Shown: piece after piece, positions 1 through 64,000 of the stretch
Position numbering within the stretch: the stretch's first letter is position 1
How the letters are laid out: each line of letters opens with the position of its first letter
Assembly: GCF_003790525.1 (NCBI RefSeq)
Contig: NZ_CP033635.1
DNA: 64,000 nucleotides
Strand: one strand, 5' to 3'
Origin: Escherichia coli
GTDB taxonomy: Bacteria > Pseudomonadota > Gammaproteobacteria > Enterobacterales > Enterobacteriaceae
The notes under the pieces: model-generated
The model's input: only the letters and a program-made list of their open reading frames with translations
What the model was told of the DNA's origin: nothing
Databases searched by the model: none
Made by a program: the position numbers and the translations under genes

Positions 1-2101
1 CTCCGTAGAGGACGTAATTCAGACGCTGTTTGAAGCCATCGTATTGGTGGTTTGCGTGATGTATTTATTCCTGCAAAACCTGCGTGCCACACTGATTCCG
101 GCGTTAGCTGTCCCCGTCGTTTTGCTGGGCACATTCGGCGTTCTTGCGTTGTTTGGCTATTCGATTAATACCCTGACGTTGTTTGCAATGGTGCTGGCGA
201 TCGGCTTGCTGGTGGACGATGCCATTGTGGTGGTAGAGAACGTCGAACGCATTATGCGTGACGAAGGGTTGCCCGCGCGTGAAGCCACGGAAAAATCAAT
301 GGGCGAGATTTCTGGCGCACTGGTTGCCATTGCGCTGGTGTTGTCAGCCGTATTCCTGCCGATGGCCTTCTTTGGGGAATCTACGGGCGTAATTTATCGT
401 CAGTTCTCCATCACCATCATCTCCGCAATGCTGCTTTCCGTGGTGGTGGCATTGACCTTGACTCCCGCCCTGTGCGGTTCCGTCCTCCAGCATGTTCCGC
501 CACATAAAAAAGGCTTTTTCGGCGCATTTAACCGCTTTTACCGCCGTACTGAAGATAAATATCAGCGAGGCGTAATTTATGTCCTGCGCCGTGCAGCCCG
601 AACGATGGGGCTTTATGTCGTGCTGGGTGGTGGAATGGCCCTGATGATGTGGAAACTGCCCGGCAGTTTCTTACCCACTGAAGACCAGGGCGAAATCATG
701 GTGCAGTACACGCTGCCGGCCGGGGCGACCGCTGCCCGTACAGCAGAAGTGAATCGCCAGATTGTTGACTGGTTCCTGATTAACGAGAAAGCAAATACCG
801 ATGTCATCTTTACCGTTGATGGTTTCAGTTTTAGCGGCAGCGGACAGAACACCGGGATGGCGTTTGTTTCGTTGAAAAACTGGTCTCAACGTAAAGGGGC
901 AGAAAACACCGCCCAGGCTATCGCCCTACGGGCAACCAAAGAGCTGGGCACAATTCGTGATGCGACGGTATTTGCGATGACGCCGCCAGCCGTTGATGGG
1001 CTGGGGCAAAGCAATGGTTTTACGTTTGAATTGTTAGCTAACGGTGGAACCGATCGTGAAACACTGCTGCAAATGCGTAATCAGTTGATAGAAAAAGCGA
1101 ATCAAAGTCCGGAGTTACATTCTGTACGCGCCAATGATTTGCCACAAATGCCGCAATTGCAGGTAGATATTGATAGCAATAAAGCGGTGTCATTAGGGTT
1201 GAGTTTGAATGATGTCACCGACACCCTGTCCAGTGCGTGGGGCGGTACTTATGTGAATGACTTTATTGACCGTGGTCGTGTGAAAAAAGTCTACATTCAG
1301 GGCGACAGCGAATTTCGTTCCGCGCCGTCAGACTTAGGTAAATGGTTTGTGCGCGGTAGCGATAACGCTATGACACCATTCTCTGCTTTTGCGACCACCC
1401 GCTGGCTGTATGGACCGGAAAGACTGGTGCGCTACAACGGCTCGGCAGCCTATGAAATTCAGGGCGAAAACGCGACTGGCTTTAGTTCCGGCGATGCAAT
1501 GACAAAAATGGAGGAACTGGCAAACAGTCTTCCTGCGGGAACAACCTGGGCCTGGAGTGGTTTGTCATTGCAGGAGAAACTGGCCAGCGGTCAGGCATTA
1601 AGTCTGTATGCAGTTTCTATTCTGGTGGTTTTCCTCTGCCTTGCAGCACTGTACGAAAGCTGGTCAGTCCCGTTCTCGGTCATTCTGGTGATCCCTCTGG
1701 GGCTTCTTGGCGCGGCGCTGGCGGCCTGGATGCGTGATTTAAACAACGACGTTTACTTCCAGGTAGCGCTATTAACTACTATCGGCTTGTCATCGAAAAA
1801 CGCCATTCTGATTGTGGAATTTGCTGAAGCGGCGGTTGCAGAGGGCTATTCCTTGAGTCGTGCGGCATTACGCGCGGCGCAGACTCGTTTACGCCCAATC
1901 ATCATGACCTCGCTGGCGTTTATTGCGGGGGTAATGCCGCTGGCGATAGCAACTGGCGCAGGGGCGAACAGCCGCATCGCCATTGGTACGGGCATTATTG
2001 GCGGCACGCTGACCGCTACATTACTGGCCATTTTCTTCGTTCCTCTGTTTTTTGTACTGGTGAAACGTTTGTTTGCCGGTAAACCGCGCCGTCAGGAGTA
2101 A
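1..2101 (+). CDS. RND (HAE1-type) multidrug efflux permease, 5'-truncated by the window edge (C-terminal ~700 aa present)
   Basis: Open frame from nt 2 to TAA at 2099-2101; translation matches AcrB/MexB-like transporters by eye ([14 protein letters not shown] motif, hydrophobic C-terminal TM bundle). Frame runs off the left edge. Confidence 0.85.
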
Positions 2102-2104
2102 GTT

Positions 2105-3505
2105 ATGTTGCGTCGTTCTCTTATTTTTCTGGTGTTGTTGAGTGCGGGATGTGTCTCGCTCGATCCTCACTACAGTACGCCTGAATCCCCAATCCCGGCG
2201 ACCTTGCCGGGAGCACAGGGCCAGGGGAAGGCAATCAGCCATGACTGGCAGCAGGTGATTCACGATCCCCGATTGCAGCAGGTGATTCACGATCCCCGAT
2301 TGCAGCAGGTAGTAACCATTGCACTGAACAGTAACCGCGATGTGCAAAAAGCGATTGCTGATATTGACTCAGCACGGGCGCTCTATGGGCAAACTAATGC
2401 GTCGTTATTTCCGACGGTGAATGCGGCCTTAAGTTCGACTCGCAGTCGTTCGCTGGCGAATGGTACGGGAACAACTGCCGAGGCTGACGGCACGGTGTCC
2501 AGTTATACGTTAGATCTGTTTGGTCGTAATCAGAGTTTATCTCGGGCGGCGCGGGAAACCTGGCTTGCCAGTGAATTTACAGCCCAGAACACTCGTTTAA
2601 CGCTGATTGCTGAAATCAGCACCGCCTGGCTGACACTGGCGGCTGATAACAGCAACCTGGCCCTGGCAAAAGAAACGATGGCCAGTGCAGAAAACTCATT
2701 GAAAATTATCCAGCGCCAGCAACAGGTTGGCACGGCGGCAGCGACAGATGTCAGTGAGGCGATGAGTGTTTATCAGCAAGCGCGCGCCAGCGTTGCCAGC
2801 TATCAGACACAAGTGATGCAGGATAAAAATGCGCTGAACTTACTGGCAGGTACAACGCTTGCGGAAAATCTGCTACCGGGAACACTGGAAAGCCTGCCGG
2901 AACAAATGATAAGTCTGGTTCCTGCGGGAGTATCATCTGATGTTCTGCTGCGTCGCCCGGATATCCAGGAAGCGGAACATAATTTGAAGAGCGCCAATGC
3001 CGATATTGGCGCGGCACGGGCTAACTTTTTCCCGACGATTTCGCTGACTGCCAGTGCCGGTGTTGGCAGTGACGCGTTGTCGTCGTTGTTCAGCCACGGA
3101 ATGCAGATCTGGTCATTTGCGCCATCGGTCACATTACCGCTGTTTACTGGCGGAAGTAATCTGGCGCAGCTTCGTTACGCAGAAGCACAAAAGCGTGGAC
3201 TCATTGCCACCTATGAAAAAACCGTTCAGAGCGCATTTAAAGATGTCGCTAACGCACTGGCGCGGCGGACCACGCTTGAAGAGCAACTGGATGCACAGCG
3301 CCAGTATGTTAAAGCTGAACAACAAACGGTCGATGTTGGCTTGCGTCGCTATCAGGCGGGTGTTGGTGATTACCTGACCGTGTTGACGGCGCAGCGCAGC
3401 TTGTGGAGCGCACAGCAGGAGCTGCTGGCACTGCAACTGACTGATTTTACAAACCGAATCACGCTCTGGCAGTCGCTGGGCGGCGGCATGTCATCACTCA
3501 AGTAA
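2105..3505 (+). CDS. Outer-membrane efflux lipoprotein (OprM/NodT family)
   Basis: 466-aa ORF starting 4 nt after the RND stop, AGGAG upstream; lipoprotein signal with lipobox (LSAGC); OprM-like blocks (DPRLQQV..ALNSNRDV, LLRRPDI.EAEH.L..ANA.IGAARA.FFP, SLW.AQQ); contains 27-bp tandem duplication. Confidence 0.85.
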   Translation: MLRRSLIFLVLLSAGCVSLDPHYSTPESPIPATLPGAQGQGKAISHDWQQVIHDPRLQQVIHDPRLQQVVTIALNSNRDVQKAIADIDSARALYGQTNASLFPTVNAALSSTRSRSLANGTGTTAEADGTVSSYTLDLFGRNQSLSRAARETWLASEFTAQNTRLTLIAEISTAWLTLAADNSNLALAKETMASAENSLKIIQRQQQVGTAAATDVSEAMSVYQQARASVASYQTQVMQDKNALNLLAGTTLAENLLPGTLESLPEQMISLVPAGVSSDVLLRRPDIQEAEHNLKSANADIGAARANFFPTISLTASAGVGSDALSSLFSHGMQIWSFAPSVTLPLFTGGSNLAQLRYAEAQKRGLIATYEKTVQSAFKDVANALARRTTLEEQLDAQRQYVKAEQQTVDVGLRRYQAGVGDYLTVLTAQRSLWSAQQELLALQLTDFTNRITLWQSLGGGMSSLK

Positions 3506-3513
3506 GGAATAAT

Positions 3514-4677
3514 ATGGCTAGAGTCTCTCTTTCATGGGCATTGATTCTTGGTCTTTTAGCCGGTATCGGCCCGATGTGTACCGATCTTTATTTGCCGGCT
3601 TTGCCGGAGATGTCTGAGCAACTGGCGGCAACCACGACCATAACGCAATTAACCCTGACCGCATCACTGATTGGTCTTGGCGTCGGACAACTGTTATTTG
3701 GCCCTCTGAGCGACAAAATAGGGCGTAAACGTCCGTTAATCTTGTCGTTGCTATTGTTTATTGTTTCTTCCATTTTGTGCGCGACAACGAACAATATTTA
3801 CTGGCTGGTGGTCTGGCGTTTTATTCAAGGGATCGCGGGGGCGGGTGGTTCGGTGCTCTCTCGTTCTATTGCTCGTGACAAATATCAGGGAGTAACGTTG
3901 ACCCAGTTTTTTGCGCTGTTAATGACGGTGAATGGCCTGGCACCGGTGTTGTCGCCAGTGCTGGGCGGGTACATTGTTAGCACTTTTGACTGGCGCACTT
4001 TATTCTGGGTAATGGCTGAAATTAGCACCGTACTGTTGCTGGGCTGCCTGTTATTTATTAATGAGACCTTGCCAGAAAATAAAAGGGGCTCATCATTGCT
4101 ATTAACCGGACGAAGCGTGGTGCAGAACCGCCGTTTTATGCGCTTTTGCCTGATTCAAAGTTTTATGCTGGCCGGTTTGTTTGCATATATCGGCTCTTCG
4201 TCGTTCGTGTTGCAGAAGGAATTTGGCTTTAGTCCAATGCAATTTAGCCTGGTGTTTGGCCTTAACGGCATCGGACTTATCATTGCTTCATGGATCTTCT
4301 CGCGCCTGGCGCGACGGATTAACGCGATGACATTGTTGCGAGGTGGCCTGATAGCGGCAATTTTGTGTGCATTGCTCACGGTCTTATGCGCATGGACACA
4401 ATTGCCCATTCCGGCACTGGTGGCATTATTTTTCACCATCGCATTTTGTAGCGGCATCGGCACTGTTGGCGGGGCAGAGGCTATGAGTGCAGTAGGGACG
4501 CAGGAATCTGGAACGGCGTCTGCGTTGATGGGGATGAGCATGTTTGTCTTCGGCGGTATAGCCGCGCCATTGTCGGGAATTGGCGGAGAAACACTGTTAA
4601 AAATGAGTCTGGCAATTACGGTGTGTTATACGCTGGCATTGCTGGTTGCTCTCACCAGAATCGACAATCAAAAGTAA
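3514..4677 (+). CDS. MFS drug-efflux transporter (Bcr/CflA-like)
   Basis: 387-aa ORF, AAGGA RBS, about 12 hydrophobic segments, MFS motif region GPLSDKIGRKRPL; co-directional with the upstream efflux genes. Confidence 0.75.
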   Translation: MARVSLSWALILGLLAGIGPMCTDLYLPALPEMSEQLAATTTITQLTLTASLIGLGVGQLLFGPLSDKIGRKRPLILSLLLFIVSSILCATTNNIYWLVVWRFIQGIAGAGGSVLSRSIARDKYQGVTLTQFFALLMTVNGLAPVLSPVLGGYIVSTFDWRTLFWVMAEISTVLLLGCLLFINETLPENKRGSSLLLTGRSVVQNRRFMRFCLIQSFMLAGLFAYIGSSSFVLQKEFGFSPMQFSLVFGLNGIGLIIASWIFSRLARRINAMTLLRGGLIAAILCALLTVLCAWTQLPIPALVALFFTIAFCSGIGTVGGAEAMSAVGTQESGTASALMGMSMFVFGGIAAPLSGIGGETLLKMSLAITVCYTLALLVALTRIDNQK

Positions 4678-4683
4678 TGAACA

Positions 4684-4720
4684 CCTCATCCTGAGGGGGG
4701 CCCTGTCAGGATGAGGTGCA
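4684..4720. terminator. Bidirectional hairpin between convergent MFS gene and sapF
   Basis: Perfect 13-bp inverted repeat CACCTCATCCTGA/TCAGGATGAGGTG with GC-rich loop, in the 48-bp gap between convergent stops. Confidence 0.5.
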
Positions 4721-4725
4721 AAACA

Positions 4726-5532
4726 CTAACGGTCCTTACGCCACGCATCCGCCGTCAATGCCTCGCCAAAATGACCGGCGATCAGCCGTTTGGTGAGTTC
4801 ATGCAGCGGCGATGCCAGCACATCTGCGGTGCTGCCTCGCTCGACAACCTCGCCCTGATGCATCACCAGCACCTGGTCGCTAATGTGCTTCATCATTCCG
4901 ATATGCTGGGTAACATAAATATACGAAATGCCCTGTTTTTCCTGTAACTCCAGCATCAGGTTAATCAACTGCGAACGCATCGACATATCCAGTGAGGCGA
5001 GGGCTTCATCGGCAATAATGACTTTTGGGCGCAATATCAGCGCGCGCGCCAGACCCAGACGCTGTTTTTGCCCGGGTGCCAACATATGCGGATAGTAACT
5101 GACGTGATCCGGTAGCAGCCCAACCATACGCATCGTTTCAATAATCTGTTTGCGACGCTGTTCCGGTTCCAGATCGGTGTTCAGACGCAGTGGAAAATCC
5201 AGAATTTGCGAGATACGTTGACGGGGATTCAACGAGGTCGAAGGATCCTGAAAAATCATGCGAATACGCTGACTGCGGAAGGAATAATCGCCAAAATGCA
5301 GCGGATGATCGTCAATCAATAACTCGCCGCTGGTAGGTTCTATCATTCCCGCCAGCATTTTTGCCAGCGTGGATTTACCCGAACCATTCTCGCCAATAAT
5401 CGCCAGTGTCTGGCCTTCACGTAGCGTAAAGCTCAAGGGTTTTACCGCTTCTACGGTCTGACGACGAAACCAACCGGTCCGGTAGCGGAACGTTTTACTT
5501 AAATTACGCACTTCAAGCAGCGTTTCGATCAT
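4726..5532 (-). CDS. sapF: ABC transporter ATP-binding protein SapF
   Basis: 268-aa ORF, Walker A GENGSGKST, ABC signature; recognised as E. coli SapF; last gene of sapABCDF order. Confidence 0.92.
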   Translation of the reverse strand: MIETLLEVRNLSKTFRYRTGWFRRQTVEAVKPLSFTLREGQTLAIIGENGSGKSTLAKMLAGMIEPTSGELLIDDHPLHFGDYSFRSQRIRMIFQDPSTSLNPRQRISQILDFPLRLNTDLEPEQRRKQIIETMRMVGLLPDHVSYYPHMLAPGQKQRLGLARALILRPKVIIADEALASLDMSMRSQLINLMLELQEKQGISYIYVTQHIGMMKHISDQVLVMHQGEVVERGSTADVLASPLHELTKRLIAGHFGEALTADAWRKDR

Positions 5533-5533
5533 C

Positions 5534-6526
5534 TCATTCTTTCTCCATGTTCAGCGGGAAATGACAGGCATAGAGATGATTTTTCGCCCCCGTCAAACGT
5601 GGCGTCACAATGCATTCTCGTTGTGCATACGGGCAACGCGGCCCCAGACGACACCCAATCGGTAACTGTTCCAGCAGCGGGATAGCGCCGGGCAGCGTAT
5701 TGAGGCGACTTTTATGCGGCATCGCGCTGCCGAAGTCTGGTATCGCGCGGATCAGCGCCTGGGTATAAGGATGATGTGGCATTGTCACCAACTCCTTACT
5801 TGGCGCGGTTTCCACCGTTTGACCGCAGTAAAGCACGTTAATTTTATCCGCCCATTGGCTAAGCATTTGTAAGTCATGGCTGATAAGCAAAATAGTGGTA
5901 TTACTGTTTTGGTTGAGACGCGTCAGCAGGCGAAAGATTTGCGCCTGGGTTGTTGGCTCCATTGAGTTTGTCGGTTCGTCAGCAATCAGCAGACGCGGTT
6001 GATTCGCCAGTGCAATGGCTATCATCACTTTCTGACATTCACCTTCGGTCAACTCATAGGGAAAACTGCGCATCGCATCTTTGTGATCTTTAATCCCCAC
6101 GCGGTGCAGCAGTTCAATGGCACGGCGTTTGCGCCAGCCAAAACGCTGCCACCAACGGCCTTTATAGGTCCAGGCTGGGATGTTTTGCATCAACTGGCGA
6201 CCCACACGTTCTGAAGGGTCAAGACACGACTGCGGTTCCTGGAAAATCATCGACACGTTGTGACCAACCAGCTTGCGCCGTTCGCGTGCGGAGAGACGCA
6301 GCAAATCGATATCATCAAAACGCATACGGTCAGCAGTAACACGCCAGTTATCTTTATTCACCCCACAAATTGCTTTCGCAATCAAACTTTTGCCGGAACC
6401 TGATTCGCCAACAAGACCGCGGATTTCACCTTCGGTTAAGGTCATACTTACGCGGTCGACGGCTTTAACCCACTCATCACCGGTTTTAAATTCAATGGTC
6501 AGGTTACGAATATCGAGTAATGGCAT
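5534..6526 (-). CDS. sapD: ABC transporter ATP-binding protein SapD
   Basis: 330-aa ORF, Walker [10 protein letters not shown]-terminal oligopeptide-ABC extension; recognised as SapD. Confidence 0.92.
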
Positions 6527-7416
6527 TATTCCACCCCCGCAATAATTGCACGACGGACACCGTCGCCAAGGAGGTTAACCAACAGCACGCTAATCATAAT
6601 TGCCGCACCTGGCAGCATGACAGTCCACGGGGCGACATAAATCAGTTCCAGCGCATCACCGAGCATCGCTCCCCATTCAGGCGAGGGGAGTTGTGCGCCG
6701 AGATCGAGAAAGCCCAGCGCGGCGATATCGAGAATTGCCATCGACAGTGCGCGGGTGATCTCGGTGACCAGCCCGGCGGTGATGTTTGGCATCACAGCAA
6801 ACCAGAGAATATTCAGCGTTGATGCGCCATCCAGACGGGCGGCGATAACGTACTCTTTTTCCAGTTCGTCATGCACCATGCTGTAAATCGAACGTACCAT
6901 ACGAGGCAGCAGCGCCAGCCAGACGGCAAACATGGCGTGCGACAAACTCGGTCCGGCAAACGCTACAACGATAATTGCCAGCAGTAGGGAAGGGATCGCC
7001 AGTAAGGTATCCAGAATATGGTTAAGCACCGCTGATCGGAGGCCGTGGGTCGCCCCGGCGAAGGTGCCCAGTACCAGGCCACAGATCGTCGCGGCAAGCG
7101 TCACCACAAATGCGCCGCCTACGGTTGGCGCAGCTCCGCTCAGTAAACGGCTTAAAACATCGCGTCCGAGGTCGTCAGTCCCAAGGAAGAAAGAAACTTC
7201 GCCATAGCGCGACCATGACGGCGGCAATAATTGATAACCGAGAAATTGCTGATCGATGCCGTAAGGCGCAAACCAGCCGCCAAAAATACACAGTACAGCC
7301 AGCCCCGCGCAGCCGTACAGGCCGACCATCGCAGAGGCGTCACTATAAAATTTGCGCCAGGCGGTACGCAGCGTGCCCGGCGGGCGCTTTTCGCTGTATA
7401 CGCTATCGTAAGGCAT
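6526..7416 (-). CDS. sapC: ABC transporter permease SapC
   Basis: 296-aa polytopic membrane ORF; start overlaps sapB stop; recognised as SapC. Confidence 0.9.
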
Positions 7417-8368
7417 ACCATTCCTTATGTTTCAGAGGGTTAGCCATGGCACCCAAAATATCAGAAATCACGTTAACAATAATGACCAGTGAGCCACACA
7501 CCATCACTCCGGCGGAAATGGCTGCGTAATCCTGCTGGCGGATAGCGTTAATTAACCAGCGCCCTAAACCCGGCCAGCTAAAGACCATTTCGGTGATCAT
7601 CGCCAGCGTCAGCATGGTAGAAAACTGTAAGCCCAGGCGAGGAATAACCGGAGGTAACGCGTTATGCAGAACGTGGCGACGCAAAATAGTAAAGCGCGAC
7701 AAACCGCGGGTCGCCGCTGCTTTAACATAGTTCTGGTCATACACTTCGATAGTGCTGATACGCATTAGTCGGATCACTTCAGTTGTTGGCGCAACCGACA
7801 GGGTGATCACGGGTAATATCATATGGCGAATTGCGCTCATGACCATTTCATCCCGCCACGGTGAGTCCGAAAGCCAGGCATCAATCAACGCAAAACCGGT
7901 AATCGGTTTCACTTCGTAGAGCAAATCGAAACGCCCAGAAACGGGCAACCAACCTAGCGTGAGTGAACAAAACAGCGTCAGCAGAAGCGCCAGCCAGAAC
8001 ACCGGGATTGAAAAGCCCAGTAAGGCGATGGCGTTGATCAAGTTATCCTGCCACTTATGGCGCGTAATCCCGGCAATCATTCCCATGGGGATGCCAACAA
8101 TCAGCGCAAAACCAAAGGCGAGGATGCACAGCTCCATCGTCGCCGGGAAGACCTCTTTTAACTGTTCGGCAATCGGTTGACCGTTAATGCTGGAAACACC
8201 AAAATCCCAGTGGATCAGGCCGTTAAACCAGAACACCCAGGCATTCCACAGTGACGCGCCTTGTAACGGCGCATGTGGGGTGAAATAGCTCAAGCTGAAG
8301 CCAACGAAGGTCAGCAGGAACAAGGTGACAATCAATAACAAAATACGGCGTAAGGTGAAGATAATCAT
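7403..8368 (-). CDS. sapB: ABC transporter permease SapB
   Basis: 321-aa membrane ORF, DppB/OppB-like; 4-nt overlap with sapA stop. Confidence 0.9.
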
Positions 8369-10008
8369 GGCTTTTTCACCTCATCCTGTTTCTCGCGATA
8401 CACCCCAGCAAAGGAGGCGTTACCAAACGGGCTAAGTACCAGACCTTTGATATCGTACCGATAGGCCTGCAAACGCAATGACGACGCCAGCGGCAGAATA
8501 GGTAATTCCTGCGCCAGAATACTTTGCGCTTCGTCATAGGCTTCAATACGCGCCGCCAGCTGCTGCGAAGAGAGCGCCTTACGCAATACGCTGTCGAATT
8601 TCGGATCGCACCAGTGGGCGAGGTTGGTCTGTGAATGAATTGCCGCGCAGCTCAGTAACGGACGGAAGAAACTGTCCGGGTCGTTACTGTCCGTCGCCCA
8701 ACCGGATAACGTCAGATCATGGCTCATATCCATCAACCGCGCCTCCTGAAAACGACCTTCTACCGGCACAATCACCACTTTTACGCCAACCTGTGCCATA
8801 TCCGCCTGAATCAGTTCGGCGGTTTTCAGTGGACTGGGGTTCCACGCCTGCGAACGTGTGGGCACCCACAGTTTCAGCGTTAAGTTTTCCAGCCCCAACG
8901 CCTTCAACTGTTCGCGCGATTTTGCCGGATTGTATTCAGTAATTTTAGCCTCGTTGTCATAGGCCCACGAGGCGCGCGGTAAAATAGAGGCCGCCGTTTC
9001 AGCCGTACCATAATAGATGGATTGCATCAGGCGCTGGTTATTAATCGCCAGTGCCAGTGCATGGCGGACCGCCGGATTATTTAGCGGCGGTTTAGCGGTG
9101 TTAAACGCCAGATAGGCGACGTTCATCCCCGGGCGCAGCGTTAAACGCAAGCGCGGGTCGTCACGCAAAATGGATAGCTGACTGGCGGCAGGCCAGGCCA
9201 GAACGTCGCATTCCCCGGTCAGGAGTTTCGACAGACGTCCGGTGCCGCCGGAGCCTAAATCCACCACCACCTGCGGCATTAACGGCTTACCACGCCAGAA
9301 GTCATCATGACGTTGTAAGCGAATATATTGCCCGGCGCGGTATTCCGACAACTGATACGGACCGGTGCCGACCGGTTGACGGTCGAGTTGCTCCTGGCGA
9401 TCTTCTTTCTCTAACTTCCCTGCATATTCTGCCGACATGACCGAAGCATAATGGGTCGCGAGGTGCCACAAAAAAGAAGCATCCGGCTGAGCCAGACGGA
9501 ACTCAACGGTATGATTATCCAGTTTACGGACGCTTTTCACGTTATCGGCAAATTGCAGGCTGTCGAAATAGGGGAAGTTGCTGCCATTAACGTTATGCCA
9601 CGGGTTGTTGCGGTCAAAAATTCGCTGGAAGGTAAACACCACATCGTCGGCATTCATTTTACGAGTGGGAGTAAACCAGTCGGTTTTTTGAAACGGAACA
9701 TCGCGACGCAGGTGGAAGCGATAGGTCGCGCCGTTGTCGAGTACTTCCCAGCTTTCGGCAAGTTCCGGCATCAGGCGATAGGTATAGGGATCGACATCCA
9801 GCAGTCGATCATAAAACTGGGCGGCAAGGGTATCGACAATTAACCCACTGCTCGCTTTGGATGGGTTAAAGGTGTTGACTTGCCCGCTGACGCAATAGAC
9901 AAAACCGCTGTCGCGGATATCAGCATGCGGGGGGGATTCAGGCGCGGCGATTGCCTGACCACTCACAAGTCCAGCAATCACCAAAAGAGACGATAATACC
10001 TGGCGCAT
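8365..10008 (-). CDS. sapA: Periplasmic substrate-binding protein SapA
   Basis: 547-aa ORF with signal peptide ([13 protein letters not shown]), family-5 solute-binding fold; first gene of sap operon. Confidence 0.9.
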
Positions 10009-10112
10009 AATATTAAGGGATTTTATGTAAAGAGGCTATCTTACTAATATTTAATGACATTTGCCATTACCGTTTGTGTTCAGGGGTCGTAATGAGGGCC
10101 GTGTGGTTGGTC

Positions 10113-10143
10113 GTTGAACAGGTGGCGTCGCCATCTGTTCAAC
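10113..10143. other. 15-bp-arm hairpin in ymjA-sapA intergenic region
   Basis: GTTGAACAGGTGGCG / CGCCATCTGTTCAAC, one mismatch, 1-nt loop. Confidence 0.5.
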
Positions 10144-10257
10144 ATTCGTACCCGTGATTTCTCTATAACTATAACTCACAGAACAACTTAGCGAGGAGCA
10201 GAGCGGTACGATCGTGAGAAACCCATTGAGGCACACTGCAGTGCGTGTCATTGTTAG

Positions 10258-10285
10258 CCGGATGCGGCGTGAACGCTTTATCCGG
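10258..10285. repeat. REP-like palindromic element
   Basis: CCGGATGCGGCGTGAACGCTTTATCCGG resembles the E. coli REP consensus. Confidence 0.55.
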
Positions 10286-10320
10286 ACAACGATACTGACC
10301 GATCGTCTGCAATGAAATAA

Positions 10321-10566
10321 TTACTCATTACCCCATTGATTCAAAAACTCTGCGATCTCATCAATGCGTACGGGATTAATCCCCGCTTCAGCAGCCATTT
10401 CATGTTGGGCTTCTTCGCTGATTTCTTCATTGTTCATCAAACGGGTGAGCAGTAACTGGAAGTAGAGGGCCAGCGGTGTGCGTTCAGCGTCGGCGACAGG
10501 CTCTGCGCATTCGGTCGCGTACTCATCGGCAATATCGAAATATTTTAGCGGGATATCGTGGTTCAT
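10321..10566 (-). CDS. ymjA: Small acidic protein YmjA
   Basis: 81-aa ORF between sapA and puuP as in E. coli; recognised as YmjA. Confidence 0.75.
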
Positions 10567-10651
10567 TATTTGCCCCTGGGGTTAATGCGCTAAGCATAAG
10601 GGCGGATGATAGCACTCGTGATCCGGGTCATACATCTTTTTATAGTTAATG

Positions 10652-10690
10652 GCGCGGCGCATTACCCTCAGGCAGGATAATGCGCCGCGC
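10652..10690 (-). terminator. GC-rich hairpin 3' of puuP (terminator or REP-like)
   Basis: 13-bp arms GCGCGGCGCATTA / TAATGCGCCGCGC immediately after the puuP stop; A/T-rich tail but no clean U-run. Confidence 0.4.
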
Positions 10691-10699
10691 ATCCGACAA

Positions 10700-12085
10700 T
10701 TACGTTTCGCTCACCGGCGTTCTGTCACCATCATACAACGGCACTTTGCGATAGCGGCGGATCAGATACCACAAATATGCGCCGCCTAATGAAGCCCATA
10801 CCAGACCGAGTGTCAGTGACGTTGACTCGAGGTTAACCCACAGCACACCCACCGTCAGCGCGCCAACCAGCGGCATCAGCAAATAGTGGAAGTGATCCTT
10901 CCAGCTTTTATTCATTCCTTTGCGCCGCCAGAAATGATTAAACACCGACAGATTCACGAAGGTAAACGCCACCAGAGCACCGAAGTTAATCAATGCTGTC
11001 GCGGTGACTAAATCAAAGAACAGCGCCGACAGCGCAACAATCCCGACCATAATGACGTTCAACGCTGGCGTGCGCCATTTCGGGTGCACATAGCCAAACA
11101 CGCGCTCCGGAAACACATTGTCACGCCCCATCACATACAGCAGACGCGACACGCTGGCGTGCGACGCCAGGCCAGACGCTAACGTGTTCACAAACGTGGT
11201 ACAGAGGAAAATCGACTGGAAGAGCTTGCCGCCGACGTACAGCGCAATTTCAGGCAGTGCGGCGTCCGGGTCTTTAAAGCGGCTGATATCAGGAAAGAAC
11301 AGCTGCATAAAGAACGACGCAGCGATAAAGATAACGCCACCGTAGACCGCCGTCAGGAAGATGGCTTTCGGGATCACGCGTGCGGCGTCCGGCGTCTCTT
11401 CCGAAAGCGTGGTCACCGCATCGAAACCGAGGAAGGAGAAACAGACAATCGTCGCCCCGGTAATAATCGGGATCAGGTGCGCGTTCTCGCTGATAAACGG
11501 CTGAAGTGACCAGACGGTGCCAACGCCTTCTCCTTTATGCAGTCCCTGAACCACCAGGAAGATAAACACCACCATGATGGAGATTTGCACCAACACAAAC
11601 AGGGTATTGAAGTTAGCAACCAGGTTGACGCTCTTCAGATTCGCGGCGGTTAAAATGGCGACGAAGGTTACTACCCACACCCACGGCGGCACTTCCGGGA
11701 AGAGGGCGGAGAGATAGATTTTCGCCAACAAGACGTTGATCATCGGCAAAAAGAGATAATCCAGCAGCGATGACCAGCCGACCATAAATCCGACGTGCGG
11801 GTTAATCGACTTTTGCGCGTAGGTATAGGCCGAACCGGCTTCCGGAAACTGGCGAACCAGTTTGCCGTAGCTGATAGCGGTAAACAGCACGCCCGCCAGC
11901 GCCAGCAAATAGGACGCCGGAACGTGACCGTCGCTAATGCCGGAGACAATACCAAAAGTATCAAATACGGTCATCGGCGTGAGATAGGCCAGACCCATCA
12001 TCACCACCTGCCACAATTTCAGTGATTTTCGCAGACGGGTTTTGCCAGATTGCGCAGCAATAGTCAGTGGTGAATTAATAGCCAT
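10700..12085 (-). CDS. puuP: Putrescine importer PuuP (APC family)
   Basis: Polytopic membrane ORF; start set at MAINSPL (461 aa) with GGAGG upstream; recognised as PuuP. Confidence 0.88.
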
Positions 12086-12387
12086 AGTTGCTGCCTCCCC
12101 TGCGTAATAAGGTTTGCGGTCGTGTCGACCTGAAATCAAACCTGTTTAGCAAGGGAAGCAAAGGGGGCGGAGTCCAGTCAGTCGCAGGAGGGGCGCATAC
12201 GCAGCCTCCCTCGCCATGCGGGGATTTAATCATCGGCATCATCTCATTTCCTCGTCACAGTCTTAATCGTTAACGGAAGCCCGTTGCCGCCTGCGCTCCA
12301 TAACGCGACATCCGGGAAATGTCTGGATTACCAGCAAATGTCAGGCCTGGCTCCGCTCAGGCCGATGAAACAACCCCGCAAGGGGTA

Positions 12388-13806
12388 TTACGCGTTTTTC
12401 AACATCCACTCAATTTCTGTTTCTGTGATGAGGCGCTCAAACTGCAACAGCTCATCATTTTTACAGGCGTGATAGACATGGCAGAAGCGTTCGCCTAAAT
12501 AGCGGCGCAGGTGATCATTCTCGATAAACTCACCCAGGGCATCGCTCTGGCGAATCGGGAAGGGTAAGCCTTCCTGTTCCAGCCCGTTACCTTCGACTTC
12601 TTCCTGTAATGGCAGTTCGTTATCAAGGCCATGCAAAATACCGGCAAAAATCGCCGCCATCACCAGATACGGGTTGGCATCGGCACCCGCCACGCGATAT
12701 TCCACGCGGTGATTATGGCGATCGCCGCAGGGAATACGCAGGGCGACGGTGCGGTTGTTATGGCCCCACGACGCCTGCGTCGGTACATACATACCTGGCT
12801 GGAAGCGGCGATACGAGTTCACGTTTGGTGCCAGCAACGCCATTGATGACGGCATCAGGTCAATCATCCCGGCAAGCATCTTTTTCAGCAGCGGCGAATC
12901 TTCGCCTTCCGCGTCAGAAAGCACGTTCTCGCCACGGTTATTTTGCATACTGATATGGATATGCATCCCGCTGCCCGCGTGCTCTTCATACGGCTTCGCC
13001 ATAAAAGTGGCGTGCATCTTATGCTTTTCTGCCATCAGACGCACCAGGCGTTTTAGTGCCAGCGCATCATCGCAAGCTTCCAGCACGTTATCGGTATGGT
13101 AAAGATTGATTTCAAACTGACCCGGCGAGGCCTCAGCGACCGCGCCATCTGCCGGAATCAGCTGTAACTGCGCCAGCTCATCAATATCATTGAGCACGTC
13201 GGCGAAGTGGTTGAGGTTATCAACGGAGTAAACCTGGCTTTGTGTATTGCGGTCATCGGTGCCGGGCGCGCAGGGCGGTTGCAGATACCCTTCAGCGTCG
13301 CGCTGGCGATCCAGTAAATAGAACTCCAGCTCTACCGCTACGACCGGGAACAATCCGCGCTGGCGCAGCTGCTGCCACAGGCGGTTAAGAACGTTCCGCG
13401 GCTCAACGTCAAAGGGAGCGCCATCTTCATCGACCATGGTCAGGAGCATCTGACCGATAAACTCTGGATCGGCGGCAGAAGGGGTTAAGGAACCGAGAAC
13501 AGGAACACAGGTACGATCCGGCTCGCCCATTTCCTGACCCAGGCCCGCTTCTTCTACTACGTTGCCCAGAATATCCATTGCAAACACCGAGGCCGGGAAA
13601 TAACACCCTTTCTCGAGCTTCTTCAGGCTTGAAACAGGAATACGTTTTCCACGGAAGCAACCATTCAAATCGGTAAGTAAAACATCAACATATTGCGTAT
13701 TCGGGTAGCGCTCCAGGTAGCGTTTCACTTCCTGCGTAAAGGCGCTACCCCGCCTCTCTTCTGACTGCTGAACAAAGTTCTCTACTTCAACGATATTGGT
13801 TTCCAT
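12388..13806 (-). CDS. puuA: Gamma-glutamylputrescine synthetase PuuA
   Basis: Glutamine-synthetase-like ORF; start set at METNIVEV (472 aa). Confidence 0.9.
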   Translation of the reverse strand: METNIVEVENFVQQSEERRGSAFTQEVKRYLERYPNTQYVDVLLTDLNGCFRGKRIPVSSLKKLEKGCYFPASVFAMDILGNVVEEAGLGQEMGEPDRTCVPVLGSLTPSAADPEFIGQMLLTMVDEDGAPFDVEPRNVLNRLWQQLRQRGLFPVVAVELEFYLLDRQRDAEGYLQPPCAPGTDDRNTQSQVYSVDNLNHFADVLNDIDELAQLQLIPADGAVAEASPGQFEINLYHTDNVLEACDDALALKRLVRLMAEKHKMHATFMAKPYEEHAGSGMHIHISMQNNRGENVLSDAEGEDSPLLKKMLAGMIDLMPSSMALLAPNVNSYRRFQPGMYVPTQASWGHNNRTVALRIPCGDRHNHRVEYRVAGADANPYLVMAAIFAGILHGLDNELPLQEEVEGNGLEQEGLPFPIRQSDALGEFIENDHLRRYLGERFCHVYHACKNDELLQFERLITETEIEWMLKNA

Positions 13807-13849
13807 GATTCTTCGCCTTTGGTTTGTTTTCCGCTCGTTATCAAAGCGT

Positions 13850-13864
13850 AAAATATAATGACCA
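13850..13864. promoter_or_regulatory. Putative PuuR operator in divergent puuA-puuD region
   Basis: AAAATATAATGACCA is one mismatch from the PuuR 15-bp box as I recall it (AAAATATAATGAACA); a related AAAAAATATTGAACA lies at 13945-13960. Confidence 0.4.
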
Positions 13865-14017
13865 CTATTCGAATCTGTATGCAAACTAAATGTTTGTCAA
13901 ATGTTAAATTGAGTTTGCAAAAATGAAAAACCACTGCTAGATTGAAAAAATATTGAACATAAAGGTCATTTAAAGCGCAGTAATGGCGATAATTTAGTCC
14001 ACTTTGTGAGATTGAGC

Positions 14018-14782
14018 ATGGAAAATATAATGAACAATCCGGTTATCGGTGTCGTAATGTGCAGGAACAGGCTTAAGGGTCATGCGACCCAGACTCTGCA
14101 AGAAAAGTACCTGAATGCCATCATCCACGCAGGCGGTTTGCCAATAGCGCTACCACATGCGCTGGCGGAACCGTCGTTACTTGAACAACTTTTGCCGAAA
14201 CTCGATGGTATTTATCTTCCTGGTAGTCCCAGCAATGTGCAGCCGCACCTATATGGTGAAAACGGCGATGAGCCTGACGCCGATCCCGGGCGTGATCTTC
14301 TGAGCATGGCGTTAATTAATGCCGCACTCGAAAGGCGCATCCCCATTTTCGCCATCTGCCGGGGTTTACAGGAACTGGTGGTGGCAACCGGTGGTTCGTT
14401 GCATCGCAAGCTGTGCGAACAGCCTGAATTGCTGGAACATCGGGAAGATCCCGAACTGCCGGTGGAGCAGCAATATGCACCGTCGCATGAAGTTCAGGTT
14501 GAAGAGGGGGGATTGCTGTCTGCGTTGTTACCTGAATGTAGCAACTTTTGGGTAAACTCTCTGCATGGACAAGGGGCGAAGGTCGTTAGCCCACGGTTGC
14601 GTGTTGAAGCTCGCTCGCCGGATGGCTTAGTTGAGGCGGTTAGCGTCATCAATCATCCTTTTGCGCTGGGCGTACAGTGGCACCCGGAGTGGAACAGTAG
14701 CGAGTACGCGCTTTCGCGTATATTGTTCGAGGGCTTTATCACCGCTTGTCAGCACCATATCGCTGAAAAACAGCGACTCTGA
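14018..14782 (+). CDS. puuD: Gamma-glutamyl-GABA hydrolase PuuD
   Basis: Class-I glutamine amidotransferase-like ORF; start set at MENIMNNPV (254 aa). Confidence 0.88.
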   Translation: MENIMNNPVIGVVMCRNRLKGHATQTLQEKYLNAIIHAGGLPIALPHALAEPSLLEQLLPKLDGIYLPGSPSNVQPHLYGENGDEPDADPGRDLLSMALINAALERRIPIFAICRGLQELVVATGGSLHRKLCEQPELLEHREDPELPVEQQYAPSHEVQVEEGGLLSALLPECSNFWVNSLHGQGAKVVSPRLRVEARSPDGLVEAVSVINHPFALGVQWHPEWNSSEYALSRILFEGFITACQHHIAEKQRL

Positions 14783-14808
14783 CCACTACAGTTTAAGGAA
14801 ATGCAAAT

Positions 14809-15366
14809 ATGAGTGATGAGGGACTGGCGCCAGGAAAACGCTTGTCGGAAATCCGCCAGCAGCAGGGGCTTTCACAACGTCGTGCCGCCGAACTCTCCGG
14901 GCTGACTCACAGTGCTATCAGTACGATAGAACAAGATAAAGTCAGCCCTGCCATCAGTACGCTGCAAAAGCTGCTGAAGGTGTATGGTCTGTCACTCTCG
15001 GAATTCTTTTCCGAGCCGGAAAAACCTGATGAGCCGCAGGTCGTCATTAATCAGGACGACTTAATTGAGATGGGCAGTCAGGGTGTGTCAATGAAGCTGG
15101 TTCATAACGGTAACCCGAATCGCACGCTGGCGATGATCTTTGAAACGTACCAGCCGGGCACAACCACTGGGGAAAGAATTAAGCATCAGGGTGAGGAAAT
15201 AGGCACTGTACTGGAAGGTGAAATTGTTCTGACGATTAATGGTCAGGATTATCATCTCGTCGCGGGGCAAAGTTATGCCATTAATACCGGCATCCCGCAC
15301 AGTTTCAGTAATACGTCGGCAGGTATTTGCCGAATTATCAGCGCCCATACGCCCACCACGTTTTAA
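14809..15366 (+). CDS. puuR: HTH/cupin repressor PuuR
   Basis: 185-aa ORF with N-terminal XRE-type HTH and C-terminal cupin. Confidence 0.9.
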   Translation: MSDEGLAPGKRLSEIRQQQGLSQRRAAELSGLTHSAISTIEQDKVSPAISTLQKLLKVYGLSLSEFFSEPEKPDEPQVVINQDDLIEMGSQGVSMKLVHNGNPNRTLAMIFETYQPGTTTGERIKHQGEEIGTVLEGEIVLTINGQDYHLVAGQSYAINTGIPHSFSNTSAGICRIISAHTPTTF

Positions 15367-15515
15367 TCTTTTTGTTCTGTAAGCCGGGTAAGCGCAATGC
15401 GCCCGGCAATCCATAAAGAATGTCGCCAGAAATAAACGGGCATACGGCCCGGGGATCTCTGCGCCCTGACGTTCACAAACTGCATATATCTGATAGACGT
15501 GAAACAGGAGTCATA

Positions 15516-17003
15516 ATGAATTTTCATCATCTGGCTTACTGGCAGGATAAAGCGTTAAGTCTCGCCATTGAAACCCGCTTATTTATTAACGGTGAATATA
15601 CTGCTGCGGCGGAAAATGAAACTTTTGAAACCGTTGATCCGGTCACCCAGGCACCGCTGGCGAAAATTGCCCGCGGCAAGAGCGTCGATATCGACCGTGC
15701 GGTGAGCGCAGCACGCGGCGTATTTGAACGCGGCGACTGGTCACTCTCTTCTCCGGCTAAACGTAAAGCGGTACTGAATAAACTCGCCGATTTAATGGAA
15801 GCTAACGCTGAAGAACTGGCGCTGCTGGAAACGCTCGACACCGGCAAACCGATTCGTCACAGCCTGCGTGATGATATTCCCGGCGCGGCGCGCGCCATTC
15901 GCTGGTACGCCGAAGCGATCGACAAAGTGTATGGCGAAGTGGCGACCACCAGTAGCCATGAGCTGGCGATGATCGTGCGTGAACCGGTCGGCGTGATTGC
16001 CGCCATCGTGCCGTGGAACTTCCCGCTGCTGCTGACTTGCTGGAAACTCGGCCCGGCGCTGGCGGCGGGAAACAGCGTGATTCTAAAACCGTCTGAAAAA
16101 TCACCGCTCAGTGCGATTCGTCTCGCGGGGCTGGCGAAAGAAGCGGGGCTGCCGGATGGTGTGTTGAACGTGGTGACGGGTTTTGGTCATGAAGCCGGGC
16201 AGGCGCTTTCGCGCCATAACGATATCGATGCCATTGCCTTTACTGGCTCAACCCGCACCGGGAAACAGCTGCTGAAGGACGCGGGCGACAGCAACATGAA
16301 ACGCGTCTGGCTGGAGGCGGGCGGCAAAAGCGCCAACATCGTTTTCGCCGACTGCCCGGATTTACAACAGGCAGCAAGCGCCACCGCAGCAGGCATTTTC
16401 TACAACCAGGGCCAGGTGTGCATCGCCGGAACGCGTTTGTTGCTGGAAGAGAGCATCGCCGATGAATTCTTAGCCCTGTTAAAACAGCAGGCGCAAAACT
16501 GGCAGCCGGGCCATCCACTTGATCCCGCAACCACCATGGGCACCTTAATCGACTGCGCCCACGCCGACTCGGTCCATAGCTTTATTCGGGAAGGCGAAAG
16601 CAAAGGGCAACTGCTGCTGGATGGCCGTAACGCCGAGCTGGCTGCCGCCATCGGCCCGACCATCTTTGTGGAGGTAGACCCGAATGCGTCCTTAAGCCGC
16701 GAAGAGATTTTCGGTCCGGTGCTGGTGGTCACGCGTTTCACATCAGAAGAACAGGCGCTACAGCTTGCCAACGACTGCCAGTACGGACTTGGCGCGGCGG
16801 TATGGACGCGCGACCTCTCCCGCGCGCACCGCATGAGTCGCCGCCTGAAAGCCGGCTCCGTCTTCGTCAATAACTACAACGACGGCGATATGACCGTGCC
16901 GTTTGGCGGCTATAAGCAGAGCGGCAACGGGCGCGACAAATCCCTGCATGCCCTTGACAAATTCACCGAACTGAAAACCATCTGGATAAGCCTGGAGGCC
17001 TGA
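15516..17003 (+). CDS. puuC: Gamma-glutamyl-gamma-aminobutyraldehyde dehydrogenase PuuC
   Basis: Aldehyde dehydrogenase ORF (catalytic Cys context VCIAGTR); start set at MNFHHLAYW (495 aa) with GGAG upstream. Confidence 0.9.
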   Translation: MNFHHLAYWQDKALSLAIETRLFINGEYTAAAENETFETVDPVTQAPLAKIARGKSVDIDRAVSAARGVFERGDWSLSSPAKRKAVLNKLADLMEANAEELALLETLDTGKPIRHSLRDDIPGAARAIRWYAEAIDKVYGEVATTSSHELAMIVREPVGVIAAIVPWNFPLLLTCWKLGPALAAGNSVILKPSEKSPLSAIRLAGLAKEAGLPDGVLNVVTGFGHEAGQALSRHNDIDAIAFTGSTRTGKQLLKDAGDSNMKRVWLEAGGKSANIVFADCPDLQQAASATAAGIFYNQGQVCIAGTRLLLEESIADEFLALLKQQAQNWQPGHPLDPATTMGTLIDCAHADSVHSFIREGESKGQLLLDGRNAELAAAIGPTIFVEVDPNASLSREEIFGPVLVVTRFTSEEQALQLANDCQYGLGAAVWTRDLSRAHRMSRRLKAGSVFVNNYNDGDMTVPFGGYKQSGNGRDKSLHALDKFTELKTIWISLEA

Positions 17004-17004
17004 A

Positions 17005-18285
17005 ATGACCGAACATACCAGCAGTTACTACGCCGCCAGTGCGAATAAATACGCGCCATTCGACACGCTGAATGAGTCGATTTCCTGCGACGTTTGCGTG
17101 GTCGGTGGCGGCTATACCGGGCTTTCCTCCGCGCTGCATCTGGCGGAAGCGGGCTTTGATGTAGTGGTTCTCGAAGCCTCACGCATCGGCTTCGGCGCAA
17201 GCGGACGCAATGGCGGGCAGCTTGTGAACTCCTACAGCCGCGACATCGACGTGATCGAAAAAAGCTACGGCATGGACACCGCCCGTATGCTCGGCAGCAT
17301 GATGTTTGAAGGCGGAGAGATCATCCGCGAACGTATCAAACGTTATCAGATTGACTGCGACTACCGCCCCGGCGGCCTGTTTGTGGCGATGAATGATAAA
17401 CAGCTCGCCACACTCGAAGAGCAGAAAGAGAACTGGGAACGCTACGGCAATAAACAGCTGGAGCTGCTGGACGCCAACGCTATTCGCCGCGAGGTCGCCA
17501 GCGATCGCTACACTGGTGCGCTGCTGGATCACAGCGGTGGGCATATTCATCCGCTAAACCTCGCCATTGGCGAAGCGGACGCCATCCGCCTGAACGGCGG
17601 GCGCGTGTATGAACTTTCTGCCGTGACGCAGATCCAGCACACCACGCCAGCCGTTGTGCGAACTGCCAAAGGTCAGGTGACGGCGAAATACGTGATTGTC
17701 GCCGGGAATGCGTATCTGGGCGATAAAGTAGAGCCGGAACTAGCGAAACGCAGCATGCCGTGCGGCACGCAGGTGATCACCACCGAACGGCTGTCGGAAG
17801 ATTTAGCCCGTTCGCTGATCCCGAAAAACTACTGTGTGGAAGACTGTAACTATCTTCTTGATTACTACCGCCTGACTGCCGATAACCGCCTGCTGTACGG
17901 CGGCGGCGTGGTCTACGGCGCACGCGACCCGGACGATGTTGAGCGCCTTGTGGTGCCGAAACTGCTGAAAACCTTCCCGCAGCTGAAGGGCGTGAAAATT
18001 GATTACCGCTGGACGGGCAACTTCCTGCTGACCCTGTCACGCATGCCGCAGTTCGGTCGCCTTGATACCAACATCTATTACATGCAGGGTTACAGCGGCC
18101 ACGGCGTCACCTGTACCCATCTTGCCGGGCGTTTGATTGCTGAACTGCTGCGCGGTGACGCCGAACGCTTCGACGCCTTTGCCAATCTGCCGCATTACCC
18201 GTTCCCCGGCGGGCGCACGCTGCGCGTGCCATTTACCGCGATGGGCGCGGCTTATTACAGCCTGCGCGATCGTCTGGGCGTTTAA
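17005..18285 (+). CDS. puuB: Gamma-glutamylputrescine oxidase PuuB
   Basis: 426-aa FAD-dependent oxidoreductase with N-terminal dinucleotide-binding motif VVGGGYTG. Confidence 0.9.
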   Translation: MTEHTSSYYAASANKYAPFDTLNESISCDVCVVGGGYTGLSSALHLAEAGFDVVVLEASRIGFGASGRNGGQLVNSYSRDIDVIEKSYGMDTARMLGSMMFEGGEIIRERIKRYQIDCDYRPGGLFVAMNDKQLATLEEQKENWERYGNKQLELLDANAIRREVASDRYTGALLDHSGGHIHPLNLAIGEADAIRLNGGRVYELSAVTQIQHTTPAVVRTAKGQVTAKYVIVAGNAYLGDKVEPELAKRSMPCGTQVITTERLSEDLARSLIPKNYCVEDCNYLLDYYRLTADNRLLYGGGVVYGARDPDDVERLVVPKLLKTFPQLKGVKIDYRWTGNFLLTLSRMPQFGRLDTNIYYMQGYSGHGVTCTHLAGRLIAELLRGDAERFDAFANLPHYPFPGGRTLRVPFTAMGAAYYSLRDRLGV

Positions 18286-18322
18286 TTTCCGATTAACAGT
18301 GAAGAGTCAAAAGGTGTGAAAC

Positions 18323-19588
18323 ATGAGCAACAATGAATTCCATCAGCGTCGTCTTTCTGCTACCCCTCGCGGGGTTGGCGTGATGTGTAACTTCTTCGCC
18401 CAGTCGGCAGAAAACGCCATGCTGAAGGACGTAGAGGGCAACGAATACATCGATTTCGCCGCAGGCATTGCGGTGCTGAATACCGGGCATCGCCACCCTG
18501 ATCTGGTCGCGGCGGTGGAGCAGCAATTGCAACAGTTTACCCACACGGCGTATCAGATTGTGCCGTACGAAAGCTACGTCACCCTGGCGGAGAAAATCAA
18601 CGCCCTTGCCCCGGTGAGCGGGCAGGCTAAAACTGCGTTCTTCACCACCGGTGCGGAAGCGGTGGAGAACGCGGTGAAAATCGCCCGCGCCCATACCGGA
18701 CGCCCTGGCGTGATTGCGTTTAGCGGCGGCTTCCACGGTCGTACATATATGACCATGGCGCTGACCGGAAAGGTCGCGCCGTACAAAATCGGCTTCGGCC
18801 CGTTCCCCGGTTCGGTATATCACGTACCTTATCCGTCAGATTTACATGGCGTTTCAACGCAGGACTCTCTCGACGCCATCGAACGCTTGTTTAAATCTGA
18901 CATTGAAGCGAAGCAGGTGGCGGCGATTATTTTCGAACCGGTGCAGGGCGAAGGCGGTTTCAACGTTGCACCAAAAGAGCTGGTTGCCGCCATTCGCCGC
19001 CTGTGCGACGAGCACGGCATTGTGATGATTGCCGATGAAGTGCAAAGCGGCTTTGCGCGTACCGGTAAACTGTTTGCCATGGATCACTACGCCGATAAGC
19101 CGGACTTAATGACGATGGCGAAAAGCCTCGCGGGCGGCATGCCGCTTTCGGGCGTGGTCGGTAACGCGAATATTATGGACGCGCCCGCGCCGGGCGGGTT
19201 GGGTGGTACTTACGCCGGGAACCCGCTGGCGGTGGCTGCCGCGCACGCTGTGCTCAACATTATCGACAAAGAATCACTCTGTGAACGCGCGAATCAACTG
19301 GGCCAGCGCCTGACAAACACGTTGATTGATGCCAAAGAAAGCGTTCCGGCCATCGCGGCGGTACGCGGTCTGGGGTCTATGATTGCGGCAGAGTTTAACG
19401 ATCCGCAAACGGGCGAGCCGTCAGCGGCGATTGCACAGAAAATCCAGCAACGCGCGCTGGCGCAGGGGCTGCTTCTGCTGACCTGTGGCGCATACGGCAA
19501 CGTGATTCGTTTCCTGTATCCGCTGACCATCCCGGATGCGCAATTCGATGCGGCAATGAAAATTTTGCAGGATGCGCTGAAAGATTAA
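18323..19588 (+). CDS. puuE: 4-aminobutyrate aminotransferase PuuE
   Basis: 421-aa class-III PLP aminotransferase; last gene of the puu cluster. Confidence 0.9.
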   Translation: MSNNEFHQRRLSATPRGVGVMCNFFAQSAENAMLKDVEGNEYIDFAAGIAVLNTGHRHPDLVAAVEQQLQQFTHTAYQIVPYESYVTLAEKINALAPVSGQAKTAFFTTGAEAVENAVKIARAHTGRPGVIAFSGGFHGRTYMTMALTGKVAPYKIGFGPFPGSVYHVPYPSDLHGVSTQDSLDAIERLFKSDIEAKQVAAIIFEPVQGEGGFNVAPKELVAAIRRLCDEHGIVMIADEVQSGFARTGKLFAMDHYADKPDLMTMAKSLAGGMPLSGVVGNANIMDAPAPGGLGGTYAGNPLAVAAAHAVLNIIDKESLCERANQLGQRLTNTLIDAKESVPAIAAVRGLGSMIAAEFNDPQTGEPSAAIAQKIQQRALAQGLLLLTCGAYGNVIRFLYPLTIPDAQFDAAMKILQDALKD

Positions 19589-19617
19589 TACGCAGAAGCA
19601 GGGTCAACGCAATAATG

Positions 19618-19700
19618 TCTGATACGCTGCGCTTATCAGGCCTGCAAACGACGTATTGATTATGTATGCCGGATAAGGCGTTCACGCCGCATCCGGCAAG
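19618..19700. repeat. REP cluster (BIME) between puuE and pspF
   Basis: Two REP-type palindromes: GACGCTGCGCTTATCAGGCCTGC and TGCCGGATAAGGCGTTCACGCCGCATCCGGCA. Confidence 0.7.
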
Positions 19701-19718
19701 TTGTATTGCCCAACTTCG

Positions 19719-20696
19719 CTAAATCTGGTGCTTTTTCAACAACGCGCGGAACTGATGATAGGTTAACCCCAGTAATTCAGCCGCGCGCTTCTGGTTATAT
19801 TTCCCCTGTTGCAAACTGAGTTGCAGCAACTCTTTTTCCTGCTGCATCTGAAACTCACGTAAATCCAGCGGCAGTGTTGGAAGCGAGGTGGTTTCTGAAA
19901 CGGCGATAGCGTCTTCAGGCGGACGCCGTTTAAAGGGATCAATAATGATGTCATCAAGCGGATAATCGCTGGTGCCGTGGCGATACACTGAACGTTCCAC
20001 CACGTTTTTCAATTCACGAATATTTCCCGGCCAGCGATAATTCAGCAATGTTTCTCTGGCGCGCTCCGTAAAACCCGGGAACAGAGGCAGCTTGATTTCC
20101 CGACACATCTGAATGGCAAAGTGTTCTGCCATCAGCATAATGTCGCTTTCGCGCTCGCGCAGGGGCGGCAGTTGCACTACATCGAAAGCCAGCCGGTCGA
20201 GCAGGTCAGCGCGAAAAGTACCTTCATTGACCATCGCCGGGAGATCGGCATTCGTCGCGCATACCAACCGCACATTCACCTGCAATGGCTGACTACCGCC
20301 AACGCGCTCCAGTTCACCGTACTCAATCACACGCAATAATTTTTCCTGCACCATCATCGGTGCCGTAGCGAGTTCATCAAGAAATAGCGTACCGCCATCG
20401 GCACGTTCAAATCTCCCAGGATGACGTTTTTGCGCACCGGTAAACGCCCCCGCTTCGTGACCAAACAGTTCGGAATCCAGCAGATTTTCATTTAACGCCG
20501 CGCAGTTAAGGGAAATAAACGGCCCTTGCCAACGGGAGGAGAGATAATGCAGGCGGCTGGCAATCAACTCTTTACCGGTGCCGCGTTCGCCGATGATGAG
20601 CACCGGTTTATCCAGTGGTGCGAGATGCGAAACCTGTTCCAGCACTTCGAGAAAGCTATTCGCCTCACCAAGTAAATTATCTTTGTATTCTGCCAT
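19719..20696 (-). CDS. pspF: Sigma54-dependent activator PspF
   Basis: AAA+ sigma54-activator ORF with GAFTGA motif (HEAGAFTGA) and C-terminal HTH; start set at MAEYKDN (325 aa). Confidence 0.92.
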   Translation of the reverse strand: MAEYKDNLLGEANSFLEVLEQVSHLAPLDKPVLIIGERGTGKELIASRLHYLSSRWQGPFISLNCAALNENLLDSELFGHEAGAFTGAQKRHPGRFERADGGTLFLDELATAPMMVQEKLLRVIEYGELERVGGSQPLQVNVRLVCATNADLPAMVNEGTFRADLLDRLAFDVVQLPPLRERESDIMLMAEHFAIQMCREIKLPLFPGFTERARETLLNYRWPGNIRELKNVVERSVYRHGTSDYPLDDIIIDPFKRRPPEDAIAVSETTSLPTLPLDLREFQMQQEKELLQLSLQQGKYNQKRAAELLGLTYHQFRALLKKHQI

Positions 20697-20790
20697 GATG
20701 AAATTCGCCACTTGTTAGTGTAATTCGCTAATTCATCCTGGCATGTTGCTGTTGATTCTTCAATCAGATCTTTATAAATCAAAAAGATAA

Positions 20791-21531
<741 letters not shown>

Positions 21532-21540
21532 TAACATCCA

Positions 21541-21562
21541 GGCGGCGTCCGAACGCGCCGCC
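21541..21562 (+). other. GC-rich stem-loop between pspA and pspB
   Basis: GGCGGCG ... CGCCGCC; no U-run, so possibly a partial terminator or processing structure. Confidence 0.35.
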
Positions 21563-21584
21563 GCTCATCGTCTAAGGAGTCCTT

Positions 21585-21809
21585 ATGAGCGCGCTATTTC
21601 TGGCTATTCCGTTAACCATTTTTGTGCTGTTTGTTTTACCGATCTGGTTATGGCTGCATTACAGCAATCGTTCTGGTCGCAGTGAATTGTCGCAAAGTGA
21701 GCAGCAGCGATTAGCGCAACTGGCTGATGAAGCAAAACGGATGCGCGAACGTATTCAGGCGCTGGAATCCATTCTTGATGCAGAACATCCGAACTGGAGG
21801 GATCGCTAA
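21585..21809 (+). CDS. pspB: Phage shock protein B
   Basis: 74-aa single-TM ORF; pspB stop overlaps pspC start. Confidence 0.9.
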   Translation: MSALFLAIPLTIFVLFVLPIWLWLHYSNRSGRSELSQSEQQRLAQLADEAKRMRERIQALESILDAEHPNWRDR

Positions 21810-22168
21810 TGGCGGGCATTAATCTCAATAAAAAATTATGGCGTATTCCACAGCAGGGCATGGTCCGTGGCGTCTGCGCCGGGATTGCCAACTATTTTGA
21901 TGTACCAGTAAAACTGGTGCGTATCCTGGTGGTGCTGTCGATTTTCTTCGGTCTGGCGCTGTTTACCCTGGTTGCTTACATCATTTTGTCATTTGCGCTT
22001 GATCCAATGCCGGACAACATGGCCTTTGGTGAGCAGCTACCTTCCAGCAGCGAATTGCTGGATGAAGTCGACCGTGAACTGGCGGCAAGTGAAACGCGTT
22101 TACGCGAGATGGAACGTTATGTCACTTCCGATACTTTCACGTTACGTAGCCGTTTCCGTCAACTGTGA
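21809..22168 (+). CDS. pspC: Phage shock protein C
   Basis: 119-aa ORF, PspC domain with TM segment. Confidence 0.9.
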
Positions 22169-22176
22169 GGAAAGTT

Positions 22177-22398
22177 ATGAATACTCGCTGGCAACAGGCC
22201 GGGCAAAAGGTGAAGCCTGGGTTCAAATTAGCAGGCAAGCTGGTACTTCTTACCGCACTGCGCTATGGCCCGGCGGGTGTGGCGGGCTGGGCGATAAAAT
22301 CAGTTGCTCGCCGACCGCTGAAAATGTTGCTGGCTGTGGCGCTGGAACCGCTGTTAAGTCGGGCTGCCAATAAACTGGCACAGCGTTATAAAAGGTGA
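22177..22398 (+). CDS. pspD: Phage shock protein D
   Basis: Start set at MNTRWQQ (73 aa), just after pspC stop. Confidence 0.85.
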
Positions 22399-22472
22399 GG
22401 GGAATTTCGCAAAAATTGTTAAATCTCAGGCGTATAATGGATGGCAATTTTCATCCATAGAAGGACGCTTAC

Positions 22473-22787
22473 ATGTTTAAAAAAGGCTTACTTGCTCTGG
22501 CACTGGTGTTTTCACTGCCCGTTTTCGCCGCTGAACACTGGATCGATGTTCGTGTTCCTGAGCAGTATCAGCAAGAGCACGTTCAGGGGGCCATCAATAT
22601 TCCCCTGAAGGAAGTGAAAGAGCGCATTGCCACCGCCGTTCCGGATAAAAACGACACCGTGAAAGTGTATTGCAATGCCGGACGCCAGTCAGGGCAGGCA
22701 AAAGAGATCCTTAGCGAGATGGGATATACCCACGTTGAGAACGCCGGCGGCCTGAAAGACATCGCAATGCCGAAGGTCAAAGGTTAA
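22473..22787 (+). CDS. pspE: Thiosulfate sulfurtransferase (rhodanese) PspE
   Basis: 104-aa ORF with signal peptide and rhodanese active-site Cys (VYCNAGRQS). Confidence 0.9.
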   Translation: MFKKGLLALALVFSLPVFAAEHWIDVRVPEQYQQEHVQGAINIPLKEVKERIATAVPDKNDTVKVYCNAGRQSGQAKEILSEMGYTHVENAGGLKDIAMPKVKG

Positions 22788-22802
22788 AAGAATCCACCCT
22801 AA

Positions 22803-22831
22803 GCGGCGCTTATGCGCCGTTTACTTTTTCT
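22803..22831 (+). terminator. Intrinsic terminator after pspE
   Basis: GCGGCGC-TTAT-GCGCCGT hairpin followed by TTACTTTTTCT. Confidence 0.65.
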
Positions 22832-23000
22832 GTTACACCTTATTTACATCCCCATAGATTATTTGCGTCAGCTCACAAATACGCTTTTTCCCTGGTAAAA
22901 AATGATTTCCTGCGTGACTAAAACCCTTGTGCTCAATTGACAGTTTATTTTCTGCGGAGTAGTCTCTCGTTTCATGGGACCGCTACCACGGAAAGGCAAC

Positions 23001-24680
23001 ATGAAACAGAAAATTACGGATTACCTGGACGAAATCTACGGTGGAACATTTACCGCAACTCATTTACAGAAACTTGTAACGCGTCTTGAGAGTGCGAAAC
23101 GATTAATTACACTGCGACGTAAAAAACACTGGGATGAAAGTGATGTCGTGTTAATCACCTATGCCGATCAATTTCACAGTAATGATTTAAAACCACTACC
23201 CACATTTAATCAGTTTTACCCTCAATGGCTGCAAAGCATTTTTTCACATGTTCATTTATTACCTTTTTATCCATGGTCATCTGATGATGGCTTTTCGGTA
23301 ATTGATTATCAACAGGTCGCTAGTGAAGCGGGGGAGTGGCAGGATATTCAGCAACTCGGTGAATGCAGTCATTTAATGTTTGATTTTGTCTGCAACCATA
23401 TGTCGGCAAAAAGTGAATGGTTTAAAAACTATTTACAACAGCAGCCAGGTTTTGAAGATTTTTTTATTGCCGTTGACCCGCAAACCGATCTCAGCGTCGT
23501 CACTCGCCCGCGTGCGTTACCGTTATTAACGCCATTCCAGATGCGCGATCATTCAACGCGCCATTTATGGACCACCTTTAGTGACGATCAAATTGACCTG
23601 AATTACCGTAGCCCTGAAGTGTTACTGGCGATGGTGGATGTATTGCTGTGCTACCTGGAAAAGGGCGCAGAATATGTCCGTCTGGATGCCGTTGGCTTTA
23701 TGTGGAAAGAGCCGGGAACAAGCTGCATCCATCTGGAAAAAACACATCTGATTATCAAACTGTTACGGTCGATTATTGATGACGTAGCACCAGGTACAGT
23801 GATCATTACCGAGACCAATGTTCCGCACAGAGACAACATTGCTTACTTTGGCAACGGTGATGACGAAGCGCATATGGTGTACCAGTTCTCGCTGCCGCCG
23901 CTGGTGCTGCATGCGGTGCAAAAACAGAACGTTGAGGCGCTTTGTGCGTGGGCGCAAAACCTGACACTACCTTCCAGCAACACCACCTGGTTTAACTTCC
24001 TCGCCTCTCACGATGGCATCGGGCTTAACCCACTGCGTGGCTTGCTACCCGAAAGCGAAATATTAGCGCTGGTCGAGGCATTACAGCAGGAAGGGGCATT
24101 AGTTAACTGGAAAAATAATCCCGACGGTACGCGTAGCCCGTATGAAATGAATGTCACTTATATGGATGCGTTAAACCGCCGCGAGAGTAGCGATGAAGAA
24201 CGTTGCGCCAGGTTTATCCTTGCCCATGCGATTTTGTTAAGTTTCCCCGGTGTGCCAGCGATATATATTCAAAGTATTCTGGGCTCGCGTAATGATTACG
24301 CAGGTGTCGAAAAACTGGGATATAACCGTGCGATTAACCGTAAAAAATATTACAGTAAAGAGATCACGACCGAACTGAACAATAAAACGACGTTAAGGCA
24401 CGCGGTATATCATGAATTGTCGCGACTAATTAAAATTCGTCGAAGTCATAACGAGTTTCATCCAGATAATGATTTTACCATCGACACGGTTAATTCATCC
24501 GTAATGTGTATTCAAAGAAGCAACGCGGATGGTAATTGTCTGACAGGATTGTTTAATGTCAGTGAAAATATTCAGCATATAAATATTACTGACCTGCACG
24601 GTCGGGATCTGATTAGTGAAGTTGATATAGTGGGTAATGAAATAACGCTGCGCCCCTGGCAGGTTATGTGGATTAAATAA
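23001..24680 (+). CDS. ycjM: Glucosylglycerate phosphorylase YcjM (GH13_18)
   Basis: GH13-like ORF; start set at MKQKITDYL (559 aa). Confidence 0.88.
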   Translation: MKQKITDYLDEIYGGTFTATHLQKLVTRLESAKRLITLRRKKHWDESDVVLITYADQFHSNDLKPLPTFNQFYPQWLQSIFSHVHLLPFYPWSSDDGFSVIDYQQVASEAGEWQDIQQLGECSHLMFDFVCNHMSAKSEWFKNYLQQQPGFEDFFIAVDPQTDLSVVTRPRALPLLTPFQMRDHSTRHLWTTFSDDQIDLNYRSPEVLLAMVDVLLCYLEKGAEYVRLDAVGFMWKEPGTSCIHLEKTHLIIKLLRSIIDDVAPGTVIITETNVPHRDNIAYFGNGDDEAHMVYQFSLPPLVLHAVQKQNVEALCAWAQNLTLPSSNTTWFNFLASHDGIGLNPLRGLLPESEILALVEALQQEGALVNWKNNPDGTRSPYEMNVTYMDALNRRESSDEERCARFILAHAILLSFPGVPAIYIQSILGSRNDYAGVEKLGYNRAINRKKYYSKEITTELNNKTTLRHAVYHELSRLIKIRRSHNEFHPDNDFTIDTVNSSVMCIQRSNADGNCLTGLFNVSENIQHINITDLHGRDLISEVDIVGNEITLRPWQVMWIK

Positions 24681-24693
24681 AAAGGAACATCTC

Positions 24694-25986
24694 ATGATTA
24701 AATCAAAAATCGTGCTGTTATCAGCACTGGTTTCCTGCGCCCTGATTTCAGGTTGTAAAGAAGAAAATAAAACGAATGTCTCCATTGAGTTTATGCATTC
24801 TTCGGTGGAACAGGAACGCCAGGCGGTAATTAGTCAGTTAATTGCGCGTTTTGAAAAAGAAAACCCGGGCATCACCGTTAAACAAGTGCCCGTGGAAGAA
24901 GACGCCTATAACACCAAAGTCATTACCCTTTCACGTAGTGGTTCGCTGCCGGAAGTGATCGAAACCAGCCATGACTACGCCAAAGTTATGGACAAAGAGC
25001 AGCTTATCGATCGCCTGGCGGTTGCCACGGTCATCAGCAACGTCGGTGAAGGCGCGTTCTACGATGGCGTTCTGCGGATTGTGCGCACCGAAGATGGTAG
25101 CGCATGGACCGGTGTTCCTGTCAGCGCCTGGATTGGCGGCATCTGGTATCGCAAAGATGTGCTGGCAAAAGCCGGGCTGGAGGAGCCGAAAAACTGGCAG
25201 CAATTGCTGGATGTCGCGCAGAAACTGAATGACCCGGCGAATAAAAAATATGGCATTGCGCTGCCTACGGCAGAAAGTGTGCTGACGGAACAATCCTTCT
25301 CCCAGTTTGCCTTATCCAACCAGGCCAACGTCTTTAACGCCGAAGGCAAAATCACCCTTGATACACCAGAGATGATGCAGGCGCTGACCTATTACCGCGA
25401 CCTTGCTGCCAACACCATGCCGGGTTCTAACGACATCATGGAGGTGAAAGACGCTTTTATGAACGGCACCGCGCCGATGGCGATTTACTCCACCTATATC
25501 CTTCCGGCTGTGATTAAAGAGGGCGATCCGAAAAACGTTGGTTTCGTTGTACCCACCGAGAAAAACTCTGCGGTCTACGGCATGTTGACCTCGCTGACCA
25601 TTACCGCCGGGCAAAAGACCGAAGAGACCGAAGCGGCTGAAAAATTTGTCACCTTTATGGAGCAGGCAGACAACATTGCCGACTGGGTGATGATGTCGCC
25701 AGGCGCGGCGCTGCCGGTGAACAAAGCGGTTGTCACTACCGCCACCTGGAAAGACAACGACGTTATTAAGGCGCTGGGAGAATTGCCAAATCAGTTAATC
25801 AGCGAACTGCCAAATATTCAGGTCTTTGGCGCAGTAGGGGATAAAAATTTTACCCGCATGGGCGATGTGACGGGTTCTGGCGTGGTGAGCTCCATGGTGC
25901 ATAACGTCACCGTGGGTAAAGCCGACCTCTCTACCACGCTGCAAACGAGCCAGAAAAAGCTGGATGAACTGATCGAACAGCACTAA
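24694..25986 (+). CDS. ycjN: ABC sugar-binding periplasmic lipoprotein YcjN
   Basis: 430-aa ORF with lipoprotein signal (LISGC); family-1 solute-binding protein. Confidence 0.88.
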   Translation: MIKSKIVLLSALVSCALISGCKEENKTNVSIEFMHSSVEQERQAVISQLIARFEKENPGITVKQVPVEEDAYNTKVITLSRSGSLPEVIETSHDYAKVMDKEQLIDRLAVATVISNVGEGAFYDGVLRIVRTEDGSAWTGVPVSAWIGGIWYRKDVLAKAGLEEPKNWQQLLDVAQKLNDPANKKYGIALPTAESVLTEQSFSQFALSNQANVFNAEGKITLDTPEMMQALTYYRDLAANTMPGSNDIMEVKDAFMNGTAPMAIYSTYILPAVIKEGDPKNVGFVVPTEKNSAVYGMLTSLTITAGQKTEETEAAEKFVTFMEQADNIADWVMMSPGAALPVNKAVVTTATWKDNDVIKALGELPNQLISELPNIQVFGAVGDKNFTRMGDVTGSGVVSSMVHNVTVGKADLSTTLQTSQKKLDELIEQH

Positions 25987-26006
25987 TCCCAGGACAGGAA
26001 TCCGCA

Positions 26007-26888
26007 ATGAACAGGCTTTTTTCAGGTCGTTCCGATATGCCCTTTGCGCTGCTGCTTCTCGCGCCCTGCTTATTACTGCTGGGCGGTCTGGTGGCGTGGC
26101 CAATGGTGTCGAATATCGAAATCAGTTTTTTACGTCTGCCGCTTAATCCCAACATCGAGTCAACGTTTGTTGGGGTGAGCAACTATGTGCGTATTCTCTC
26201 CGATCCCGGCTTCTGGCACTCGCTGTGGATGACGGTCTGGTATACCGCGCTGGTGGTGGCAGGTAGCACCGTGCTCGGGCTGGCAGTGGCGATGTTTTTC
26301 AACCGCGAGTTCCGCCTGCGTAAAACCGCGCGTTCGCTGGTGATCCTCTCCTACGTAACGCCGTCTATTTCGCTGGTGTTCGCCTGGAAATACATGTTCA
26401 ACAACGGCTACGGCATTGTGAACTACCTCGGCGTCGATCTTCTGCATCTCTATGAGCAGGCACCGCTGTGGTTCGATAATCCGGGCAGTAGCTTTGTGCT
26501 GGTGGTGCTGTTCGCCATCTGGCGCTACTTCCCGTATGCCTTTATCTCGTTTCTGGCGATTTTGCAGACCATTGATAAATCGTTGTACGAAGCGGCAGAG
26601 ATGGACGGCGCGAATGCCTGGCAACGGTTTCGCATCGTCACGCTGCCCGCGATTATGCCGGTCCTGGCGACGGTGGTGACGCTGCGCACCATCTGGATGT
26701 TCTACATGTTTGCTGATGTTTATCTGCTGACGACCAAGGTCGATATTCTCGGCGTCTATCTCTACAAAACCGCCTTTGCCTTTAATGACTTAGGGAAAGC
26801 GGCGGCGATCTCGGTGGTGCTCTTCATCATTATTTTCGCTGTCATTCTGCTGACCAGAAAACGGGTGAACCTCAATGGCAACAAATAA
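26007..26888 (+). CDS. ycjO: ABC sugar permease YcjO
   Basis: 293-aa MalF-type permease ORF. Confidence 0.88.
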   Translation: MNRLFSGRSDMPFALLLLAPCLLLLGGLVAWPMVSNIEISFLRLPLNPNIESTFVGVSNYVRILSDPGFWHSLWMTVWYTALVVAGSTVLGLAVAMFFNREFRLRKTARSLVILSYVTPSISLVFAWKYMFNNGYGIVNYLGVDLLHLYEQAPLWFDNPGSSFVLVVLFAIWRYFPYAFISFLAILQTIDKSLYEAAEMDGANAWQRFRIVTLPAIMPVLATVVTLRTIWMFYMFADVYLLTTKVDILGVYLYKTAFAFNDLGKAAAISVVLFIIIFAVILLTRKRVNLNGNK

Positions 26889-27717
26889 ACGCACACTCAG
26901 TCGCATCGGTTTTTACTGCGGGCTGGCGCTGTTTCTCATCATCACGCTGTTTCCGTTTTTTGTGATGCTGATGACCTCGTTCAAAAGCGCGAAAGAGGCG
27001 ATCTCGCTGCATCCTACGCTGCTGCCACAGCAGTGGACGCTGGAGCATTACGTCGACATTTTTAACCCGGTGATTTTCCCGTTTGTCGATTATTTCCGTA
27101 ACAGCATGGTGGTGTCGGTAGTTTCATCCGTGATAGCAGTATTTCTCGGCATTCTCGGGGCTTACGCGCTTTCCCGCCTGCGCTTTAAAGGGCGGATGAC
27201 CATCAACGCCAGCTTTTACACGGTGTACATGTTCTCCGGCATTTTGCTGGTGGTGCCGCTGTTCAAAATCATCACCGCGCTTGGCATATACGACACCGAG
27301 ATGGCGCTGATCATCACCATGGTAACGCAAACCCTGCCCACCGCCGTGTTTATGCTGAAAAGCTACTTCGACACCATCCCTGATGAGATTGAAGAAGCGG
27401 CGATGATGGATGGCCTCAACCGGCTGCAAATCATCTTCCGCATTACCGTGCCGCTGGCAATGTCCGGGCTGATCTCCGTGTTCGTCTACTGCTTTATGGT
27501 GGCGTGGAACGACTATCTGTTTGCGTCGATTTTCCTCTCCAGCGCCAGCAATTTCACCTTACCAGTGGGCCTGAACGCGCTGTTCAGTACGCCTGATTAC
27601 ATCTGGGGACGCATGATGGCGGCCTCGCTGGTGACCGCATTGCCGGTGGTGATTATGTATGCGCTTTCGGAACGTTTTATTAAGAGTGGTTTGACCGCCG
27701 GTGGCGTGAAGGGCTAA
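26875..27717 (+). CDS. ycjP: ABC sugar permease YcjP
   Basis: 280-aa MalG-type permease ORF, overlaps ycjO end. Confidence 0.88.
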   Translation: MATNKRTLSRIGFYCGLALFLIITLFPFFVMLMTSFKSAKEAISLHPTLLPQQWTLEHYVDIFNPVIFPFVDYFRNSMVVSVVSSVIAVFLGILGAYALSRLRFKGRMTINASFYTVYMFSGILLVVPLFKIITALGIYDTEMALIITMVTQTLPTAVFMLKSYFDTIPDEIEEAAMMDGLNRLQIIFRITVPLAMSGLISVFVYCFMVAWNDYLFASIFLSSASNFTLPVGLNALFSTPDYIWGRMMAASLVTALPVVIMYALSERFIKSGLTAGGVKG

Positions 27718-27747
27718 AGCGGCCAGTTTCTTTACAAGGAGTTTTAC

Positions 27748-28800
27748 ATGAAAAAGTTAGTAGCCACAGCACCGCGCGTTGCTGCGCTGGTTGAGTATGA
27801 AGATCGGGCGATTTTAGCCAATGAAGTGAAGATCCGCGTGCGTTTCGGCGCACCGAAACACGGAACGGAAGTGGTCGACTTCCGCGCCGCCAGCCCGTTT
27901 ATCGATGAAGACTTTAACGGCGAGTGGCAGATGTTCACCCCGCGTCCCGCAGATGCGCCGCGCGGCATTGAGTTTGGCAAATTCCAGCTTGGCAACATGG
28001 TGGTTGGCGACATTATCGAGTGCGGCAGCGACGTTACCGACTACGCGGTGGGCGACAGCGTATGCGGCTACGGCCCGCTCTCCGAGACGGTCATCATTAA
28101 CGCAGTGAATAACTACAAGCTGCGCAAAATGCCGCAAGGCAGCTCCTGGAAAAACGCCGTCTGTTACGACCCGGCGCAGTTTGCCATGAGCGGCGTGCGC
28201 GATGCCAACGTACGCGTAGGGGATTTTGTCGTGGTGGTAGGGCTTGGCGCGATCGGTCAAATTGCCATCCAACTGGCGAAACGCGCTGGCGCATCGGTGG
28301 TAATTGGCGTCGATCCTATCGCCCATCGCTGTGAGATTGCCCGTCGCCACGGTGCTGATTTCTGCCTTAACCCCATTGGCACTGACGTAGGCAAAGAGAT
28401 CAAAACGCTGACCGGCAAGCAGGGTGCCGATGTGATTATCGAAACCAGCGGTTACGCCGACGCGCTGCAATCGGCGCTGCGCGGTCTGTCCTACGGCGGC
28501 ACCATCTCGTATGTCGCGTTTGCCAAACCATTTGCTGAAGGTTTTAACCTCGGACGCGAAGCGCATTTCAATAACGCCAAAATTGTTTTCTCCCGCGCGT
28601 GCAGCGAACCGAACCCGGATTATCCGCGCTGGAGCCGTAAGCGTATTGAAGAAACCTGCTGGGAACTGCTGATGAACGGTTATCTCAATTGCGAAGATTT
28701 AATCGACCCGGTAGTGACCTTTGCCAACAGCCCGGAAAGCTACATGCAGTATGTCGATCAGCATCCGGAACAGAGCATCAAAATGGGCGTTACGTTTTAA
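27748..28800 (+). CDS. ycjQ: Zn-dependent sugar dehydrogenase YcjQ
   Basis: 350-aa MDR-family ORF with Rossmann GLGAIG motif. Confidence 0.88.
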   Translation: MKKLVATAPRVAALVEYEDRAILANEVKIRVRFGAPKHGTEVVDFRAASPFIDEDFNGEWQMFTPRPADAPRGIEFGKFQLGNMVVGDIIECGSDVTDYAVGDSVCGYGPLSETVIINAVNNYKLRKMPQGSSWKNAVCYDPAQFAMSGVRDANVRVGDFVVVVGLGAIGQIAIQLAKRAGASVVIGVDPIAHRCEIARRHGADFCLNPIGTDVGKEIKTLTGKQGADVIIETSGYADALQSALRGLSYGGTISYVAFAKPFAEGFNLGREAHFNNAKIVFSRACSEPNPDYPRWSRKRIEETCWELLMNGYLNCEDLIDPVVTFANSPESYMQYVDQHPEQSIKMGVTF

Positions 28801-28817
28801 TTCAAAGGAATGAAAAA

Positions 28818-29606
28818 ATGAAAATAGGCACACAGAATCAGGCATTCTTTCCGGAAAATATTCTGGAGAAATTTCGTTATATCAAAGAGATGGGCTTCGA
28901 TGGTTTTGAGATTGACGGCAAACTGCTGGTCAACAACATCGAAGAAGTCAAAGCGGCAATCAAAGAAACCGGTTTACCGGTGACCACCGCCTGCGGTGGC
29001 TATGACGGTTGGATTGGCGACTTTATCGAAGAGCGTCGACTTAATGGCTTAAAGCAGATCGAACGCATTCTTGAAGCTCTGGCAGAAGTGGGCGGTAAAG
29101 GTATCGTCGTTCCGGCTGCATGGGGCATGTTTACCTTCCGCTTACCGCCGATGACCTCGCCGCGTAGCCTGGATGGCGACCGCAAAATGGTGAGTGATTC
29201 CCTGCGCGTACTGGAACAGGCGGCCGCACGTACCGGAACCGTGGTGTACCTCGAACCGTTAAACCGCTATCAGGATCACATGATCAACACCCTCGCCGAT
29301 GCTCGTCGTTACATCGTCGAAAACGATCTTAAACATGTACAGATTATCGGCGATTTCTATCACATGAATATCGAAGAAGATAACCTGGCGCAGGCGCTGC
29401 ATGACAACCGCGACCTGCTCGGTCATGTGCATATTGCCGATAACCATCGCTACCAGCCGGGCAGCGGCACCCTGGATTTCCACGCGCTGTTTGAACAGCT
29501 GCGCGCGGATAACTATCAGGGCTATGTGGTGTACGAAGGGCGTATCCGGGCAGAAGATCCTGCCCAGGCGTACCGTGATTCTTTGGCCTGGTTGCGTACC
29601 TGCTAA
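28818..29606 (+). CDS. ycjR: Sugar epimerase YcjR (xylose-isomerase-like TIM barrel)
   Basis: Start set at MKIGTQNQAFF (262 aa); the longer upstream frame overlaps ycjQ. Confidence 0.85.
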   Translation: MKIGTQNQAFFPENILEKFRYIKEMGFDGFEIDGKLLVNNIEEVKAAIKETGLPVTTACGGYDGWIGDFIEERRLNGLKQIERILEALAEVGGKGIVVPAAWGMFTFRLPPMTSPRSLDGDRKMVSDSLRVLEQAAARTGTVVYLEPLNRYQDHMINTLADARRYIVENDLKHVQIIGDFYHMNIEEDNLAQALHDNRDLLGHVHIADNHRYQPGSGTLDFHALFEQLRADNYQGYVVYEGRIRAEDPAQAYRDSLAWLRTC

Positions 29607-29615
29607 GAGGTCTTT

Positions 29616-30671
29616 GTGAAAAGTGCAATGACAAGCTCTCCGCTGCGGGTCGCGATCATAGGCGCGGGCCAGGTGGCGGATAAAGTTCATGCTTCGTACT
29701 ACTGCACCCGCAACGATCTGGAACTGGTGGCTGTCTGTGACAGCCGCCTTTCCCAGGCGCAGGCGCTGGCAGAAAAATACGGGAATGCATCCGTGTGGGA
29801 CGATCCGCAGGCCATGCTGCTGGCGGTGAAACCTGATGTGGTTAGCGTCTGCTCACCTAACCGTTTTCATTACGAACATACCCTGATGGCGCTGGAAGCG
29901 GGCTGCCATGTGATGTGCGAAAAACCGCCCGCCATGACGCCAGAACAGGCGCGGGAAATGTGCGATACCGCGCGCAAACAGGGCAAGGTGCTGGCCTACG
30001 ACTTTCACCATCGTTTTGCACTCGATACGCAACAGCTGCGTGAACAGGTGACCAACGGCGTTTTGGGAGAGATTTACGTTACCACCGCCCGCGCCCTGCG
30101 TCGCTGCGGCGTTCCCGGCTGGGGCGTTTTTACCAATAAAGAATTGCAGGGCGGCGGGCCGCTTATTGACATCGGCATTCATATGCTGGATGCGGCGATG
30201 TATGTACTGGGCTTTCCGGCGGTGAAAAGCGTGACCGCGCATAGCTTTCAAAAGATCGGCACACAAAAGAGCTGCGGTCAATTTGGCGAGTGGGACCCGG
30301 CAACCTACAGCGTCGAAGATTCGCTGTTTGGCACCATTGAATTTCATAACGGCGGCATTCTGTGGCTTGAGACCTCATTTGCACTCAACATCCGCGAACA
30401 GTCGATTATGAATGTCAGCTTTTGTGGTGATAAAGCCGGGGCGACGCTGTTTCCAGCACATATCTACACCGATAACAACGGTGAGTTAATGACGCTGATG
30501 CAACGGGAAATGGCAGACGACAACCGTCATCTGCGCAGTATGGAAGCCTTTATCAACCACGTACAAGGTAAGCCCGTGATGATAGCCGACGCCGAGCAGG
30601 GGTACATCATCCAGCAACTGGTGGCGGCGTTGTATCAATCCGCAGAAACAGGGACGCGTGTGGAATTATGA
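29616..30671 (+). CDS. ycjS: NAD-dependent oxidoreductase YcjS (Gfo/Idh/MocA)
   Basis: 351-aa ORF from GTG with AAGAGG 5 nt upstream (alternative ATG at 29628); Rossmann VAIIGAGQ. Confidence 0.85.
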   Translation: MKSAMTSSPLRVAIIGAGQVADKVHASYYCTRNDLELVAVCDSRLSQAQALAEKYGNASVWDDPQAMLLAVKPDVVSVCSPNRFHYEHTLMALEAGCHVMCEKPPAMTPEQAREMCDTARKQGKVLAYDFHHRFALDTQQLREQVTNGVLGEIYVTTARALRRCGVPGWGVFTNKELQGGGPLIDIGIHMLDAAMYVLGFPAVKSVTAHSFQKIGTQKSCGQFGEWDPATYSVEDSLFGTIEFHNGGILWLETSFALNIREQSIMNVSFCGDKAGATLFPAHIYTDNNGELMTLMQREMADDNRHLRSMEAFINHVQGKPVMIADAEQGYIIQQLVAALYQSAETGTRVEL

Positions 30672-32935
30672 CCAGGCCAGTAACGTTAACGGAACCCCAT
30701 TTCAGCCAGCATACCCTGAACAAGTATGCTTCGCTGATGGCGCAGGGGAACGGCTATCTTGGGCTTCGCGCCAGCCATGAAGAAGATTATACGCGCCAGA
30801 CACGCGGTATGTATCTGGCGGGGCTTTATCATCGCGCGGGGAAAAATGACATCAACGAACTGGTGAACCTGCCTGACGTCATAGGGATGGAGATTACCTT
30901 GAATGGTGAACTTTTTGCGCTATCCCGCGAAACGTGGCAGCGCGAGCTTGACTTCGCCAGTGGAGAATTACGTCGCAATGTCGTCTGGTCTTCAGCCAGC
31001 GGCGCACGTTATGCCATCGCCAGCCGTCGCTTTGTTTCGGCAGAACAACTGCCGCTGATGGCGCTGGAAATCAGCATTACGCCGCTGGACGCTGACGCGT
31101 CAGTGCTGATTTCAACAGGCATTGACGCCACGCAAACCAACCACGGACGACAACATCTCGACGAAACCCAGGTGCGGGTGTTTGGTCAGCATTTGATGCA
31201 GGGGATCTATACCACTCAGGATGGACGCAGTGATGTGGCCATCAGCTGTTGCTGCCAGGTGAGCGGTGACGTGCAGCAATGCTATACCGCCAAAGAGCGC
31301 CGCTTGCTGCAACATACCAGTGCACAACTACCTGCGGGCAAAACGCTGACGCTGCAAAAACGGGTGTGGATCGACTGGCGGGACGACAGACACGTCGCTT
31401 TAGACGAGTGGGGTAGTGCATCGCTTCGTCAGCTTGAAATGTGTGTACAGCAGAGTTACGACCAACTTCTTGCAGCATCCACAGAAAACTGGCGTCAATG
31501 GTGGCAGAAACGTCGTATCACGGTAAACGGTGGCGATGCGCACGATCAGCAAGCGTTAGATTATGCGCTTTATCACCTACGCATCATGACGCCTGCTCAC
31601 GACGAGCGCAGCAGTATTGCGGCAAAAGGTTTGACCGGGGAAGGCTACAAAGGCCACGTTTTCTGGGATACGGAAGTATTTTTACTGCCGTTCCATCTGT
31701 TTAGCGAACCGACGATTGCCAGAAGTTTACTGCGTTATCGCTGGCACAACTTGCCAGGCGCGCAGGAGAAAGCGCGACGCAACGGCTGGCAGGGCGCGCT
31801 ATTTCCGTGGGAAAGCGCGCGCAGCGGCGAAGAAGAGACGCCGGAATTTGCCGCCATTAACATTCGCACCGGGCTGCGGCAAAAAGTGGCCTCGGCGCAG
31901 GCGGAACATCATCTGGTCGCCGATATCGCCTGGGCGGTTGTTCAATACTGGCAGACCACGGGGGATGAAAGTTTCATTGCTCATGAAGGCATGGCGCTAC
32001 TTCTGGAAACTGCAAAGTTCTGGATTAGCCGCACGGTGAGGGTTAACGACCGTCTGGAAATTCATGATGTTATTGGGCCAGACGAATATACCGAACATGT
32101 CAATAATAACGCCTTCACCAGCTATATGGCGTATTACAACGTCCAGCAGGCGCTGAACATCGCTCGTCAATTTGGCTGTAGCGACGATGCGTTTATCCAT
32201 CGCGCCGAAATGTTCCTTAAAGAACTGCGGCTGCCAGAAATTCAGCCCGACGGCGTTTTGCCGCAGGATGATTCGTTTATGGCGAAACCAGCGATTAATC
32301 TGGCGAAATACAAAGCGGCGGCGGGGAAGCAAACCATTCTGCTGGATTATTCACGCGCAGAAGTGAACGAGATGCAGATCCTCAAACAAGCTGATGTGGT
32401 GATGCTCAATTACATGCTGCCGGAGCAGTACTCAGCGGCATCGTGTCTTGCCAATCTGCAATTTTATGAACCGCGCACCATTCACGACTCTTCACTGAGT
32501 AAAGCGATCCACGGCATTGTTGCCGCACGCTGTGGCCTGTTGGCGCAAAGTTATCAGTTCTGGCGGGAGGGGACTGAAATCGATCTTGGTGCTGATCCGC
32601 ATAGCTGTGATGACGGTATCCACGCTGCCGCAACTGGCGCAATCTGGTTGGGGGCGATTCAGGGTTTTGCCGGGGCGAGCGTGCGCAACGGTGAATTACA
32701 TCTCAATCCGGCGTTACCTGAGCAGTGGCAACAGTTGTCTTTCCCTCTGTTCTGGCAGGGCTGTGAATTACAGGTCACTCTTGACGCGCAGCGCATTGCG
32801 ATTCGGACTTCTGCGCCAGTTTCACTGCGTTTGAACGGTCAGCTTATTTCAGTCTCTGAAGAATCTGTTTTCTGTTTAGGGGATTTTATTTTGCCCTTCA
32901 ATGGGACCGCTACCACGCATCAGGAGGGTGAATGA
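30668..32935 (+). CDS. ycjT: Kojibiose phosphorylase YcjT (GH65)
   Basis: 755-aa GH65-like ORF; overlaps ycjS stop and ycjU start. Confidence 0.88.
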
Positions 32936-33591
32936 AACTGCAAGGGGTAATTTTCGATCTGGATGGAGTAATCACCGATACCGCACATCTGCATTTCCAG
33001 GCGTGGCAGCAGATTGCCGTTGAAATTGGCATCAGCATTGATGCGCAGTTTAACGAATTCCTAAAAGGGATCAGCCGCGATGAGTCCCTGCGGCGAATTC
33101 TGCAGCACGGGGGTAAAGAGGGCGATTTTAACCCACAGGAACGGGCGCAACTGGCGTATCGCAAAAATCTGCTTTACGTCCACTCACTGCGCGAACTGAC
33201 GGTTAATGCTGTGCTGCCTGGCATTCACAATTTGCTGGTAGAGCTCCGAGCACAGCAGATTCCGGTTGGGCTGGCTTCTGTCTCCCTGAATGCGCCGACG
33301 ATTTTAGCAGCGCTGGAGCTGCGCGAGTTTTTCACCTTCTGCGCGGACGCTTCCCAACTCAAAAATTCGAAACCGGACCCGGAAATCTTTCTCGCCGCCT
33401 GTGCAGGGCTGGGCGTGCCGCCACAGGCATGTATCGGCATTGAAGATGCGCAGGCGGGCATTGAAGCCATTAACGCCAGCGGTATGCGCTCGGTGGGGAT
33501 CGGCGCGGGCTTAACCGGGGCGCAATTGCTGTTGCCCTCAACGGAATCTCTCACATGGCCGCGGTTATCGGCCTTCTGGCAAAACGTATAG
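32932..33591 (+). CDS. ycjU: Beta-phosphoglucomutase YcjU (HAD)
   Basis: 219-aa ORF with HAD motif I ([10 protein letters not shown]). Confidence 0.9.
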
Positions 33592-33604
33592 CAAAGGAAT
33601 CAAC

Positions 33605-34687
33605 ATGGCTCAGCTTTCGTTACAACATATTCAAAAAATCTACGATAACCAGGTGCATGTGGTGAAGGACTTCAACCTGGAAATTGCCGATAAAGAGTTC
33701 ATTGTCTTTGTCGGTCCGTCAGGCTGCGGTAAATCGACTACGCTGCGCATGATTGCCGGGCTTGAGGAGATCAGCGGTGGCGATCTGTTGATCGACGGCA
33801 AACGAATGAATGACGTTCCAGCCAAAGCGCGCAATATCGCGATGGTGTTCCAGAACTACGCGCTGTATCCGCATATGACGGTCTACGACAACATGGCGTT
33901 TGGCCTGAAGATGCAAAAAATCGCCAAAGAGGTGATTGATGAGCGGGTTAACTGGGCGGCGCAAATCCTCGGCCTGCGTGAGTACCTGAAACGCAAGCCG
34001 GGCGCGCTTTCTGGCGGGCAACGCCAGCGTGTGGCGCTCGGACGGGCGATTGTGCGCGAAGCGGGCGTGTTTTTAATGGATGAACCGCTCTCTAACCTTG
34101 ATGCCAAGCTGCGCGTACAAATGCGCGCAGAGATCAGCAAGCTGCATCAGAAACTGAACACCACCATGATCTACGTGACCCACGATCAGACCGAAGCGAT
34201 GACCATGGCGACGCGGATTGTGATTATGAAGGATGGGATTGTTCAGCAGGTCGGTGCGCCGAAAACGGTTTATAACCAACCTGCGAATATGTTTGTTGCC
34301 GGATTTATTGGATCGCCTGCGATGAATTTTATTCGCGGCACGATCGATGGCGATAAATTCGTTACGGAAACGCTTAAATTAACCATACCCGAAGAGAAAT
34401 TAGCGGTTCTGAAAACACAGGAAAGTTTGCATAAGCCCATCGTGATGGGAATACGCCCGGAAGATATTCATCCGGACGCGCAAGAGGAAAATAACATTTC
34501 CGCCAAAATTAGCGTGGCAGAATTAACCGGTGCGGAATTTATGCTCTACACCACGGTTGGGGGGCACGAGTTAGTGGTCCGTGCTGGTGCGTTAAATGAT
34601 TATCATGCAGGAGAAAATATCACTATTCATTTTGATATGACTAAATGTCATTTCTTTGATGCAGAAACGGAAATAGCAATTCGCTAA
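33605..34687 (+). CDS. ycjV: ABC ATP-binding protein YcjV (MalK-like), intact
   Basis: 360-aa uninterrupted ORF, Walker A GPSGCGKST, signature LSGGQRQRV, MalK-type C-terminal domain. Confidence 0.85.
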   Translation: MAQLSLQHIQKIYDNQVHVVKDFNLEIADKEFIVFVGPSGCGKSTTLRMIAGLEEISGGDLLIDGKRMNDVPAKARNIAMVFQNYALYPHMTVYDNMAFGLKMQKIAKEVIDERVNWAAQILGLREYLKRKPGALSGGQRQRVALGRAIVREAGVFLMDEPLSNLDAKLRVQMRAEISKLHQKLNTTMIYVTHDQTEAMTMATRIVIMKDGIVQQVGAPKTVYNQPANMFVAGFIGSPAMNFIRGTIDGDKFVTETLKLTIPEEKLAVLKTQESLHKPIVMGIRPEDIHPDAQEENNISAKISVAELTGAEFMLYTTVGGHELVVRAGALNDYHAGENITIHFDMTKCHFFDAETEIAIR

Positions 34688-34731
34688 ATACAGGGGGAAG
34701 GCATTCCCCCAGGATAATACAAGGAACAATA

Positions 34732-35637
34732 ATGAAAAAGTTATTACCCTGTACCGCACTGGTGATGTGTGCGGGAATGGCTTGCGCACAGGCCGAGGAA
34801 AAGAACGACTGGCACTTTAATATCGGCGCGATGTACGAAATAGAAAACGTCGAAGGTTATGGCGAAGATATGGATGGGCTCGCGGAGCCTTCTGTCTATT
34901 TTAATGCCGCCAACGGGCCGTGGAGAATTTCTCTGGCCTATTATCAGGAAGGGCCGGTAGATTATAGCGCGGGTAAACGTGGAACGTGGTTTGATCGCCC
35001 GGAGCTGGAGGTACATTATCAGTTCCTCGAAAGCGATGATTTCAGTTTCGGTCTGACTGGTGGTTTCCGTAATTATGGTTATCACTACGTTGATGAACCG
35101 GGTAAAGACACGGCGAATATGCAGCGTTGGAAAATCGCGCCAGACTGGGATGTGAAACTGACTGACGATTTACGTTTCAACGGTTGGTTATCGATGTATA
35201 AATTTGCCAACGATCTGAACACGACCGGTTACGCTGATACCCGAGTCGAAACGGAAACAGGTCTGCAATATACCTTCAACGAAACGGTTGCTTTGCGAGT
35301 GAACTATTATCTCGAGCGCGGCTTCAATATGGACGACAGCCGCAATAACGGTGAGTTTTCCACGCAAGAAATTCGTGCCTATTTGCCGCTGACGCTCGGC
35401 AACCACTCGGTGACGCCGTATACGCGCATTGGGCTGGATCGCTGGAGTAACTGGGACTGGCTGGATGATATTGAACGTGAAGGCCATGATTTTAACCGTG
35501 TGGGGTTATTTTACGGTTATGATTTCCAGAATGGTCTTTCCGTTTCGCTGGAATACGCGTTTGAGTGGCAGGATCACGACGAAGGCGACAGCGATAAATT
35601 CCATTATGCAGGTGTCGGCGTAAATTACTCGTTCTGA
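34732..35637 (+). CDS. ompG: Outer-membrane porin OmpG
   Basis: 301-aa ORF with signal peptide, beta-barrel pattern, C-terminal aromatic (…NYSF). Confidence 0.9.
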   Translation: MKKLLPCTALVMCAGMACAQAEEKNDWHFNIGAMYEIENVEGYGEDMDGLAEPSVYFNAANGPWRISLAYYQEGPVDYSAGKRGTWFDRPELEVHYQFLESDDFSFGLTGGFRNYGYHYVDEPGKDTANMQRWKIAPDWDVKLTDDLRFNGWLSMYKFANDLNTTGYADTRVETETGLQYTFNETVALRVNYYLERGFNMDDSRNNGEFSTQEIRAYLPLTLGNHSVTPYTRIGLDRWSNWDWLDDIEREGHDFNRVGLFYGYDFQNGLSVSLEYAFEWQDHDEGDSDKFHYAGVGVNYSF

Positions 35638-35651
35638 TAATGGGTTAAATT

Positions 35652-35681
35652 GCCGGATGCGGCGCGAGCGCCAAATCCGGC
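35652..35681. repeat. REP-like palindrome / terminator after ompG
   Basis: GCCGGATGCGGCGCGAGCGCCAAATCCGGC between convergent ompG and ycjW. Confidence 0.6.
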
Positions 35682-35687
35682 ATACAT

Positions 35688-36686
35688 TTATTTCAACGAC
35701 ATATGCGTGGCAACGGTAATATTTTGTGGTGACGGTTTTCCGGCAATTAAGCGGAATAATAACTCGCAGCTTTGTTGCCCTAACTCCTGCGTCGGAACAT
35801 CGATGCCGCCCGGTGCAGGCGTTAAAATAAATGACAGCGTTTCATTGCTATAACCCACCACCGCTAACTGCTGCGGAATAGCAATATTTTTCTCTGCTGC
35901 CGCACGATAAATGCTCATTAATTTCAGGCTGTCAGTGGCAAATACGGCTTCTGGCAACGGCGACTGGCTTAATAATTGCCGTGCGGCTTGCAAGGCTGTT
36001 TCATGGGTATAACCGCCGTCAACAATCCATTCATCACGCACTGCAATATTATGCGTAGCCAGGCTTTGCTTATAACCATTTACCCGATCCACTGAAACAT
36101 GAACATCAAGCGGCGCATGCAGGCAGGCAATATTCTTATGCCCGCTTTCAATTAACGCATTGGTCAGCGCAATACTGTCGCCATAATTATCGGTATCGAC
36201 GGAATAAACATGGCTGTATTGACCTTCAACTTTGCCAATTACCACTACCGGAATATCATATTTATCGAGTTGGGCAAAAAATGACTCATCCGCTGGCGAA
36301 CTTAGCATAATAATGCCTTTAATCATTTTCTGCTTAATTTTGCTTTCGCATTTTTGTAAGTCTTCTGCCAGGTTGTGCGACGTCTGCAATATCACGTCGA
36401 AACCTTCTTCTTCAGCTTTGGCGGTGATGGCATGTAAAACTTCCGAGAAAAACGGATTACCCGCCGTAGTTTTGGTCGAACGGGTAGAAATCACCATAAT
36501 GGCATCAAAACCCGAAGAGGTCAGCGCGCGTGCCAGCTTGTTTGGTTGATACTGTAATTCTTCAATGGCCCGTAACACTTTTTCGCGCGCTTCCGGGGAG
36601 ATATTGGTTTGCTTATTCAGCACGCGTGATACGGTGGATTTTGATACGCCTGCAACCCTGGCAATATCATAAATAGTTGGGGACAT
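35688..36686 (-). CDS. ycjW: LacI-family transcriptional repressor YcjW
   Basis: 332-aa ORF with N-terminal LacI HTH ([21 protein letters not shown]). Confidence 0.9.
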
Positions 36687-36765
36687 AGGTCAGGAACTCC
36701 GTCCGAACGTGAATGTTGCACATCTTATGGAGTTCGCCCGTCGATGACAACACGGGCAGTTGATA

Positions 36766-36792
36766 ATCAATGGCCTGGCCCCCACATTCATA
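36766..36792 (+). promoter_or_regulatory. Sigma32 (heat-shock) promoter of ycjX
   Basis: -35 TTGATAA, 12-nt spacer, -10 CCCCACAT; resembles CTTGAAA-N13/14-CCCCATNT, about 40 bp upstream of ycjX ATG. Confidence 0.6.
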
Positions 36793-36829
36793 TCCTTACT
36801 GATGGTTTTTTCTGGTCCACAGGACAGCA

Positions 36830-38227
36830 ATGAAGCGACTTAAAAATGAACTTAATGCGCTGGTGAATCGGGGTGTCGACAGACATCTGCGCCTCGCCGT
36901 AACCGGACTTAGCCGCAGCGGCAAAACGGCGTTTATCACTGCGATGGTCAATCAGTTGCTCAATATTCACGCCGGAGCAAGGTTGCCGCTGTTAAGCGCG
37001 GTGCGTGAAGAACGGCTGCTGGGCGTAAAACGCATTCCCCAGCGTGACTTTGGCATTCCGCGCTTCACCTATGATGAAGGGCTGGCGCAGTTATATGGCG
37101 ATCCACCCGCCTGGCCAACGCCAACGCGCGGCGTCAGCGAAATTCGCCTGGCGCTACGTTTTAAATCGAACGATTCGCTGCTACGCCACTTTAAGGATAC
37201 CTCCACGCTGTATCTGGAGATTGTGGATTATCCCGGCGAATGGTTGCTCGACCTGCCGATGCTGGCGCAGGACTATTTAAGCTGGTCGCGCCAGATGACG
37301 GGCTTACTTAATGGTCAGCGCGGCGAATGGTCGGCGAAATGGCGAATGATGTGCGAAGGGCTGGACCCGCTAGCGCCTGCCGACGAAAACCGGCTGGCAG
37401 ACATTGCCGCCGCCTGGACCGAGTATCTCCACCACTGCAAACAGCAGGGGTTGCACTTTATTCAGCCTGGGCGCTTTGTCTTGCCGGGAGATATGGCAGG
37501 AGCACCCGCGCTGCAATTCTTCCCGTGGCCGGATGTCGATGCCTGGGGCGAGTCCAAACTGGCGCAGGCCGATAAGCATACCAATGCCGGAATGCTGCGC
37601 GAGCGGTTTAATTATTACTGCGAGAAAGTGGTGAAGGGGTTCTATAAGAATCATTTTCTGCGCTTTGACCGCCAGATTGTGCTGGTGGATTGCCTGCAAC
37701 CTCTCAACAGTGGGCCACAGGCATTTAATGATATGCGTCTGGCGCTGACGCAGCTGATGCAAAGTTTCCACTACGGGCAGCGAACCCTGTTCCGGCGTTT
37801 GTTTTCACCGGTTATCGATAAGCTATTGTTTGCTGCCACTAAAGCAGACCATGTGACCATCGATCAGCACGCCAATATGGTTTCATTACTGCAACAACTG
37901 ATTCAGGATGCCTGGCAAAATGCGGCGTTCGAAGGGATCAGCATGGACTGCCTGGGGCTGGCGTCAGTTCAGGCGACCACCAGCGGCATTATTGATGTTA
38001 ACGGTGAGAAAATCCCGGCGCTGCGCGGTAATCGACTCAGCGATGGCGCACCGCTCACTGTTTATCCTGGCGAAGTTCCCGCTCGTTTGCCCGGTCAGGC
38101 GTTCTGGGATAAGCAAGGCTTCCAGTTTGAGGCGTTTCGTCCGCAGGTGATGGATGTTGACAAACCGCTGCCGCATATTCGCCTTGATGCTGCGCTGGAA
38201 TTTTTAATAGGAGATAAATTGCGATGA
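36830..38227 (+). CDS. ycjX: Uncharacterised P-loop NTPase YcjX
   Basis: 465-aa ORF with Walker A (GLSRSGKT); recognised as YcjX. Confidence 0.85.
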
Positions 38228-39285
38228 CCGAACCGTTAAAACCACGTATTGATTTCGACGGTCCGCTGGATGTCGATCAGAATCCTGAATTCAGGGCGCA
38301 GCAGACCTTTGACGAAAATCAGGCACAAAATTTTGCCCCGGCCACACTCGACGAAGCGCCTGAAGAAGAGGGGCAAGTTGAAGCGGTAATGGATGCAGCG
38401 TTACGTCCTAAACGCAGCCTGTGGCGCAAAATGGTGATGGGCGGGCTGGCTCTGTTTGGCGCAAGCGTTGTCGGGCAGGGTGTACAGTGGACAATGAATG
38501 CCTGGCAAACCCAGGACTGGGTAGCGCTGGGTGGATGTGCTGCAGGGGCATTGATTATCGGCGCTGGCGTAGGTTCTGTGGTAACAGAGTGGCGGCGCTT
38601 ATGGCGCTTGCGACAGCGCGCCCATGAACGCGACGAAGCGCGTGATTTATTGCACAGCCACGGCACCGGCAAAGGCCGCGCATTTTGCGAAAAACTGGCA
38701 CAGCAGGCGGGCATCGATCAGTCACATCCGGCGCTGCAACGCTGGTATGCCTCAATCCATGAAACGCAAAACGACCGTGAAGTGGTCAGTTTGTATGCGC
38801 ATTTGGTCCAGCCAGTTTTAGATGCCCAGGCGCGGCGTGAAATCAGCCGTTCGGCAGCGGAATCAACATTGATGATTGCGGTCAGCCCGCTGGCGCTGGT
38901 GGATATGGCATTTATCGCCTGGCGCAATCTGCGTTTGATTAATCGCATCGCCACGCTGTATGGCATTGAACTGGGGTATTACAGCCGTTTGCGCCTGTTT
39001 AAGCTGGTATTGCTGAATATCGCTTTCGCCGGAGCCAGCGAACTGGTGCGCGAAGTGGGGATGGACTGGATGTCGCAAGATCTCGCTGCTCGTTTGTCTA
39101 CCCGCGCAGCTCAGGGGATTGGTGCAGGACTTCTGACGGCACGACTGGGGATTAAAGCTATGGAGCTTTGCCGCCCGCTGCCGTGGCTTGACGATGACAA
39201 GCCACGCCTCGGGGATTTCCGTCGTCAGCTTATCGGTCAGGTGAAAGAAACTCTGCAAAAAGGCAAAACGCCCAGCGAAAAATAA
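38224..39285 (+). CDS. ycjF: Uncharacterised inner-membrane protein YcjF (UPF0283)
   Basis: 353-aa ORF overlapping ycjX stop by 4 nt; central TM segments. Confidence 0.85.
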
Positions 39286-39344
39286 TGCAATATCGGGTGC
39301 TGACCGGATATCTTTACGCCGAAGTGCCCGTTTTTCCGTCTTTG

Positions 39345-39362
39345 TGTCAATGATTGTTGACA
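39345..39362 (+). promoter_or_regulatory. TyrR box in tyrR promoter
   Basis: TGTCAA-N6-TTGACA palindrome, close to the TGTAAA-N6-TTTACA consensus, about 70 bp upstream of tyrR ATG. Confidence 0.7.
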
Positions 39363-39432
39363 GAAACCTTCCTGCTATTCAAATAGTGTCATATCATCAT
39401 ATTAATTGTTCTTTTTTCAGGTGAAGGTTCCC

Positions 39433-40974
39433 ATGCGTCTGGAAGTCTTTTGTGAAGACCGACTCGGTCTGACCCGCGAATTACTCGATCTACTCGTGCT
39501 AAGAGGCATTGATTTACGCGGTATTGAGATTGATCCCATTGGGCGAATCTACCTCAATTTTGCTGAACTGGAGTTTGAGAGTTTCAGCAGTCTGATGGCC
39601 GAAATACGCCGTATTGCAGGTGTTACCGATGTGCGTACTGTCCCGTGGATGCCTTCCGAACGTGAGCATCTGGCGTTGAGCGCGTTACTGGAGGCGTTGC
39701 CTGAACCTGTGCTCTCTGTCGATATGAAAAGCAAAGTGGATATGGCGAACCCGGCGAGCTGTCAGCTTTTTGGGCAAAAATTGGATCGCCTGCGCAACCA
39801 TACCGCCGCGCAATTGATTAACGGCTTTAATTTTTTACGCTGGCTGGAAAGCGAACCGCAAGATTCGCATAACGAGCATGTCGTTATTAATGGGCAGAAT
39901 TTCCTGATGGAGATTACGCCTGTTTATCTTCAGGATGAAAATGATCAACACGTCCTGACCGGTGCGGTGGTGATGTTGCGATCAACGATTCGTATGGGCC
40001 GTCAGTTGCAAAATGTCGCTGCCCAGGACGTCAGCGCCTTCAGTCAAATTGTCGCTGTCAGCCCGAAAATGAAGCATGTTGTCGAACAGGCGCAGAAACT
40101 GGCGATGCTAAGCGCGCCACTGCTGATTACGGGTGATACCGGCACCGGAAAAGATCTCTTTGCCTACGCCTGTCATCAGGCAAGCCCCAGAGCGAGCAAA
40201 CCTTACCTGGCGCTGAACTGTGCGTCTATACCGGAAGATGCGGTCGAGAGTGAACTGTTTGGTCATGCTCCGGAAGGGAAGAAAGGGTTCTTTGAGCAGG
40301 CGAACGGTGGTTCGGTGCTGTTGGATGAAATAGGGGAAATGTCACCACGGATGCAGGCGAAATTACTGCGTTTCCTTAATGATGGCACCTTCCGTCGGGT
40401 TGGCGAAGACCATGAGGTGCATGTCGATGTGCGGGTGATTTGTGCTACGCAGAAGAATCTGGTCGAACTGGTGCAAAAAGGCGTGTTCCGTGAAGATCTC
40501 TATTATCGTCTGAACGTGTTGACGCTCAATCTGCCGCCGCTACGTGACTGTCCGCAGGACATCATGCCGTTAACCGAGCTGTTCGTCGCCCGCTTTGCCG
40601 ACGAGCAGGGCGTGCCGCGTCCGAAACTGGCCGCTGATCTGAATACTGTACTTACGCGTTATGCGTGGCCGGGAAATGTGCGGCAGTTAAAGAACGCTAT
40701 CTATCGTGCACTGACACAACTGGACGGTTATGAGCTGCGTCCACAGGATATTTTGTTGCCGGATTATGACGCCGCAACGGTAGCCGTGGGCGAAGATGCG
40801 ATGGAAGGTTCGCTGGACGAAATCACCAGCCGTTTTGAACGCTCGGTATTAACCCAGCTTTATCGCAATTATCCCAGCACGCGCAAACTGGCAAAACGTC
40901 TCGGCGTTTCACATACCGCGATTGCCAATAAGTTGCGGGAATATGGTCTGAGTCAGAAGAAGAACGAAGAGTAA
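39433..40974 (+). CDS. tyrR: Aromatic amino-acid regulator TyrR
   Basis: Start set at MRLEVFCEDR (513 aa); ACT/PAS N-terminus, AAA+ central domain (GDTGTGKD), C-terminal HTH. Confidence 0.93.
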   Translation: MRLEVFCEDRLGLTRELLDLLVLRGIDLRGIEIDPIGRIYLNFAELEFESFSSLMAEIRRIAGVTDVRTVPWMPSEREHLALSALLEALPEPVLSVDMKSKVDMANPASCQLFGQKLDRLRNHTAAQLINGFNFLRWLESEPQDSHNEHVVINGQNFLMEITPVYLQDENDQHVLTGAVVMLRSTIRMGRQLQNVAAQDVSAFSQIVAVSPKMKHVVEQAQKLAMLSAPLLITGDTGTGKDLFAYACHQASPRASKPYLALNCASIPEDAVESELFGHAPEGKKGFFEQANGGSVLLDEIGEMSPRMQAKLLRFLNDGTFRRVGEDHEVHVDVRVICATQKNLVELVQKGVFREDLYYRLNVLTLNLPPLRDCPQDIMPLTELFVARFADEQGVPRPKLAADLNTVLTRYAWPGNVRQLKNAIYRALTQLDGYELRPQDILLPDYDAATVAVGEDAMEGSLDEITSRFERSVLTQLYRNYPSTRKLAKRLGVSHTAIANKLREYGLSQKKNEE

Positions 40975-40979
40975 GCGTG

Positions 40980-41014
40980 AATATGCCTGATGGTGCAACA
41001 CCATCAGGCATATT
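40980..41014. terminator. Hairpin between convergent tyrR and tpx
   Basis: Perfect 16-bp inverted repeat AATATGCCTGATGGTG-caa-CACCATCAGGCATATT. Confidence 0.6.
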
Positions 41015-41017
41015 AAC

Positions 41018-41524
41018 TTATGCTTTCAGTACAGCCAGAGCTGCTTCGTAATCCGGCTCGGTGGTGATTTCATCCACCAGCTGGCTGAAAATCACATTGT
41101 CATTTTCATCAATAACCACAACGGCACGCGCTGCCAGACCTTTCAGTGGGCCATCAGCAATTGCCACACCGTAGGCTTGCAGGAATTCAGCGTTACGGAA
41201 AGTGGAGAGGGTGATAACGTTGTTCAGACCTTCTGCGCCGCAGAAACGAGACTGGGCGAACGGCAGATCGGCAGAGATACACAGCACAACGGTGTTGTCG
41301 ATCTCGGTTGCCAGTTGGTTAAACTTACGTACTGATGCGGCGCAAACACCGGTATCAATACTCGGGAAAATGTTCAGCACTTTGCGTTTACCCGCAAACT
41401 GACCGAGGGTGACGTCAGACAGATCTTTTGCCACGAGAGTAAAAGTCTGCGCTTTGCTACCCGCCTGCGGGATGGAATTGGCGACTGTAACCGGGTTGCC
41501 CTGGAAATGAACGGTTTGTGACAT
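41018..41524 (-). CDS. tpx: Thiol peroxidase Tpx
   Basis: 168-aa atypical 2-Cys peroxiredoxin ORF. Confidence 0.93.
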
Positions 41525-41642
41525 GATTATCTTTCCTGTTTACATATAGTTAACGTCACACCTAGTTTATGCTAACTGTCAATAACACAGCAAACGCTAT
41601 TTGCGCTTAATCCGCAGACCACCGCGACAACAAGGAGTAAAG

Positions 41643-42608
41643 ATGAGAACCGTTAAGGTATTTGAGGAGGCCTGGCCCTTACATACCCCGTTTGTGATTG
41701 CTCGGGGAAGTCGCAGTGAAGCGCGCGTGGTGGTGGTTGAACTGGAAGAAGAAGGTATTAAAGGCACCGGTGAATGCACGCCGTATCCGCGTTATGGAGA
41801 AAGTGATGCCTCGGTAATGGCGCAAATTATGAGCGTCGTGCCGCAATTAGAGAAAGGGCTGACACGGGAGGAGTTGCAAAAAATCCTCCCTGCCGGCGCA
41901 GCACGTAATGCGCTGGATTGTGCATTGTGGGATCTGGCGGCGCGAAAACAGCAGCAATCGCTGGCTGCTTTGATCGGCATAACGCTTCCCGAGACAGTCA
42001 CCACGGCACAGACGATAGTCATCGGTACGCCTGATCAGATGGCCAATAGTGCATCAACACTCTGGCAGGCAGGCGCGAAATTACTGAAAGTGAAGCTGGA
42101 TAACCATCTTATCAGTGAGCGGATGGTGGCAATTCGCACCGCTGTGCCCGATGCGACGCTGATCGTTGATGCAAATGAATCCTGGCGTGCAGAAGGGTTG
42201 GCGGCGCGTTGCCAGCTATTGGCAGATTTAGGCGTTGCGATGCTTGAACAACCGCTTTCTGCGCAGGACGATGCGGCGCTGGAGAATTTTATTCATCCGT
42301 TACCGATTTGTGCTGATGAAAGTTGTCATACTCGTAGCAATCTGAAGGCGCTGAAAGGGCGCTATGAGATGGTTAACATTAAGCTTGATAAAACCGGTGG
42401 TCTGACGGAAGCGCTGGCGCTGGCGACTGAAGCGCGTGCACAAGGTTTTCGTCTGATGCTGGGCTGCATGTTGTGTACCTCTCGTGCCATTAGCGCCGCT
42501 TTACCGCTGGTGCCGCAGGTCAGTTTCGCCGATCTTGACGGACCGACCTGGCTGGCGGTAGATGTGGAACCGGCGCTTCAGTTCACGACGGGCGAATTGC
42601 ATCTTTAG
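41643..42608 (+). CDS. ycjG: L-Ala-D/L-Glu epimerase YcjG (enolase superfamily)
   Basis: Start set at MRTVKVFEE (321 aa). Confidence 0.88.
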   Translation: MRTVKVFEEAWPLHTPFVIARGSRSEARVVVVELEEEGIKGTGECTPYPRYGESDASVMAQIMSVVPQLEKGLTREELQKILPAGAARNALDCALWDLAARKQQQSLAALIGITLPETVTTAQTIVIGTPDQMANSASTLWQAGAKLLKVKLDNHLISERMVAIRTAVPDATLIVDANESWRAEGLAARCQLLADLGVAMLEQPLSAQDDAALENFIHPLPICADESCHTRSNLKALKGRYEMVNIKLDKTGGLTEALALATEARAQGFRLMLGCMLCTSRAISAALPLVPQVSFADLDGPTWLAVDVEPALQFTTGELHL

Positions 42609-43311
42609 GATGCCAGCGCAGCAAGTTTGCCATCGCAAAGAGATATTTTTCGCTGGCTTCGTCGGAGGAGATGGGTGGAAACTCTGCGGTGATGCAATGC
42701 AAGTTGAGATCTGCACACCAACTGCCGAAAGAGCCAGGTGTTTCATAACCGACGCTGGTTACCAGAGGCAATTCAAACGCCTGGGCCAGCCATTCACCTA
42801 ATTCGCTGTGTCTGGGATCTTCAATACAGGCCAGCGGATCGTGGAATGAGACCACCCAGGCAGGTTGAATGCGGTGTATAAGTTGGCACAGCGCCTGGGT
42901 TTCAGGTTCGGAGCCAGGTTTGCCACCTGTCAGTAAAACGACATCACGTTCTTCAGCGGCGCTGTTCCAGCGATAAACTGTTTCACCTTCCTTCCAGTTC
43001 GCTGCCGGAAAGTTTCGGTTTAAATCCACACCATTAGCATTGGCCCGTAACCCTAACTGGCAGCCGTCAGGATTCACACACAGCACCACATGATGGCGGC
43101 GCAAAGACGGTGTCAAAGTCCGCAGAGCACAGGAGAGCGTGACGATCGAAGAGTTTTCATCACCGTGAGTGCCAGCCAGAATCAAACCACTTTCGTGACT
43201 GGCTGCAGGGGCCGGAAACCAGATTAACGGCGCGCCCAATAATGAACGTCCGTAATGTTCTGTACCGGGCGGAAATGCGCCGCGTTCGGCGCGTGGGCGA
43301 GTTACGGTCAT
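42583..43311 (-). CDS. mpaA: Murein tripeptide amidase MpaA (M14 zinc carboxypeptidase-like)
   Basis: Start set at MTVTRPRAERG (242 aa); 3' end overlaps convergent ycjG by 26 nt. Confidence 0.85.
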   Translation of the reverse strand: MTVTRPRAERGAFPPGTEHYGRSLLGAPLIWFPAPAASHESGLILAGTHGDENSSIVTLSCALRTLTPSLRRHHVVLCVNPDGCQLGLRANANGVDLNRNFPAANWKEGETVYRWNSAAEERDVVLLTGGKPGSEPETQALCQLIHRIQPAWVVSFHDPLACIEDPRHSELGEWLAQAFELPLVTSVGYETPGSFGSWCADLNLHCITAEFPPISSDEASEKYLFAMANLLRWHPKDAIRPS

Positions 43312-43406
43312 GATCGTCTCTGGTTCAGGAAGTATTACAGGCAGTGTTGTGCAAATTTTGCGGATTATCAAATCCTTTTCTTCAACGCTATGTTATCGAT
43401 CTTGTA

Positions 43407-43431
43407 TCACTTTTTTGATGGAAGTTGTTTG
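43407..43431. promoter_or_regulatory. 25-bp motif, copy 1, upstream of mpaA
   Basis: TCACTTTTTTGATGGAAGTTGTTTG, identical to 46518-46542. Confidence 0.5.
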
Positions 43432-43557
43432 TATTTTCATTGATGTGCAGATATTAGAATTGTCGTAATGTTATATACATGGCGTATTTTATTCTTACTG
43501 GTTCTACACATGTTAATCGCATCTGATTGATCAGTTCACCTTAATAAGTTTAATAAA

Positions 43558-43582
43558 TCGTACTGCACATAGTACAGTACGA
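43558..43582 (-). terminator. Hairpin 3' of ymjC-like gene (probable operon terminator)
   Basis: 8-bp arms TCGTACTG/CAGTACGA with 9-nt loop, about 20 bp after the stop, followed on the minus strand by an A/U-rich tract. Confidence 0.4.
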
Positions 43583-43601
43583 TGGTAGCTATATAATTGA
43601 T

Positions 43602-44240
43602 TTACATGAAGAAGGGCTTATCACCATCAGTCCCGGGTTGATTGATGCCTATATTCTCACCAATGTGTTTCTCAGGTTTATCGATGATATCTGTGATTAA
43701 TGCTGCGACACTCTTACGTGATACGATCGTACCTTTGAATGGTTCATTGCGTGAGGTAAGCTCATAATCAATAATATCTTCATCAGTCAGCCAGGCAGGG
43801 CGAAGAATTGTATATTCCAGTCCAGAAGCCTCAATTGCATCCGCAGCCCTGCGGAATGGTTTTAGGGGTTCACCAATAACTGCATTATTCCATTCGCCAA
43901 ATTTTCCTGGAACTTCATCATAAATACCGAGGGAAAGAACAAAGATCAGACGTTTAACATCACAGGCTTTCATCGCAGCGATCACTGAATTTGCCTGAAT
44001 ATCTAAATCTTCCCCCGTAAGGTTGGCATACACAACATCCTGTCCCTGCATGGCCTGCTTCAGTGCTGCATGATTCAGTACATCCCCCATAATAATCTTG
44101 CTATTAGTTGGATAGGGTTTGTGGATTTTTGCTGGCTGACGGGCAAATAAAGTTTGTTTAATGGTTTGTTTATCTGCCAGTTGATTAATCACATGGCGGG
44201 CTATCTGACCGCCAGCACCAAGAATCAGTATATTTTTCAT
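43602..44240 (-). CDS. NAD(P)-binding NmrA/SDR-like protein (ymjC-like), intact
   Basis: 212-aa ORF with Rossmann motif ILGAGGQIA. Confidence 0.75.
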   Translation of the reverse strand: MKNILILGAGGQIARHVINQLADKQTIKQTLFARQPAKIHKPYPTNSKIIMGDVLNHAALKQAMQGQDVVYANLTGEDLDIQANSVIAAMKACDVKRLIFVLSLGIYDEVPGKFGEWNNAVIGEPLKPFRRAADAIEASGLEYTILRPAWLTDEDIIDYELTSRNEPFKGTIVSRKSVAALITDIIDKPEKHIGENIGINQPGTDGDKPFFM

Positions 44241-44311
44241 GAAACTTTTCCCAGATTATTGGCAGCAATATGCCAGGCCATATCACTATTACGGATTTGA
44301 ATATGTTTCAT
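44237..44311 (-). CDS. Candidate 24-codon bridging ORF between ycjY and ymjC-like gene
   Basis: ATG overlaps ycjY stop (TAATG); its TGA overlaps the ymjC-like ATG (ATGA); peptide MKHIQIRNSDMAWHIAANNLGKVS. Sequence-only inference. Confidence 0.3.
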   Translation of the reverse strand: MKHIQIRNSDMAWHIAANNLGKVS

Positions 44312-45231
44312 TACAGAGTTTCCTCAAAGAACGGAGCTAATACTGAAATTGCTTCAGCCACATAGACTTTGCCGTCATAAAGATCCATATGGTTTGCGCC
44401 TTCAACAATGTGATAGCGTTTATCCTTGCTTGATGCTCGATCGTACAGGTCGTCACTCATCCATTTGCTCCCAGCCTGGCTGCCCGCCACAATCTGTATC
44501 GGCTGAGTCAGGTACACTTCCGCCATATGGTAAGCATCATAGGTAATAATCTGGTTAAGGCTGCGCAAAGTAGCGTAACCCGGTGCTGTTGGATACTGCG
44601 CGCGAGGGGTGTGGTAATACTCCCAGGCCTGACGCAGTTCTTCGTTCGGCGCATCGGACTCCTTCATTGGTGCCAGTGGCATAGTGGCGTATTCTCCGCT
44701 GCTAATATCGCTGGTTCGGGCGTCTGAACCCGCGTCAACGTATGGTAGGGCATCAATAGATTTCACATTGTTTTCCCAACCATTACGGAACATCGAACCA
44801 ATATTGACCGCACTAACAGTACCGATGGCCTTGATGCGGCGATCCTGAATTGCAGCATTGGCTGTATATCCTGCTCCGGCACAAATTCCCATCGCACCAA
44901 TTCGGGTATTGTCGACATAAGAAAGCGTTGTCAGGTAATCAATCACGGCACTGACGTCTTCAGTACGAATGTATGGGTTTTCTAACTGACGCGGCTCGCC
45001 GCCGCTTTCACCTTGATAAGATGCGTCATAAGCAATAGTGACAAATCCCTTTTCCGCCAGTTTTTCGGCATAGGTTCCGGCCGTTTGCTCTTTAACGCCC
45101 CCACCTGGGTGAGATACCACAATTACCGGATACTGACGGGTTTCATCAAATTTTGGAGGGAAATAGATCACTGCAGACAAAGAGATGGTTGGATTATTGC
45201 TGTTAGTGAAGCTGACTTTATTATTCATCAT
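44311..45231 (-). CDS. ycjY: Alpha/beta-hydrolase YcjY
   Basis: Start set at MMNNKVSF (306 aa) with AGGAA upstream; nucleophile elbow GICAG. Confidence 0.82.
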   Translation of the reverse strand: MMNNKVSFTNSNNPTISLSAVIYFPPKFDETRQYPVIVVSHPGGGVKEQTAGTYAEKLAEKGFVTIAYDASYQGESGGEPRQLENPYIRTEDVSAVIDYLTTLSYVDNTRIGAMGICAGAGYTANAAIQDRRIKAIGTVSAVNIGSMFRNGWENNVKSIDALPYVDAGSDARTSDISSGEYATMPLAPMKESDAPNEELRQAWEYYHTPRAQYPTAPGYATLRSLNQIITYDAYHMAEVYLTQPIQIVAGSQAGSKWMSDDLYDRASSKDKRYHIVEGANHMDLYDGKVYVAEAISVLAPFFEETL

Positions 45232-45301
45232 TCCGTTCCTCATGGAGTTGTCGGTTCGTTTTAACGGTTGGTGATATCACTATAGATATTGATCATTAAG
45301 T

Positions 45302-45346
45302 TGATTAGACCCAAAATCATGATTAGACCTATCATTTAAATGATTA
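45302..45346. promoter_or_regulatory. Direct TGATTA(GACC) repeats in divergent ycjY-ycjZ promoter
   Basis: TGATTAGACC at 45302 and 45320, TGATTA at 45341 (18-21 bp spacing); typical position for a LysR-type operator. Confidence 0.35.
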
Positions 45347-45368
45347 ATAGATTGTATGGAGATACTGA

Positions 45369-46268
45369 ATGAAGCGTGAAGAAATCGCTGATCTGATGGC
45401 GTTTGTCGTTGTTGCAGAGGAGCGTAGCTTCACTCGCGCAGCAGCCCGCCTGAGCATGGCGCAGTCAGCTTTAAGCCAGATAGTGCGCCGTATAGAAGAA
45501 CGATTGGGATTGCGGCTTCTGACGCGAACCACGCGCAGCGTTGTACCCACTGAAGCGGGCGAGCATCTTTTGTCTGTTCTTGGCCCTATGTTGCATGACA
45601 TAGATTCTGCCCTGACATCCCTGAGCGATCTGCAGAACCGCCCATCCGGGACAATACGTATTACTACTGTAGAACATGCAGCAAAAACGATATTGTTACC
45701 AGCTATGCGCACATTCCTGAAATCGCATCCTGAAATTGATATTCAGCTTACCATTGATTATGGTTTGACCGATGTCGTTTCTGAACGTTTTGATGCAGGC
45801 GTCCGTCTGGGTGGGGAGATGGATAAAGATATGATCGCCATTCGAATCGGGCCAGACATACCAATGGCTATTGTTGGCTCACCGGATTATTTTTCTCGTC
45901 GAAGTGCTCCAACGTCAGTGTCACAATTAATAGATCATCAGGCAATTAATTTGTATCTTCCCACATCGGGTACAGCAAATCGCTGGAGATTAATACGCGG
46001 TGGACGTGAAGTTCGTGTTCGCATGGAAGGTCAGCTTTTACTGAATACGATAGACCTGATCATTGATGCTGCAATTGATGGGCATGGATTGGCGTATCTA
46101 CCTTATGATCAGGTTGAGCGGGCTATTAAAGAAAAAAAACTGATACGTGTTTTGGATAAATTCACACCAGATTTACCCGGTTATCACCTGTACTATCCAC
46201 ACCGTCGACATGCTGGCTCGGCATTCTCATTATTTATAGATAGGCTGAAGTATAAAGGTGCTGTTTAG
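45369..46268 (+). CDS. ycjZ: LysR-family regulator YcjZ
   Basis: 299-aa ORF with N-terminal LysR HTH (SFTRAAARLSMAQSALSQ). Confidence 0.88.
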   Translation: MKREEIADLMAFVVVAEERSFTRAAARLSMAQSALSQIVRRIEERLGLRLLTRTTRSVVPTEAGEHLLSVLGPMLHDIDSALTSLSDLQNRPSGTIRITTVEHAAKTILLPAMRTFLKSHPEIDIQLTIDYGLTDVVSERFDAGVRLGGEMDKDMIAIRIGPDIPMAIVGSPDYFSRRSAPTSVSQLIDHQAINLYLPTSGTANRWRLIRGGREVRVRMEGQLLLNTIDLIIDAAIDGHGLAYLPYDQVERAIKEKKLIRVLDKFTPDLPGYHLYYPHRRHAGSAFSLFIDRLKYKGAV

Positions 46269-46517
46269 CACTACTTGCTGATACATTAATTTAATTCTTC
46301 TCTTAACGTATTCTCAGTTCCTTTCAACGTTTTGGTTATTTTTTATTCTTCGCACAATGGCGACAGATGCTGATTATGATACCGAAAACGGGTTTGAACG
46401 TGCGAAGCCCGAACGTAGTGTTCGGAGTTCTATGTGCTTTACCGCATTTTGGAGACTATTATTTACACTAAATCTGATTTGATATATTGATACTTAAAAC
46501 ATTTGATGCTTCCTTTG

Positions 46518-46542
46518 TCACTTTTTTGATGGAAGTTGTTTG
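46518..46542. promoter_or_regulatory. 25-bp motif, copy 2, upstream of mppA
   Basis: TCACTTTTTTGATGGAAGTTGTTTG, 63-87 bp upstream of mppA ATG. Confidence 0.5.
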
Positions 46543-46604
46543 CATTTCTTTAAGGCGAAACAAATAATTACGCATCAATTTTAATGTCGGTTAGAGGGAA
46601 ACTT

Positions 46605-48218
46605 ATGAAGCACTCTGTTTCAGTCACGTGTTGTGTGCTGTTGGTCAGCAGCATTTCTCTTTCGTATGCTGCTGAAGTTCCGAGCGGCACAGTACTGGCA
46701 GAGAAGCAGGAGCTGGTGCGCCACATTAAAGATGAGCCAGCGTCGCTGGATCCCGCTAAAGCCGTGGGCCTGCCGGAGATTCAGGTCATTCGCGATCTGT
46801 TTGAAGGACTGGTGAATCAGAACGAGAAAGGGGAGATTGTCCCCGGCGTTGCGACTCAGTGGAAAAGTAATGACAGCCGTATCTGGACTTTTACCCTGCG
46901 CGATAACGCAAAATGGGCGGATGGCACACCGGTAACGGCGCAAGATTTTGTCTACAGCTGGCAACGTCTGGTGGACCCGAAAACGCTATCGCCATTTGCA
47001 TGGTTTGCCGCGCTGGCGGGAATCAACAACGCACAGGCGATTATTGATGGTAAAGCCACGCCTGACCAGCTTGGCGTCACCGCAGTTGATGCCCATACTT
47101 TGAAAATCCAGCTTGATAAACCATTGCCGTGGTTTGTGAATTTAACCGCTAACTTTGCCTTCTTCCCGGTGCAAAAAGCCAACGTAGAAAGCAGTAAAGA
47201 GTGGACGAAACCCGGAAATCTGATCGGCAATGGCGCTTATGTTCTTAAAGAGCGCGTAGTCAATGAAAAACTGGTCGTAGTGCCGAATACCCATTATTGG
47301 GATAACGCCAAAACGGTACTGCAAAAAGTGACCTTCCTGCCAATTAATCAGGAATCCGCAGCCACTAAGCGTTATCTCGCGGGGGATATTGATATCACCG
47401 AATCCTTCCCGAAAAATATGTATCAGAAGTTGTTGAAGGATATTCCGGGGCAGGTTTATACGCCGCCGCAGCTCGGGACCTATTATTATGCGTTTAACAC
47501 GCAAAAAGGGCCGACGGCAGATCAGCGCGTTCGCCTGGCATTAAGTATGACGATAGATCGCCGCCTGATGACCGAAAAAGTGTTGGGGACGGGCGAAAAG
47601 CCAGCGTGGCATTTTACACCAGATGTTACCGCGGGATTTACGCCGGAACCTTCGCCGTTTGAACAAATGAGTCAGGAAGAACTGAATGCGCAGGCAAAAA
47701 CTTTGTTGAGCGCAGCTGGTTATGGTCCGCAAAAACCGCTGAAGTTGACGCTTTTGTATAACACTTCAGAAAACCATCAAAAAATTGCGATTGCTGTAGC
47801 ATCGATGTGGAAAAAGAACCTGGGCGTAGATGTTAAATTGCAAAACCAGGAATGGAAAACCTATATCGATAGCCGTAATACCGGCAATTTTGATGTTATC
47901 CGCGCCTCGTGGGTAGGGGATTATAATGACCCCTCCACTTTCCTGACATTATTAACGTCAACGCATTCCGGGAATATTTCACGCTTTAACAATCCGGCAT
48001 ATGACAAAGTTCTGGCCCAGGCATCGACGGAAAATACCGTTAAAGCGCGTAATGCCGATTACAACGCGGCAGAAAAAATCCTCATGGAGCAAGCACCGAT
48101 TGCACCAATTTATCAATATACCAATGGACGATTAATCAAGCCGTGGCTGAAAGGTTATCCCATTAATAACCCTGAAGATGTGGCGTACAGTCGGACTATG
48201 TATATTGTGAAGCATTGA
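46605..48218 (+). CDS. mppA: Periplasmic murein tripeptide-binding protein MppA
   Basis: Start set at MKHSVSVT (537 aa) with GAGGGAA RBS; signal peptide; OppA-like. Confidence 0.9.
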   Translation: MKHSVSVTCCVLLVSSISLSYAAEVPSGTVLAEKQELVRHIKDEPASLDPAKAVGLPEIQVIRDLFEGLVNQNEKGEIVPGVATQWKSNDSRIWTFTLRDNAKWADGTPVTAQDFVYSWQRLVDPKTLSPFAWFAALAGINNAQAIIDGKATPDQLGVTAVDAHTLKIQLDKPLPWFVNLTANFAFFPVQKANVESSKEWTKPGNLIGNGAYVLKERVVNEKLVVVPNTHYWDNAKTVLQKVTFLPINQESAATKRYLAGDIDITESFPKNMYQKLLKDIPGQVYTPPQLGTYYYAFNTQKGPTADQRVRLALSMTIDRRLMTEKVLGTGEKPAWHFTPDVTAGFTPEPSPFEQMSQEELNAQAKTLLSAAGYGPQKPLKLTLLYNTSENHQKIAIAVASMWKKNLGVDVKLQNQEWKTYIDSRNTGNFDVIRASWVGDYNDPSTFLTLLTSTHSGNISRFNNPAYDKVLAQASTENTVKARNADYNAAEKILMEQAPIAPIYQYTNGRLIKPWLKGYPINNPEDVAYSRTMYIVKH

Positions 48219-48230
48219 TGTGATGGGAAC

Positions 48231-48258
48231 TGGCGTTACCCTTGTGGATAACGCCAGT
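48231..48258. terminator. Hairpin between convergent mppA and ynaI
   Basis: CTGGCGTTA ... TAACGCCAG inverted repeat. Confidence 0.5.
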
Positions 48259-48268
48259 GATGTCTGAT

Positions 48269-49300
48269 TTAGCGACCCTGGTCCGGCGGTGTAATGTTAT
48301 CCATATACAGCGTCTGGCTGGGGAAGGCAAAGTCCGCACCGTGTGACTGTACAATATCGATAATCTTCAAATAAACGTCTTGCTGTGCAGCAAGCCACTC
48401 AGCCCATACCGTGGTTTTGGTAAAGCAATAAACCATAATATTTAATGACGAATCAGCAAACTGGTTGAAATAAACCAGTAAGGTTTGTCGCTGGTCGATG
48501 GCCGGGTGATTTTTCAGCATCTCACGTACGGCTTCGACAATAACGCCCACTTTTGCCGCATCCTCATAACGTAAACCAATGGTCGTGGTAATGCGCCGGT
48601 TGGTCATTCGTCCAGGATTTTCTACGCTGATCGACGAAAACAGCGAGTTCGGTACGTACAATGGACGATTATCAAAGGTCTTAATTTTGGTAATTCGCCA
48701 GCCAATTTCCGCTACTGTACCTTCGATATTTCTGTCCGGTGAACGGATCCAGTCGCCAATACTGAAAGGACGGTCGAAATAGAGCATAATCCCGGAAAAG
48801 AAGTTACTCAGAATATCTTTACCGGCCATACCGACAGCCAGACCACCAATACCACCAAAGGTCAACAAGCCAGAAAGGCTCATGCCGAAATGTTCGCCAT
48901 AAAGCAGAACAAGCACCACAATAATGGTGATTTTGATAATGCGCGACATGATCCGCGCACTGGTGATATCGCGACCTTTTTTAATCTGCTGTTTTTCAAA
49001 CTGATTAATCAGCAGAAATAGCTTAATCGTCAGAATAACCGCAATCAGGGACGTACAGATAAAATCGATAACGCCTGGGGTGATAAATTTGAGTTTATAG
49101 TTTTCTATAACATAGTTAATGATGCTACCAACAGCACTAATAATTATGGTGTAGATTAAAAATTGCACCGCATGGAATAAAAATCCTTTTCTTTTACGAT
49201 TTCCACGGCGAAACCAAAAGCTCATCAGAATCAATGCTGCGCAGCTACCGAAAATAATGACCAGATTAAGCGCATTATTTGTAAACAGTTCAGCGATCAT
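48269..49300 (-). CDS. ynaI: Small-conductance mechanosensitive channel YnaI (MscS family)
   Basis: 343-aa ORF with N-terminal TM helices and MscS-like C-terminal domain. Confidence 0.9.
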
Positions 49301-49423
49301 TGTTTTATCAGGCTCCTCCAGATAATTGTCGTCATGCCGGAAACCCCTGGCGGGGCTATTTTACCGCGACAATTCATTCAGATCATCAATAGTCAGGGAA
49401 GTAAGTAGCAACATTAGCTAACA

Positions 49424-49439
49424 AATCAATGCATTGATT
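49424..49439. promoter_or_regulatory. Perfect 16-bp palindrome in divergent ynaI-ynaJ region
   Basis: AATCAATGCATTGATT; about 105 bp upstream of ynaJ, about 125 bp upstream of ynaI. Confidence 0.4.
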
Positions 49440-49543
49440 GTAAATCCAGCTAAGAGGTGAGGTTTTCAGAGCAGACAAGAGTGAAATGTCATGGTATTGT
49501 TACGTTTAGGTAACAAGAAATTTGTCTGCACAAGGATTACATC

Positions 49544-49801
49544 ATGATTATGGCGAAACTGAAGTCAGCGAAAGGGAAGAAATTTCTCTTTGGTTTGTTG
49601 GCGGTTTTCATTATTGCGGCGTCGGTTGTGACTCGCGCGACCATCGGCGGCGTTATAGAACAGTACAATATTCCGCTGTCTGAGTGGACGACATCAATGT
49701 ATGTGATTCAGTCATCGATGATTTTTGTTTATAGCCTGGTCTTTACTGTGTTGCTGGCAATCCCGTTGGGAATTTATTTCCTTGGCGGCGAAGAGCAGTA
49801 A
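49544..49801 (+). CDS. ynaJ: Small inner-membrane protein YnaJ
   Basis: 85-aa ORF with two predicted TM helices. Confidence 0.8.
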   Translation: MIMAKLKSAKGKKFLFGLLAVFIIAASVVTRATIGGVIEQYNIPLSEWTTSMYVIQSSMIFVYSLVFTVLLAIPLGIYFLGGEEQ

Positions 49802-49804
49802 GTA

Positions 49805-49840
49805 AAAAATAGGCCCGATAACTCGGGCCTTGTCAGTTAT
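49805..49840. terminator. Bidirectional terminator between ynaJ and uspE
   Basis: AGGCCCGA-taac-TCGGGCCT hairpin flanked by A-run on one side and T-rich on the other. Confidence 0.65.
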
Positions 49841-49850
49841 TGAAGAGTCG

Positions 49851-50801
49851 TTAATCGTCTTCTTCGTCATCCAGTTCAACGGGTGTCTGATACTGGTCAG
49901 GTTTAATGACCAGCAGGTCGCAGCGAAGATGATCAATCACCTGTTCCGCCGTGTTGCCAAGGAATGCTGCTGAAATACCGGTGCGTCCGACCGTGCCCAG
50001 AACCACAATCCCCGCCTGTAAATGCTCCGCCAAATCAGGAATCACCTCTTCTGGCAGACCTTTTTCTACGTGCGTCATGTTTTCATTAATGCCGAATTTC
50101 TGCCGCAGGGCTTTCATTGCCAGCAAATGTTGCCCACGAATGGCATCGTTATAAACGCTCGGATCAAATTCCGGCAGTTCAATCGCGATATTAATTGGCG
50201 TTACCGGATAAGCGCCAACCAGATGAACTTCGGTATGGTTGACTTGTTCCGCCAGTTCGATCGTCTCTTTGACCAGTTTTTCATTGAGCGCATTATGGTA
50301 CGGTTCTTCACTGGCGAGATTCACCGCCACCAGCGCCTTACCCCCTTCCGGCCACGGCTGGTCTTTCACCATCCACACGGGGCTTGGGCATTTGCGTAAC
50401 AGATGCCAGTCCGTTGGCGTAAAAATCACCGCTTCCAGACGGTCATGTTGGTGCGCCATTTTTAGCACCAAATCGTGCCCGCCGCTGATCACTTCCTGAA
50501 TGATGGCTTCGAAAGGACGGTTATGCCAGACCACTTTAATTTCAATGGGAACGCCAGCATTGAGATAATATTTTGCCTGCTCGTGGATCCAGGCTGTACG
50601 CTGGCTGATGACGCCCTGACGCATAGCGGTACGTTCGTCCGGAGAGAGCAGGGTGGTCATTTCGTATGAGAAGTCATAGATCGGCAAAAAGGCTTTAATT
50701 TTGCCACCAATCCGTTGATGTAAATAAACAGCTCGCCGCAATGCTGGTTGGTCGTCCTGGTTAGGATCGATAACAACGAGCATGTTCTGATACATAGCCA
50801 T
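49851..50801 (-). CDS. uspE: Universal stress protein E (tandem Usp)
   Basis: Start set at [10 protein letters not shown] (316 aa). Confidence 0.9.
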
Positions 50802-50952
50802 ACAGGGTCTCCTTACAACAACTGTCAACGCAGTTTGTAATTAAAAGATTAACCCATATCTGGTGAATGAAACAGTGATGAACCTTCTGTCAGATCAATA
50901 AATCAGAAAAATTTAATGATATGACAGAAGGATAGTGAGTTATGCGGAAGAA

Positions 50953-51705
50953 TCAGGCAACGTTACGCGTGTGACCAGCAAGCTGGGCCAGCGCATCGTT
51001 ATTTTCGATGGTGATGTATTTACCTTTGACTGCCAGCATACCGCTTTTCTGGAAGCGGCCCAGCAGACGGCTGATGGTTTCAACCGTCAGGCCCAGATAG
51101 TTACCGATATCACCACGAGTCATCGTCAGGCGGAATTCACGAGGGGAGAAGCCGCGTTGGGCAAAACGACGGGACAGGTTGTAGATGAATGCAGCCAGAC
51201 GTTCCTCGGCATTTTTCTTCGACAACAGCAGGATCATGTCCTGATCGCCTTTGATTTCACCGCTCATCAGACGCATCATCTGCTGACGCAGATTCGGCAT
51301 TTTACCGGACAAATCGTCCAGCGTTTCGAACGGGATTTCACATACCATCGAGGTTTCCAGCGCCTGAGCGAAGCTCGGGTGATGACCGCTGCCGATAGCG
51401 TCAAATCCCACCAGGTCGCCTGCTAAATGGAAACCAGTGATTTGCTCGTCGCCTTGCTCAGTGATGGTATAACTTTTAATCGTACCGGAGCGGATGGCAT
51501 AAAGCGATTTAAGTTCATCACCAGCCTTAAACAGCGTCTGGCCTTTCTGAATAGGCTTCTTCCGCTCAATGATATTATCAAGCTGATCAAGCTCATGTTC
51601 GTTGAGTGTGAACGGGATGCAAAGCTGGCTGATGCTGCAATCCTGGCAATGGATAGCACAACCGCCAGACTGAATGCGCCGTATAATTCGCTTTTCCGGG
51701 ATCAT
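50953..51705 (-). CDS. fnr: Fumarate/nitrate reduction regulator FNR
   Basis: Start set at [10 protein letters not shown] (250 aa); N-terminal Cys cluster for [4Fe-4S], CRP-family HTH. Confidence 0.95.
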
Positions 51706-51724
51706 AGGTCTGCTCAAGCCGTAA

Positions 51725-51738
51725 TTGATATTTGTCAA
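51725..51738. promoter_or_regulatory. FNR box at fnr promoter (autoregulation)
   Basis: TTGAT-ATTT-GTCAA matches TTGAT-N4-ATCAA, 20-33 bp upstream of fnr ATG. Confidence 0.6.
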
Positions 51739-51899
51739 TTTTAACATCTTTTTAGGGAGCAAGTAAGTCTAAGCAAACCTTAACAGCAGAGAATTCCGAT
51801 ATTAGATGTAAATATATGTCTATCTATTTGAAAACCCTTAAGTTGTTAAGGGTAACTTTACATAAAAGTGTGAACAAGCTGGCACAAATTGTTTAATGT

Positions 51900-52415
51900 T
51901 TACAGCAAAAGATAACCTTCGTGGCGCAATAACCACTCTTTTCGCTGAACTCCGCCTGCATATCCGGTCATGGTACCGTTTCTGCCAATGACCCGATGAC
52001 AAGGCACAACAATGCTGATGGGATTCGATCCATTTGCCGCACCTACGGCACGCGCCGCACCGGGGCGGCCCAATTGTTCAGCCAGTTGGCCGTAATGCAT
52101 TACCTGCCCGCAGGGGATTGTGCGTAATGTTTTCCAGACTTCGCGCTGAAATGGCGTCCCCCCCGTGGCAGTGGGAAGCGTATCAATAATGCTAAGATTA
52201 CCGGCAAAATATTCACGAAGCTTGTCGCTTAAACCACCTGGGTTGGTGGCAGAAATGCGCTCATAGCCTTCTTTGCGATAATGGATGTCCAGCAGCTGCA
52301 CCATGCGTTCGCTGTACTCTTCCCATTCAACCGCCCGCAGGCGAAATTGCTCATCGCAAATCACCCACAGTGGACCCAGTGGCGTGACAATTTTTTCTTC
52401 AAGTAATCTCAGCAT
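51900..52415 (-). CDS. ogt: O6-alkylguanine-DNA alkyltransferase Ogt
   Basis: 171-aa ORF with active-site PCHRV motif. Confidence 0.92.
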
Positions 52416-52425
52416 CCGTTCTCTC

Positions 52426-53952
52426 TTAAGACAAACGTGGGTAAATCCCCGGACCTATCGGCAGACCAACAAGATACCACGCCAGCAACATCAGCAGCCA
52501 TACCACCAAAAAGATAAGTGGATAGGGCAAAACTAACGAATAGTAAGTACCCAGTTTCGCGTCTGGTTTGTAGCGTTGCAGGAATCCAAGAAACAGTGGA
52601 ACAAAAGGAGATACTGGCGCTAAAGGCAATACGGATGAGTCGGCAATACGAAAGAGGATTTGCGCAAATGCCGGGTGAAAGCCAAGTAGCATAAACATCG
52701 GTACGAAAATGGGGGCCAGAATCGACCAGATTGCGGAACCGCTGGCGATAAACATGCATAAGAAAGAGGAAAGCAACGCCAGACCGACAAACGCCGGGAT
52801 GCCGCTAAGCCCTGAACTTTCCAGTATATCGGTCAGCCCCACGGCGATGAATTTCCCCATGTTGCTCCAGTTAAACATGGCGACAAACTGGGCGAGGGGA
52901 AAAACCATCACGATAAATCCCGCCATCTCTTTCATCGGTTCAATCATTAAATGCGGTAAATCCGCCTGACGTCGAATTGTGCGGGTAGCGATGCCATAAG
53001 CCAGCGAGACCACAAAGAAAAAAAGAATGATCAGTGGCACGATACCTTTAATAAAGGGTGATGGCATCACGGTGTGATTAATCGGATCGCGCAATATCCC
53101 GTTTTCCGGGATCACCATCAGCGCAATCGCAGCAATAAAAAGTAGCGATACGACACCTGCTATGCGTAAACCAAAACGCTGACTTTCGGTCAATGTCTGC
53201 AGTTTCTCATCGCTGTTTCCCTGCCATTGACCTAAACGTGGCTCAATGATTTTGTCGGTTATCAGGCCGCCAACAATCGTCAGTACGACTACGGAGCTGG
53301 CCATAAAATACCAGTTATCAATTACACTGACGTGCATTTGCGGATTGAACGCAGCCGCAGCCTCCGTGCTGATCCCCGACAGCAACACGTCGGTTGTGAC
53401 AATCAGTAAATTAGCCGTAAAGCCGCAACCTACGCCTGCAATGGCAGCCAGTAAACCTGCAACTGGATGCCTGCCCACCGCCAGAAAAATTAGCGCACCC
53501 ATCGGTGGCATGATCACTAACGCCGCATCGGAAGAAATGTGGCTGAAAAAAGCAATAAACAGCACCATATAACTGGCGTAGCGGGCATTAACATGCGATG
53601 CCATTTTAACCATTAGCGCTGGCAGTAAGCCTACGCGCTCCGCCAGACCGGCACCTAAAACCAGCGCCAGGATCGCACCAAGTGGAGCAAAACCGCTAAA
53701 GTTTTTAATAACATTGGGTAAAAACCAGTGTAATCCTTCCACACTGAGCAGGTTTTTCACCACCACCGGCGTACCATCGGCCGGGTTTTTCGCACTGACG
53801 CCAAAGGCTGACAAAATTGCCGTCGTCACCATGAGTACGATAATCAAATAGATAAAGAGCAAAAAAGGATGGGGAACCTTGTTACCAATTCTTTCGACCC
53901 AGCCATAGAGCTTCCCGGATTGGGAGGACGACGGTATGGATGACATACTCAT
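52426..53952 (-). CDS. abgT: p-Aminobenzoyl-glutamate transporter AbgT
   Basis: Start set at MSMSSIPSS (508 aa); polytopic membrane ORF. Confidence 0.88.
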
Positions 53953-53988
53953 GGGCATTCCTCGTTTGTTGTGTTTGCGTTGTTGTTG

Positions 53989-55434
53989 TTATTTTAAAGG
54001 TGACGGTGTCACGTTTTTCGGGATAGGGCAGTGATACGGTTGCGTGTCCGTAACTTGCTGATGCTCTTGTTGGCATTCTTGCAATAGCCCTGAATCAATG
54101 AAGAGATTAAGTGTGGTTGCTGCCATAGTTTTCGCCGCCAGCAGCATTCCTTTATGAGCAATAGATGTTCGCCCCTGGCTAACCAGTTGCCACGTATGTA
54201 GCGGGGTACCGACGGCAAAGCAGGGGCTGAAACACTGGGCAACAGGCAGTTTCCAACTGACGTCGCCGACATCAGTCGATGCCGCAAGCACGTTATCGGT
54301 GGCGGCATATGGAGCGACTTCATTCGCCAGTACCGTTTCACGATGACGTAGTGCAAAAGCCTTGCCGTTTTCGCCACCGGTTGCAGCGATATTATTCAGA
54401 CTGTTTTGCCGATCGTTGGGGGTGAGCGTAGCCTGAATTTGTTTCGCAAAAGCCAGTTCTTCGCAGTTCCATTCCGGGGTACCAAAATGGGATAGGGCTC
54501 GGTACATGGCATTTTCTAAGGTGCGATTCGGGAGATAACTGGAACAGGCTTTGTCGAAGCGGCATTCAACCGTGGTTTCGGTCATCAATGCCGCACCTTC
54601 GGCGATTTTGGCGACCCGATCATAAATATGCTGCACATCGGTCATTTCGGGGGCGCGGATAAGATAAAGCACTTCTGCCTGCGCCTGGACCACGTTGGGC
54701 GAGATCCCGCCGCTATCTGTGATGGCATAGTGTACGCGCGCTTTTTCAATAATATGTTCGTTGAGGAAGTTGGTGCCAGTGGTCATCAACGTTACGGCAT
54801 CAAGGGCGCTGCGTCCCAAATGAGGGGAATTCGCGGCATGTGCTGCGATCCCTTTAAAGCGCCATGATGCCTGAATGTTTGCCAGCGTGCGGGTATTGAA
54901 CATACCGGCAAAGGCTTCCGGGTGCCAGGTGAGTGCCGCATCCACATCATCAAATACCCCCTCGCGGACCATGAACGTTTTACCCGAGCCGCCTTCTTCG
55001 CCAGGACAACCATAAAAGCGCACCGTGCCGCCTTGCCCATATTGTTCCAGCCATTTCTTGACGGCTATTGCAGCGGCAAAGGCGGCGGTTCCCAGCAAAT
55101 TGTGTCCGCAACCGTGACCATTTTCACCGGGCGTCGCGGATGTAGGTTGCGCGCAACTTGCTTGCTGACTTAAACCTGCCAGGGCGTCATATTCCCCCAG
55201 CAGGGCGATAACCGGTTTGCCTTGACCAAACGAAGCAATAAAGGCATTTGGGATATTGCCTACGTTGCGGGTAACGGTGAAGCCTGCAGACTCCAGCGCC
55301 GAAGCCAGATGCTCCGCTGACCAGAACTCTTCAAAACGTGTTTCTGGATGATCCCAGATTTGATCGGCAATATCGGTATAACGTTGGCGATCGGCTTCAA
55401 TCGCATCGTCGATAAAACGATAGATTTCCTGCAT
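53989..55434 (-). CDS. abgB: p-Aminobenzoyl-glutamate hydrolase subunit B (M20)
   Basis: 481-aa M20-family ORF. Confidence 0.88.
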   Translation of the reverse strand: MQEIYRFIDDAIEADRQRYTDIADQIWDHPETRFEEFWSAEHLASALESAGFTVTRNVGNIPNAFIASFGQGKPVIALLGEYDALAGLSQQASCAQPTSATPGENGHGCGHNLLGTAAFAAAIAVKKWLEQYGQGGTVRFYGCPGEEGGSGKTFMVREGVFDDVDAALTWHPEAFAGMFNTRTLANIQASWRFKGIAAHAANSPHLGRSALDAVTLMTTGTNFLNEHIIEKARVHYAITDSGGISPNVVQAQAEVLYLIRAPEMTDVQHIYDRVAKIAEGAALMTETTVECRFDKACSSYLPNRTLENAMYRALSHFGTPEWNCEELAFAKQIQATLTPNDRQNSLNNIAATGGENGKAFALRHRETVLANEVAPYAATDNVLAASTDVGDVSWKLPVAQCFSPCFAVGTPLHTWQLVSQGRTSIAHKGMLLAAKTMAATTLNLFIDSGLLQECQQEHQQVTDTQPYHCPIPKNVTPSPLK

Positions 55435-56744
55435 CAGATACCTCGCGTCCAGGGAAAATTGAGCGCGGTGCGCGCCAGCGTTTCGACGGCAATAGCGAGA
55501 ACCTGCTCGTCAAAATCGAATTTTTCATTGTGATGACCTGCCGCCAGCTGTGTGCCAAATACCATGTAGGAGGCTTGCCCTTGATGTCGCTGCACGCGGG
55601 CCATCATTAATGTGGCATCTTCGGAACCCGCAGGCGCTTCAACACGTTCAATGGCCTGATTGACCCCCGCGACCTGAGCCGCCTGGATTTGCAACCATGC
55701 GACCCATTGCGGCGAAGGAGAACTGGCGGTAGCAGCACCCATCAGACGAGTTTCAACGCCGACACCATACATGGTTGCTGCGCCCTGAATCGCTTGTTGT
55801 GCACGTTCAAAAACATATTGATTAATGACGTCGCTGGCCCCGCGTGTTTCCACTTTCAGCAACGCCGAGGCAGGAACAACATTACGACCGCTTCCTGCCT
55901 GCATAACGCCCACGTTTACTCTGGAAGCGCCTTCGCTGTGCGGGGCGATTGCATGCAGTGCAAGAGTTGCTTGTGCTGCCGCCAACAAGGCATTGTGACC
56001 GTCTTCTGGTTTTGCGCCTGCGTGAGCGGCGGTCCCGGTGAAGTGCGCGTCAAATTTGGTGGTTGCCATAAAATTATCACTGCCGCACACCACGGTGCCC
56101 GCAGGTACGCCAGTGCCAATGTGCACGGCAGTAAAATAATCAACATCATCTACGACACCTGCATCGACCATCGCCCGCGCGCCACGCGTACCTTCCTCTG
56201 CAGGCTGAAAAATCAGTTTGATGACGCCATGTAGTCCGGACTCGAATTGTTTAAGGGTATGCGCCAGCCCAAGCCCAATGGCGGTATGCCCATCATGACC
56301 ACAGGCATGCATCATTCCGGCGTTACATGACGCAAAACCGTCGCGGTAGGGGCGATGGCTGACATCCTGCTCTTCACTGAGATCCAGCGCGTCCATATCG
56401 ACACGGAAAGCCATCACCGGACCGGGGCGACCAGTATCCAGGGTAGCGACGATGCCAGTGAAACCGCCTTCAAAAGCCGCAATCCATTGTTCTAGCGCCC
56501 CCTGTTGACGAGCGCGCTCGAATTCGCGTTGTAGAGTGAATTCATCAGGTAATCCCATCCGGCTACTTTCATTAACGACTTCGCGGCCCAGCGCCAGTGA
56601 ATAACCGAGCTGGTGCAATTCTTCCGCAACAACGGTGGCAGTGCGGAATTCCACCCAGCCAGACTCTGCATAGTGGTGAAAATCACGTCGCCAGTGCGAT
56701 AATTTTGGGGCAAGCGAATTAATAAATTGATTCAAAGACTCCAT
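55434..56744 (-). CDS. abgA: p-Aminobenzoyl-glutamate hydrolase subunit A (M20)
   Basis: Start set at MESLNQF (436 aa) with GGGAAAGG upstream. Confidence 0.88.
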   Translation of the reverse strand: MESLNQFINSLAPKLSHWRRDFHHYAESGWVEFRTATVVAEELHQLGYSLALGREVVNESSRMGLPDEFTLQREFERARQQGALEQWIAAFEGGFTGIVATLDTGRPGPVMAFRVDMDALDLSEEQDVSHRPYRDGFASCNAGMMHACGHDGHTAIGLGLAHTLKQFESGLHGVIKLIFQPAEEGTRGARAMVDAGVVDDVDYFTAVHIGTGVPAGTVVCGSDNFMATTKFDAHFTGTAAHAGAKPEDGHNALLAAAQATLALHAIAPHSEGASRVNVGVMQAGSGRNVVPASALLKVETRGASDVINQYVFERAQQAIQGAATMYGVGVETRLMGAATASSPSPQWVAWLQIQAAQVAGVNQAIERVEAPAGSEDATLMMARVQRHQGQASYMVFGTQLAAGHHNEKFDFDEQVLAIAVETLARTALNFPWTRGI

Positions 56745-56919
56745 AACCTTTCCCGTCATCAGTAAAAAGTGTGACCCGGTTCACGTAGCGATAGTTTTTA
56801 CTTATCACTAACTGATTTTTCACAGTTTTAACCGTTCATAAATTACCCTGACACAATCATCTGCATTAAAGTAGATGCCAGTTTCTTTGGTCTGATAAAT
56901 AACGGTTATCGGTGGCGTC

Positions 56920-57828
56920 ATGGCTTTTCAGGTAAAAATTCATCAAATTCGGGCTTTTGTTGAAGTGGCTCGTCAGGGCAGCATTCGCGGAGCGAGCCGA
57001 ATGTTGAATATGTCGCAACCGGCACTGAGTAAATCTATTCAGGAACTGGAAGAAGGGTTGGCGGCACAACTCTTTTTTCGCCGTAGTAAAGGCGTGACGT
57101 TAACTGATGCCGGTGAAAGTTTTTATCAGCACGCCAGTCTTATTCTTGAAGAGCTGCGCGCAGCGCAAGAGGATATTCGCCAACGACAAGGGCAACTGGC
57201 AGGGCAAATTAATATCGGCATGGGGGCCAGTATTTCCCGCAGTCTGATGCCAGCTGTCATATCTCGTTTTCATCAGCAGCATCCGCAGGTAAAAGTACGC
57301 ATTATGGAAGGGCAACTGGTGTCGATGATTAATGAATTGCGCCAGGGAGAACTGGATTTCACCATCAATACCTATTATCAGGGACCCTACGACCACGAAT
57401 TTACTTTTGAGAAATTACTGGAAAAGCAATTCGCGATCTTTTGCCGCCCGGGACATCCCGCCATTGGTGCCCGTTCGATCAAACAGTTACTGGACTACAG
57501 CTGGACAATGCCGACGCCACACGGCAGCTACTACAAACAGTTGAGTGAATTGCTTGACGATCAGGCGCAAACGCCACAGGTCGGCGTAGTCTGCGAGACG
57601 TTCTCAGCCTGTATCAGTCTGGTGGCAAAAAGCGATTTTCTCAGCATACTACCTGAAGAAATGGGCTGCGATCCCTTGCACGGACAGGGGCTGGTGATGT
57701 TGCCGGTTAGCGAAATTTTACCGAAAGCGACCTATTATTTGATTCAGCGGCGTGATAGTCGCCAGACACCACTGACCGCGTCATTAATCACGCAATTTCG
57801 GCGAGAATGCGGCTATCTGCAAAGTTAA
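56920..57828 (+). CDS. abgR: LysR-family regulator AbgR
   Basis: 302-aa ORF, divergent from abgABT; LysR HTH. Confidence 0.9.
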   Translation: MAFQVKIHQIRAFVEVARQGSIRGASRMLNMSQPALSKSIQELEEGLAAQLFFRRSKGVTLTDAGESFYQHASLILEELRAAQEDIRQRQGQLAGQINIGMGASISRSLMPAVISRFHQQHPQVKVRIMEGQLVSMINELRQGELDFTINTYYQGPYDHEFTFEKLLEKQFAIFCRPGHPAIGARSIKQLLDYSWTMPTPHGSYYKQLSELLDDQAQTPQVGVVCETFSACISLVAKSDFLSILPEEMGCDPLHGQGLVMLPVSEILPKATYYLIQRRDSRQTPLTASLITQFRRECGYLQS

Positions 57829-57836
57829 AACTGCAT

Positions 57837-57931
57837 AAAAAAAATAGAGTCTGTCGACATCCGCCAGACTCTACAGTACACACAGCAGTGCATCCGCGTC
57901 TTAAATCCGGCATGGTCTCCTCTGCGCCGGT
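57837..57931 (-). ncRNA. mcaS: Small RNA McaS (IsrA)
   Basis: Minus-strand sequence matches McaS as I recall it (5' ACCGGCGCAGAGGAGAC...); terminal hairpin AGAGTCTGGCGGATGTCGACAGACTCT plus U8; sits between abgR and smrA. Confidence 0.8.
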
Positions 57932-58158
57932 GACTGTGTTATAACGGTTTTAACCTTTAGTTGCCAATTTTCTTCAGTGACAGATTTCACGAAAATATAA
58001 GTTACATTATTAATATAGTGAATGAATAATCATGCATAAGCATTTTGCTTAAAATATCGGCAACATTTGGAACTTATTACTGGAAATTTGGGTAATACGT
58101 TGTTGGACCAGCCCGGTCTGGTTATCATATCGCGCTCTTAATTGCGGGAGGATGTAAC

Positions 58159-58722
58159 ATGAACCTTGACGACAAATCGCTGTTTCTTGACGCCATGGAA
58201 GATGTCCAGCCGCTGAAACGTGCTACAGATGTCCACTGGCATCCAACGCGTAACCAACGTGCGCCGCAGCGTATCGACACGCTGCAACTTGATAATTTCC
58301 TCACCACTGGATTTCTCGACATCATCCCGCTAACTCAGCCGCTGGAGTTTCGGCGGGAAGGGTTGCAACATGGGGTGCTGGATAAGCTGCGCAGTGGTAA
58401 ATACCCGCAACAGGCGAGCCTGAATCTTTTGCGCCAGCCGGTGGAAGAGTGCCGCAAAATGGTGTTCAGTTTCATTCAACAAGCCCTGGCGGATGGTTTG
58501 CGTAATGTGCTGATTATTCATGGTAAAGGGCGGGAAGATAAATCGCATGCCAATATTGTCCGCAGCTATGTGGCGCGCTGGTTGACCGAATTTGATGATG
58601 TCCAGGCATATTGTACCGCGCTACCGCATCATGGCGGCAGCGGGGCGTGTTACGTCGCACTACGTAAAACGGCACAGGCAAAGCAAGAAAACTGGGAGCG
58701 CCACGCTAAGCGCAGTCGTTGA
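58159..58722 (+). CDS. smrA: Smr-domain DNA endonuclease SmrA (YdaL)
   Basis: 187-aa ORF with C-terminal Smr domain. Confidence 0.85.
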   Translation: MNLDDKSLFLDAMEDVQPLKRATDVHWHPTRNQRAPQRIDTLQLDNFLTTGFLDIIPLTQPLEFRREGLQHGVLDKLRSGKYPQQASLNLLRQPVEECRKMVFSFIQQALADGLRNVLIIHGKGREDKSHANIVRSYVARWLTEFDDVQAYCTALPHHGGSGACYVALRKTAQAKQENWERHAKRSR

Positions 58723-58742
58723 TCTCGAGACGCATCCGCGGC

Positions 58743-59975
58743 TTATGCCGCCAGCACGCGGTTGCGTCCATCATTTTTCGCCCGATACAAAGCATCATCA
58801 ACGCGTTTAAACAGCTCATCGATGCTTTCATTTCCTTCGTGATGCGCCACACCAATGCTGACGGTAAAGCGTGGTAAGCCCGAAATACTCACTTTTGCCA
58901 CGCTTACGCGGATAGTTTCAGCCAGCGAAAGCGCGGTATCCAGTGGGGTTCTTGGTAGCAATAAGACAAACTCTTCGCCTCCCCAACGAAACACCAAATC
59001 GCCTTTGCGAGCGCAACTTTCGAGGGTGCGGGCGAGGGCGCATAACACCTCATCACCTTTAGAATGCCCATAGAGATCGTTAATGTGTTTAAAACGATCG
59101 GTGTCGATGAGCAACAAGCTGTAATCCTGAGCGATGGCGAGGTGCTGCATTTGGCCTGGCTCGGTAATGTGATAAAACTGTCGCCGATTCAGTAATCCGG
59201 TCATCGCGTCATGGTGGGCAGCATGTTCCAGCTGCTCCTCCAGCCGTTTTTGCTCAGTAATATCATGCACAATACATAACATGAGCTTGTCGCCATAAAT
59301 TTCAATCGGACCGGCATAGGTCTGCACATGACGAGTCGAACCATCCGCCAATTTATGAACAAAATTCAAAGGCTTATGGCCACCGGGTAAATGCGAAATT
59401 TCATGCATGATAGGCATGACGCGTCGCCCGAGCATATTTATTTCCCAGGTATGTTTCTGGCACATCGTTTCATGGTTATAACCATAGAAATTGAGCGCGG
59501 CGAGGTTAGCATCAACGATTTGGCCATCTCGTGAGGGGTCAATCAACAACATTGGTGCAGAGTTAGTCAGAAAAAAGCGCGCATAAAAACCTTGTTTTTT
59601 GCGCTGATAATTTGCCGAGCGACTGGCTTTTAAACCCAGCGTTGCCGGCGCTTCGATACCTTCGAAAATAATCACCGGTTCTGCTTCTGTCAGCTCTCGC
59701 AAAACAAGCCGACAGCTTAATGCTGTTTCCTCTTCTTTACGTTGAACGGTGAGGATTTCGATAATATCGTGTTGGTTTTGCAGATCGGAGAGGTATTTCG
59801 GCAGTTCTTTTTGTGAGGAGACGGAATAGGGACCGGTTCGTAGCTGACTAAACGTGAGGTCTTGCATCAACAGTCGCGCCGCGCTGTTGGCATAAATTAA
59901 CTGTTCCTCAAAGGGCGAAACGATCCAGACAGGACTGGTGAGTAAGTCCAGGGTATTGAAGTTGTGCGTAATCAT
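58743..59975 (-). CDS. dgcM: Diguanylate cyclase DgcM (YdaM), PAS-GGDEF
   Basis: Start set at MITHNFNTL (410 aa); GGEEF motif present (RWGGEEF). Confidence 0.9.
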   Translation of the reverse strand: MITHNFNTLDLLTSPVWIVSPFEEQLIYANSAARLLMQDLTFSQLRTGPYSVSSQKELPKYLSDLQNQHDIIEILTVQRKEEETALSCRLVLRELTEAEPVIIFEGIEAPATLGLKASRSANYQRKKQGFYARFFLTNSAPMLLIDPSRDGQIVDANLAALNFYGYNHETMCQKHTWEINMLGRRVMPIMHEISHLPGGHKPLNFVHKLADGSTRHVQTYAGPIEIYGDKLMLCIVHDITEQKRLEEQLEHAAHHDAMTGLLNRRQFYHITEPGQMQHLAIAQDYSLLLIDTDRFKHINDLYGHSKGDEVLCALARTLESCARKGDLVFRWGGEEFVLLLPRTPLDTALSLAETIRVSVAKVSISGLPRFTVSIGVAHHEGNESIDELFKRVDDALYRAKNDGRNRVLAA

Positions 59976-60208
59976 TGAGATCCCGTTATTTTTATCAATT
60001 TTTGTTGCTATCCGATCGCAAAAAAGCCACGTCATATGATCAGATAATTCTGATAATGATAGACGCTATTTAACACTTCACACGGTTTGTATACGGAAAA
60101 GCATTTTGCTTTTTGTATTCAATTTAGACAGAATTTTATTAATCATTTCAGGGTAATGGGGTGATGAGATGTTGCGTAACAGGGCCAGAAGGCTAGACTA
60201 CAAAATAA

Positions 60209-61213
<1,005 letters not shown>

Positions 61214-61258
61214 CAAAAGCAATTTTCCCGGCTGTCTGTATACAAAAACGCCGCAAAG

Positions 61259-61272
61259 TTTGAGCGAAGTCA
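61259..61272 (+). promoter_or_regulatory. FNR box of fnrS promoter
   Basis: TTGAG-CGAA-GTCAA, centred about 41 bp upstream of the fnrS 5' end (class II position). Confidence 0.75.
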
Positions 61273-61309
61273 ATAAACTCTCTACCCATTCAGGGCAATA
61301 TCTCCCTTG

Positions 61310-61419
61310 CAGGTGAATGCAACGTCAAGCGATGGGCGTTGCGCTCCATATTGTCTTACTTCCTTTTTTGAATTACTGCATAGCACAATTGATTCGTACG
61401 ACGCCGACTTTGATGAGTC
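61310..61419 (+). ncRNA. fnrS: Small RNA FnrS
   Basis: Matches FnrS as I recall it (GCAGGUGAAUGCAACGUCAAGCGAUGGGCG...); terminal hairpin GCCGACTTTGATGAGTCGGC plus U8; between zntB and dbpA. Confidence 0.85.
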
Positions 61420-61487
61420 GGCTTTTTTTTGCCTGTTATATATCAGCGTCTACCCTTTAAGAGTCCACCCAATGACCGGAGGGAAAT

Positions 61488-61661
61488 ATGACGACACTCA
61501 TTTATTTGCAAATTCCTGTCCCTGAACCGATTCCTGGCGATCCTGTTCCTGTGCCCGATCCGATCCCTCGCCCGCAACCCATGCCTGACCCACCCCCCGA
61601 TGAAGAACCGATTAAATTGTCGCATCGTGAGCGTAGATCTGCGAGGATACGTGCCTGCTGA
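61488..61661 (+). CDS. Candidate 57-aa proline-rich small protein upstream of dbpA
   Basis: ATG 4 nt after GGAGGG; MTTLIYLQIPVPEPIPGDPVPVPDPIPRPQPMPDPPPDEEPIKLSHRERRSARIRAC; stops 30 nt before dbpA. Below the ORF-track size cut-off. Confidence 0.4.
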   Translation: MTTLIYLQIPVPEPIPGDPVPVPDPIPRPQPMPDPPPDEEPIKLSHRERRSARIRAC

Positions 61662-61690
61662 CTTTGCGTCGATGACCACGAGAATAGATT

Positions 61691-63064
61691 GTGACCGCTT
61701 TTTCTACCCTGAATGTTTTGCCTCCCGCCCAACTCACGAACCTTAATGAGTTGGGTTATTTAACCATGACGCCGGTGCAGGCCGCCGCGCTTCCGGCGAT
61801 CCTTGCCGGAAAAGATGTTCGCGTGCAGGCGAAAACCGGCAGTGGCAAAACGGCGGCTTTTGGCCTCGGCTTGTTACAGCAAATTGATGCGTCGCTATTT
61901 CAAACCCAGGCTTTAGTGCTGTGTCCTACGCGTGAACTGGCGGATCAGGTGGCAGGTGAATTGCGTCGGCTGGCGCGTTTTCTGCCAAATACCAAAATTT
62001 TGACGTTGTGCGGTGGTCAACCGTTCGGTATGCAGCGTGATTCGTTGCAACATGCGCCGCATATTATCGTGGCAACGCCGGGTCGTTTGCTGGATCACTT
62101 GCAAAAAGGCACGGTATCACTGGATGCGCTGAATACTTTGGTGATGGATGAGGCCGACCGCATGCTGGATATGGGATTTAGCGACGCCATTGATGATGTC
62201 ATCCGTTTTGCGCCAGCATCTCGACAGACGCTTCTGTTTTCGGCAACCTGGCCGGAAGCCATCGCCGCAATCAGCGGACGAGTGCAACGCGATCCTTTAG
62301 CGATTGAAATTGACTCAACAGATGCTCTGCCTCCCATTGAACAACAATTTTATGAGACATTCAGCAAAGGCAAAATTCCGTTGTTGCAACGGTTATTAAG
62401 TTTGCATCAGCCATCCTCTTGCGTGGTGTTTTGCAATACCAAAAAAGATTGCCAGGCTGTCTGTGACGCGCTGAATGAAGTAGGGCAAAGTGCATTGTCG
62501 TTACACGGCGATCTGGAGCAACGCGATCGCGATCAGACTCTGGTACGTTTTGCTAACGGTAGCGCCCGTGTACTGGTCGCGACTGATGTTGCTGCGCGTG
62601 GTCTGGATATTAAATCGCTTGAGCTGGTAGTGAACTTTGAACTGGCGTGGGACCCTGAAGTTCATGTACATCGCATCGGTCGTACAGCGCGTGCAGGAAA
62701 TAGCGGTCTGGCGATCAGTTTCTGTGCCCCGGAAGAAGCACAGCGGGCCAATATCATTTCTGACATGTTGCAGATAAAACTTAACTGGCAAACGCCGCCA
62801 GCTAATAGTTCCATTGTGCCGCTGGAAGCCGAAATGGCAACGTTATGTATCGATGGCGGGAAAAAAGCCAAAATGCGCCCGGGTGATGTATTAGGTGCGC
62901 TGACAGGAGATATCGGGCTTGATGGCGCAGATATTGGCAAAATCGCCGTGCATCCGGCGCATGTCTATGTCGCGGTGCGTCAGGCTGTTGCTCATAAAGC
63001 ATGGAAACAGTTACAGGGCGGGAAGATTAAAGGAAAAACGTGCCGGGTGCGGTTATTAAAATAA
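61691..63064 (+). CDS. dbpA: ATP-dependent RNA helicase DbpA (DEAD-box)
   Basis: 457-aa ORF from GTG; Walker A (TGSGKT), DEAD (MDEAD), SAT, HRIGRTAR motifs. Confidence 0.93.
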   Translation: MTAFSTLNVLPPAQLTNLNELGYLTMTPVQAAALPAILAGKDVRVQAKTGSGKTAAFGLGLLQQIDASLFQTQALVLCPTRELADQVAGELRRLARFLPNTKILTLCGGQPFGMQRDSLQHAPHIIVATPGRLLDHLQKGTVSLDALNTLVMDEADRMLDMGFSDAIDDVIRFAPASRQTLLFSATWPEAIAAISGRVQRDPLAIEIDSTDALPPIEQQFYETFSKGKIPLLQRLLSLHQPSSCVVFCNTKKDCQAVCDALNEVGQSALSLHGDLEQRDRDQTLVRFANGSARVLVATDVAARGLDIKSLELVVNFELAWDPEVHVHRIGRTARAGNSGLAISFCAPEEAQRANIISDMLQIKLNWQTPPANSSIVPLEAEMATLCIDGGKKAKMRPGDVLGALTGDIGLDGADIGKIAVHPAHVYVAVRQAVAHKAWKQLQGGKIKGKTCRVRLLK

Positions 63065-63104
63065 TGAAATGTTGAATCGCAGGGTGCAAGAGTCAATATC
63101 TTCT

Positions 63105-63165
63105 TCGGGATTGCCGGATGCGACGCTGGCCGCGTCTTCTCCGGCCTCCATAAGAGTAGCCCGAT
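63105..63165. repeat. REP/BIME-like palindromes between dbpA and ttcA
   Basis: GCCGGATGCGACGCTGGCCGCGTCTTCTCCGGCC and GCCCGATAAGCTTGCGCATCGGGCG. Confidence 0.6.
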
Positions 63166-63192
63166 AAGCTTGCGCATCGGGCGCTATCCGGG

Positions 63193-64000
63193 TTATTTCA
63201 CTTCAACCACATTCAGTCGTAACTCATCCAACTGATTTTCATCTTCTTCAGGCTGCCAACCCGCCGGTTGTAGAGGGATCTCTTCGCGATCAAACGCCAG
63301 ATCACCCCCGTTAACCACTTCAGAACCGTGGGTAATGCCTTTGAAATCGAACAGGTTGGTATCGCACAGATGCGATGGCACCACATTCTGCATCGCGCTG
63401 AACATCGTCTCGATACGCCCCGGATAACGTTTATCCCAGTCACGCAACATGTCAGCAATCACCTGACGTTGCAGGTTAGGCTGTGAACCGCACAGGTTGC
63501 ACGGAATAATCGGGAACGCTTTTGCATCGGCAAAGCGCTGAATATCTTTCTCGCGGCAGTAGGCCAGCGGGCGAATCACGATATGTTTGCCATCATCGCT
63601 CATCAGTTTCGGAGGCATACCTTTCATCTTGCCGCCGTAGAACATATTTAAGAACAGCGTTTGCAGGATATCGTCACGATGGTGACCCAACGCGATCTTC
63701 GTCGCCCCCAGTTCCGTTGCGGTGCGATAAAGGATACCGCGACGAAGACGAGAACACAGTGAGCAAGTGGTTTTGCCCTCCGGAATCTTCTCTTTCACGA
63801 TACCGTAAGTGTTCTCTTCCACAATCTTGTACTCAACGCCCAGCGTTTCAAGATACTCGGGCAGAACGTGTTCCGGAAAGCCCGGTTGTTTTTGATCGAG
63901 GTTAACAGCCACCAGCGAAAAATTGATTGGCGCGCTTTGCTGCAAATTGCGCAGAATTTCCAGCATGGTATAGCTGTCTTTACCCCCGGAGAGGCAAACC
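63193..64000 (-). CDS. ttcA: tRNA 2-thiocytidine synthetase TtcA, 3' portion (N-terminus beyond window)
   Basis: Minus-strand frame open to the right edge; PP-loop ATPase family with CxxC pairs; stop at 63193. Confidence 0.85.

Follow-up and report, generated by a model that had tools for sequence, protein, structure and literature searches.

The FnrS RNA of Escherichia coli K-12, the closest described counterpart of the locus considered here, was reportedly described by Durand & Storz (2010) and by Boysen et al. (2010). Transcription of fnrS is dependent on FNR, enhanced by ArcA and reduced by CRP, and induction of the RNA leads to repression of more than 30 mRNAs for anaerobically dispensable functions (review PMC8139620). 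FnrS is Hfq-dependent, and Hfq improves its pairing with the 5' UTR of iscR; it is an anaerobic repressor of iscR, and deletion of fnrS raises expression of an iscR-lacZ fusion 13-fold under anaerobic conditions (PMC11572966).

With respect to its promoter, fnrS resembles other class II FNR promoters, of which ydhY has its site centred at −42.5, while those of narK, nirB and caiF are centred at −41.5 (PMC3688515). Like these promoters, that of fnrS has one FNR site, which overlaps the −35 region and is centred around −42. However, fnrS yields a non-coding RNA instead of the mRNA of an operon, and the centre of its site, −42.5, is not the commoner −41.5.

FnrS also bears some likeness to the small RNAs that arise from 5' UTRs by premature termination (Adams et al. 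2021, PMC7815308), since its terminator lies directly upstream of a co-oriented open reading frame (ORF). It differs from them in having a dedicated promoter, and the downstream gene, ynaL, seems to have its own as well. The accessible part of the supplementary text of that study (PMC7815308) holds no match to FnrS, ynaL or dbpA. As for ynaL itself, the SPA-tagged protein was detected in K-12 cultures grown in LB, in both exponential and stationary phases, and the authors suggested that ynaL may share an operon, and a related function, with the adjacent dbpA gene (PMC6001520).

In this study, we analysed 64,000 nucleotides of E. coli DNA (contig NZ_CP033635.1 of assembly GCF_003790525.1), the whole of which is referred to as the window. 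An original prediction, made from the letters alone, had placed an FnrS small RNA (sRNA) with a class II FNR box at positions 61259-61419. The FnrS element is already known (RF01796; b4699 in K-12). What is new here, as we infer from comparing fnrS loci, is the pairing of fnrS with ynaL and a promoter-like element that overlaps the fnrS terminator.

The fnrS gene in the window

A search of the whole window with the Rfam models at gathering threshold yielded two matches. The frnS model (RF01796, gathering score 60 bits) matched the plus strand at 61309-61426 over its full length (model positions 1-119 of 119) with a score of 134.8 bits (E = 4.4e-24). Alignment with the annotated fnrS gene of K-12 (b4699, 1409129-1409250, 122 nt) gave 122 identities out of 122 positions for 61309-61430. 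The covariance-model scan and the alignment, both of which had been proposed as checks along with the prediction, were thus positive, and together with the conserved register of the FNR-type box (see below), they confirm the sRNA and its box at the predicted place. The interval itself needs an adjustment: its start, one nucleotide before the box, is right, but its end falls 11 nt short, inside the 3' arm of the terminator stem. Since the RNA ends at the T-run at 61423-61430, the corrected end is 61430 rather than 61419.

The transcriptional start site (TSS) of fnrS is the G at 61309. This numbering was independently checked with published FnrS point mutants, named G4C/G5U, C47A/U48A/U49G (fnrS-II) and U57A/U58G/U59A (fnrS-I) (PMC8595263); the bases at G4/G5, C47-U49 and U57-U59 all agree with the window when +1 is set to 61309.

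The region 61150-61750 is 100% identical to that of strain SMS-3-5 (NC_010498.1). Among 5426 complete E. coli genomes, 5392 contain it once. The promoter plus sRNA segment is likewise single-copy in 5392 of the 5426, and it is at least 99% identical in 5074 of them. Six of the 5392 segment matches are on plasmid-labelled records, which could represent wrongly assigned replicons or large pieces of the chromosome. In the curated MG1655 annotation, fnrS sits between zntB and ynaL/dbpA, and the gene order zntB-fnrS-ynaL-dbpA is common to the window and K-12. The 122-nt RNA, the FNR box, the −10 element, the terminator and the flanking zntB and ynaL-dbpA genes all have identical counterparts in K-12. 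The differences are a substitution at −4 in the promoter (61305, C versus T) and another in the zntB-fnrS spacer (61227), with none in the RNA, and the gene is unannotated in the SMS-3-5 RefSeq record. An fnrS feature is present only in the curated K-12 record; as the sampled PGAP records and the RefSeq record of SMS-3-5 are without it, the fnrS call is a useful annotation fix.

No evidence contradicting the identification of FnrS was met among the checks run, and it is practically certain that 61260-61430 is the E. coli fnrS locus, in which an FNR-activated class II promoter drives a 122-nt, Hfq-dependent sRNA with a strong intrinsic terminator. The features of the locus and its surroundings are collected in Table 1.

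The window also carries an McaS/IsrA sRNA on the minus strand (57836-57931; RF00115, threshold 42, score 112.3 bits), located between the ORFs at 56920-57828 and 58159-58722.

Table 1. Positions in the window of fnrS, its parts and the genes around it.
Feature	Coordinates	Strand	Basis
fnr, activator of fnrS, 250-aa form starting MIPEKR	50953-51705	−	NCBIfam Fnr NF008365, 529.9 bits, cut-off 228
zntB, upstream of fnrS	60230-61213	+	NCBIfam ZntB, 645.4 bits
FNR box TTGAGcgaaGTCAA (TTGAGCGAAGTCAA), centre −42.5 from fnrS TSS	61260-61273	+	Pattern match, register, K-12 ChIP-seq
fnrS −10 element CAATAT	61296-61301	+	Sequence; conserved columns across 117 loci
FnrS sRNA, 122 nt	61309-61430	+	Rfam RF01796 and K-12 b4699 identity
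5' hairpin, FnrS positions 10-35	61318-61343	+	MFE and centroid fold, Rfam consensus, alifold
Single-stranded C/U-rich stretch CUUACUUCCUUUUU, FnrS positions 47-60, main target-pairing region	61355-61368	+	Predicted fold, Rfam consensus
Intrinsic terminator, 8-bp stem GCCGACUU/GAGUCGGC, loop UGAU, U8 at 61423-61430	61403-61430	+	Terminator scan
Putative ynaL promoter, −35 TTGCCT (61429-61434), 16-nt spacer, extended −10 TCTACCCTTTA (61449-61459)	61429-61459	+	Conservation, sigma-S match
ynaL Shine-Dalgarno GGAGGG	61478-61483	+	Sequence; GGAG-type in nearly all 70 loci
ynaL (b4743), 57-aa proline-rich small protein	61488-61661	+	SMS-3-5/K-12 annotation, Pfam PF23677
dbpA, GTG start, 29 nt past ynaL stop	61691-63064	+	NCBIfam DbpA, 768.5 bits

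Structure of the FnrS RNA

A degenerate pattern of the FnrS 5' hairpin was searched against 100,044 reference genomes, resulting in 120 loci, of which the 117 starting with GCAGGTGAA were true fnrS. These 117 loci and 96 unique FnrS sequences were used for the comparisons below.

The fold of FnrS consists of the 5' hairpin, the C/U-rich stretch, a middle hairpin and the terminator. Positions 47-60 are unpaired in both the predicted fold and the Rfam consensus, and they cover the sites altered in the fnrS-I (U57-59) and fnrS-II (C47-U49) mutants. All of the target-pairing bases are intact in the window: G4/G5 at 61312-61313, C47-U49 at 61355-61357 and U57-U59 at 61365-61367. The terminator stem-loop (61403-61422) is GC-rich and has a free energy of −13.8 kcal/mol (z = −4.84). 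FnrS therefore ends in a rho-independent terminator with an extended U tail, which serves as the Hfq-binding module in sRNAs of this class, and through it FnrS of the source strain would be expected to bind Hfq.

Abundant compensatory change is confined to the terminator stem, where base pairs alternate across genera (GC/AU in 43/41 and CG/UA in 65/28 of the 96 unique sequences). The 5' hairpin is recovered in the alifold consensus with a few compensatory changes. The first 47 nt are nearly invariant across these sequences, in part since the search pattern itself fixed positions 19-42, which explains why the covariation signal is weak in the 5' half.

As a separate matter, pairing of FnrS with the translation initiation regions of its neighbours, ynaL, dbpA, zntB and ynaN, was considered and rejected, the duplex energies being no better than those with shuffled targets (z from −0.85 to +0.96).

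The fnrS promoter

The half-sites of FNR are TTGA and TCAA, and those of CRP are TGTGA and TCACA; the half-sites of the fnrS box are of the FNR type rather than the CRP type. The box is identical in sequence to that of K-12 and has two mismatches to the consensus TTGATnnnnATCAA. The window contains 44 matches to this consensus with no more than two mismatches versus 34.5 expected, so that a single match is not above chance. A consensus search of the window alone was accordingly dropped as evidence for the box and replaced by conservation of its register. Throughout the Enterobacterales, 111 of the 117 independent fnrS loci have, at exactly −49 to −36, a 14-mer that departs from the FNR consensus at two positions or fewer. 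Most families carry it as TTGAG-N4-[AG]TCAA, and Erwinia and Pantoea as CTGAT-N4-[AG]TCAA. Column conservation in the 117 loci is mostly 70-90% in the half-sites and the −10 element, with the −10 columns spanning 60-90%, versus 30-50% between the box and the −10. For K-12, FNR ChIP-seq gave a peak and a site at −42.5 for fnrS, which is among the directly FNR-activated promoters (PMC3688515). The box is thus significant because of its position, its conservation and the published ChIP-seq data, and not because of the pattern match alone.

The −35 position is occupied by ATAAAC (61273-61278), which agrees with TTGACA at two of six bases, meaning that there is no usable −35 element, and a simple sigma-70 scan of 61000-61900 called no complete promoter. 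This is what one would expect of an activator-dependent class II promoter, and the same scan also misses the degenerate −10 upstream of ynaL. The class II assignment made in the original prediction is therefore upheld, being supported by the geometry of the promoter (centre at −42.5, no usable −35) and by the ChIP-seq table for K-12, in which the fnrS site stands at −42.5. It is exceedingly improbable that TTGAGcgaaGTCAA is a chance sequence or a site for another regulator, such as CRP, and that the promoter of the source strain is not class II FNR-dependent. The two mismatches, the chance frequency of equal matches in the window and the negative action of CRP on fnrS would be compatible with such a view; however, the box is identical to the one in K-12 that is occupied by FNR and scored at −42.5, the register is kept in 111 of 117 loci, and the half-sites are not those of CRP.

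The NarL/NarP heptamer consensus is TACYYMT. A heptamer that fits it, TACCCAT, is found between the FNR box and the −10 element (61283-61289) and could be due to chance; TACC[CT]AT is kept in several Enterobacteriaceae and not in Enterobacter and others.

The gene for the activator, fnr, had been expected about 10 kb away, and it is indeed encoded on the minus strand at 50953-51705, 9.6 kb from the box. Upstream of its start codon (51705, minus strand), by 20-33 nt, is TTGATATTTGTCAA (51725-51738), with one mismatch to the FNR consensus; this is presumably the site, already known, through which FNR regulates its own promoter.

Genes flanking fnrS

In nearly all of the 117 loci, zntB adjoins fnrS, usually directly upstream and on the same strand, and in Enterobacteriaceae its stop codon is fixed approximately 96-99 nt upstream of the fnrS TSS. 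A scan of 61000-61900 found no intrinsic terminator after the zntB stop (61213) and ahead of the fnrS promoter. Therefore, zntB transcripts probably continue through fnrS and stop at its terminator. Thirteen nucleotides upstream of zntB is ynaN, a 15-codon ORF on the plus strand (60169-60216). The SMS-3-5 record names this gene "ydaN", the old name of zntB, although it gives the product as "protein YnaN".

On the other side, the proline-rich ORF that had been noted close behind the sRNA starts with an ATG at 61488, 57 nt past the 3' end of FnrS, and is ynaL. Its product matches Pfam PF23677 with 136.9 bits (threshold 27) over residues 1-57 of 57 and is identical to K-12 YnaL as printed in PMC6001520. 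Citrobacter, Salmonella, Enterobacter, Klebsiella, Kosakonia and others have homologs that go by the name "proline-rich small protein YnaL". The gene that follows, dbpA, codes for a helicase of 50S assembly, and the terminator scan (61000-61900) found no terminator-like site between ynaL and dbpA.

Linkage of fnrS and ynaL across Enterobacterales

A YnaL-like ORF with a GGAG-type Shine-Dalgarno sequence (SD) is present at 70 of the 117 fnrS loci. In 68 of these 70, its ATG falls within +167 to +189 relative to the fnrS TSS, or about 50-65 nt past the terminator; the other two carry insertions and have the ATG at +224 and +287. This fixed spacing is seen in both Enterobacteriaceae and Erwiniaceae (Pantoea, Erwinia, Mixta, Winslowiella), and it holds in many genomes where the locus lacks dbpA or where dbpA is kilobases distant. 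The fnrS loci of Yersinia, Serratia, Rahnella, Dickeya, Edwardsiella, Hafnia, Photorhabdus and Arsenophonus have no YnaL-like ORF.

The association with dbpA varies with the C-terminus of YnaL. When this has the form ...PDPPPDEEPIKLSHRERRSARIRAC (...SHRERRSARIRAC), dbpA follows at a fixed 23-30 nt (27-30 nt with a single exception). When it has the form ...DPDPHPIIDPPPH[MR] (...IIDPPPH[MR]), dbpA is not adjacent, and a simple scan found an intrinsic terminator about 2-26 nt past the stop codon in approximately 12 of 29 such loci. Since the spacing between fnrS and ynaL is fixed even where dbpA is missing, ynaL is tied to fnrS more deeply than to dbpA. The pairing of fnrS and ynaL thus appears to be ancient, which, to judge from the compared loci, would be a new result.

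Several loci deviate from this arrangement. In Kluyvera (L038, L082 and L107), the proline-rich part of ynaL, at about +165 to +210 from the fnrS TSS, is deleted, but L038 and L082 keep a remnant ORF of 14 codons (MSHRPARSARIRAC) just ahead of dbpA, which suggests that expression of dbpA may be influenced by the 3' end of ynaL or by its DNA. In E. coli E69 (L096, CP089930.1), an in-frame deletion of 11 codons in the repetitive PxP region leaves a ynaL of 46 aa. Pectobacterium (L018 and L053) has a proline-rich ORF (MLIQGATDYLQADTVPVEPIPIVPNDPSPYPLPDPPP...) with the SD GAGGAGG far downstream, at +424 and +653 from the fnrS TSS, and this ORF is possibly a displaced relative of ynaL.

A putative ynaL promoter in the fnrS-ynaL spacer

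The original prediction had regarded the transcriptional relationship between the sRNA and the proline-rich ORF as worth examining. It proved to be so, as the comparative data suggest that ynaL may have a promoter of its own. In the alignment of the loci, the spacer between the terminator and the ATG is variable except for the T-run plus GCC, the SD and one block. This block has the form TCTACCCTTAA in Enterobacteriaceae and CCTATGCTTAA in Erwiniaceae, with its C-T-A and C-T columns conserved in at least 90%. It can be read as the extended −10 of a promoter, the −35 of which (TTGCCT) overlaps the last two T residues of the fnrS terminator. The putative −10 hexamer, TACCCT (61451-61456), agrees with TATAAT at three of six bases. 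In Erwiniaceae, the −35-like sequence is TTGCCA or TTGGCT, and the −35/−10 spacing is 16-18 nt in both families. The predicted TSS, around 61462-61464, would give a leader of about 25 nt bearing the SD GGAGGG.

The extended −10 consensus of sigma-S promoters is KCTAYRCTTAA (Weber et al. 2005, as quoted in PMC5650638). The block in the window matches it at 9 of 11 positions, and a match of at least 9/11 is present in 62 of the 70 ynaL loci (10-11/11 in 26 of 70). By comparison, the background is 5e-4 per window position, and 9/11 is reached in 5 of the 45 loci that lack ynaL. When the block is defined more strictly, it occurs in 48 of the 70 ynaL loci and in none of the other 45. The conservation of the element could partly reflect shared descent. 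Given these matches, together with the C at −13 and the TAA downstream, the putative ynaL promoter is probably of the sigma-S type, although it keeps a −35-like TTGCCT/TTGCCA and sigma-70 could use it too. The supplementary tables of the SMRT-Cappable-seq data contain no match to dbpA, fnrS, zntB or the coordinates. On balance, we lean towards the interpretation that ynaL is transcribed, along with dbpA, from its own conserved promoter, which would abut and overlap the tail of the fnrS terminator.

Alternatively, ynaL (with dbpA) could be expressed mainly by read-through of the FnrS terminator, with FnrS being the prematurely terminated leader of an FNR-activated fnrS-ynaL-dbpA transcript; YnaL and DbpA would then be induced anaerobically. 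Several observations fit this idea: ynaL starts only 57 nt past the terminator on the same strand, the SD-supported ATG keeps its distance from fnrS in 68 of 70 loci, including genomes without an adjacent dbpA, and no canonical sigma-70 promoter was called in 61000-61900. However, the terminator is strong (a GC-rich 8-bp stem followed by U8, z = −4.84), and the conserved −35/−10 island in the spacer offers an independent start. Moreover, YnaL-SPA was seen in ordinary LB cultures (PMC6001520), in which fnrS, being induced by oxygen limitation, is expected to be poorly expressed. We therefore consider expression mainly by read-through to be unlikely. With a promoter of its own for ynaL, it is possible that read-through from fnrS makes at most a minor, FNR-dependent contribution.

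The conserved block in the window, TCTACCCTTTAA, might also act not as DNA but as an RNA element of a longer transcript, for example as an anti-Shine-Dalgarno sequence masking the ynaL ribosome binding site. ACCCUUU can pair with AGGGA of the SD in the minimum free energy (MFE) fold of 61431-61500, and the SD is paired in the MFE folds of 57 of 66 spacer sequences. Against this, the fold in the window is no more stable than those of shuffled sequences (z = −0.28), and RNAalifold gives no consensus structure for 68 aligned spacers. The invariant columns, C-T-A and C-T, correspond to positions −13/−12/−11 and −8/−7 of a −10 element rather than to the C-run that pairs with the SD, and Enterobacteriaceae and Erwiniaceae would need different columns for pairing. 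A role of the block in RNA is hence very unlikely, and a conserved RNA structure between the terminator and ynaL was rejected as unsupported.

A broader scenario, in which fnrS-ynaL is an ancestral module of Enterobacteriaceae and Erwiniaceae that predates the adjacency of ynaL and dbpA, would have the terminator T-tract double as the −35 of a sigma-S-type ynaL promoter, and anaerobic transcription of fnrS modulate YnaL and, in E. coli, DbpA by read-through or promoter occlusion. Taken as a whole, we hold this scenario to be quite unlikely.

Discussion

In the mechanism envisaged for fnrS, [4Fe-4S]-FNR, encoded 9.6 kb away, would bind its box in the absence of oxygen and recruit RNA polymerase to fnrS. 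FnrS would then pair with mRNAs that are unneeded anaerobically, through its single-stranded C/U-rich stretch (about positions 47-60) and its 5' end (G4/G5), and repress their translation and stability. As the window nowhere departs from the K-12 element, the same mechanism can be inferred for the source strain, in which FnrS would be expressed anaerobically in an FNR-dependent manner and would repress its targets in an Hfq-dependent manner. Within the FNR regulon, FnrS serves as the post-transcriptional arm, and an intact copy means that the strain would have the standard anaerobic switch.

For the genes around fnrS, the following transcription map is proposed: PzntB would drive zntB; PfnrS, a class II FNR promoter, would drive FnrS ending at 61430; and PynaL would drive ynaL-dbpA. 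The comparative data thus provide a testable transcription map for dbpA and for a small protein of unknown function. Whereas earlier discussion of ynaL has treated it solely as a potential member of an operon with dbpA, the data presented here indicate that it may instead be an older neighbour of fnrS.

Follow-up and report, generated by a model that had tools for sequence, protein, structure and literature searches.

The short stretch of DNA between the small RNA gene fnrS and dbpA contains, in the Escherichia coli genome studied here (GCF_003790525.1, contig NZ_CP033635.1), a proline-rich reading frame of 57 codons preceded by a Shine-Dalgarno sequence. The question raised by this locus is whether the frame encodes a small protein that acts in its own right or whether it serves the helicase gene that follows it. 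Both possibilities had been put forward in the first-pass annotation of the window (the whole stretch of 64,000 nucleotides that was analyzed), which described the frame as either an unannotated small protein or a stalling-type leader peptide that couples the expression of dbpA to the translation status of the cell.

The genes in this part of the window are arranged in the order zntB (60230-61213), fnrS, ynaL, dbpA and then the convergent ttcA; the features discussed below are collected in Table 1. The 601 bases around the frame were 100% identical to strain SMS-3-5, and the region was matched in 5392 of 5426 complete E. coli genomes. The elements described on first inspection were present: the 57-codon frame itself, running from an ATG at 61488 to a TGA at 61659-61661, the GGAGGG exactly 4 nt from the ATG, the position 3' of the fnrS terminator, and a PPP run, which occupies residues 35-37 (nt 61590-61598) and has an Asp on either side (D-PPP-D, residues 34-38). 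Two figures had to be adjusted. The middle part is proline-rich as described, but the proline content of residues 10-41 is 50% (16 of 32 residues) rather than about 40%, all of the protein taken together having 16 prolines in 57 residues (28%). The frame lies directly upstream of dbpA, but the gap between its stop codon and the GTG of dbpA is 29 nt, not 30 nt.

Table 1. Features of the fnrS-ynaL-dbpA region, in window coordinates
Feature	Position	Strand	Description and evidence
fnrS sRNA gene with intrinsic terminator	61309..61426	+	Rfam RF01796, 134.8 bits
fnrS terminator stem	61403-61422	+	T-run to ~61430; terminator scan
ynaL promoter	61429..61463	+	-35-like TTGCCT 61429-61434, 16-nt spacer, -10 TACCCT 61451-61456, start G 61463; conservation and Cappable-seq
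Shine-Dalgarno GGAGGG	61478..61483	+	4 nt (AAAT) ahead of ynaL ATG; sequence reading
ynaL CDS	61488..61661	+	57 aa, MTTLIYLQIPVPEPIPGDPVPVPDPIPRPQPMPDPPPDEEPIKLSHRERRSARIRAC; RefSeq WP_001296046.1; Pfam PF23677; SPA-tag detection
Protein-level conserved core of YnaL	61533..61607	+	residues 16-40, PGDPVPVPDPIPRPQPMPDPPPDEE; PPP codons 61590-61598; entropy, dN/dS, AlphaFold
Block 1, dbpA -35-region element	61608..61623	+	CCGATTAAATTGTCGC; codons P41-S45 and first base of codon 46
Block 2, dbpA core promoter	61635..61655	+	AGATCTGCGAGGATACGTGCC; ynaL codons 50-56; near-invariant in 68 species
dbpA translation start	61679..61693	+	weak SD-like CGAGA 61679-61683 and GTG 61691-61693; kept in 80/80 loci including outgroups
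dbpA, ATP-dependent RNA helicase DbpA	61691..63064	+	ORF list; RefSeq annotation
fnrS +1 (EDL933 TSS 2177794)	61309		exponential LB and all 4 stationary conditions
ynaL start (EDL933 TSS 2177640)	61463		25 nt before ATG, 7 nt after TACCCT; 4/4 stationary, 0/4 exponential conditions
dbpA start (EDL933 TSS 2177448)	61655		36 nt before GTG, 7 nt after GAGGAT; 4/4 exponential conditions, stationary M9 and stationary salt

The frame is an already known, annotated and experimentally detected gene, ynaL. The Pfam model PF23677 (YnaL) aligned with residues 1-57 over model positions 1-57 (hmmscan, E 2.2e-40, 136.8 bits) and was present in every homologue of the protein collection. RefSeq names the gene ynaL in all 30 genomes sampled, the product being entered either as 'protein YnaL' or as 'proline-rich small protein YnaL', and WP_001296046.1 is the accession at this position in SMS-3-5 and BW25113. 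VanOrsdel et al. (2018) introduced a chromosomal SPA tag on the ynaL ORF and saw the product by immunoblot, tetracycline ribosome profiling was positive for ynaL, and the entry 'ynaL fnrS/dbpA' in the published table is the identical 57-aa sequence (PMC6001520). The gene of the present strain differs from that of K-12 by four synonymous changes and by a TAA/TGA difference at the stop codon; the protein is identical and occupies the same position between fnrS and dbpA, and it is the same gene. The suggestion of an unannotated small protein was thus half right. That the product is a small protein is borne out by the immunoblot, the ribosome profiling and the purifying selection described below, but the gene had been annotated and its product detected earlier, and no discovery is claimed. 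A literature search on the function of YnaL found no functional study, partner, phenotype or localisation, and nothing on its function was found in the main text of Weaver 2019 or in a paper on the Enterobacteriaceae microproteome. A further search for links between EF-P and dbpA or between fnrS and dbpA returned none, and nothing on YnaL turned up in studies of efp mutants. The 'ynaL' in PMC4280137 is a typographical error for ynaI.

The selection acting on the frame was assessed in 80 dbpA loci, one genome per species, that were collected by searching with DbpA only, which kept the sample free of a bias toward an intact upstream ORF. A proline-rich ORF was found ahead of dbpA in 68 of these loci, with 14-63 nt between its end and dbpA, and the GGAGG-type Shine-Dalgarno was kept in nearly all of the species compared. 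The 30-codon core of ynaL could be aligned without gaps in the 68 species. Its entropy at codon positions 1, 2 and 3 was 0.23, 0.17 and 1.14, as compared to 0.25, 0.11 and 1.17 for dbpA, and its Nei-Gojobori dN/dS was 0.095 versus 0.045 for dbpA. All four proline codons were used at nearly every proline position of the core. The codon-level comparison that the first-pass annotation had recommended therefore detected purifying selection on the annotated frame, and the disruption of the frame in relatives that it had named as contrary evidence was not encountered, the frame being open in 68 of 68 species. The ynaL frame is a real gene in which the peptide is under purifying selection, far beyond what chance would produce.

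Coding in another frame or on the other strand was considered and rejected. The annotated frame was the only one open in every one of the 68 species, and four of the five other frames had dN/dS values above 1. One antisense frame gave a value of 0.13, an artefact that is expected because the wobble positions coincide, and it contained stops in 8 of the 68 species. None of the antisense frames carried an independent coding signal; those not interrupted in every species were interrupted in 8 of the 68. Two long minus-strand ORFs of 78 and 76 aa (window 61443-61679 and 61502-61732) can be traced to the CCN codons, whose complement seldom contains a stop.

The pattern of conservation changes toward the 3' end of the gene. 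From codon 41 on, synonymous variation was nearly gone (ATT in 68/68 and TCG in 68/68 species), and two blocks, CCGATTAAATTGTCGC (61608-61623) and AGATCTGCGAGGATACGYGCC (61635-61655), were near-fixed at the nucleotide level. Several observations bear on the origin of this constraint, 1) block 2 was near-invariant also in 13 distinct sequences in which it is non-coding for ynaL, 2) it was unchanged in 12 species that have a ynaL nonsense codon ahead of the block, the nonsense mutations affecting two different codons in different clades, 3) five Kluyvera species that lack the proline-rich ORF retained block 2 and, in part, block 1, and 4) in Cedecea, Dryocola, Atlantibacter and Siccibacter, where neither ynaL nor fnrS is present at this position, the aligned site reads ATGACC-N17-TGcTAGAAT-GCGCGCC, which is a promoter of the extended -10 type whose discriminator is GC-rich. 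Since block 2 is kept where ynaL is truncated or deleted and a promoter is aligned with it in the outgroups, the constraint is not at the protein level. The conservation of the blocks and the outgroup alignment led to the prediction that ynaL harbours the dbpA promoter, with transcription beginning near 61655. In this promoter, block 2 would supply the extended -10 TG (61640-61641), the -10 hexamer GAGGAT (61643-61648), a GC-rich discriminator and the start C at 61655, while block 1, which aligns with the outgroup -35 ATGACC, offers GTCGCA with an 18-nt spacer or TTGTCG with a 20-nt spacer as candidates for the -35. A GC-rich discriminator is compatible with a growth-rate-controlled promoter. 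A simple consensus promoter scan did not flag the dbpA promoter because GAGGAT matches only 3 of 6 positions.

A second promoter was predicted ahead of ynaL. The motif TTGCCT-N16-TACCCT had a spacer that was variable in sequence but constant in length, 16 nt, in 69 loci, so that a ynaL start was predicted near 61463. The -35 of this promoter overlaps the T-run of the fnrS terminator. The context of the -10, TCTACCCTTTAA, with a C at -13, looks similar to that of sigma-S-type promoters.

Both predicted starts, 61463 and 61655, were matched by published transcription start sites. The Cappable-seq table of Zehentner et al. (2023; PMC10469882) lists three minus-strand starts for this locus in EHEC EDL933 (NZ_CP008957), a strain that is neither the present one nor K-12, and these were mapped to the window via the EDL933 record (Table 1). 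The dbpA start was absent in two of the four stationary conditions; it lies inside ynaL codon 56, 57 nt 3' of the PPP codons. Thus, each of fnrS, ynaL and dbpA has its own start, and the latter two form distinct transcription units whose growth-phase patterns are opposite. The dbpA promoter, which is of the sigma-70 type, sits within the last 17 codons of ynaL (window 61608-61655), and dbpA is a downstream neighbour outside the ynaL unit. Its GC-rich discriminator agrees with the reported enrichment of DbpA in exponential phase (PMC13393375). The consulted text of five further sources of start sites (Cappable-seq of MG1655, ROSE, Adams 2020, the Rend-seq paper and Shigella M90T) contained no entry for the locus.

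The separation of the two units, their opposite growth-phase behaviour, the location of the dbpA promoter in the 3' end of ynaL and the linkage of fnrS with ynaL described below are useful additions to what was known of the gene. They have a practical side, since with the dbpA promoter inside the 3' end of ynaL, C-terminal tags, deletions and 'clean' ynaL knock-outs would disturb dbpA expression.

The distribution of ynaL beyond these species was examined with a profile search over 1.84 billion cluster representatives. There were 34 matches, nearly all of them small YnaL proteins of 40-85 aa; two large matches were proline-rich repeat proteins. Divergent YnaL proteins from Phytobacter, Mixta, Scandinavium, Erwinia and others had the same core, SDPVPTDPVPIPDPIP.PQP.PDPP, followed by another C-terminus ending in ..DPPPHR. 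In Phytobacter, Mixta, Scandinavium, 'Enterobacter sp. BIGb0383' and a fifth lineage the order was zntB-fnrS-ynaL-ttcA, with ttcA on the opposite strand and no dbpA, and in Phytobacter and 'Enterobacter sp. BIGb0383' ynaL had a terminator hairpin of its own. In two Erwinia lineages, ttcA sits between ynaL and dbpA; there, ttcA is inverted and dbpA comes after it. A gene that is found with nothing downstream in its own orientation cannot be only a leader. Conversely, dbpA occurs without ynaL in Kluyvera, Cedecea, Dryocola, Atlantibacter and Siccibacter. The gene fnrS was directly upstream of ynaL in 7 of 7 divergent lineages, and the distance between the two was 36-67 nt in every lineage examined (the 68 species and the 7 divergent lineages). 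Judged by gene order, the constant partner of ynaL is fnrS, not dbpA. Outside the core Enterobacteriaceae the zntB-fnrS-ynaL-ttcA order has no dbpA at this place (loci L084, L088, L090-L092, L096; L085-L087, L094-L095), so that in the course of evolution dbpA seems either to have been inserted at this spot or to have disappeared from it.

Kluyvera (loci L071, L072, L074-L076) has, about 130 nt upstream of dbpA, a deletion of ynaL from about the ribosome binding site to about codon 41. The spacing in the ynaL promoter is 9-10 nt instead of 16 nt, and fnrS and both dbpA promoter blocks are retained. Since this genus lost ynaL, the gene is dispensable in at least one genus.

YnaL is a small protein conserved from Escherichia to Erwinia, and the part of it that is under selection is a 25-residue acidic polyproline rod. 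The core has a net charge of -5 and proline at every second position. In the AlphaFold model, YnaL had no secondary structure at all, with a pLDDT of about 90 for residues 21-40 and a pTM of 0.22, and the selected part is predicted to be an extended acidic rod of about 25 residues without a fold. The tail, by comparison across genomes, is dispensable. In-frame nonsense codons truncate it in 12 species with the downstream nucleotides unchanged, EDL933 has a 56-aa form, and the Erwiniaceae proteins have a different C-terminus. Most of the conservation seen in the basic tail RSARIRAC stems from the dbpA promoter that lies in the same DNA and is not to be taken as a sign of protein function.

Several details of these variants were recorded. 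The nonsense codons (loci L023, L031, L032, L040, L042, L047, L050, L053, L057-L059, L063) arose by GAG to TAG in the Enterobacter/Lelliottia group and by TAY to TAA or TGA in the Kosakonia/Pseudescherichia group, and the shorter EDL933 protein (locus L097) results from TGC to TGA. E. coli E69 (locus L005) has an in-frame deletion of 11 codons inside the proline-rich repeat that gives a 46-aa YnaL, which suggests slippage between repeated PVP(E/D)PIP units.

The explanation that best accounts for the observations as a whole is that ynaL stands alone as the gene of a trans-acting polyproline peptide and is not primarily a cis leader for dbpA; this reading is considered moderately probable. YnaL would act in trans as a short polyproline-II ligand for a partner in stationary-phase cells. 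Its synthesis would require EF-P owing to the D-PPP-D motif. PPD occurred solely in the pausing set of efp-deletion cells, and all PPP reporters were reduced at least 4-fold without EF-P (PMC4140641). A PPP or strong PPX motif, the mark of an EF-P-dependent protein, is present in YnaL as D-PPP-D, and its synthesis is, going by the motif, probably EF-P-dependent.

The proline-rich spacer of TonB (TonB_N, PF16031) offers a structural likeness, in that both have alternating X-Pro and acidic residues and form an extended polyproline-II rod. The likeness is one of composition and falls below all family thresholds (Pfam TonB_N, E 0.75), and the NCBIfam search matched no specific model and gave only the compositional TonB hit, far under the cutoff (E 2.9e-4). 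Unlike TonB, YnaL has neither a membrane anchor nor a C-terminal domain. The ..PIPRPQPMP.. of YnaL also resembles the PxP/PRP-type motifs of short unfolded antimicrobial peptides (apidaecin, oncocin/Onc112, Bac7). Those peptides, however, carry a strong positive charge and are released by animals and taken up by bacteria, while YnaL has an acidic core, lacks a signal peptide and is not known to bind the ribosome. This acidity (-5) and the lack of any family match speak against a cationic exit-tunnel binder of the antimicrobial type.

The alternative that ynaL is a cis-acting sensor was examined in detail. It holds that a pause at D-PPP-D under low EF-P, low prolyl-tRNA or low Mg2+ alters dbpA expression from the shared transcript, whether by letting Rho load on the C-rich RNA or by affecting how accessible the weak dbpA start is. 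The PPP was retained by 64 of the 68 species and its surroundings favour strong pausing (PMC4140641), and the conserved segment of the protein stops right at PPP-DEE, as a nascent-chain sensor would; in the four species where the PPP was replaced, however, the rest of the core was retained. Loss of EF-P in combination with rut sites leads to Rho-dependent polarity on polyproline mRNAs (PMC5021804), and ribosomes can become unstable on acidic stretches interspersed with prolines, mgtL being an example. The GTG start and weak Shine-Dalgarno of dbpA, over which an invariant 6-bp pairing is possible, would also suit such control. Against these points stand the transcription data, because the dbpA start used in all exponential conditions lies 3' of the PPP codons and the transcripts made from it are without the sensor, and because the ynaL start shows the opposite growth-phase pattern. 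The ORF is not in the 5' leader of the main dbpA transcript, the ynaL start being used only in stationary phase. Nor does it co-occur with the gene that it would regulate; five lineages have ynaL without a downstream dbpA and with no gene in the same orientation following, two have ttcA in between, and Kluyvera and the outgroups have dbpA without ynaL, dbpA keeping its upstream blocks where ynaL is deleted. The distance from stop to start varies from 14 to 63 nt, and full-length YnaL accumulates.

A search for the RNA structures that would accompany such a leader was equally unfavourable to it. RNAalifold of the 68 sequences gave only one 6-bp helix (-3.7 kcal/mol, no covariation), in which GUCGCA (61619-61624) pairs with UGUGAC over the dbpA start; its bases are invariant, so that covariation cannot show. 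The region folds less well than shuffled controls (MFE z-score +1.89), and Rfam had nothing for it even at E values up to 10. A conserved RNA switch between ynaL and dbpA was therefore rejected, all three approaches together having given nothing beyond the one invariant helix, and no linked terminator or helix sequestering the ribosome binding site was found. The terminator scan detected none between ynaL and dbpA in E. coli, so that read-through transcripts probably exist. The segment 61520-61619 is strongly enriched in C (0.43-0.52) and poor in G (0.17-0.20), its CCN codons leave it unstructured, and it would offer Rho a good place to load at times when ynaL is transcribed without being translated.

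Mimicry of rRNA was also considered as a role for the two blocks. Blocks 1 and 2 were presumed to resemble the 23S sequence 3' of hairpin 92, the target of DbpA. The local alignment score of 20 against an actual 23S sequence was equalled by 31-35% of shuffles or random windows, and that of 14 against nt 2454-2606 by 51%, and the idea was dropped.

Leaders of the proposed kind are known in Salmonella and E. coli. The mgtL (mgtA) and mgtP (mgtCBR) leaders are short ORFs rich in Pro and Asp/Glu with a basic tail, as is ynaL, and have in common with it motifs that pause or destabilise ribosomes and a same-strand gene downstream. YnaL differs from them in being three times longer, in having 25-30 conserved residues and in accumulating as a protein; moreover, the dbpA promoter is mapped inside the end of ynaL, no alternative hairpins were found, and ynaL is kept without a downstream gene. 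Taken together, the stalling-leader proposal of the first-pass annotation is not supported. The cis sensor as such is considered unlikely, and a secondary cis effect confined to stationary-phase read-through transcripts is given an equally small chance.

Two ribosome-linked variants were also entertained. In one, the conserved acidic segment would have a second role besides that of the finished protein, namely in being read by the ribosome, and pausing at D-PPP-DEE on stationary-phase read-through transcripts would serve as a readout of EF-P, Mg2+ or proline status that sets the level of DbpA, a helicase of 50S assembly; in the other, free YnaL would be an endogenous proline-rich peptide that binds ribosomes or intermediates of their assembly. 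If true, either would tie a signal of translation quality to ribosome biogenesis, but this is considered very unlikely.

The preferred trans-acting peptide must also be weighed against the view that the product itself is functionless. In that case the frame would be open only through its overlap with regulatory DNA or RNA, such as the dbpA promoter or an fnrS-linked element, or else transcription of ynaL would interfere with the dbpA promoter in stationary phase. It is true that the dbpA promoter constrains the nucleotides in the 3' third of ynaL whether or not they are coding, that the tail has been truncated repeatedly and that Kluyvera lost the ORF, and the two stationary conditions in which the dbpA start is missing are ones in which the ynaL start is on, as interference would have it. 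Codons 16-40 tell against it, since their third positions are free (entropy 1.14) with all four proline codons in use while the amino acids are fixed, a pattern which, like the dN/dS of 0.095, is the opposite of nucleotide-level constraint. The same core is moreover found in Erwiniaceae, where no dbpA promoter follows. A product without function is thus very unlikely.

The association with fnrS suggests another possibility, that YnaL and FnrS form a two-part anaerobic/stationary-phase module, linked by FNR-dependent read-through from fnrS or by action in the same pathway. The short and bounded fnrS-ynaL distance in every lineage, the overlap of the ynaL -35 with the fnrS terminator and the mainly stationary-phase use of both start sites are consistent with such a module. 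However, ynaL has its own mapped start (61463), the adjacency may be no more than inherited synteny (zntB-fnrS-ynaL-ttcA), Kluyvera has fnrS without ynaL, and no experiment linking the two was found in the literature. The module is considered quite unlikely, and a stand-alone ynaL is retained as the preferred reading.

Two further small ORFs were noted in this part of the window. The fnrS sequence itself holds a conserved-looking ORF, MQRQAMGVALHIVLLPF... (window 61317-61460, plus strand), that is sometimes called as a gene or fused to YnaL (P0146, locus L023); most likely it is an artefact that arises because the sRNA is conserved. Just ahead of zntB, a 15-codon ORF is annotated on the plus strand (gene ydaN, product 'protein YnaN', window ~60169-60216), which could be a leader-like small ORF for this zinc transporter gene.
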